The notes under the pieces: model-generated
Seen by the model: only the letters and a program-made list of their open reading frames with translations
What the model was told of the DNA's origin: nothing
Databases searched by the model: none
UHGV virus genome: UHGV-1686243
Length of the DNA stretch: 24,442 bases
Direction: 5' to 3' (one strand)
Origin: a virus
Position numbers and translations under genes: made by a program
Shown here: piece after piece, positions 1-24,442 of the stretch
How the letters are laid out: each line of letters opens with the position of its first letter
Numbering within the stretch: the stretch's first letter is position 1

Positions 1-1
1 C

Positions 2-1447
2 TTTGTTGTTAATGGAAACTGGACAGCGTGGAGTCAGGTTGTTGTTTCCGGATGGGGTCAGGATGTAAGTGTTAAGTCTCTTAGTGCCGTGGCTCTTAGT
101 GGATCTTTGACAGGTAATGCATCCACCGCCACAAAACTGCAAACAGCACGCACAATCGGCGGAGTGTCGTTCGATGGTAGTGCCAATATCGACCTGCCGG
201 GCGTGAATAAAGCAGGTAATCAGAGCACTACCGGCAATGCTGCAACCGCTACGAAACTGCAAACAGCACGCACAATAGGTGGAGTGTCATTCGATGGTAG
301 TGCCAATATCGACCTGCCTGGCGTGAATAAAGCAGGTAATCAGAGCACTACCGGCAATGCTGCAACTGCAACAAAACTGCAAACAGCACGCACAATAGGC
401 GGAGTGTCATTCGATGGTAGTGCCAATATCGACCTGCCGGGCGTGAATAAAGCAGGTAATCAGAGCACTACCGGTAATGCCGCAACCGCAACGAAACTAC
501 AGACTACACGCACAATCGGCGGCGTGTCGTTCGATGGTAGTGCCAATATCGACCTGCCTGGCGTGAATAAAGCAGGTAATCAGAGCACTACCGGCAATGC
601 TGCAACTGCAACAAAACTGCAAACAGCACGCACAATAGGCGGAGTGTCATTCGATGGTAGTGCCAATATCGACCTGCCGGGCGTGAATAAAGCAGGTAAT
701 CAGAGCACTACCGGCAATGCTGCAACCGCAACGAAACTACAGACTGCACGCACTATCAACGGTGTTAAGTTTGATGGTTCTGCAAATATTACTTTAACTG
801 CTGCTAACCTTGGCCTGAGCGATTCAAGCGGATATGTTGGGCGTTTGGTGAATACCCTGGTTTTCACGTCATCAGGTACGTACACCCCGACGCCAGGAAT
901 AAAACGGATCAGGGTCACAATAACGGGCGGCGGTGGCGGAGGGGGCGGCTGCAAGGCTATATCCAATAATGAAACGTTTTTCGGTGCTGGCGGTGGGGCC
1001 GGTGGAACAATAATTTCAATAATGACCCCGACACAGAATAGTTATCCAGTCACTATCGGCGCAGGTGGGGCCGGTGGTGTTGGTGCGACGAACGGCACCA
1101 GTGGCGGGAATAGCGTATTCGCATCGTTAATTGCTCCTGGTGGCTCAGGCGGCGGAAAGTCAGGAGTCACAAACACAAACGGTGGTAACGGCGGTGTGCC
1201 GAGTACTGGCGATATCCGCATCACTGGTGGACATGGAGGCGACGGTCAGTCCGGAAATATCGGCGTCAGCGGTGAAGGCGGAACATCGTACTGGGGCGGC
1301 GGTGGACGTGCAGGCGCTGGCGGTGGTGTTATCGGTAAAGCATATGGTTCAGGCGGAGGTGGCGCATACGATGCCGGTTATAGCGGAACCAGTATGACGG
1401 GCGGGAAAGGCGCTTCAGGGATTTGTATTATCGAGGAGTTTGCATAA
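2..1447 (+). CDS. tail-fibre protein, 5'-truncated by the window edge (40-aa tandem repeats plus Gly-rich distal domain)
   Basis: The frame is open from nt 2 (no stop) to TAA at 1445-1447, so the gene starts upstream of the window. It has five and a half copies of ...TATKLQTARTIGGVSFDGSANIDLPGVNKAGNQST..., which resembles the phage tail-fibre repeat motif, followed by a GGGxGG-rich C-terminal region. A Tfa-type chaperone gene follows immediately. Confidence 0.8.
   Translation, partial: FVVNGNWTAWSQVVVSGWGQDVSVKSLSAVALSGSLTGNASTATKLQTARTIGGVSFDGSANIDLPGVNKAGNQSTTGNAATATKLQTARTIGGVSFDGSANIDLPGVNKAGNQSTTGNAATATKLQTARTIGGVSFDGSANIDLPGVNKAGNQSTTGNAATATKLQTTRTIGGVSFDGSANIDLPGVNKAGNQSTTGNAATATKLQTARTIGGVSFDGSANIDLPGVNKAGNQSTTGNAATATKLQTARTINGVKFDGSANITLTAANLGLSDSSGYVGRLVNTLVFTSSGTYTPTPGIKRIRVTITGGGGGGGGCKAISNNETFFGAGGGAGGTIISIMTPTQNSYPVTIGAGGAGGVGATNGTSGGNSVFASLIAPGGSGGGKSGVTNTNGGNGGVPSTGDIRITGGHGGDGQSGNIGVSGEGGTSYWGGGGRAGAGGGVIGKAYGSGGGGAYDAGYSGTSMTGGKGASGICIIEEFA
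113..790 (+). repeat. in-frame tandem array of five near-identical 120-bp units plus a diverged partial sixth
   Basis: Units start at 113, 233, 353, 473 and 593; the copy at 713 diverges after about 40 bp. Units differ at only a few positions, visible directly in the sequence. Confidence 0.9.
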
Positions 1448-1857
1448 TGAATACGTCATATGCAGTTATTGAAAATGGGATGGTTGTGAATGTCATTGTC
1501 TGGGATGGCGAGGCTGAATTCACAGTGCCGGATAATCAGCAGCTCATTAATATTTCTGATATCAGTGAGCAGCCCGGAATCGGCTGGGTGTATTCAGACG
1601 GGGGATTTACTGCACCACCCACTCCGGAACGTTCTCATGATGAACTGGTAGCTGACGCTGAACAGAAAAAACAGTCGCTGATTGATACCGCAATGGCTTC
1701 CATTAGTCTTATTCAACTGAAATTACAGGCCGGACGGAATCTTACGCAGGCTGAAACCACCCGTCTTAACGCTGTGTTGGATTATATCGATGCGGTGACC
1801 GCAACGGATACCAGCACTGCACCAGATGTCAATTGGCCAGCGTTCCCGGAGGCGTAG
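1447..1857 (+). CDS. tail-fibre assembly protein (Tfa / gpU-like chaperone)
   Basis: ATG at 1447 overlaps the fibre stop (TAATG). The protein is 136 aa. The C-terminus (...LNAVLDYIDAVTATDTSTAPDVNWPAFPEA) resembles the conserved end of P2 G / Mu U / lambda Tfa-type chaperones. Position directly after the fibre gene fits. Confidence 0.75.
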   Translation: MNTSYAVIENGMVVNVIVWDGEAEFTVPDNQQLINISDISEQPGIGWVYSDGGFTAPPTPERSHDELVADAEQKKQSLIDTAMASISLIQLKLQAGRNLTQAETTRLNAVLDYIDAVTATDTSTAPDVNWPAFPEA

Positions 1858-1864
1858 CCCATTA

Positions 1865-2148
1865 AAAAAATATCTGGAGCGCTGGAAGTAACGACTGGTT
1901 CCAGTGCATCCAGATAAGATGATTACTGTTCATGCTTCAAGAGCGAGCGCATACTGCATCCAGGCCAATCTAACTTTCATTCGACCAGAGTGTCACCTCT
2001 CAAAAGCATTTTTTAACTCTGGTCGTTCAGCTTTTTTGCCGCTCGCCTTATCCTCAAAAATTAGCTCACATCCTGCGCTTTCAAGGGCATTTCGTTGCAA
2101 AGCGGTGTTTTGGTCATTTGTTGATATGCGAATGTATCCAATAAGCAT
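1865..2148 (-). pseudogene. remnant of a Cin/Gin/Hin-family serine DNA invertase (frameshift, nonsense codon, internal and 3' deletions)
   Basis: Minus-strand ATG at 2148 gives MLIGYIRISTNDQNTALQRNALESAGCELIFEDKASGKKAERPELKNAFER-stop (stop at 1995-1993). This matches the invertase N-terminus as recalled for Gin (MLIGYVRVSTNDQNTDLQRNAL...), including the catalytic-Ser region. Further matches continue in the -1 frame (GDTLV, then KLD-W-PG-CSM with TGA where W is expected, then TSSAP-DIFLMG), and the remnant ends against the tfa stop. Confidence 0.75.
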
Positions 2149-2251
2149 ATGTCTCCCTTGTATGCTAAGGATACGATTCTAGAAGATGTCCTGTAAGGAA
2201 ATAACAAACTGACTAAGTTAGTGGCGCATTAGATGTTATTTCTGGAGGGGT

Positions 2252-2578
2252 ATGTTTGCAGATTATGAAAATCTGGCTGTAGTAGTCATAACATCCCTAC
2301 TAAGTGGAACCGGCGTATTCCTTCTCGGAGTCAGAGACGGGCGCATTTCTGCGTCCCTGCTCAATCTTGCGAGTGAATTGTTTACTGCGGTAACAGCCGG
2401 GCTTGCGGGGTATGGGGTGGCGGTTAGCCAAGAATGGCCTGAAGGTATCATTTTCTGCGTTGTTCTGATTGCCAGTAACAACGGAAGAGAAATTTTACAG
2501 GGCTTGAAGTCCAGAGCTAGTAACGTCTTGAATCTCTTAAGCGTAATAGCGAATGGGGGAAAAGGTGGAGAGAAATAA
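2252..2578 (+). CDS. holin-like small membrane protein (position and size of P1 LydA)
   Basis: RBS GGAGGGG sits 2 nt upstream of ATG 2252. The 108-aa protein has three hydrophobic segments and a charged C-terminus (...GGKGGEK). The next gene starts at its stop codon (TAATG). Confidence 0.5.
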   Translation: MFADYENLAVVVITSLLSGTGVFLLGVRDGRISASLLNLASELFTAVTAGLAGYGVAVSQEWPEGIIFCVVLIASNNGREILQGLKSRASNVLNLLSVIANGGKGGEK

Positions 2579-3024
2579 TGGGTAACTTTGGGAATTATTT
2601 CATTTTTATCATGGCATTTGTTGCCATCATTGACCGTTTCATTTTTCGTCGCAAGAGTGTTGAGATTTTGAGTATTGGTGACGCTGTAGTGAAAGAATCC
2701 GCTATAGCGTTTCCTGTTTCGCTACGTGTTAAGCGAAGCTGGGTCAGCAATGCTCAAATCGAATATTGGTTGCAAGACCTGAAAAATCCATCTGTGGTTA
2801 TTTCAGGGAAAACGCGACCAGTTGACGCCTCAAAACGCGGTGAGAGAGAAGAGTATTTGCTCATCGATACGAAATATCTTGAGCCAACGAAGTGGGATCT
2901 GAAAGTCACATTGACTAACGGTAACTGCCGACTGAATCCGCTTTATCGCATTTTCCCTATCAATGACTGCATAGAGCGCCAGTTTACGATCGAAAAGCGT
3001 GAAGGAGACTGGGATGTCAAATAA
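2578..3024 (+). CDS. N-terminally membrane-anchored lysis-accessory protein (LydB-like position, putative)
   Basis: ATG overlaps the upstream stop, with RBS GGTGGAG. The 148-aa protein has one N-terminal hydrophobic helix (NYFIFIMAFVAIIDRFIF). Function is inferred only from synteny with the holin-like gene. Confidence 0.35.
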   Translation: MGNFGNYFIFIMAFVAIIDRFIFRRKSVEILSIGDAVVKESAIAFPVSLRVKRSWVSNAQIEYWLQDLKNPSVVISGKTRPVDASKRGEREEYLLIDTKYLEPTKWDLKVTLTNGNCRLNPLYRIFPINDCIERQFTIEKREGDWDVK

Positions 3025-3634
3025 GAATAATTATGTTCTTCTTAATTATGATGAGTTAAACGAAAAGGGGCTGGCAAAACTCGTCAAAGAAATCAGCAAA
3101 GGTGGTTACAAGATAGCGAGGGTGATCCCTGCAAGTAATGGCAGGAAGAAAGATGGGATCATGACGCGCACGTTTACCCTTATTGGTCTTGATGAACAGA
3201 CAATGGAAGTTCAGGTTAACGATACCGGTGATATATCTGGGATCAAACTGAATGGTAAAACAGTGCCGTTCAAGCCAGTAAAAACAATGTCGGCTTTGGG
3301 GCAATCTCTTGCGGCTTTATTTAATCGCGGAGCAACTTCTTTCCAGAAGTCATTAGCTCGAAAACTTGCTCGTGCAGCAAAAAATATTGATGACGAAAAT
3401 AAGAAGCGGCAGGGAGTTAAATCCAACGCTCAGAGATTAGCTGAAGCGAAAGAATCACGTGATGCACTCCGTGAAGATATCGCTAATGCTAACGACAAAC
3501 TGTCTAAACTCCAGAGCAAGTCAGACAAAGTAATGCAAGATACGGGTAACGTTAAAGCTGCCTTGTCTCAGGAAGTAGCTAAGACACGTGCTCTTAAAGA
3601 AGAAATCGCGCGCCTGGAGGATGAGCATGATTAA
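3014..3634 (+). CDS. Hdf-like protein (shorter paralog of the downstream DarA-like protein)
   Basis: RBS GGAG is 6 nt before ATG 3014. The 206-aa protein has a block ...MSALGQSLAALFNRGATSFQKSLARKL... and a K/E-rich coiled coil that parallel ...LSQVCQALSNLIERNSEKFKKAKERQD... and the coiled coil in the next ORF. Confidence 0.5.
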   Translation: MSNKNNYVLLNYDELNEKGLAKLVKEISKGGYKIARVIPASNGRKKDGIMTRTFTLIGLDEQTMEVQVNDTGDISGIKLNGKTVPFKPVKTMSALGQSLAALFNRGATSFQKSLARKLARAAKNIDDENKKRQGVKSNAQRLAEAKESRDALREDIANANDKLSKLQSKSDKVMQDTGNVKAALSQEVAKTRALKEEIARLEDEHD

Positions 3635-5552
3635 CAATCCTTTACGAATTAATATTCAGTCTACTTTTGCTGATACGATCCCCGGCTATATGCCAGGTCG
3701 CTGGTCTTCAGAAGAATTAAGCGAAGATGACCTGATTTTTGAGGCGGCGACCTTAGAAGATATTGAGCTTGCCTATATGGGCAATGAAATTCTGGTTGTG
3801 TCTGACGAAGCTATGTTTGAGTCCATAACTACAACCAGAATTCGGTTAGCTCAAACAATGCGAGCTTTCGTCCGTGCGCTGAATCGTGGCCTGAATGGTA
3901 CGAATATTATGGCAGGGACTGATGAAGCCGGGACCGATGAAAATGGACGTAATTGTATTGGTGGTGCGATTATCGGTCGTGTACGTCGGGTAGCTAATAT
4001 CCCTGTTTTGACCGCGCAGATACCGCTTACTGACGGGCAGAGTACAAGCATAATTTTCCACTCTCCAACAGCTGACGGGGCAAAAATAAAGAGTAACGAC
4101 GAGCTTGTTGCATTTCAGTTTTTACTTAATAAGCGTAACGTAACTCACGTTGTCGCCCCGATTGGTGGGAGAGATGTTTCTTTAAGCCAGGTATGCCAGG
4201 CGCTATCTAATTTGATTGAGCGTAACAGCGAAAAATTTAAGAAAGCAAAAGAGCGCCAGGACAAAATGAAGGCAGATATTGAGAGTTATCTCAATGAAGC
4301 AGATAAACTGGCAGAAGAACGGTCAATAACAATTGATCAGGTGGACGTTGCGCAACGTGGGCTGACTGAAAAGCGTGCTGCTCTTACGGAGATGCAAAAA
4401 AAACTTGATGCCCAGAAAGCCATCAACGAGGAATTACAAGAAAAACGCGATAAATTGTTGTCTGCTAAAGGTAAAAAAACGAAGGAGCGAGCGTTTAGTG
4501 ACCAGCTGCGACATGTAAAACATAATCTTGCCATTGACGGAAAAACAGTGCTGGATAATGGCGCTGAAGTTAATTATATCACGTCCGGCAGTGACAATTT
4601 CGTTACGATAGTAGCACCTGAAGGTAAATTCAGTATTGATGCCAGTGCTGTCAAAGGAGGCAGTTTGGCAGATGCTGCAACCAAATTACTTAAAGCCTAC
4701 CGAGAGCATAACGCAGATAAATATAAAGTTGATGTGTTACCAGGCCAGCAGGAAGACTCCGAACCACCACAGACAGCCCCCGAGACGAACCCAGTATCAC
4801 AACCAGAGAGCCAGGATGTAGGTAAATACCACTATGCACTTCAATCTCGCCCGGCTGGTGTTGGTGCTGTGCCGGATGGGAATAAAGCCGTGCTTGATCG
4901 TCCTGACCAGGCTGATCAGTATTACGAATATGCTCGTCACGGTATCATTACGTATGACCGTAAACTGACAGATGAAGAAGTCAGCCAGTACGAGTTGCTC
5001 TATCTTCCTGATGAAGATGAGCTGAAAGATTTTGCAGGCCAATTGGTTGTGTCCAGCATGTCGAAACATATTGATGGCTATGTAGACCTGTTTGGCAGTG
5101 ACCTGAAAACATTCAAGGCGCAAGTGAAAATTCTTTTCCGCAAAGCGTTTCCAAACGTGGCGTATCCACTTGGTGATGGGGAGAACCTTTTCATTATGGA
5201 CGTGTATAACGCCCTTCAAAATCATTCAAGCGAAGTAAAAACAGAGCATGTGGTTGAGCCGGAATCACAACCACAACCAGCACCAGAACAGGAGCCGGAG
5301 CCAGAAGAAGCTGGTGAATCAGCAAGTGAAGCTGATCAGGAGGCAGATAAAGCACTGGAGTACCTGAAATCCGTGCCGGAGCAGTTTACATCCCGCGATC
5401 TGACGGTCATCAGTGCTGAACTTGATCATGTGCAGGAAGCAGCAAACGCTCTAATCAGTGCAGGTCGATACGACGAGAACGAAGCCACTGTTGGTGCAGC
5501 AGTTGACTACCTGATCAACATTCTGGCTGAAATTCAGCAGGGAGGTGCTTGA
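3627..5552 (+). CDS. DarA-like capsid-internal protein (putative anti-restriction component)
   Basis: ATG 3627 lies 6 nt after GGAGG; ATG 3621 is an alternative start. The 641-aa protein has a central coiled coil and acidic Pro/Glu-rich linkers (EPESQPQPAPEQEPEPEE). It shows paralogy to the upstream ORF, and its size and position match recalled P1 DarA. Confidence 0.45.
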   Translation: MINNPLRINIQSTFADTIPGYMPGRWSSEELSEDDLIFEAATLEDIELAYMGNEILVVSDEAMFESITTTRIRLAQTMRAFVRALNRGLNGTNIMAGTDEAGTDENGRNCIGGAIIGRVRRVANIPVLTAQIPLTDGQSTSIIFHSPTADGAKIKSNDELVAFQFLLNKRNVTHVVAPIGGRDVSLSQVCQALSNLIERNSEKFKKAKERQDKMKADIESYLNEADKLAEERSITIDQVDVAQRGLTEKRAALTEMQKKLDAQKAINEELQEKRDKLLSAKGKKTKERAFSDQLRHVKHNLAIDGKTVLDNGAEVNYITSGSDNFVTIVAPEGKFSIDASAVKGGSLADAATKLLKAYREHNADKYKVDVLPGQQEDSEPPQTAPETNPVSQPESQDVGKYHYALQSRPAGVGAVPDGNKAVLDRPDQADQYYEYARHGIITYDRKLTDEEVSQYELLYLPDEDELKDFAGQLVVSSMSKHIDGYVDLFGSDLKTFKAQVKILFRKAFPNVAYPLGDGENLFIMDVYNALQNHSSEVKTEHVVEPESQPQPAPEQEPEPEEAGESASEADQEADKALEYLKSVPEQFTSRDLTVISAELDHVQEAANALISAGRYDENEATVGAAVDYLINILAEIQQGGA

Positions 5553-5920
5553 TGACCATCTCTGTTTTAGACCGCCTGAAATTAGGTAAAGAGCTATCAG
5601 ATCTAATGCAGGCGCAGAAAACTGCGCCAGTATTGCAACGCGTCACCATTGGTAAGCAGATTGTTGATGTGATGCTGAAATTGGGCCTGGGGACTGCCGC
5701 GCAACCGGCAGCGGAACCGCAACAACAGACTGATCCTGTTGTAGATGAAGTCCCTAAGATAGTGACTGACTTCCTGGGCGGTGTCTTCACAAAGTCCACA
5801 CAAATGGAATTTATTGATGCGCTGCGTGGGATCTCAAACTATGTTGGCGAGTTCCTTACGTTGGAGCAGGCTAAAGAGCAGACCATAAGCTGGGTGAAAG
5901 CTAACGGTTATGCCGGGTAA
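5552..5920 (+). CDS. small hypothetical protein (occupies the DdrA-like position)
   Basis: ATG overlaps the upstream stop (TGATG), with GGAGG 6 nt upstream. The protein is 122 aa with no recognisable motif. Confidence 0.4.
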   Translation: MTISVLDRLKLGKELSDLMQAQKTAPVLQRVTIGKQIVDVMLKLGLGTAAQPAAEPQQQTDPVVDEVPKIVTDFLGGVFTKSTQMEFIDALRGISNYVGEFLTLEQAKEQTISWVKANGYAG

Positions 5921-5923
5921 TCA

Positions 5924-5945
5924 AAAGGGGCTGAAATGCCCCTTT
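5924..5945 (+). terminator. hairpin after the small ORF (weak intrinsic terminator or RNA-stability element)
   Basis: AAAGGGGC-tgaaat-GCCCCTTT forms an 8-bp stem, but the following T-tract is short (TTTC). Confidence 0.3.
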
Positions 5946-6014
5946 CACTTATCTGTTCTCACATAAATCACACACTTTTTACACTCACAGCTTTCTCTAT
6001 AGTTGGAGTGTATT

Positions 6015-7400
6015 TTGAACAAATCAGTTACTTCTGCGCTTTCCGGGGCCGCAGATATTAACAGCGTCATTGCTCTGGTTTCTTCATTAGAGAGGAAAGA
6101 AACACGCCTGGGGCGAAGTAGCTACGTAGTCACCAGCAAAGGTGCAGAGGTAAAGACGGCTTTTAAGGTCGTTGATGCCAGCAGTCTGATCATTTCGAAC
6201 AACCTTGACGGTACGATTAACCCGGCCTTCCCGGAAGAACTCCAACCACGAGATCGTACCCGGTTATCCAGCAAACTCCAGGTTAACCGTATTGCCTCCA
6301 ATTTACGCCCGGCACAATTAACGGATTCCGGTATGAGCAGCCACGGAGCGCCGATAGTTGGTCCGGACAACGTTGTTGAATCCGGCAACGGAAGGAGTAT
6401 GGGTATCTGGCGTGCCTATGAGCAAGGACAGGCGGATGAGTATCGCCAGTACCTGATCGACCATGCGAAAGAGTTTGGTCTGAATCCTGACGAAATTTCG
6501 CAAATGTCTATGCCCGTACTGGTGCGAGAAAGACTCACAGATGTAGACCGCGCTCAATTTGCCCGCGATTCAAACATTAGCGATCTGCAAGAGATGGCAG
6601 CAAGTGAAAAAGCGTATGCGGATGCGCAATTTCTCACTGAGAGCGTCATGGCGCTATTTAATCCTTCAGATGATGGAAATCTGCTGGCGCGGTCCAATGA
6701 TGCGTTTATTCGTGCGTTTTTGCGCGAAATTGGCGATACAGCGACAGCAGGCTTGCTTACTGCCGATGGGCGTCCCACGAAACAGCTTATCGATCGCATC
6801 CAGAATGCAATTTTTGCCAAAGCGTACAAGGATGAAAGGCTTGTTCGGCTGGTGTCGGAAGAGCCAGATCCGGAAATGCGTAATATCCTGACCGCATTAA
6901 ATACGGCAGCCAGCGATTTTGCGCAAATGCAGTCGCTGTCTGGCGACGCTCACCATGACGCAGTAACAGGCTTAGTGGACGGTATAGAGCAGGTTAATGG
7001 CCTGGATACACAGGCGATAGCAGCACTCCAGGAAGCAATTAATCTTGTACGTGAAGCCAAAGACAACGGTCAGGCCGTTGAAGAAGTGATCGCCCAAAGG
7101 GGGTTATTCGGCGACAGTACACCGGAAGCTGAGGCATTGGCGTTATTCATCGTAGCAAATAATCGCAGTGCGAAGCGTATGGGGGCAGCATTCAAAAAAA
7201 TGGCGCAAAAAATCAACGACGAGCTGACTCATAAACAACAGGCATTGGGCGATATGTTCGGCGGTGGCGATGTTGATCTGCGTCGTATTTTGTCTGCTGT
7301 ATCTGATGAAATTGAGGGTGAATTTGGCGAAGGGAAAGGTCTGAACTTTGCTATGTTTGAAAATTCTACAGATCTAAATAATTGCCGTACGGAAAACTAA
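6015..7400 (+). CDS. ParB/Srx-fold domain protein (possible DdrB-type virion protein)
   Basis: Start is uncertain: TTG 6015 has GGAG 7 nt upstream, TTG 6003 has none. The N-terminal region ...RLSSKLQVNRIASNLRPAQLTDSGMSSHGAPIVGPDNVVESGNGRSMGIWRAY... fits the ParB-nuclease pattern (S..G.PI.V...vv.G.hR..A). Confidence 0.4.
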   Translation: MNKSVTSALSGAADINSVIALVSSLERKETRLGRSSYVVTSKGAEVKTAFKVVDASSLIISNNLDGTINPAFPEELQPRDRTRLSSKLQVNRIASNLRPAQLTDSGMSSHGAPIVGPDNVVESGNGRSMGIWRAYEQGQADEYRQYLIDHAKEFGLNPDEISQMSMPVLVRERLTDVDRAQFARDSNISDLQEMAASEKAYADAQFLTESVMALFNPSDDGNLLARSNDAFIRAFLREIGDTATAGLLTADGRPTKQLIDRIQNAIFAKAYKDERLVRLVSEEPDPEMRNILTALNTAASDFAQMQSLSGDAHHDAVTGLVDGIEQVNGLDTQAIAALQEAINLVREAKDNGQAVEEVIAQRGLFGDSTPEAEALALFIVANNRSAKRMGAAFKKMAQKINDELTHKQQALGDMFGGGDVDLRRILSAVSDEIEGEFGEGKGLNFAMFENSTDLNNCRTEN

Positions 7401-7464
7401 ACCAACCGCTGAAATCACATACTGATTATGCTGCCGCAAAACTGGAAACAATTTGCGGTGATTC

Positions 7465-9147
7465 ATGGCAACGAAAGACAAAAACAAAGGCTTTCTGTCA
7501 GCATTGAAGAAAGCCTTCAACGGTGGTGATGTTACGCCCGCCGATCCGGTCGTTTTTACGAGCGGACATAGTGTCGTTGCTCGTTCCGGCCTGTCTGCTT
7601 TACGTCCAGGCATCCTGGGGAGCAATAGCGATGGCATGACGAGTGAAGCAGATTCAATTTCTTTATCCGCTGAACTGCCCGGCGAGCGCCTGCAAAAGTA
7701 CAACATCCTGGAAACGATGGCTAAAAGCCCGACTATCTCGACGGCTTTAAATATTCACATTGCACATGCGCTTGCGCCTTCAAAAAAAACCGGACAAGCA
7801 TTCATCCTTTCGCCAAAGGATGGTTCCGATGCCGAGGCAGTAAGTAGATGTGAAGAGTTAACCGCTGATTTGGGGGCGATGATTAATGACGGACTTCCTT
7901 CATGGGCCATGATTATGGCGATCTTTGGGGTGTCTTATGTCCGACCTTATGCTGAACAGGGCAGGGGGATAACAGGCATTGAGTCCAGTTATTACACTCT
8001 GCCACACTTCGTCCAGGAGTTTTATCGTGGTAGCCAGCTGGTAGGTTTCAGTGGTGATTACATTCTGGATACGCATAGTTTGCGCAGAGTAATAACCGAA
8101 CCGTGGAATCTGGTTTCCATGAAAAATCCCTATTGGACGCCACAGCATAAAGTTATTCCGGTTAGCTACGGCACAAAAGGGTACTCACTGTTAAGTGATC
8201 AGGCTGATAAGCCGTTAATGGAGACGCAGAATTACGGAACTTCATTCCTGGAATACAGCTATGAACCTTACCTTAATTTATGTGCTTCGCTCGCCGCGCT
8301 GAAATCAACGCGAAATAATGCAGCCAAAATTGACCGCCTGATTGCTCTTACGACGAACACACTGGACCCGGTTAATGCGGCGAACTATACGCGTGGCGTC
8401 AGCCAGGCATTGAAGCGTCATAGTGACCTGGTGGCGCAAAGGTCGATTAATGCCAACGCTATTCCGACTGTGCTTAACCATCTGATACCTGTTATGGGAG
8501 ACGGGAAGAACGGCATCACCATTGATACGCAATCCATACCCGCAGATATCAGTGGTATTGAAGACGTTATGTTTCACCTCCGGCAGCTTGCTGCAAGCCT
8601 CGGCATTGACGCAACAATGCTTGGCTGGGCTGATCAGATGAGCGGAGGGCTTGGAGAAGGCGGCTGGCAGCAAACTGCTATCCAGGCTGCATTGCGTGCG
8701 AACTGGATCAGACAGGCCGCCCAGCGAACTATTTATCGGCTTCTGGACATTCACCTCGCTTATAAATACGGCAAGGTTTACACCGAAACAAACCGCCCTT
8801 ATGACGTGCAATTCAACTCAATGAACACTGCTATCCAGGAAGAGGAAAACCGAGAACTGGATGCACGCGCCAACTTTGTTGCTGTCATCTCCCAAATTAT
8901 GGACCAGATCCAGAACAACCCGAAACTGGCTGGTAGCGACGCGTTTATGCGTTATCTGTTCACTGAGCAGTTGCACATCGACGATGACACTCTCAACACC
9001 ATGATCAAAGAGTTTAAGGCGAATGAATCAGAGCAAAACAACGAGCATGGTATGTACGAATCCGCGCCGTTGTCGTCCGGTGACGATCCGGAAAACTGGA
9101 CGCCAGAACAGTTAATAAACTTTGCAAAATTTGTGATGAGCAATTAA
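7465..9147 (+). CDS. portal-like head protein (putative)
   Basis: The 560-aa protein has no Walker A motif, so it is not a large terminase. Its size and its position directly before a coiled-coil protease/scaffold-like gene suggest a portal. The call is weak. Confidence 0.3.
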   Translation: MATKDKNKGFLSALKKAFNGGDVTPADPVVFTSGHSVVARSGLSALRPGILGSNSDGMTSEADSISLSAELPGERLQKYNILETMAKSPTISTALNIHIAHALAPSKKTGQAFILSPKDGSDAEAVSRCEELTADLGAMINDGLPSWAMIMAIFGVSYVRPYAEQGRGITGIESSYYTLPHFVQEFYRGSQLVGFSGDYILDTHSLRRVITEPWNLVSMKNPYWTPQHKVIPVSYGTKGYSLLSDQADKPLMETQNYGTSFLEYSYEPYLNLCASLAALKSTRNNAAKIDRLIALTTNTLDPVNAANYTRGVSQALKRHSDLVAQRSINANAIPTVLNHLIPVMGDGKNGITIDTQSIPADISGIEDVMFHLRQLAASLGIDATMLGWADQMSGGLGEGGWQQTAIQAALRANWIRQAAQRTIYRLLDIHLAYKYGKVYTETNRPYDVQFNSMNTAIQEEENRELDARANFVAVISQIMDQIQNNPKLAGSDAFMRYLFTEQLHIDDDTLNTMIKEFKANESEQNNEHGMYESAPLSSGDDPENWTPEQLINFAKFVMSN

Positions 9148-9160
9148 CCGGAGGGAAATA

Positions 9161-10159
9161 ATGCAATCACTGAATACTGTTACGGATCGCTTCTCCCTGG
9201 TAGAGAAAATCCGCAAACACACACCGCAGAACAACCGAAATTACGTCATTCAGTCGGTACGAGACACATTCAACTCGCCAGAAACAAAAGAGCGTATCGC
9301 GCTGGGTGAGATGTATGGTTATTACGGTCATGGTCGCCGGGCGATGCACTATAACAAAACGAAAAGCCTGAACTTGCCGGAAGTCTCTGTTGTGATGGTA
9401 GATGGGAAGCCTGTTGTATTGGAGAACGTGCCGTCAAACAGGACTATCGACATTTCGATTGACGACAACGGCATTGTTACTCATACGCAGGAAATACTGG
9501 ATACAGACACCGGGCGTATTGTTCAGGGCATGATTAATTCTGGTGCTGGTGGTTGGTCGTGGGCTACATCTGGTCCAGATTCATCGGTATCCCTGGTAAA
9601 GTCTTTCCACGGCTTTGATTACGTAACTGTGCCTAACTATATCAGCCTCGACAAGAAAAGCCTGATGCTTGAATCAGCAGAAGAGCGCGATGCGGCTATT
9701 CATGCAGCACTTATCGAACAAGGTTTTACCGATAACGCTGCTACGGATCTGGTTCACCACTTTTCAGCAATGAAAAATCAGCAAGCCATGCTCGAATCTG
9801 CACATCGTGAAGCCCTGGAATCAGAATTGATGCTCCTTGAAGTGGAAAACATACAGCTTCGAGATAAGCTGCGCGCTCAAACAGCGATGATGGAAAGCCA
9901 GGGGGAAAATGCAAAGCAATGCCGCCGGATTTTGCGTGAAGCTATCCAGGAAATGCCTGTTTTTATCAGCGCAGAACAGCGCCGGGCGCTCTGCCGTATG
10001 CAGTCTGAAGATGATGCCCGCATAGTGGCTGCGATGCTTGAATCTCTTGGGGCAAATGCTACTTATGGCTTACCGGTATCAGGCAAGAAAGAACCAGAGT
10101 TATCACCGAAGGAGAACAAAAACACTACCCCGTTACTCTTCGTTTCCAGAAGGGGGTAA
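9161..10159 (+). CDS. head morphogenesis protein (putative prohead protease/scaffold with C-terminal coiled coil)
   Basis: RBS GGAGGG is 5 nt before ATG 9161, 13 nt after the portal-like gene. The C-terminal ~120 aa are heptad-like and Ala/Glu/Leu/Gln-rich. No catalytic residues could be assigned by eye. Confidence 0.3.
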   Translation: MQSLNTVTDRFSLVEKIRKHTPQNNRNYVIQSVRDTFNSPETKERIALGEMYGYYGHGRRAMHYNKTKSLNLPEVSVVMVDGKPVVLENVPSNRTIDISIDDNGIVTHTQEILDTDTGRIVQGMINSGAGGWSWATSGPDSSVSLVKSFHGFDYVTVPNYISLDKKSLMLESAEERDAAIHAALIEQGFTDNAATDLVHHFSAMKNQQAMLESAHREALESELMLLEVENIQLRDKLRAQTAMMESQGENAKQCRRILREAIQEMPVFISAEQRRALCRMQSEDDARIVAAMLESLGANATYGLPVSGKKEPELSPKENKNTTPLLFVSRRG

Positions 10160-10177
10160 TCGCCTTGTTAAGTTAAA

Positions 10178-10187
10178 TTTCTAACAT
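10178..10187 (-). promoter_or_regulatory. GTTAGAAA motif copy (minus-strand orientation), adjacent to 7-bp inverted repeat AGTGTAT/ATACACT
   Basis: Plus-strand TTTCTAACAT is the reverse complement of ATGTTAGAAA. It lies in the intergenic region after the protease/scaffold-like gene. Confidence 0.3.
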
Positions 10188-10270
10188 AGTGTATTTATAT
10201 ACACTGTTGATCCTGGTGGATGGGATCGAGTAGGATCGCGGTCACTGCTCCGGTAGCGACTGCCAAAAAA

Positions 10271-10297
10271 GCAAAAGCCGCTGAGAAGCGGCTTTTT
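10271..10297 (+). terminator. intrinsic terminator (bidirectional-looking)
   Basis: GC-rich stem AAAGCCGCT-gaga-AGCGGCTTT is followed by a T5 run and preceded by an A-run. Confidence 0.6.
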
Positions 10298-10300
10298 GGG

Positions 10301-10330
10301 TGTATAAATCCACTGCCATAGATTTATACG
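10301..10330 (+). promoter_or_regulatory. operator-like perfect inverted repeat GTATAAATC-N10-GATTTATAC upstream of the HTH gene
   Basis: 9-bp arms are perfectly complementary, 30 bp before GTG 10360. Related half-sites (GTATTTATA / TATACACT) occur at 10190-10200. Confidence 0.35.
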
Positions 10331-10359
10331 GTAGATAGATTTTTTCACGGAACTATCTG

Positions 10360-11322
10360 GTGAGTATTTTAAATTCAGTTTCAGTAACTTTCAACACTTC
10401 TGAGTATAAAAACAACACTGAATACCACAAAAAAATCAAAGGTCATCAGTTGAGTTTTTTTGCTCGTCATAGCGGTCTTCTTTCCCCTTCACATAGCGCC
10501 ATTATTGCCGAGTTCGCCAACCTGGCAGGGTCTACCGATGAATACATGATCCGTCGCTCATATGCTGATATGTCCGAGATTACAGGACGCAGTATTTCTA
10601 CTGTGCGCCGGGCATTTGCTGAAGCGACGAAGTGCGGAATGCTTGTTAAGCAACATCAGGTAGCGAATAACAATGCCCAGGTGTGTAACGTATATCGGTT
10701 TACGACACAATTTCTCCACTTCATTCATGTAGCAATGGAGATAGGGGGTAAGCAGGGCATCAAATTTGCCAACGCCACAAAACTGGTTAAGCAGTTGATT
10801 TCAAAGGTTCGTTATTTTTTTGAAACTGGGACCCCCCTGTTCAAATTGAACAAGTCCCCCCATGTTCAAAATGAACAGCCAATAGAAAATAAGAGTCACT
10901 CTATAGCCAAAAGAAGAGAAAGATCATGCGCGGTTCAGCCAAAGGCTTCACCAGCAGATAGTTCTCAAACGGATAACGTGGTACTGGATAAAAAACCAGT
11001 AACCAGGGAAGAACATACCAACCACTGCCTGGCGGCGGCAAAAGCGAGAGCTGCAAAGCGTCGTTCAGACGAGGGGCACGCAAAACGGCAGGCTCTGTAT
11101 CGTACCGCTGAAAAGCTGGCAAAAAAATTTGCATGGATACGTAGTGCCGCTACCGCAGTGAATAAGCCTAAACAATCCAGTGCCTTGGATTTCTCAATGG
11201 ATTATTCTGGCTCCCAGGGGTGTGCAACCATTGGTGAAGCCTTTGACCTGATGAAACAGCGTGGCTATCGGTCTGAATTTGACCGTGAGGATTGGTCAAT
11301 CCCGGCTGGCTTTAGGGGATGA
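10360..11322 (+). CDS. winged-helix DNA-binding protein, possible replication initiator (RepL-like?) or early regulator
   Basis: GTG start with weak RBS; the start is uncertain. HTH-like segment ADMSEITGRSISTVRRAFAEATKCGMLVK; basic C-terminal half. Internal palindromic repeats are listed in the findings. Confidence 0.4.
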   Translation: MSILNSVSVTFNTSEYKNNTEYHKKIKGHQLSFFARHSGLLSPSHSAIIAEFANLAGSTDEYMIRRSYADMSEITGRSISTVRRAFAEATKCGMLVKQHQVANNNAQVCNVYRFTTQFLHFIHVAMEIGGKQGIKFANATKLVKQLISKVRYFFETGTPLFKLNKSPHVQNEQPIENKSHSIAKRRERSCAVQPKASPADSSQTDNVVLDKKPVTREEHTNHCLAAAKARAAKRRSDEGHAKRQALYRTAEKLAKKFAWIRSAATAVNKPKQSSALDFSMDYSGSQGCATIGEAFDLMKQRGYRSEFDREDWSIPAGFRG

Positions 11323-11375
11323 CCTGTGCGTCTACAAAACATCCCAATGATCGGAAAATGCTCTCTCAATAATTT

Positions 11376-11386
11376 GTGTTAGAAAA
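11376..11386 (+). promoter_or_regulatory. GTGTTAGAAAA motif copy, preceded by ATGCTCTCTCAATAATTT
   Basis: Exact motif in the intergenic leader upstream of the small ORF / antirepressor operon, followed by TTAATTT. Confidence 0.35.
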
Positions 11387-11736
11387 TTAATTTGCTGTTT
11401 CTAAATCGGAATGTATGATCTGCATCATCGACTGAAATCATCCATTGCTGAAATTTTTAGTTGATCTTCCATGTTTTCAGGCTTATATTCATGTCGTCGT
11501 AGCAAATTCTGCGACCGGGTTTAGCAGCCTGAATACGAATGCGGACAACCGCAGATATCCGATATTGCGGTATTTTTGTGTCCGTAAAACCACGTTACGC
11601 CCGAATTATGGTGGGGCGTGATGGGGAGGCTTCGGCCTGCTGGTTTCATTCGTGCCAGTCTGCTAACCCCGTCACGTCCTGCCACCCGTTTAGCAGCGGG
11701 GCGCAGGTTGTTAAACCTACGAATGAGGCCGTAACT

Positions 11737-11961
11737 ATGGTTAATGCCAATCCTTGCTCGCGCCCGGAATTTATCTGGCGTTTCCACTCCCTGCAAAAAC
11801 ACTGCGATCACTTCGCAATTGCCGCAACTGAAAAAGAAGCCCGTTCTCTGATCCCTGATCAACATGGCGTCCTGACTGGCCGTTTCTCTACTTCATCACA
11901 ACCAAACACTAATCCTTGGTATCGCAATATTACCCATCCCGGAATTGCGGAGGCACACTGA
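11737..11961 (+). CDS. 74-aa protein translationally coupled to the antirepressor gene (Icd-like position)
   Basis: RBS GAGG is 8 nt before ATG 11737. The stop overlaps the Rha-gene start (TGATG). The longer 140-aa frame upstream has no RBS and runs through the hairpin-rich leader. Confidence 0.35.
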   Translation: MVNANPCSRPEFIWRFHSLQKHCDHFAIAATEKEARSLIPDQHGVLTGRFSTSSQPNTNPWYRNITHPGIAEAH

Positions 11962-12668
11962 TGGATATCTGCATTCTTGAAAAGCCATCAATGACCAGCA
12001 TTGAGATCGCGGAGCTGGTGGGAAGTCGTCCAGATAACGTAAAAATATCAATAGAGCGCCTGGCTAAATCTGGAGTTATTCAACTTCCTGCATTGCAGGT
12101 TTTCGAAAAAATCAATAACTTAGGACTACGCCGTAGTGTCGAGGCTTACGTCTTCGAAGGCGAGCAAGGCAAACGAGACAGCATTATTGTCGTTGCGCAG
12201 CTCTCTCCGGAATTCACCGCCCGGCTGGTGGACCGCTGGCGCGAACTGGAAGAACAAGTACGCCAGCCGTTGACCGAAATAGAGATGATCGCCGCAATGG
12301 CTGCAAATGCAGTTCAGCAGCAAAAGCGGCTTCATGCTGTTGAGTCAAAGGTTAGCCAGGTCGCTGAAACCGTCGAGCAAATCAAGAAGGGCAACATGCC
12401 AGATGGCTACATTGGCTACCGCCAGCTGGCTGCGAAATGTGGCCTGACTGAAGCCAAATGCCGCAACCTGGTTAACGCTTTCCGGATTCCCACCGATACG
12501 CATGAGTTTTTAACTCCAGAGGGGGTATTGTCGCGTCGTTCCATCGTGGCCTTATCTCCCTTCATGAATGCTTTTAACCGGATGATGTCGGAGGCAGAAC
12601 ACCGAGGAAAACGCTGGTATCACCCCAAAATGGGGCAATTCCAGGTGATCGGTTGGGGAGGTGAGTGA
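11961..12668 (+). CDS. Rha-family phage regulatory protein (candidate antirepressor)
   Basis: GGAGG is 8 nt before ATG 11961. The N-terminus ...MTSIEIAELVGSRPDNVKISIERLAKSG... matches the Rha signature as recalled (TS..IAE.fGkRHDNVlrdIr.L). Confidence 0.65.
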   Translation: MDICILEKPSMTSIEIAELVGSRPDNVKISIERLAKSGVIQLPALQVFEKINNLGLRRSVEAYVFEGEQGKRDSIIVVAQLSPEFTARLVDRWRELEEQVRQPLTEIEMIAAMAANAVQQQKRLHAVESKVSQVAETVEQIKKGNMPDGYIGYRQLAAKCGLTEAKCRNLVNAFRIPTDTHEFLTPEGVLSRRSIVALSPFMNAFNRMMSEAEHRGKRWYHPKMGQFQVIGWGGE

Positions 12669-12865
12669 TGGACATCATGCAGGCGGTAAAAAAAATCAGG
12701 GAAGGACAGGCTGAAGTGTGCCGCCGTAAAGCATGGAGTATTGATGTATGGGCATGGCCTGATAATTACTCTACTACCGGATGGTTTTGTATTAATGGAC
12801 TCAAGATCCGGGAAGTTTATTTATCGACGGCTGATATAGTCGGTAATGATTGGATCGTGACTTGA
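12668..12865 (+). CDS. DUF2829-like small protein (candidate Tad2-type anti-Thoeris sponge)
   Basis: ATG overlaps the upstream stop, with RBS GGGGAGG. The 65-aa protein has N-terminal ...AVKKIREGQAEVCRRKAW... and C-terminal ...DIVGNDWIVT, which fit the recalled DUF2829 pattern (G..v.RkgW ... DWe.). A paralog-like ORF lies at 21751. Confidence 0.4.
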   Translation: MDIMQAVKKIREGQAEVCRRKAWSIDVWAWPDNYSTTGWFCINGLKIREVYLSTADIVGNDWIVT

Positions 12866-12873
12866 AGCGTGAT

Positions 12874-12898
12874 GCCCCGGCCTGGCCGGGGCTTTTTT
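12874..12898 (+). terminator. intrinsic terminator ending the antirepressor operon
   Basis: GCCCCGG-cctgg-CCGGGGC followed by TTTTTT. It abuts the stop of the convergent minus-strand gene. Confidence 0.65.
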
Positions 12899-13383
12899 CA
12901 TGCCTCATTAGTTGAGGTTGCTGCGTCTCCGACTGGTAACAGAGCGGTATTGCGTGGTTCGCCAGCAGGCCAGCGATAGCCAGACACTCTTGATGTTGGG
13001 AATGCGCGAATATTAACCGCATCCCCCTGGTTCCCACCCAAGACAAGCAGATCGCCATTGGCGCGGCGTCCGACAACGAAGCCTACGTGCCCACCGCCTA
13101 CGCGGGTAAATACAACGATACATCCGTATGCCGGTGTATCTAATTTCTCGCCCCAATCCAGATAGGATTTTGCCGACTCAAATCTTGTTGAGCGGATGCC
13201 TACACGTTCCAGCATTGCACCGACAAATGCTGCGCACCACGGCGTTTCATCGTCTTTAATTCCGCCGCGCTTGATGTCGCGCCAGAACTGAACGATTTCA
13301 GGGTTGTGTTTAGCGCCTTTTATTTCAGTCAAGCCAATGTGCTTACGGGCTTCAATTAGCCAGCGAGGTTCAATGTTTGCCAT
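12898..13383 (-). CDS. CHAP / NlpC-P60-like peptidoglycan hydrolase (TIGR02594-like phage protein)
   Basis: Minus-strand ATG at 13383 with GGGAGA RBS. Cys/His motifs ...ETPWCAAFVGAM... and ...GGGHVGFVVGR... are typical of this phage-associated peptidase family. Confidence 0.6.
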   Translation of the reverse strand: MANIEPRWLIEARKHIGLTEIKGAKHNPEIVQFWRDIKRGGIKDDETPWCAAFVGAMLERVGIRSTRFESAKSYLDWGEKLDTPAYGCIVVFTRVGGGHVGFVVGRRANGDLLVLGGNQGDAVNIRAFPTSRVSGYRWPAGEPRNTALLPVGDAATSTNEA

Positions 13384-13534
13384 ATTTTTCTCCCGGTCAT
13401 GGGTTAATAAGTAGGCAAACTATGGGGAGTATGTGATTTTGACGGTAGTATCGTCCCCCTGAAAATAACATTCTCCATACCCTCTCAACCGTACCGCATA
13501 GCGGAATTTTTTACGGTTTAGAGGGGGAAATCCT

Positions 13535-16500
13535 TTGGACAAACTACTTCATTCAATCAGTGAAGCCTCCAGCTTAGGCGAACTGATTGAAATTGTTAGT
13601 CGGTTGCATAAATTACGTGCTGTTGCGACCTTTGGCGTCAGGAAAGCCGATGGCGTCAGTATTCAGAAAACACGCCGGGCAGCAAACAATGCCGCAGTAA
13701 ATCTTCTTAATTCCCTTCCGCCCGGCTTCGATGGGGCGAAATTAACTGACAAACAACGTCAGATTCTTGCTGGGTATACCGGTGAAGGCGGCCTGACAGA
13801 TGGTGAGGGCAGCCAATACGAATACTACACGCCACAGTTTATGGCTGAAGGTATATGGGATCTGTTTGCTGACTACGGTATTGATGGCGGGCACGTACTG
13901 GAACCATCAGCGGGCACAGGTATTTTCCAGGAGACAAAACGGCAGGGCATGATAATGACCAGCGCCGAACTGTCTCCGATTTCCGGTCGAATAAACCAGC
14001 TTTTGCACCCGGAAGACGATGTGAATATCGGGGCGTTTGAGGCGCTGGCAGCGAAAGACGCAATGTATGATCACGCTGTTGGTAACGTACCGTTTGGTGA
14101 AGGGCGTTCCGGTGTCGCCGGGCTTGATCCGGCATATGCAAACGAGAAGAACGTTGGCAATTACTTTGTGCTGCGCACGATCGACAAGGTTAAGCCTGGT
14201 GGGCTTATCGTATTGGTGGTGCCAAATGGCATGACCGATGGTACGAAATATAAAAAATTGCGCGATAAAGTCAGCCGTAAAGCGGAATTTTTGGGCGCAC
14301 ATCGTATGCCTTCCGGTACGTTCAGCGAATCCGGTACAGATACCGTGGTGGACGTATGGGTATTGCGTAAACACCCGGAAACCTTCCTGGAGATGATCCC
14401 CGACACGGATGATTCAACACTCAAATCGGCAAACGTCCTTTGGGATACCTTCCTCAAAGGAAAATGGTTTACAACCGAAGGGAAGCGATTTGTTTACGGC
14501 GACATGGAACGTACCAGCTTCCGCAATACCCTGGTGGTGAAAAAAGACGGTCGTGTATCCAATGAGTCGATGAAAACCGCGCTATCTCGTCGCTTTGATA
14601 GTCGCATCAATTGGGATTTGCTCGGCGTAACTACTCAGGCATGGCAGGGCGCGAAAGTGGGCGATAAACGCCTTGTAGGCGGTATCTGGCATGAGTTTGA
14701 TGGTCTGAAATGGGTTAAGGACACGACAACCAAATCCTCCGCGCTTGATGTAAGTCGATATGGTGTTTCGACGTTTGGCGATCTGCAGATCGCGTTTCAG
14801 TCAACAAATGGCATTCTGGCTTTGTCATGGGACCAGATATCGGCGATCGCGTCTGACTATCCATCGGTTGTCAGTGATGAAGTGGCAGCAATGATTCGCT
14901 TTGCTGGCAAGCAGCGAGAAAAAGACAGGGAGCGCGTTATGCGCGGTGCACTGATAGGTCAGTTGATCAACAAGGCACTTGATTTGCGTAACCTGGGGGT
15001 GAACGTTGATGACAAACTGGCAGATGCATCCCGCCTGGCGGCAGCAGAAGTTGCGAAGTATGGACCACCGCACGCGATTAAGCTGAATGGGCTTGCTGAA
15101 GCTGGCGCTAAAAACTGGATGACGTTCACTGGCAATGTGAAACAGGATGGTTCCACTTCTGACCTTCTGGCAGGGCGACTTGATGTAACGGATGGTGCTG
15201 CCGGTATTGACTTTACGCGTCCTGAACAAGTGATAGCACATCTTTTTAGTGATGTAGCCCTTAATCCTATAACGCTGGGCGACTTTCGTGAGGCGTTTGC
15301 TGGTGAACTGCCAGAGGACGACGACGCGGCCCTTGAATACCTGGCGAAATTTGATGATATCGCTATTGATGGGTATGGCTGTCTGCTGCCGATGGACCGC
15401 GCCACCAGCGGCGATGTTGCAACCAAAACAGCACTGCTGGTGGGCTGGCGTGATGCGTCAACAGGTGAGCAGAAAGCGAACTTTGAGCGTCAGTTGGCGA
15501 AAATCGAAGAGAAACGTATTTTCACGCCACTAAATAAAGTCACCGTTAATCTGAATGCCCGCTGGCTGGATCGCCGCTTGATAAAAGAGTTCCTGGCAGA
15601 GCAGGGCTATGACGAGTTTAAGTACACTGAACCTGATCTGAAGGTCGTCGATGGCATTCTGGTATCTCCGGACGATTACGAAGGTAAGGACGGTGTATTT
15701 ACCGGCTATCAGCTACGAACCGTAAACGGCAAAAACGGGAATGAGTTCAAGAAGGCCAACAATAAAGACGGCTTCCTGAACCAGTTAGAAAACTACCTGA
15801 ACGGTGTTAAACCGCGTGGGCAGAACGCTAACGAGTACCTGGATAAAATTGCTCAACTGGAAGTTAGCTTTAACGACTGGTTACGCACCCACCCGCAGGC
15901 GGATCAGATAGCCCGTGACTATAACGACGCATTCAATGGTTTCATTCCGTTCACACATTCTGACGCACCGCTAGGCCTGGAAGGGATTAGTGGAAAGCGC
16001 ATTCCTCTGACTTATCAGAATGAAGAAGTTCGCCGCTTGTCAGAAGATGGGCGTGGCATCATGGGATTTGGTACCGGGCTGGGTAAAACCACGACCGCGC
16101 TTGCGCTTGAGGCGTATAACTTCGAAACAGGTCGCACTAAACGCACGTGTATTGTTGTTCCGAAGGCGGTTTATCAGAACTGGTATCACGAGGCACAGAG
16201 TTTCTACAGTGCTGATGCCTTCGCCAATATGATGTTTATCGGTTTGGATGAAGTTCGTGATGACGGCGGAAATATTCTTACCGCGCCAGTGCTTGATGAA
16301 AATGGCGAACCACGCCTCGACAGTAACGGGCAGCCTCTTACCAGAAATGTTGTGAAAGAGTCCGCCAGCGCCGTTATCGTTCAGCGCATGAACATGATCC
16401 CGTCGTCAAATTGGCGAACGGTCATCATGACAAAAGAACAATTCGCGTCTATCCCGCTACGAGAAAAAACCATCGAGGAGAACTCACAGCAAGCTGTCTT

Positions 16501-19500
16501 TAATGCTGTGGAAATGGGGCGTCTTGACCTGGCGTCCGGTAAACACCGTGATGCGCAGAAGAAGAACAAGATTAAGGATCAGGCCGCGAATACCGGTACA
16601 ACGAAGAAGCAGAATATCCCGTACTTTGAGGATATGAACTTCGATAGCGTGATTGCCGACGAGGGGCATAACTACCGCAACTCCTTTAATGCCGGGCGTG
16701 AAGCGGGACAACTGGCATATTTGCCTAACCCGGCAGTATCCAAGATGGCCCGCGACATGGCTGTAAAAGCTGCGTACATGATGAAACGCAACAACGGGCG
16801 TGGTGTAGTCATGCTGACGGCAACTCCGCTGGTGAACAGTCCGATTGATGCCTTCAACATGCTGTCTACTGTCATTCCGCAGGAAGAGTGGATGCGCATG
16901 GGCATCATTACGCCTGATGATTTCGTTCGTGTGTTTGGCAAAACAGCCACAGTTCAGGTCCAGAAAATTTCCGGGGAAGTGGAAGAGAAGCAGGGGCTGG
17001 TGGGCTTCCAGAACCTTGACGGCCTGCGTGGTATTTTCCATCGTTGGACCACTCTGAAGACTGCTGCAGATGTCGGAGCGACGGTTAAAATTCCAGACAT
17101 CATCGAGAACACCTTGCAGATCCCGATGACAGGGGAGCAGGAGACTGCTTATGAAGAGCTTCGTAAGCGTGCTCAGGAGTTAAGTCGCAATGATGAGCTG
17201 ACAGTCGATGAAAACGGGCATATCACTAACGACAAACCGGATGATTTCATCTTCTCCATCATCCGCGACATGGACAAGGTTGCTATAGACCCGGATCTGT
17301 ATGCCAGTGCGATTACATTCCAGTTCCCCGTTGAGCTTGCAGACCAGGTAAAAGCTATTGCTGATGCCTTGCCAAAAGTAGCTGGCGGTAAAGTGGCAGA
17401 TGATGTTGATGAGGCCGAGGAAGACGGCGCTGGCGGGCTGGTCAGTACGCGTACCAGCAAGGTAGTGAAGACCGCTTTTAGTGAACATCCGACGCATGTT
17501 GAAATACGTGCCAGCATTGAACTGGAAGCTGAAATACTGAAGGCCATTGCGGCTGCCGGTATTGATATGCAGCAGGTATCGCACCCCATCCCGCCGAAGT
17601 ATGCCGCGCTGATCGAAAATCTTCGTGAAGGTCTGAAGAACGGTAAGCAGATCGTCTTTATTGATGAAAAAGCCCAGCACCAGAAGCTGCGCCGTATTAT
17701 CGCCAGTGCACTGCAAATGCCGGAGCAGGAGATTGGCATTATCAATGCGACGACAGTTAGCCAGGCTGGCGGCATCAAGCTGAAGAAGGTGAATAAGCCG
17801 ACCGAACCTACTCCAAACAAAAACGGTGAATACAAAGAAGGGGCATGGGAAACCTACTACAGCAAACTTGCACAATATGAGGATTATCTCTCAGCTAAAA
17901 ATGATGCTGGCCTTGAGGGCATGGAAGGTATTGCCGCCGACTATAACGAAGGTCGCACGCGCATCATAATCTGTAACAAGAAGGCTGAAGTAGGTATTAA
18001 CCTGCACATCGGGACAACCGATATCCATCACCTGACACTACCCTGGACACCAGCCAGTATCGACCAACGAAATGGGCGCGGTGCGCGCGTAGGTTCACCG
18101 CAAGAAAAGGTCAATGTTCACTACTATTGTGGCAAAGGCACATTCGACGACTTCCGTCTGGATACGCTGAAACGTAAGAAAGACTGGATCAAGATGGTGA
18201 TGACATCCGACATGTCAGAGATCGCCAATGGTGATGCGGATGATGCTGATGAACGCGCCATTATGCTGGCGGCAAACCCGGAAGAACGCCGCGCAATCAT
18301 GGCTCGCCAGGCGCAAGAGCGTGAAGAACGTCTGAAACTGAAAGCACAGCGCGAGGCCAACAATGCTCTCGATATCTACCTGAAAGCGGCAAACGCCGCC
18401 GGAAAAGATATCGGCATGATGGAGACAGAACTGAAAAGCGCGATGGAACAGATAGAGCATTACCAGCGCAATCTTGACGACCTGATAAAAGCGGGTACGA
18501 ACAGGAATGGGCAAAAATACGCGCTTGAGCAGTTGAGTAGCTACAGAAAACGTGCGCGGGTGCTGAAGTTTGCGATCACCAGGGCAAAAGACGCGGATAC
18601 CATAATGAAACGCTCTCGTGGTGATGTGGAGCGCGCTATTAAGTCTGGTGTGCTGGATATCAGTATCGATGTTATTCAGAACCCACAGGAATATATGCGC
18701 ACTGACAAGAATATCCTGTTGCATAAAGGTAGTTATTACCGTGCAGTCATTGATGATCGCGAAACAACAGCGATTGTCCGGGTGGAAAAAATTGACGGTG
18801 AAAAAGCACAATACCTCTGCCGTATCGCCTGGCTGGATAGAGCAAGTCGTTACGCTCGAGCACCGGGGTCAATCGTTACATTGCCGTTTGACTCTGTGAT
18901 TGAAGCGGTAACTTTTGAAGAGGGGGTTGCTGAATCGCGCGCAACGGCTGCGCGTGGTGTTCAGTGCCACCAGCTATCAACAATACTTACTCGCGATCAG
19001 TTCTATGATGCTATTCGCAATGGGGTAATGAATGTTATTGCTGGTAAACCTGGTAATGCATGGGGCGGTGGGTCAGCTATTAAATACTGGGCATATCGCA
19101 CAGATGATGGTCAGATCGCGCTGTCATCGGCCTATGATGGCGTGATAGGCCAAAAAATCGGGCGAGCATCGGATATAGCACCTGAGCGATGGATATATCC
19201 TGATGGCAACGACGAGGCGCTGAAGCGTGAAGTGGCAAAAATACAAGCCAGTGATAACCCGCTGAATATCGTGGACGGCGAGGGATTCCTCCAGGCATTG
19301 TATGGGTATGATTACACCCAGGGAATGCAGGCATGGGGCGCACAGGCAACGATGGATGATGTTGCCCAGGAGTTCGAAAACTGGATGGCTGGGCGTGGTC
19401 TGTCAGGTCGTTCGCTTAATAAAGTCACTTCTGAAGATATTCTTAGCTTGTTCCGCAAACCGTCCGGAGAAGGTCTGGAATCATTCTGGAGGACCGTGCT

Positions 19501-20371
19501 GGCATACCGTTTATTCCAGGGCAGGATGAAAGCCTTTAGCAATATCGATGATATTGAACGGATGTTTAATCAGGTCAAGATCGCGAAAATTAAGGCGAAG
19601 ATCGAAAAAACACGTTCTGCGCTGGTGGCCTGGCGCGATGCATTGTTTGAGCAATATAAATCACTCAGTGATGCAGATGGATGGGCGGCATTGGAACAGC
19701 TGGCGAATAATGGGGTAGATGGAGCGAAACTCGCCATTGTTCAGGCTGATAACCCCCTGGAATCACCGGCAGCACAGTGGATTAAGGTGGGGGCTGTCAT
19801 CAATGCATTTGATGAAAAACACATTAGTAAGGACGATTTTGCTGATGCTGTTTCTGTTAATCGCCTGGTAGAAATGGCTACCCGCCGCGCACGTGAGTTG
19901 AAAGACGGCGACTATGTGAATGAGTTGCCGGATACGCTCAAATCGGCAACGTGGCAGGACTATGTATCGCTGAAAAACGGCGGGGCCACTGAATCAGAGA
20001 TCGCGGAAAGGCTTGAGCAGGCTGAAAGCAAAAGAGAAGAGCAGGCGGCAGTGGCTGAAGCCAGAGCTGATGAAGCGGCGAATGATGACTATATCATTGT
20101 GGTTAATGATAAGCCGATTCGCGCTAAGGCGCGTGTTCGCGGGCGCTGGTGGAGCGTCAGCGAGGACGTTGGCGCGGTTTATCTCATTGCCGACCAACCA
20201 GGTTCCTCGACAATACGGAACGCCAAAGACGCGATTAAGAAGATTGGCGGGCGTTTCTGGAATTTTGAAGCAAACCCGGTTGCTGATGTGAACTTTGACC
20301 GTCCTGCATGGATGGTATCTACGCGTTACTCGGTAGATGAACTGCGTAAAATAATCGCCGATGCGGCCTAA
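13535..20371 (+). CDS. darB: DarB-like giant anti-restriction protein: N6-adenine methyltransferase fused to an SF2 (DExH/SNF2-like) helicase
   Basis: TTG start 7 nt after a strong AGGGGG RBS. 2,278 aa. MTase motif I VLEPSAGTGIF and motif IV-like GNVPFGE; helicase motifs GFGTGLGKTTTALAL (I), VIADEGHNYRN (II), VMLTATPLVNS (III), IDQRNGRGARVG (VI). Size and architecture match recalled P1 DarB (about 2,255 aa). The gene symbol is assigned by architecture and synteny, not by alignment. Confidence 0.7.
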   Translation: MDKLLHSISEASSLGELIEIVSRLHKLRAVATFGVRKADGVSIQKTRRAANNAAVNLLNSLPPGFDGAKLTDKQRQILAGYTGEGGLTDGEGSQYEYYTPQFMAEGIWDLFADYGIDGGHVLEPSAGTGIFQETKRQGMIMTSAELSPISGRINQLLHPEDDVNIGAFEALAAKDAMYDHAVGNVPFGEGRSGVAGLDPAYANEKNVGNYFVLRTIDKVKPGGLIVLVVPNGMTDGTKYKKLRDKVSRKAEFLGAHRMPSGTFSESGTDTVVDVWVLRKHPETFLEMIPDTDDSTLKSANVLWDTFLKGKWFTTEGKRFVYGDMERTSFRNTLVVKKDGRVSNESMKTALSRRFDSRINWDLLGVTTQAWQGAKVGDKRLVGGIWHEFDGLKWVKDTTTKSSALDVSRYGVSTFGDLQIAFQSTNGILALSWDQISAIASDYPSVVSDEVAAMIRFAGKQREKDRERVMRGALIGQLINKALDLRNLGVNVDDKLADASRLAAAEVAKYGPPHAIKLNGLAEAGAKNWMTFTGNVKQDGSTSDLLAGRLDVTDGAAGIDFTRPEQVIAHLFSDVALNPITLGDFREAFAGELPEDDDAALEYLAKFDDIAIDGYGCLLPMDRATSGDVATKTALLVGWRDASTGEQKANFERQLAKIEEKRIFTPLNKVTVNLNARWLDRRLIKEFLAEQGYDEFKYTEPDLKVVDGILVSPDDYEGKDGVFTGYQLRTVNGKNGNEFKKANNKDGFLNQLENYLNGVKPRGQNANEYLDKIAQLEVSFNDWLRTHPQADQIARDYNDAFNGFIPFTHSDAPLGLEGISGKRIPLTYQNEEVRRLSEDGRGIMGFGTGLGKTTTALALEAYNFETGRTKRTCIVVPKAVYQNWYHEAQSFYSADAFANMMFIGLDEVRDDGGNILTAPVLDENGEPRLDSNGQPLTRNVVKESASAVIVQRMNMIPSSNWRTVIMTKEQFASIPLREKTIEENSQQAVFNAVEMGRLDLASGKHRDAQKKNKIKDQAANTGTTKKQNIPYFEDMNFDSVIADEGHNYRNSFNAGREAGQLAYLPNPAVSKMARDMAVKAAYMMKRNNGRGVVMLTATPLVNSPIDAFNMLSTVIPQEEWMRMGIITPDDFVRVFGKTATVQVQKISGEVEEKQGLVGFQNLDGLRGIFHRWTTLKTAADVGATVKIPDIIENTLQIPMTGEQETAYEELRKRAQELSRNDELTVDENGHITNDKPDDFIFSIIRDMDKVAIDPDLYASAITFQFPVELADQVKAIADALPKVAGGKVADDVDEAEEDGAGGLVSTRTSKVVKTAFSEHPTHVEIRASIELEAEILKAIAAAGIDMQQVSHPIPPKYAALIENLREGLKNGKQIVFIDEKAQHQKLRRIIASALQMPEQEIGIINATTVSQAGGIKLKKVNKPTEPTPNKNGEYKEGAWETYYSKLAQYEDYLSAKNDAGLEGMEGIAADYNEGRTRIIICNKKAEVGINLHIGTTDIHHLTLPWTPASIDQRNGRGARVGSPQEKVNVHYYCGKGTFDDFRLDTLKRKKDWIKMVMTSDMSEIANGDADDADERAIMLAANPEERRAIMARQAQEREERLKLKAQREANNALDIYLKAANAAGKDIGMMETELKSAMEQIEHYQRNLDDLIKAGTNRNGQKYALEQLSSYRKRARVLKFAITRAKDADTIMKRSRGDVERAIKSGVLDISIDVIQNPQEYMRTDKNILLHKGSYYRAVIDDRETTAIVRVEKIDGEKAQYLCRIAWLDRASRYARAPGSIVTLPFDSVIEAVTFEEGVAESRATAARGVQCHQLSTILTRDQFYDAIRNGVMNVIAGKPGNAWGGGSAIKYWAYRTDDGQIALSSAYDGVIGQKIGRASDIAPERWIYPDGNDEALKREVAKIQASDNPLNIVDGEGFLQALYGYDYTQGMQAWGAQATMDDVAQEFENWMAGRGLSGRSLNKVTSEDILSLFRKPSGEGLESFWRTVLAYRLFQGRMKAFSNIDDIERMFNQVKIAKIKAKIEKTRSALVAWRDALFEQYKSLSDADGWAALEQLANNGVDGAKLAIVQADNPLESPAAQWIKVGAVINAFDEKHISKDDFADAVSVNRLVEMATRRARELKDGDYVNELPDTLKSATWQDYVSLKNGGATESEIAERLEQAESKREEQAAVAEARADEAANDDYIIVVNDKPIRAKARVRGRWWSVSEDVGAVYLIADQPGSSTIRNAKDAIKKIGGRFWNFEANPVADVNFDRPAWMVSTRYSVDELRKIIADAA

Positions 20372-20407
20372 CAGATAAGGAGCGGCCCCAACTGGGGCCG
20401 AATTTGA

Positions 20408-20842
20408 ATGACGACATTAATTGACACTGTAAAACCGACGGAATCCTACCTTGAGGACATTTTGCCGCAGGCGCTCAATGGCAGGAGTGAAGAGGCGTTT
20501 CTGGATGCATATCTGAATGGCATGGTGGAAAGGCTGAAACGAGATCCACAGCTTTATCACCTTTATGGGCCGTGGTGGCCTGCGCTTAAAACGTTATTGC
20601 TGGAGCGCGGCGACATATCATTTGGACAAGTTGTAGATAGTGATGTGGCAGAGATCTACAAAATGAGTCGCCCGGCGCTTACGGTTTTGGCTGGGCATCT
20701 GTATTCGAGCGATCGCCTGGAAAATGACGCGGTATACAATCCTGTTCATGCTCTGGAAGTCGCACCTTATGCCGATGATACAGAGCCATACGTGTACACA
20801 AGTTACGACGAGTCTATAGAGAAATATCGAATTATGGGGTAG
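20408..20842 (+). CDS. hypothetical protein (144 aa)
   Basis: ATG start. A GGCCCC-aact-GGGGCC hairpin sits between the darB stop and this start. No recognisable motif. Confidence 0.5.
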   Translation: MTTLIDTVKPTESYLEDILPQALNGRSEEAFLDAYLNGMVERLKRDPQLYHLYGPWWPALKTLLLERGDISFGQVVDSDVAEIYKMSRPALTVLAGHLYSSDRLENDAVYNPVHALEVAPYADDTEPYVYTSYDESIEKYRIMG

Positions 20843-20844
20843 CC

Positions 20845-21105
20845 ATGCGAAAGAATCGTAGGTTTACGGTCGAAGACCTAAAGGAATATTCCATATCGAA
20901 GGGGTATATCCTTGAGTTCCACCGATACAAGAAGGTTTTTACGCTGCGAAAAGCAGAAAACCCTGCGAACTGGAGCTGGATATACTTTCCTCACACCGAT
21001 GATAAGTTGGTAGAACTTGTTGATGATTTAACCTATGAAGGTTGGTTGATCGCAATCGACAAGACAATCAAAGAATTATCCGAACAGGATAAAATAACCC
21101 TTTAA
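20845..21105 (+). CDS. hypothetical protein (86 aa), AT-rich coding sequence
   Basis: ATG is 2 nt after the upstream stop, with a GGGG RBS. Composition is visibly more AT-rich than the flanking genes. Confidence 0.45.
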   Translation: MRKNRRFTVEDLKEYSISKGYILEFHRYKKVFTLRKAENPANWSWIYFPHTDDKLVELVDDLTYEGWLIAIDKTIKELSEQDKITL

Positions 21106-21241
21106 AAATAACAGGTTGGGTAAATGCCATGCGATTTACCCTCCTTGTTGATTAAGGTCACTCTTTACTCTAAAAGCAAATCCGACCTGTTGCATATAGA
21201 CCATCCTTGAGTAGTATCTCTCTTGTTTTACAAATCTAACG

Positions 21242-21736
21242 TTGTTGTTATTATTTCGCATATTTACTATCAATGGGTGTGTTAGAAAAATAGCGCGAAA
21301 GAGAAGGCGTCGCAGTGAATATTCTGAAACATCCCCACATGCCGCAGCTCTTAGAGAACTGGAGAAAAACCCAGATCTAATCAAAAGGAACCATGAGCAT
21401 TACGAGCAGGTTCGCGTCCTGGACTGGATGTATCGCAATATGCGTTATGTGTATGAGCATACTCACGCCACTCCAAACGGTGGCCTGCGAGGCATAAGGA
21501 CGGCAATAAAAATGGTGGCAGAGGGCCAAAAGAAGGGATATCCCGATCTTTCTATAGACCTTGCTTGTGGGGGATACCACGGAATGCGCATTGAGATGAA
21601 ACATGGGAGAAATCGCCTGACTCCCGAACAACTCGTCTGGATGACTCGCCTCACAGAAGCCGGTTACTACTGCTTTGAGGCGCGCAGTGCCGCTGAAGCC
21701 ATAAAAGCTATCACGGAGTATGTTTGTCTTGATTAA
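21242..21736 (+). CDS. VRR-NUC domain nuclease (PD-(D/E)xK superfamily)
   Basis: C-terminal ~100 aa ...GYPDLSIDLACGGYHGMRIEMKHGRNRLTPEQLVWMTRLTEAGYYCFEARSAAEAIKAITEY fit the VRR-NUC signature. The start is uncertain: there is no in-frame ATG or GTG before the domain, only TTG 21242/21245, and a motif copy lies inside the predicted N-terminus. Confidence 0.55.
   Translation: MLLLFRIFTINGCVRKIARKRRRRSEYSETSPHAAALRELEKNPDLIKRNHEHYEQVRVLDWMYRNMRYVYEHTHATPNGGLRGIRTAIKMVAEGQKKGYPDLSIDLACGGYHGMRIEMKHGRNRLTPEQLVWMTRLTEAGYYCFEARSAAEAIKAITEYVCLD
21279..21289 (+). promoter_or_regulatory. GTGTTAGAAAA motif copy upstream of / within the 5' end of the VRR-NUC frame
   Basis: Exact motif match. Confidence 0.3.
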
Positions 21737-21750
21737 ACGGAGAAATCGTT

Positions 21751-21951
21751 TTGCGTTTACTTAACGTGGCAGAACTTATCCCTGCAGGAACTAATGCTAT
21801 CGCTCGTCGTCGCTCATGGCAGCAGGCACTATGTATTGAGATCTCGAAACGTATCAATGGAAGTTTTGAAGCTCGCAATATTGTTACTGGCGATAAGGTT
21901 CACATAACCCCGGAAAGTGCAAGCGCTGATGATTGGGAGTTTGTACATTGA
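21751..21951 (+). CDS. DUF2829-like small protein, second copy (candidate Tad2-type sponge)
   Basis: TTG start with GGAG 8 nt upstream. The 66-aa protein has N-terminal ...PAGTNAIARRRSWQ... and C-terminal ...SADDWEFVH, the same pattern as the ORF at 12668. Confidence 0.35.
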   Translation: MRLLNVAELIPAGTNAIARRRSWQQALCIEISKRINGSFEARNIVTGDKVHITPESASADDWEFVH

Positions 21952-22247
21952 GCAAAAAATATTATGTTAGTCTGGCGTTCGCTGACGATGCGGGGAGGAC
22001 GCGGAGTATCACGTTGAGCACACCGGTTAAGGCTGTGACAGCGCCGTTAATCCGTGAAGCTCTCAGAGAGCTGGAATTGGGGGAAAACTCGGCACTGTTG
22101 TCGGTTAGTTGGTTCGGGAAAATGTCAGAGAAACAATACGTGGATGGAGTTACCCCAATAACAGTAATGAGGCTACTTTCATTGCTGCAATGGGCCATCG
22201 TACCTGTATTTATCGCGTATCTTATTTATCAGGCTGCAACACAGTAA
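21933..22247 (+). CDS. small protein with C-terminal transmembrane anchor
   Basis: TTG start at 21933 or 21948. C-terminal hydrophobic segment VMRLLSLLQWAIVPVFIAYLIY. A strong terminator follows. Confidence 0.35.
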   Translation: MGVCTLSKKYYVSLAFADDAGRTRSITLSTPVKAVTAPLIREALRELELGENSALLSVSWFGKMSEKQYVDGVTPITVMRLLSLLQWAIVPVFIAYLIYQAATQ

Positions 22248-22253
22248 TTGCAT

Positions 22254-22282
22254 AAAAACCCGCCAATTAGCGGGTTTTTTGT
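22254..22282 (+). terminator. intrinsic terminator
   Basis: AACCCGC-caatta-GCGGGTT followed by TTTTTTGTTT, 7 nt after the stop codon. Confidence 0.75.
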
Positions 22283-22321
22283 TTATTGCATCTTCCGATA
22301 CCGTCATCAAACTAATAAAAT

Positions 22322-22332
22322 ATGTTAGAAAA
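22322..22332 (+). promoter_or_regulatory. ATGTTAGAAAA motif copy 28 nt upstream of the 407-aa gene start, preceded by CTAATAAAAT
   Basis: Exact core GTTAGAAAA followed by CTAATTT. Its position is consistent with a promoter or operator for the gene starting at 22361. Confidence 0.4.
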
Positions 22333-22360
22333 CTAATTTAACAAAGTGACGGGAACAGCA

Positions 22361-23569
22361 ATGAGTCAACACACTGATACTTCTAATCTGGAAATTATCT
22401 CGACAGCAATTGAAACGCTGCGCACACAAATCGCTCTTATACAGAAACGGAATCCGGGTGATGACCTGTCAAAGCGACTGCACGAGAGTGTCATTGCCAC
22501 TACAGATAACCTGGTGGCGGAAATCAACAAGCTGCTTGATGATGGGGCAGTTGATTACAATAAGCTGGTGGATCAGTTTGAGGAATACCAACAAGCCGTT
22601 AATGATGGCTTGATCCGTTTTTCACAAGTCACAGGCGTATCAGCGACAGTTGAAAGCCTGGGCGATGCAGTTAATCAATTTGCCGCGAATATGCGTAATG
22701 AGATCGGCAATCTGGAAGCGCGTCTTGAACAGGCAAATACACTGCGTAAATCTGCCGAAGCCGATTTGAACCGTTACAAAAAAGACTATCCGCCAAGCCT
22801 GACAAAGCGGCTGGATGTTGCGGAGAAGGATAACCGCACGCTGAAAAGAGAGCGCCGGGAACTAAAAGAGCGTTTAACCAAGCTCAATCAGCAATGCATT
22901 GATTATCAAGGCGAAGGCGTCACACTGCGTAAAAAGTTGGCTACAGCGCAGAGCATTATCGAAACATTAAAGCGAGAGTGTTCACAGCTTGGTCACGATC
23001 TGAACCGTGCTTGTGGCATGGGACAAAGACCAGAGACATTTCCACTTATGTATGATGGAAGGGATGCCATTGCCTACATCCATGAGTATCCGCACGGCCT
23101 GGTTGCGGAAACTGGGCAGCGTGGCGAAGCACTGCTGACGGCTAATTACCATCAACAAATCAGAACTAATCGCCTGTTAACGATGGATGTGATCCCATCG
23201 GTATGGGGAACGCCGCTTTACTATCGCCTGCCGGGCTTCGAAAAGGACTGGAATACCGACATAGACGAATGTCTCGCAGATAAAATTATGGCGTACCTGG
23301 AGACGGATTTTCCGCGCTTATATCGCCGGATTATGGACTCTAAGGATGCGCCAATCGATGAATTAAAAATGCGTCCGGAGACGCTGGAGGCAATCAAGCA
23401 GACGGAGTTTGATACTGTATTCAGTGTGGCCTGCATTCCAAGCTGTTTCCATGAAAGCATTCCGTTCATGCAAGGAGATCGTCGTCAGGAAATCATTGAC
23501 GCTTGCCGGGTATGGGCGAACGAATGGGATAAGAAGAATGGGGGTGTAGAAGATCTTTACGGGAAATAA
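22361..23569 (+). CDS. coiled-coil protein of unknown function (403 aa)
   Basis: ATG 22361 is preferred over the GTG 22346 used in the ORF track. N-terminal ~220 aa are heptad-rich; the C-terminal half has no recognisable motif. Confidence 0.55.
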   Translation: MSQHTDTSNLEIISTAIETLRTQIALIQKRNPGDDLSKRLHESVIATTDNLVAEINKLLDDGAVDYNKLVDQFEEYQQAVNDGLIRFSQVTGVSATVESLGDAVNQFAANMRNEIGNLEARLEQANTLRKSAEADLNRYKKDYPPSLTKRLDVAEKDNRTLKRERRELKERLTKLNQQCIDYQGEGVTLRKKLATAQSIIETLKRECSQLGHDLNRACGMGQRPETFPLMYDGRDAIAYIHEYPHGLVAETGQRGEALLTANYHQQIRTNRLLTMDVIPSVWGTPLYYRLPGFEKDWNTDIDECLADKIMAYLETDFPRLYRRIMDSKDAPIDELKMRPETLEAIKQTEFDTVFSVACIPSCFHESIPFMQGDRRQEIIDACRVWANEWDKKNGGVEDLYGK

Positions 23570-23570
23570 T

Positions 23571-23581
23571 GTGTTAGAAAT
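23571..23581 (+). promoter_or_regulatory. GTGTTAGAAAT motif copy
   Basis: Match immediately after the stop of the 407-aa gene. Confidence 0.3.
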
Positions 23582-23726
23582 CTAAAATCACAATTCGAAT
23601 GTATTGATTGTGAAGATGACTTAACATAGAATTTTCCTTGCTGGTGGGCGGTACCCACGTTTCGCTTGCTGGGCTTGATAGTCACTTATTGGTTATTGTT
23701 TGCCCACCAGCAATTAACAAATTAAA

Positions 23727-23737
23727 GTGTTAGAAAA
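23727..23737 (+). promoter_or_regulatory. GTGTTAGAAAA motif copy followed by GTATAGT (-10-like)
   Basis: Exact match in the ORF-poor region. Confidence 0.35.
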
Positions 23738-24221
23738 GTATAGTAAGCCAAGAGCACGCTTTGGCACCGAGCAGACCAAAGTTCAACAGGTTTAGTGCGG
23801 AAAGTGGTTTCAGAGAGAGCACTTTGCGGAGTAAACGACAATACATGTTGAGCCACGGAAGGTCTTTTTAAGGTGTTCATTGATGATGGTCCGGCAGAGA
23901 GTAACGGTACATGCTGCATCTAATCATCAATGCACATCTTCAACATTAAGGAGGCATAGGGATTTTTGTGGCGGTTACCTTTTGCCCTGAGTCTCCTTAA
24001 TGTTGCAGTAATGCACCTATGCGGATGTGGCCTTGCATTGTGTCTTGAAAGAATGGGGTAAGGCCGGGGATATCCCCAGGGGGAGGCACCCCCGCTGCAA
24101 CGAACAGCCACAGACGGCAGTCGAGTGATGGAAACGTGCAAAGACTTTAAACCTCGTTACGGCTGGCGTGGCAAACGCGACAACCGAGACAGAGCGGTGA
24201 CGGGCGGAGAGAGTGCCGCAT

Positions 24222-24343
24222 CAAGAAAGAAGCCGACTTGTGATCCCTTTCAGCGGGCATTTGAAAGTGAATCCAGCTCAGGCAGTCGGCTTCTTTCTTG
24301 TGTGAGATGTAGCGTATTTGCCCATCTTCGGGTGGGCTTTTTT
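24222..24343 (+). ncRNA. candidate small RNA: 17-bp perfect-stem hairpin followed by a UUCG-loop intrinsic terminator
   Basis: CAAGAAAGAAGCCGACT (24222-24238) and AGTCGGCTTCTTTCTTG (24284-24300) are perfect reverse complements. GCCCAUC-UUCG-GGUGGGC plus U6 lies at 24320-24343. No credible ORF. Confidence 0.25.
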
Positions 24344-24442
24344 AGGGTTTTCGTCATGGTTAGCGACTTTGCGGCGGTTTAGAACCCGACCATTAAAGTA
24401 AATGCAAACGATGATCTGATGATGGTAGCGGCCTAAGAAGCC

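What the first reader, a model, noticed from the sequence alone, without database searches (positions are those of the whole stretch)
23878..24005. Twin perfect hairpins, one sequestering a consensus Shine-Dalgarno and framing a 10-codon mini-ORF
CATTGATGAT (23878-23887) pairs with ATCATCAATG (23923-23932). Immediately after, CAACATTAAGGAG (23941-23953) pairs perfectly with CTCCTTAATGTTG (23993-24005). The first arm of the second hairpin carries TAAGGAGG, and the loop holds a GTG-initiated 10-codon ORF (VAVTFCPESP) whose stop lies in the second arm. This resembles a translational attenuator or antisense-RNA target. Both minus-strand ORFs called here look spurious.
Basis: seen in the sequence. 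Interest (0 to 1): 0.5.

Follow-up and report, generated by a model that had tools for sequence, protein, structure and literature searches.

The report
Ribosome-site-locking RNA hairpins, phage-plasmid leader
Two real, conserved RNA hairpins sit in an unannotated, probably repressor-controlled leader transcript of a D6-type (P1-family) phage-plasmid; the second hairpin locks a perfect ribosome-binding site, but the proposed 10-codon leader peptide is not conserved, so this is a modest new example of a known kind of RNA control.

Summary
The window is a phage D6-like P1-family phage-plasmid. The hairpins lie in an ORF-poor stretch between a pmgS-like gene and a tRNA/tciAB cluster, where neither RefSeq nor the D6 record annotates anything.

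Both hairpins are kept in every D6-type lineage I recovered. They show a few compensatory changes and about nine G·U positions that pair only in the plus-strand RNA.

Upstream lie a conserved sigma-70 promoter and two copies of TGTTAGAAA. That motif occurs genome-wide where P1 has C1-repressor operators, so the RNA is probably a repressor-controlled early leader (inferred).

Hairpin 2 (-30.6 kcal/mol) pairs the invariant TAAGGAGG with CUCCUUA; the site is predicted unpaired less than 0.2% of the time.

The 10-codon mini-ORF fails: none of 11 substitutions is synonymous, and several lineages lack its start. A 31-codon hydrophobic TTG ORF (23966-24061) fits better (6 synonymous changes, none at codon position 2). 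It is nevertheless broken in one lineage and in a loop-inversion variant, and it has no homologues.

Both minus-strand ORFs are spurious. No antisense promoter, attenuator terminator or Rfam family was found.

Best reading (about 0.4): a translational lock on a small membrane-peptide ORF. Main rival (about 0.33): a purely non-coding structural or processing module.

The parts
23572..23580 (+). Operator-like motif TGTTAGAAA, copy 1 (candidate D6-type C1 repressor operator)
   Evidence: The motif occurs 6 times in the window against 0.17 expected. The D6 genome has 12 exact copies plus variants, at positions matching P1 C1 operators: c1, lpa, repL, c4, pmgR/S, hrdC-dmt, ref, ppp and the ban leader. 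It is invariant in all 8 aligned lineages. Its role as an operator is inferred by positional analogy, not shown.
23604..23632 (+). Sigma-70 promoter TTGATT-17 nt-TAGAAT; predicted transcript start near 23639-23641
   Evidence: Consensus scan. Both hexamers are invariant while the 17-nt spacer varies across lineages.
23638..23713 (+). 5'-terminal hairpin whose 12-bp perfect arms contain Chi (GCTGGTGG 23640-23647) and inverted Chi (23704-23711)
   Evidence: The arms are invariant and the interior is variable.
23728..23736 (+). Operator-like motif TGTTAGAAA, copy 2
   Evidence: Invariant in the alignment. Together with copy 1 it brackets the promoter, paralleling the bivalent Op72 operator at P1 Pban.
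23870..23940 (+). Hairpin 1: outer 7 bp (23870-76 with 23934-40), core 10 bp (23878-87 with 23923-32), apical helix; the apical part varies in length
   Evidence: Folds. It is 95.5% paired across 17 distinct sequences, with G·U to A-U and U-A to U·G changes and one A-U to G-C double change. The consensus fold recovers it. Indels of 7 + 3 nt in the apical part rule out coding there.
23941..24005 (+). Hairpin 2: clamp of 15 + 5 bp pairing the Shine-Dalgarno with its complement; the loop is hypervariable
   Evidence: -30.6 kcal/mol. It is 96.9% paired. Compensatory changes are A-U to G-C at 23945/24001 and G-C to A-U in the inner stem. The loop is non-homologous between lineages and is exactly inverted in L026 and NZ_CP058619.1.
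23947..23954 (+). Consensus Shine-Dalgarno TAAGGAGG, fully paired
   Evidence: Invariant in all 26 distinct sequences. The probability of being unpaired is at most 0.002 in three transcript contexts.
23966..24061 (+). 31-codon TTG ORF (MWRLPFALSLLNVAVMHLCGCGLALCLERMG); candidate small membrane peptide, unproven
   Evidence: An in-frame start is kept in 5-6 loop variants. There are 6 synonymous and 5 non-synonymous changes: 7 at codon position 3, none at position 2. Against: it is broken in L008 and in the inversion variant, its stop is lost in the L004-type and L176, the spacing from Shine-Dalgarno to start is 7-15 nt, and it has no homologues.
23968..24000 (+).
   Evidence: None of 11 substitutions is synonymous, and the start codon is missing in several lineages.
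24013..24028 (+). Small conserved hairpin GCACC/GG(A)UGU that, with helix 23852-54/24029-31, closes the roughly 180-nt domain
   Evidence: Consensus fold.
24066..24093 (+). Two small G+C hairpins (GGGG-AUAU-CCCC and GGGGG-AGGCA-CCCCC) in a nearly invariant block that extends past the ORF stop
   Evidence: The L006 and L175 variants keep pairing through G·U.
24222..24300 (+). Long hairpin with 17-bp perfect arms
   Evidence: It is replaced by a different hairpin of similar design in the L007 and L008 lineages.
24320..24343 (+). Intrinsic terminator GCCCAUCUUCGGGUGGGC + U6; likely 3' end of the roughly 700-nt leader RNA, and the start of the segment shared with the P1 ban-operon leader

Best explanation
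The twin hairpins are two adjacent helices of a roughly 180-nt structured domain. That domain lies in a roughly 700-nt plus-strand leader RNA of D6-type P1-family phage-plasmids.

The RNA starts at a conserved sigma-70 promoter (23604-23632). Two copies of the lineage's C1-repressor operator-like motif flank the promoter. The RNA ends at the intrinsic terminator at 24320-24343, or reads through into the tRNA/tciAB/lpa operon. It is therefore probably silent in the prophage and made early after induction; this step is inferred.

Hairpin 2 is an intramolecular clamp. The invariant TAAGGAGG pairs with CUCCUUA 40 nt downstream, so ribosomes are kept off in the folded RNA; the sequestration itself is shown thermodynamically and by conservation.

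The only reading frame behind that site with any evolutionary support is a 31-codon hydrophobic TTG ORF. Its own codons 9-13 form the pairing arm. The most likely function is therefore a translational lock on a small membrane-peptide gene, an architecture like that of type I toxin mRNAs. Expression would be limited to a brief co-transcriptional window or to processed RNA; this is also inferred.

Hairpin 1 is a flanking structural helix. It abuts hairpin 2 directly, with no unpaired base between them.
For: Context: the window is 98.5-100% identical to phage D6 and to E. coli plasmids of about 90 kb, and neither those records nor RefSeq annotate anything here.

Direction of transcription: the tRNAs and tciAB downstream lie on the plus strand, and the promoter hexamers are invariant.

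Operator motif: compared with P1 operators.

Structure:
- z = -6.0.
- 95.9% of cells form pairs, against 32-50% for slid controls.
- The consensus fold recovers both hairpins, with 4 compensatory pairs and about 9 G·U positions.
- The plus-strand consensus energy is 40 kcal/mol better than the minus-strand energy.

Lock: the Shine-Dalgarno is predicted unpaired with probability at most 0.002, and hairpin 2 is -30.6 kcal/mol. The core GGAGG/CUCC pairing is invariant, even though the lower stem covaries or is replaced in L006.

ORF: synonymous third-position changes in L003-type sequences; 6 synonymous against 5 non-synonymous changes; none at codon position 2 (binomial p about 0.01-0.04 before correcting for three frames). 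An in-frame start is kept despite unrelated loop sequences.
Against: - The ORF is broken in the most divergent lineage (L008: start lost plus a 1-nt deletion). It is also broken in the loop-inversion variant, which persists in a complete plasmid.
- Its stop is lost in the L004-type (+G) and in L176 (TAA to CAA).
- The spacing from Shine-Dalgarno to start varies from 7 to 15 nt, and the start is TTG or GTG.
- Nucleotide invariance continues about 50 nt past the stop, so coding cannot explain all the conservation.
- U-rich loops give hydrophobic codons in any frame.
- No protein family, and only one predicted protein among 5.8 billion clusters, matches the ORF.
- No mechanism for opening a -30 kcal/mol clamp was identified.
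- Coordinated changes in both arms could arise from template-switch mutation in a palindrome rather than from selection.
- There are no expression data.
Confidence: 0.4

Rival explanations
1. This is a purely non-coding structural module. The hairpins, with the 5' hairpin and the 17-bp hairpin, would be RNase III/RNase E processing or stabilising elements of a long leader. That leader precedes phage tRNAs and other structured RNAs. The Shine-Dalgarno-like sequence would be only a purine-rich stem strand, and the ORF incidental.
For: - The leader has an exceptional hairpin density.
- The stems are 17-20 bp, long enough for RNase III by general knowledge.
- Conservation extends beyond any ORF.
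- The ORF is broken in L008 and in the inversion variant.
- No protein homologues were found.
- tRNA genes follow downstream.
Against: - This reading does not explain why an 8-nt perfect Shine-Dalgarno consensus and its complement are the invariant core, while other stem positions covary.
- It does not explain the three-base periodicity of substitutions.
- No cleavage data exist.
Confidence: 0.33
2. This is the first reader's model: a leader-peptide translational attenuator in which translation of the 10-codon GTG mini-ORF in the loop remodels the hairpin and controls downstream expression.
For: The mini-ORF exists, and its stop lies in the 3' arm. It is present in the window-type, L003-type and L007/L013-type sequences.
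Against: - None of 11 substitutions is synonymous.
- The start is absent in the L004-type, L015, L008 and the inverted variant.
- Its own ribosome-binding site is locked in the same hairpin.
- No terminator or downstream cistron is coupled to it.
- The GTG lies 13 nt from the Shine-Dalgarno.
Confidence: 0.04
3. This is a DNA-level element: a cruciform-forming or recombinogenic inverted repeat, or an invertible switch, rather than an RNA structure.
For: - The arms are a perfect 13-bp repeat.
- The 39-nt interior is exactly inverted in L026 and in plasmid NZ_CP058619.1.
- Both arms change together in the L004-type.
Against: - Only 1 of 116 plasmids carries the inversion.
- The arms are unrelated to the D6 cix sites.
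- About 9 conserved G·U positions would be mismatches in DNA and in the minus strand.
- The element sits in a transcribed leader.
- The inversion is better explained as a sporadic hairpin-loop flip by template switching.
Confidence: 0.06
4. This is a classical type I toxin-antitoxin locus or antisense-RNA target: a cis- or trans-encoded small RNA pairs with one of the hairpins to control the ORF.
For: It has a small hydrophobic ORF and a sequestered ribosome-binding site. The P1 family does use antisense control (C4 RNA).
Against: - No promoter-like site was found on the minus strand.
- No terminator exists for a minus-strand RNA.
- No other complementary sequence occurs in the window.
- The loops, which are the usual first contact point, are hypervariable.
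Confidence: 0.08

Closest known systems
Type I toxin mRNAs with sequestered ribosome-binding sites (hok/sok, tisB/istR-1, aapA1/IsoA1); comparison from general knowledge
   Same: Both have a short hydrophobic ORF of about 30 codons. Both have a highly structured mRNA in which the Shine-Dalgarno is buried in a very stable helix, so translation is off by default.
   Different: No antisense antitoxin gene was found. The ORF is not conserved in all lineages and has no homologues. Toxicity is untested. Control here seems to be transcriptional (repressor operators) plus an intramolecular clamp.
Phage P1 ban-operon leader (Pban with bivalent C1 operator Op72, 'dicF-like region', tRNAs, tciABC, ban)
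   Same: The genomic position, orientation and downstream genes are the same. Window 24317-24442 is 96% identical to P1 68855-68982. Both have a repressor operator pair at the operon start.
   Different: The roughly 700 nt that contain the twin hairpins are absent from P1. They are specific to D6-type elements. The operator sequence also differs (TGTTAGAAA core against ATTGCTCTAATAAATTT).
RNase III-processed hairpins in phage early leaders (lambda N leader, T7 early mRNA sites); comparison from general knowledge
   Same: Both are long, nearly perfect hairpins of 17-20 bp in an early phage leader, one of them overlapping a translation initiation region.
   Different: No processing data exist. 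Cleavage within hairpin 2 would cut the ORF itself rather than expose it.
Leader-peptide translational coupling in IncB/IncI-alpha replication control (repY/repZ); comparison from general knowledge
   Same: Both have paired hairpins, a short ORF, and a Shine-Dalgarno occluded by a stem.
   Different: No downstream cistron is coupled, no antisense Inc RNA exists, and the short ORF is not conserved.
Hairpin-loop inversions by template switching at quasi-palindromes (known from chloroplast non-coding DNA and E. coli mutagenesis); comparison from general knowledge
   Same: Both show an exact flip of the spacer between short perfect inverted repeats, occurring rarely (1 of 116 plasmids).
   Different: Here the flip removes the candidate start codon. 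Whether that has a consequence is unknown.

Membership tests
Any Rfam family (including GOLLD, ROOL, DicF, tmRNA and known leaders) | Covariance-model score at or above the family's gathering threshold | tested here: not met
   A gathering-threshold scan of the window finds only C4 and c4-a1b1 at 11.5 kb. The permissive scan of 23500-24442 gives nothing credible on 23870-24005; the best hits are microRNA models at E of about 1.
Leader-peptide transcription/translation attenuator | A leader ORF conserved as a coding unit | tested here: not met
   None of 11 substitutions is synonymous, and the start is missing in several lineages.
Leader-peptide transcription/translation attenuator | Alternative terminator/antiterminator, or a coupled downstream cistron directly behind the hairpin | tested here: not met
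   No U-tract follows either hairpin. The next terminator is 315 nt away, and no conserved protein gene lies directly behind the hairpins; the tRNA cluster and tciA lie further downstream, beyond the window end.
Type I toxin-antitoxin system | Small (under 60 aa) hydrophobic toxin ORF | tested here: inconclusive
   A 31-codon hydrophobic ORF is present, with a weak coding signature. It is broken in L008 and in the inversion variant.
Type I toxin-antitoxin system | Structured toxin mRNA with a sequestered Shine-Dalgarno | tested here: met
   The Shine-Dalgarno is predicted unpaired with probability at most 0.002, and hairpin 2 is -30.6 kcal/mol and conserved.
Type I toxin-antitoxin system | Antisense RNA antitoxin with its own promoter | tested here: not met
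   No minus-strand promoter-like or terminator-like site is found in 23300-24442, and no complementary sequence occurs elsewhere in the window. The scans are simple, so a weak promoter cannot be excluded.
Type I toxin-antitoxin system | Toxicity of the peptide when expressed | not testable with these tools
   This needs an expression experiment.
RNA thermometer | Weak, imperfect Shine-Dalgarno pairing that melts at 37-42 C | tested here: not met
   The helix has 15 + 5 bp and a predicted -30.6 kcal/mol at 37 C.
Site-specific invertible DNA switch (Cin/Hin-type or inverton) | Recombinase recognition sites, with both orientations common in populations | tested here: not met
   The arms are unrelated to D6 cixL/cixR. 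The inverted orientation occurs in 1 of 116 plasmids.
P1-family C1-repressor regulon | Operator copies at the promoter, and the same motif at the other C1-controlled operons of the genome | tested here: met
   TGTTAGAAA occurs at 23572 and 23728. In the D6 genome it occurs upstream of c1, lpa, repL, c4, pmgS, hrdC, ref and ppp, matching the P1 operator map. Binding by D6 C1 is not testable here.
Protein-coding gene on the minus strand (ORFs 23920-24141 and 23722-23919) | Reading frame kept in homologues | tested here: not met
   Length differences are not multiples of 3, and internal stops occur in 5-6 of 7 other lineages.

The most novel reading that the evidence does not exclude
D6-type phage-plasmids carry a previously unrecognised small membrane-peptide (toxin-like) gene. 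It has no antisense antitoxin. Its only brakes are the prophage repressor and an intramolecular clamp on its ribosome-binding site. It is unlocked during lytic development, for example by RNA processing or co-transcriptional ribosome loading, to help shut down the host. The rare loop inversion would act as a heritable knock-out.
Probability: 0.2. Interest if true: 0.5.

Novelty: new member of a known kind. Interest (0 to 1): 0.3.

Why it matters
D6-like phage-plasmids are common in E. coli, Salmonella and Shigella. The roughly 700-nt leader is unannotated everywhere.

If the lock controls a small membrane peptide, it adds a hidden gene and a simple antisense-free control logic to a well-studied phage family. 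If it is purely structural, it marks a processing or stability module for a phage tRNA operon.

The operator-like motif found on the way gives a testable map of the D6 immunity regulon. None of this is a major surprise for specialists.

Tried and rejected
- Rfam at gathering and permissive thresholds gave nothing for the hairpins.
- Pfam, NCBIfam, PHROGs and PADLOC scans of the 31-, 33-, 63- and 77-aa ORF versions gave no families.
- tblastn against plasmids matched only the same locus in D6-like plasmids.
- A search for other copies or complements of either 5' arm in the window found nothing beyond chance.
The viral and metagenome scans did give true homologues.
- The idea that TGTTAGAAA is a P1-type late-promoter -22 box was rejected. 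The P1 box is AAGTTACTT, and the motif's genome map fits C1 operators instead.
- Cin/cix-mediated inversion was rejected.
- The small GU-rich hairpin 23857-23869 proposed by the consensus fold is sterically impossible in the window sequence (1-nt loop), so I dropped it.
- The P1 genome paper and the D6 genome paper are not held in the library. Literature searches found nothing on this leader.

Full report
**Observation**

- CATTGATGAT (23878-23887) pairs with ATCATCAATG (23923-23932).
- CAACATTAAGGAG (23941-23953) pairs with CTCCTTAATGTTG (23993-24005).
- TAAGGAGG occupies 23947-23954.
- A GTG-initiated 10-codon ORF (23968-24000) ends with a TAA inside the 3' arm.

Both helices are longer than described. 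With G·U pairs, hairpin 1 spans 23870-23940 and hairpin 2 spans 23941-24005, and no unpaired base separates them.

The structures are more than chance would give.
- As RNA, the plus strand of 23860-24020 folds to -60.4 kcal/mol (z = -6.0). The minus strand reaches -48.3 kcal/mol.
- A perfect inverted repeat of 13 nt or more with a short loop is expected 0.02 times per shuffled window. Two are present, both in this stretch.
- Four of the nine strongest local inverted repeats of the 24.4-kb window lie between 23638 and 24300.

**Where it is**

The window is a phage D6-like member of the P1 family of phage-plasmids.
- The 873 nt after the pmgS-like gene (22346-23569) are 98.5% identical to phage D6.
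- The same 873 nt are 100% identical to several E. coli plasmids of about 90 kb.

Downstream in D6 lie tRNA-Asn, tRNA-Thr, tRNA-Ser, tciA/tciB, two small genes, lpa and pacAB. The tRNAs and these genes are on the same strand as the hairpin-forming orientation.

In P1 the equivalent operon is Pban with operator Op72, then a 'dicF-like region', tRNAs, tciABC and ban. Only window 24317-24442 is shared with P1. The roughly 700 nt that hold the hairpins are specific to D6-type elements.

Neither the D6 record, the PLSDB gene table nor RefSeq's annotation places any feature here. No Rfam family matches.

**Transcription context**

A sigma-70 promoter, TTGATT-17 nt-TAGAAT (23604-23632), has invariant hexamers and a variable spacer across eight lineages. 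It would start the RNA at the foot of a 5' hairpin (23638-23713). An intrinsic terminator lies at 24320-24343.

The promoter is bracketed by two copies of TGTTAGAAA (23572 and 23728).
- This 9-mer occurs 6 times in the window against 0.17 expected.
- It occurs 12 times, plus close variants, in the D6 genome.
- The D6 copies sit upstream of c1, lpa, repL, c4, pmgS, hrdC-dmt, ref and ppp. These are the places where P1 carries C1-repressor operators.
- The motif is not the P1 late-promoter box, which is AAGTTACTT.

I infer, but cannot show, that it is the D6-type C1 operator. The leader would then be repressed in the prophage and made early after induction.

**Is it RNA structure, and on which strand?**

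I collected 26 distinct versions of the region from plasmids, IMG/VR contigs and metagenome contigs, at 79-100% identity.
- On 17 distinct sequences, 95.9% of cells in the proposed helices form standard pairs. When partners are slid by 1-3 columns the figure is 32-50%.
- Hairpin 2 has an A-U to G-C double change at 23945/24001, and a G-C to A-U change in its inner stem.
- Hairpin 1 has one double change and several G·U to A-U and U-A to U·G changes.
- RNAalifold recovers both hairpins independently.
- About nine positions are G·U in the plus strand. They would be C·A mismatches in the minus-strand RNA and mismatches in a DNA cruciform.
- The consensus energy is -355 kcal/mol for the plus strand against -315 for the minus strand.

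Divergence is shallow, so the covariation comes from few events. Coordinated changes in both arms of a palindrome can also arise by template switching. The structural case is good but not overwhelming.

**Loops, indels and an inversion**

The apical part of hairpin 1 differs by 7 + 3 nt between lineages. The loop of hairpin 2 exists in at least three unrelated versions.

In IMG/VR contig L026 and in the complete plasmid NZ_CP058619.1, the 39 nt between the arms are the exact reverse complement of the usual sequence. This was found in 1 of 116 plasmids with a match. The arms bear no resemblance to the Cin recombination sites of D6. I read this as a sporadic hairpin-loop flip, not a programmed switch.

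**Coding tests**

The two minus-strand ORFs (23920-24141 and 23722-23919) are interrupted by frameshifts and stops in most other lineages.

The 10-codon mini-ORF fails as a conserved unit.
- Its GTG is missing in the L004-type, L015 and L008 lineages and in the inverted variant.
- None of the 11 substitutions is synonymous in its frame.

A different frame does better. This is the 31-codon TTG ORF at 23966-24061 (MWRLPFALSLLNVAVMHLCGCGLALCLERMG), which starts in the loop. Codons 9-13 of this ORF form the 3' arm.
- Of the same 11 substitutions, 6 are synonymous in its frame, 7 fall at codon position 3, and none falls at position 2.
- All four differences between the window-type and L003-type sequences are synonymous.
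- An in-frame TTG or GTG is kept in five or six loop versions that are otherwise unrelated.

Against the 31-codon ORF:
- It is destroyed in the most divergent lineage (L008) and in the inversion variant.
- Its stop is lost in the L004-type (+G) and in L176 (TAA to CAA).
- The distance from the ribosome-binding site to the start varies from 7 to 15 nt.
- Nucleotide invariance continues about 50 nt beyond the stop.
- U-rich loops produce hydrophobic codons in any frame.
- No family in Pfam, NCBIfam, PHROGs or PADLOC matches it.
- Gene callers predicted it once among 5.8 billion protein clusters.

The coding signal is suggestive, at about p = 0.04 before correcting for three frames. It is not established.

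**The lock**

In three transcript contexts, each base of AAGGAGG is predicted unpaired with probability at most 0.002. Hairpin 2 alone is worth -30.6 kcal/mol.

The GGAGG/CUCC core is invariant in all 26 sequences. The lower stem, by contrast, covaries or is replaced, as in L006. That points to constraint on the sequence as well as on the structure. It is the main reason I favour a real, regulated ribosome-binding site over an incidental stem.

The helix is far too stable for a thermometer. No U-tract follows it, and no minus-strand promoter, terminator or complementary sequence was found. How the clamp would ever open is unknown. Possibilities are a brief co-transcriptional window of about 40 nt, RNA processing, or a helicase.

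**Verdict**

The leader-peptide attenuator and antisense-target readings are not supported.

My best explanation (confidence about 0.4) is a translational lock on a small hydrophobic ORF inside a repressor-controlled early leader. Its architecture resembles type I toxin mRNAs, but it does not qualify as a member of that family. The chief rival (about 0.33) is a purely non-coding structural or processing module of the tRNA-operon leader.

It is an undescribed member of a known kind of element, and of modest interest.

Noticed in passing
window 24404-24436 (context 24347-24442): GCA AAC GAU GAU CUG AUG AUG GUA GCG GCC UAA reads ANDDLMMVAA*. It has the same length and the same ends as the E. coli tmRNA tag ANDENYALAA (tag recalled from memory), and no start codon or ribosome-binding site precedes it.

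Rfam tmRNA_permuted gives a weak hit (E 0.019-0.025, below threshold). The segment is 95-97% identical in P1, P7 and hundreds of plasmids. ARAGORN finds no tmRNA. The consensus fold pairs it with 24347-24365. It may be a tmRNA-like module or a coincidence.
   Followed up: partly
L001 (phage D6) 7405-7470, just after tRNA-Thr; homologous in P1 (L002, about 5660-5730): GGGUAUUUUGCGAC...GGUUCGAAUCCC...AGUACCC looks like a tRNA-like domain: a 7-bp acceptor stem plus a T arm, with no anticodon arm. In P1 it is overlapped by the annotated minus-strand gene plp. Neither ARAGORN nor Rfam calls it.
   Followed up: partly
window 10178(-), 11377, 21280, 22323, 23572, 23728; D6 genome (L166/L167), 12 exact copies: The motif TGTTAGAAA (extended to about TGTTAGAAAAnTAAWTT) marks the positions where P1 has C1 operators. 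It is probably the operator of the heteroimmune D6-type C1 repressor.
   Followed up: yes
window, 12 sites, including 23640-23647(+) and 23704-23711(-): Chi (GCTGGTGG) occurs 12 times in 24.4 kb against 0.68 expected, 9 of them on the plus strand. Two inverted copies form the arms of the 5' hairpin of the leader.
   Followed up: partly
L026 823-890; plasmid NZ_CP058619.1 56035-56139: The 39 nt between the arms of hairpin 2 are exactly inverted. This was found in 1 of 116 plasmids with a match, and it removes the candidate start codons.
   Followed up: yes
window 24222-24343: A hairpin with 17-bp perfect arms is followed by an intrinsic terminator. It has weak sub-threshold resemblance to MicA and STnc240. 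It could be the 3' module of the leader or a separate small RNA. The L007 and L008 lineages carry a different hairpin of similar design.
   Followed up: partly
window 11483-11535 and 11604-11689: Rfam finds the C4 antisense RNA and its a1/b1 target, which is the P1-type immI immunity module.
   Followed up: no
MF356679.1 7145-7850 (L001 7235-7940): The GenBank record of D6 lists the three tRNAs on the record's plus strand. ARAGORN and Rfam place them on the opposite strand, co-directional with tciA.
   Followed up: yes
L001 8050-8170 (upstream of tciA in D6): Sub-threshold match to the STnc100 small RNA/leader family (39.6 bits against a threshold of 47; E 1.5e-6).
   Followed up: no
L009 (NZ_CP100729.1), about 2330-2510; L168: Natural rearrangements. 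In L009, different DNA lying next to an IS91-family transposase gene replaces everything upstream of 23932, which removes hairpin 1 but keeps hairpin 2. In L168, foreign sequence replaces the leader just after the second G+C hairpin.
   Followed up: no

Follow-up and report, generated by a model that had tools for sequence, protein, structure and literature searches.

A covarying hairpin and an intrinsic terminator as the probable 3′ end of a structured operon leader RNA in a D6-type phage-plasmid

The hairpin and the terminator at positions 24222–24343 of the window (the whole 24,442-nt stretch of DNA that was analysed) are better described as the 3′ end of an untranslated, structured leader RNA of ~600–700 nt than as a stand-alone sRNA gene. 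We read the feature as the leader of a phage operon, equipped with processing hairpins and a terminator, which the annotation of phage P1 had in part anticipated. The reading that we favour, with moderate confidence, is that processing stalks and a leader terminator lie in a repressor-controlled and partly read-through leader of a tRNA/tci(/ban) operon. The original prediction had proposed a candidate structured sRNA; the conserved, covarying structure has stood up to analysis, whereas the discrete sRNA gene has not, since there is no near promoter, the parts are separable and the seed is not kept.

On sequence identity, the window is a D6-type (P1-like) phage-plasmid, with the last 873 bases showing 98.5% identity to phage D6 and 100% identity to many ~90-kb non-mobilisable E. 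coli plasmids. An RNA locus of the P1 C4/immI type is also present in the window, and at gathering thresholds the Rfam matches over the whole window were limited to C4 and c4-a1b1 at 11483–11689. The D6-type part 24100–24345 was found in 98 of 5,426 complete E. coli genomes and was plasmid-borne every time. The feature sits in a long non-coding gap 3′ of a pmgS-like gene (22346–23569); farther on, on the same strand of D6, follow tRNA-Asn, tRNA-Thr, a tRNA-Ser-like gene, tciA, tciB and then a tRNA with anticodon CAT, which ARAGORN calls as tRNA-Met. From 24317 onwards the window is ~96% identical to P1 68855–68982, within an annotated 'dicF-like region'. The parts of the leader are as follows, with P1 as L001, D6 as L002 and further relatives as L003–L009.

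23571–23581, + strand: repressor-operator-like site 1 (GTGTTAGAAAT), directly 3′ of the pmgS stop codon, of putative function
23604–23632, + strand: conserved σ70 promoter TTGATT-N17-TAGAAT from the promoter scan, with a probable leader start at ~23639
23726–23744, + strand: operator-like site 2 (AGTGTTAGAAA) with a −10-like TATAGT, a possible second, operator-overlapped promoter
23795–24101, + strand: structured leader body, with long conserved hairpins in a row and GGGGAUAUCCCC and GGGGG-AGGCA-CCCCC at its end
24103–24221, + strand: module B, an insert that the window shares with D6 and L003–L007 and that L008/L009 lack
24222–24300, + strand: the hairpin, a 79-nt rod with ten distinct variants and covariation
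24301–24319, + strand: single-stranded linker UGUGAGAUGUAGCGUAUUU, unpaired in the MFE and centroid structures
24320–24343, + strand: intrinsic terminator GCCCAUC-UUCG-GGUGGGC-U6 from the terminator scan, shared with P1

The 17-bp perfect inverted repeat with a 45-nt loop was found as predicted: the outer arms, 24222–24238 and 24284–24300, are 17 nt each, are 100% complementary and enclose 45 nt. It is the longest perfect inverted repeat of the 24.4-kb window (loops of 3–60 nt), and it is not due to chance, since the longest repeat in 60 dinucleotide-preserving shuffles of the window was most often 10 bp and reached 13 bp once. The runner-up repeats lie in the same intergenic region (13 bp at 23941–24005 and 12 bp at 23638–23713). 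The segment 24215–24345 folds with −53.1 kcal/mol (z = −4.7 versus shuffles), and the hairpin forms a rod in which the 17-bp outer helix is continued by a middle helix of ~6 bp, an inner helix of ~6 bp and a 9-nt apical loop, with a conserved bulge, (N)CUCAGGC, on the 3′ side. Ten distinct versions were collected from plasmid and viral collections, all ten of exactly 79 nt, with three types of outer stem (CAAGAAAGAAGCCGACU, CAAGAUAAAAGCCGACU and CAACAUACAAGCCGAUU) in which the 3′ arm matches each change. With the three-helix rod model, 93.4% of the cells in the ten variants are standard pairs, compared with 35–52% with slid partners. The compensatory changes across relatives for which the original prediction had asked were present, as the stem arms co-vary with eight pairs altered on both sides and the covariation score is 0.206, compared with 0.091 in shuffles, none of 500 of which reached 0.206; about three independent lineages stand behind the ten variants from which these values come. 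The hairpin is an RNA structure under selection, kept through compensatory changes.

One-sided changes within the outer helix are limited to C to U and give U·G, which would be A·C on the opposite strand; since they pair on the + strand only, action of the hairpin as a + strand RNA is favoured. The folding of 23740–24345 likewise differs between the strands, with −228.6 kcal/mol (z −5.0) for the + strand and −197.0 kcal/mol for the − strand, the + strand being better by 31.6 kcal/mol. Both results bear on a DNA-level reading, in which the palindrome would be a protein-binding, cruciform or recombination site at mosaic module boundaries with no RNA function. The perfect pair of 17-bp arms would suit such a site, as would the mosaic breakpoints at the edges of the hairpin (module B ends at 24221 and a module D is inserted after 24300), but with the U·G changes and the folding energies confined to or favouring the + strand, with the imperfect inner helices and the asymmetric bulge also conserved, and with the hairpin standing within a row of G·U-rich stalks, we consider this reading very unlikely.

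Two further points concern the hairpin itself. Long-range pairing of its 3′ arm (GGCUUCUU) with UAAGAAGCC at the stop codon of the tag frame described below was rejected, because the arm varies across lineages and the downstream partner is constant. Templated repair of a DNA palindrome is a process that could imitate compensatory change in a hairpin of this kind.

The leader body at 23795–24101 is a row of long stalks, of which the hairpin at 24222–24300 is the last of at least four that are conserved. In an RNAalifold analysis of five divergent variants, the leader body showed conserved stalks of ~20–25 bp with indel-variable loops and many G·U pairs, four pairs being changed on both sides. 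The GC palindromes noted originally were read directly from the window, GGGGATATCCCC at 24066–24077 and GGGGG-AGGCA-CCCCC at 24079–24093; the two GC hairpins are adjacent in the window, and the AGGCA pentaloop hairpin recurs 5′ of tciA and dicB. Module B follows; 24103–24212 is ~81% identical to non-coding DNA of a Pantoea plasmid (L010) and of Klebsiella phage Kp4865-1 (L011), and the module ends in a hairpin with a GAGAGA-type loop, the stem changes of which are compensatory. In L006–L009 a module of 120–195 nt is placed between the hairpin and the terminator, and P1 has this module and the terminator without the 79-nt hairpin. Because the modules differ in this way among L006–L009, P1 and the window, the hairpin and the terminator are separable parts and not one unit.

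An ORF at 24125–24382 (GTG start, 85 aa) overlaps module B, the hairpin and the terminator, and a small protein with incidental structures would be conceivable from the frame being open in the window, D6, L003 and L004. This is extremely improbable, however, as codon 35 is a stop in both L006 and L007, codon 5 is a further stop in L007, L005 has multiple stops, the start region of the frame is deleted in L008/L009, and the homologous 5′ part in the Pantoea plasmid and the Klebsiella phage stops after 11 codons. Searches with the ORF returned no Pfam match and a PHROG match at 0.046 only, and no Shine–Dalgarno sequence was seen by inspection. With the frame broken or absent in relatives and no Pfam match, the protein-coding reading was rejected, in agreement with the original prediction.

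In the promoter scan of 23400–24442, the sole promoter-like site was that at 23604–23632, about 590–600 nt 5′ of the hairpin, and no promoter-like site was found in 23633–24222. Both hexamers, with TAAAAT in L008, recur at the 17-nt spacing in L002, L003, L006, L008 and L009, and the sequence of the spacer diverges. The motif (G/A)TGTTAGAAA, similar to the P1 C1 operator when that is read as its reverse complement, occurs at the intergenic positions 11375, 21278, 22321, 23570, 23726 and 10178 (− strand); immI and other operons of the window have copies on their 5′ side, and two copies bracket the promoter at 23604–23632. With up to two mismatches, eight copies were found in the window versus 6.3 expected, which is not significant alone, and the case for these sites as operators is one of location and conservation, not of count. 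The P1 C1 operator consensus itself (ATTGCTCTAATAAATTT) had no match in the window with up to three mismatches and was set aside in favour of (G/A)TGTTAGAAA. Operator-like site 1 is retained in L002, L006, L008 and L009. Operator-like site 2 is kept in all D6-type variants, with L008 showing CTAACA-N17-TATAAT and the motif within the spacer, and it is analogous to Op72 of P1, which overlaps P1ban/P2ban. The conserved promoter and the bracketing motif copies together suggest a repressor-controlled start and an RNA of ~600–700 nt to the terminator, and we infer that the leader promoter is under repressor control, with a start near 23639 and/or 23751.

The intrinsic terminator of the original prediction, GCCCATC-TTCG-GGTGGGC with T6, was recovered by the terminator scan, with its stem-loop at 24320–24337 and its T6 at 24338–24343, 19 nt 3′ of the hairpin; it has the 7-bp stem with five G–C pairs, the UUCG loop and the U6 tract of an intrinsic terminator. 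Every D6-type and P1-type sequence has it, with variants that preserve the pairing (for example GCCCACC/GGUGGGU, and the loops UCCG and UUAG), and the conservation with such variants extends to 20 of the 22 upstream contexts of the module that follows it. A U-rich stretch, a terminator and a U6 tail are typical of the 3′ ends of Hfq-binding sRNAs, and UAUUU, the terminator hairpin and U6 form such an end here. The linker between the hairpin and the terminator differs in L006, L008, L009 and P1, with the (U)UUU abutting the 5′ side of the terminator kept; since it differs between lineages, it does not provide the conserved single-stranded seed of an Hfq-dependent trans-acting sRNA.

The Rfam-type covariance search that had been suggested gave no family for the hairpin or the terminator: in permissive scans of this region, P1 and D6 there was no credible match, DicF included, and STnc240 (− strand, 25 bits versus a threshold of 55) and MicA (22 versus 41) were dismissed as Rfam noise. 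Membership of the DicF family (RF00039) was rejected, as no covariance match was obtained at E ≤ 10 in the window region, P1 (L001) or D6 (L002), with DicF of Qin as the positive control at 76.7 bits (E = 4e-17). Pairing with the ftsZ initiation region, judged by duplex folding and the longest helix, was not above shuffles, and neither was that of the DicF control.

These results can be weighed against a self-contained, Hfq-type trans-acting sRNA gene of ~120 nt, made up of the hairpin and the terminator, with its own promoter and with mRNA pairing as for DicF and ftsZ. Such a gene would account for the stable, covarying structure and for the Hfq-type 3′ end, and, with respect to the pre-DicF element, it would stand where DicF stands in Qin. 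It would, however, be expected to have its own promoter within ~100 nt upstream, and 23633–24222 holds no promoter-like site; module B, directly 5′ of the hairpin, is missing and thus dispensable in L008/L009; the gap between the hairpin and the terminator is 120–195 nt in L006–L009; the linker that would hold the seed is not conserved; no Rfam sRNA family was matched at E ≤ 10 in a search that gave the DicF control 76.7 bits; and the ftsZ comparison, which is underpowered given the like outcome of its control, did not rise above shuffles. We judge a gene of this kind to be quite improbable, and the description of the hairpin and the terminator as the end of a long leader is preferred.

The relation to DicF can be given more exactly from P1 and Qin. 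In most E. coli chromosomes, ~95 nt of the interval from ydfC to dicB match the P1 'dicF-like region'. The matched Qin segment (L012 2501–2597) lies just 5′ of DicF, and DicF itself (L012 2622–2673) is without a counterpart in P1 or D6, which have the GCCCAUC...GGUGGGC terminator in its place. As judged from these alignments, the P1 'dicF-like region' is homologous to the DicF precursor segment and not to DicF. This pre-DicF-like element is present in P1 and L006–L009 and absent from the window, D6 and L003–L005, and the feature in the window, unlike DicF, does not lie 3′ of a pre-DicF precursor element in a dicB-type operon. Qin DicF occurs as a 190-nt species with its 5′ end made by RNase III and as a 53-nt species made by RNase E; its 3′ end is formed by termination and transcription continues into dicB (PMC10448788). 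In Qin, a long imperfect hairpin stands immediately 5′ of the homologous element, and the 5′ end of the 190-nt species was calculated to fall in its 3′ arm. The literature searched, with the P1/D6 genome papers outside its scope, contained no mention of a 'dicF-like' P1 RNA or of a P1/D6 leader RNA.

By analogy, the 79-nt hairpin is most likely a double-stranded processing stalk and a site for RNase III. Its 17-bp perfect helix stacked on ~12 further pairs provides the near-continuous helix of at least ~20 bp expected of such a stalk, and in L006–L009 it occupies the position equivalent to that of the long Qin hairpin holding the 5′ end of the 190-nt DicF, a match on which the proposal is based. 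The assignment draws on position and shape, the two hairpins having no sequence in common.

The scheme that we infer comprises a start site, repressor control, RNase III cleavage, partial read-through and, possibly, trans activity. When the phage repressor is lifted, the leader would be transcribed from the σ70 promoter at 23604–23632, and the + strand transcript would run through the row of stalks to the terminator at 24320–24343, with the long stalks, including the 79-nt hairpin, serving as processing sites and stabilisers. The fraction that terminates would yield a stable structured leader RNA, comparable to the 190-nt precursor of Qin DicF or to lambda 6S RNA, and the fraction that reads through would extend into the tag-like module, the tRNAs, tciAB and further genes of the operon, which contains ban in P1. 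Stalk cleavage together with termination would release a 3′ fragment of ~45–60 nt with the U-rich stretch, the terminator hairpin and U6, which has an Hfq-type 3′ end and could be a candidate sRNA 3′ fragment formed by processing; this fragment might act in trans, but the lack of conservation in the presumed seed leaves such a role without support.

For a strong terminator to stand within the leader of an operon, a read-through mechanism is required. In P1, ~180 nt separate the terminator from the P1ban/P2ban promoters on its 5′ side (Op72, under C1 control), which serve the tRNA/tci/ban operon, and ban is expressed from the Op72-controlled promoter ~2.6 kb upstream; as ban depends on this promoter, the polymerase must be able to pass the terminator in P1. 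The passage might be conditional, with the terminator acting in cis as an attenuator under Q/N/put-like processive antitermination and with the stalks loading or modifying RNA polymerase. A strong terminator between a promoter and genes that need to be expressed fits this device, as do the two adjacent GC hairpins with their AGGCA pentaloop hairpin recurring 5′ of tciA and dicB, and the homologues of the downstream module behind terminators in lambdoid late leaders, 3′ of Q genes and PR′-like promoters. We nevertheless hold the device to be unlikely: no antiterminator gene was found for P1 or D6, and to our knowledge none is known; the search by inspection for a pairing alternative to the terminator stem gave only a weak 6-bp GAGAUG/CAUCUU and nothing convincing with the 5′ arm; and P1 has the terminator without D6-type stalks, so that the stalks are not essential for read-through.

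24347–24442, + strand: start of the downstream module, abutted by the terminator and running beyond the end of the window
24351–24369, + strand: 5′ box of the downstream module (UUUUCGUCAUGGUUAGCGA)
24404–24436, + strand: tag frame ANDDLMMVAA* (GCA AAC GAU GAU CUG AUG AUG GUA GCG GCC UAA)

The tag frame has a UAAAU resume context just 5′ and no in-frame start codon, and with its resume codon and its hydrophobic-AA end and stop it has the make-up of a tmRNA tag. Genuine tmRNA genes of Legionella have exactly the same 17-nt resume context (UAAAU-GCA-AAC-GAU-GA). The tag module is identical in P1 and all D6-type sequences, and across these elements hardly any variation is seen in the ~490 nt that lead from the terminator to the first tRNA, a stretch whose hairpins show compensatory changes; the hairpin after the tag stop codon covaries. 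A frame of 10 codons initiated by GCA and closed by TAA is found in 131 of 132 copies, the exception being an error-ridden record, and the differences in the tag frame among the 132 copies and the distant phages are synonymous or conservative. Divergent tags are ANDNTFLAVA (Vi01), ANDNAYLAVA (SKML-39), ANDNEFKVAA (phiEa2809), ANDDVVLMAA (Bp4) and ANDDYKLAAA (a Rosenbergiella prophage), and the general form of the tag is AND(D/N)xxxx(A/V)A. The module was matched in 446 phage records of unrelated families, where it is essentially unannotated; the tag template occurs in P1/D6-type phage-plasmids, lambdoid prophages, Vi01-like myoviruses, N4-like podoviruses and several siphoviruses, and in the lambdoid prophages it lies in late-operon leaders, 3′ of Q and PR′/tR′. 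In all 22 upstream contexts a stable structure stands against the 5′ box, namely the terminator in P1/D6, another terminator in Rosenbergiella, an 11-bp hairpin in the lambdoid prophages and the 3′ end of a tRNA in L334.

The Rfam model tmRNA_permuted gave a weak match at 24331–24436, and the Rfam tmRNA models scored 21–34 bits on the module versus thresholds of at least 47. ARAGORN found no tmRNA in 20 phage-type loci and none in the window, and on these two grounds a complete or permuted tmRNA around the tag was rejected. No T-loop motif was found in the P1 or D6 stretch, as a tRNA-like domain would have it. The 'tRNA-Ala' of Bp4 was discarded as a degenerate tRNA-like element without G3·U70 and without CCA, and a PK1-like pseudoknot 5′ of the tag (GGGUU/AACCC, AUGGU/ACCAU) was likewise rejected, its variable positions showing no covariation and the lambdoid and Rosenbergiella versions breaking it. 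We put forward tentatively, as a possibility with less than an even chance, that the terminator is the 5′ boundary of a widespread phage RNA with a genuine trans-translation tag template, without a tRNA-like domain and under purifying selection at the level of the peptide. If the tag frame is decoded, phages would reprogram or hijack ribosome rescue; the RNA might then be part of a split tmRNA, with an acceptor that is supplied by the host or so far unrecognised, or a decoy for SmpB/tmRNA, and the hairpin and the terminator would define the 5′ end of the tag RNA and dose its expression. A tmRNA-like phage element of this type was not described in the literature searched, and use of the tag template would link phage infection to ribosome rescue, a link likewise undescribed there.

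In conclusion, the hairpin and the terminator form part of a well-supported, modular structured leader RNA that precedes phage tRNA and replication genes. The analysis corrects the 20-year-old label 'dicF-like region' in P1, which would now denote homology to the DicF precursor with a different terminator module at the end, and it provides predictions for the metering of an early operon in P1/D6-type phage-plasmids, which occur frequently in E. coli and Salmonella from the clinic, by a repressor-controlled promoter, RNase III stalks and a leaky terminator.

Among known systems, the leader of the P1 ban operon ('dicF-like region', P1 68791–68892) is like the window in its terminator (GCCCAUCUUCGGGUGGGC with a U run), in the downstream module and tRNA genes, and in its equal placement in a repressor-controlled operon leader. 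It differs in having a promoter–terminator gap of only ~180 nt, including the pre-DicF-like element, in lacking the 79-nt hairpin and the D6-type stalks, and in its operator motifs. Qin DicF also offers an sRNA-like 3′ module with an intrinsic terminator in a repressor-controlled prophage operon and read-through downstream, and its long hairpin, the RNase III site, is followed by an element of ~100 nt with homologues in P1 and L006–L009; the window, however, shows no sequence or covariance similarity to DicF and has no precursor element. The late leader of the lambda type (PR′–6S RNA–tR′) shares the short non-coding transcript that runs to a strong terminator ahead of a long leader, although its promoter is constitutive, whereas the promoter here appears to be repressor-controlled (early), no Q-type antiterminator is known here, and the leader of the window is far longer, with long stalks. 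The mRNA-like domain of tmRNA (SsrA) resembles the downstream module in the resume context, in the 10-codon AND...AA frame without a start codon and in the covarying hairpin after it, whereas the module lacks the tRNA-like domain and is embedded in operon leaders beside tRNA genes. RNase III processing stalks are found in the T7 early sites such as R1.1, in the rRNA stalks and in lambda sib, and the hairpin is like them in its near-continuous helix of ~30 bp with small internal loops, placed between functional RNA modules of a polycistronic transcript.

Directly 3′ of the intrinsic terminator that ends the predicted leader RNA lies a conserved, non-coding module, which is without annotation and resembles part of a tmRNA:

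Window 24347-24442, continuing in phage D6 (L002) at 4778-4970 and in P1 (L001) at 3034-3225: tag-like module, ~190 nt.

The module opens with the 5′ box UUUUCGUCAUGGUUAGCGA and carries the tmRNA-type resume context UAAAU together with a tag frame of 10 codons (24404-24436), which encodes ANDDLMMVAA*, and the hairpin that follows the stop codon covaries. A tRNA-like domain is absent from the module. Matches to it were found in several phage families (446 records), as well as in lambdoid prophages.

Module B, the insert directly 5′ of the 79-nt hairpin (window 24103-24221), is a mobile non-coding segment that also occurs, at ~81% identity, in a Pantoea plasmid (L010 1501-1613) and in Klebsiella phage Kp4865-1 (L011 1501-1572). 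Within it, AUGCAAACG resembles the resume context of the tag frame and is in frame with a mini-frame of six codons, which reads ANGKGR* in the Pantoea and Klebsiella copies, these differing from each other at only two positions, both synonymous, and GNVQRL* in the window. The mini-frame could represent another tag-like unit, in degenerate form.

Two further structures are found in the predicted leader RNA, the first of which closes its initial ~75 nt:

Window 23638-23649 / 23702-23713: 12-bp perfect inverted repeat, GCUGGUGGGCGG.../...CCCACCAGC.
Window 24079-24101; phage D6 (L002) 6050-6170; P1 (L001) 4226-4345; Qin prophage region (L012) 2671-2880: 5-bp hairpin with an AGGCA pentaloop, then GC(N)GCAAC.

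The ends of the repeat, GCUGGUGGG/CCCACCAGC, are kept in all D6-type variants, whereas its interior varies. The AGGCA hairpin recurs where an STnc100-like region precedes tciA (D6 and P1) or dicB (Qin), with an identical loop but unlike stems (GGGGG/CCCCC versus CCUGG/CCAGG).

Between the tRNA genes, inserts of 60-130 nt are flanked by long-range stems:

Phage D6 (L002) 5385-5470; L134 2915-3000 and 3325-3425; Pantoea plasmid (L010) 1620-1760: imperfect stems CACAAC(A/G)(G/T)TAAG(A/G)G ... C(T/C)(C/T)TT(A/T)(A/C)CGTTGTG.

Some of these inserts contain T-arm-like GGTTCGAAT motifs, and the arrangement resembles a set of processing stalks, each enclosing a decayed tRNA-like element. In phage D6 (NC_050154.1; L002 5235-5940), the three annotated tRNA features lie on the strand opposite to the ARAGORN and Rfam matches, probably a strand error of the deposited annotation.

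The window also contains the P1-type immI immunity RNA system, identified by two Rfam matches above threshold, and repeated copies of an intergenic motif:

11483-11535: c4-a1b1, 52.2 bits.
11604-11689: C4 antisense RNA, 71.9 bits.
11375-11385, 21278-21288, 22321-22331, 23570-23580 and 23726-23736, + strand: (T/A)(G/A)TGTTAGAAA.
10178-10188, − strand: further intergenic copy of this motif.

Copies of the motif bracket the leader promoter, and it is probably the operator of the D6-type C1 repressor. The P1 operator consensus was not found in the window; a copy of (T/A)(G/A)TGTTAGAAA is located upstream of immI, in the same place as Op51 in P1.
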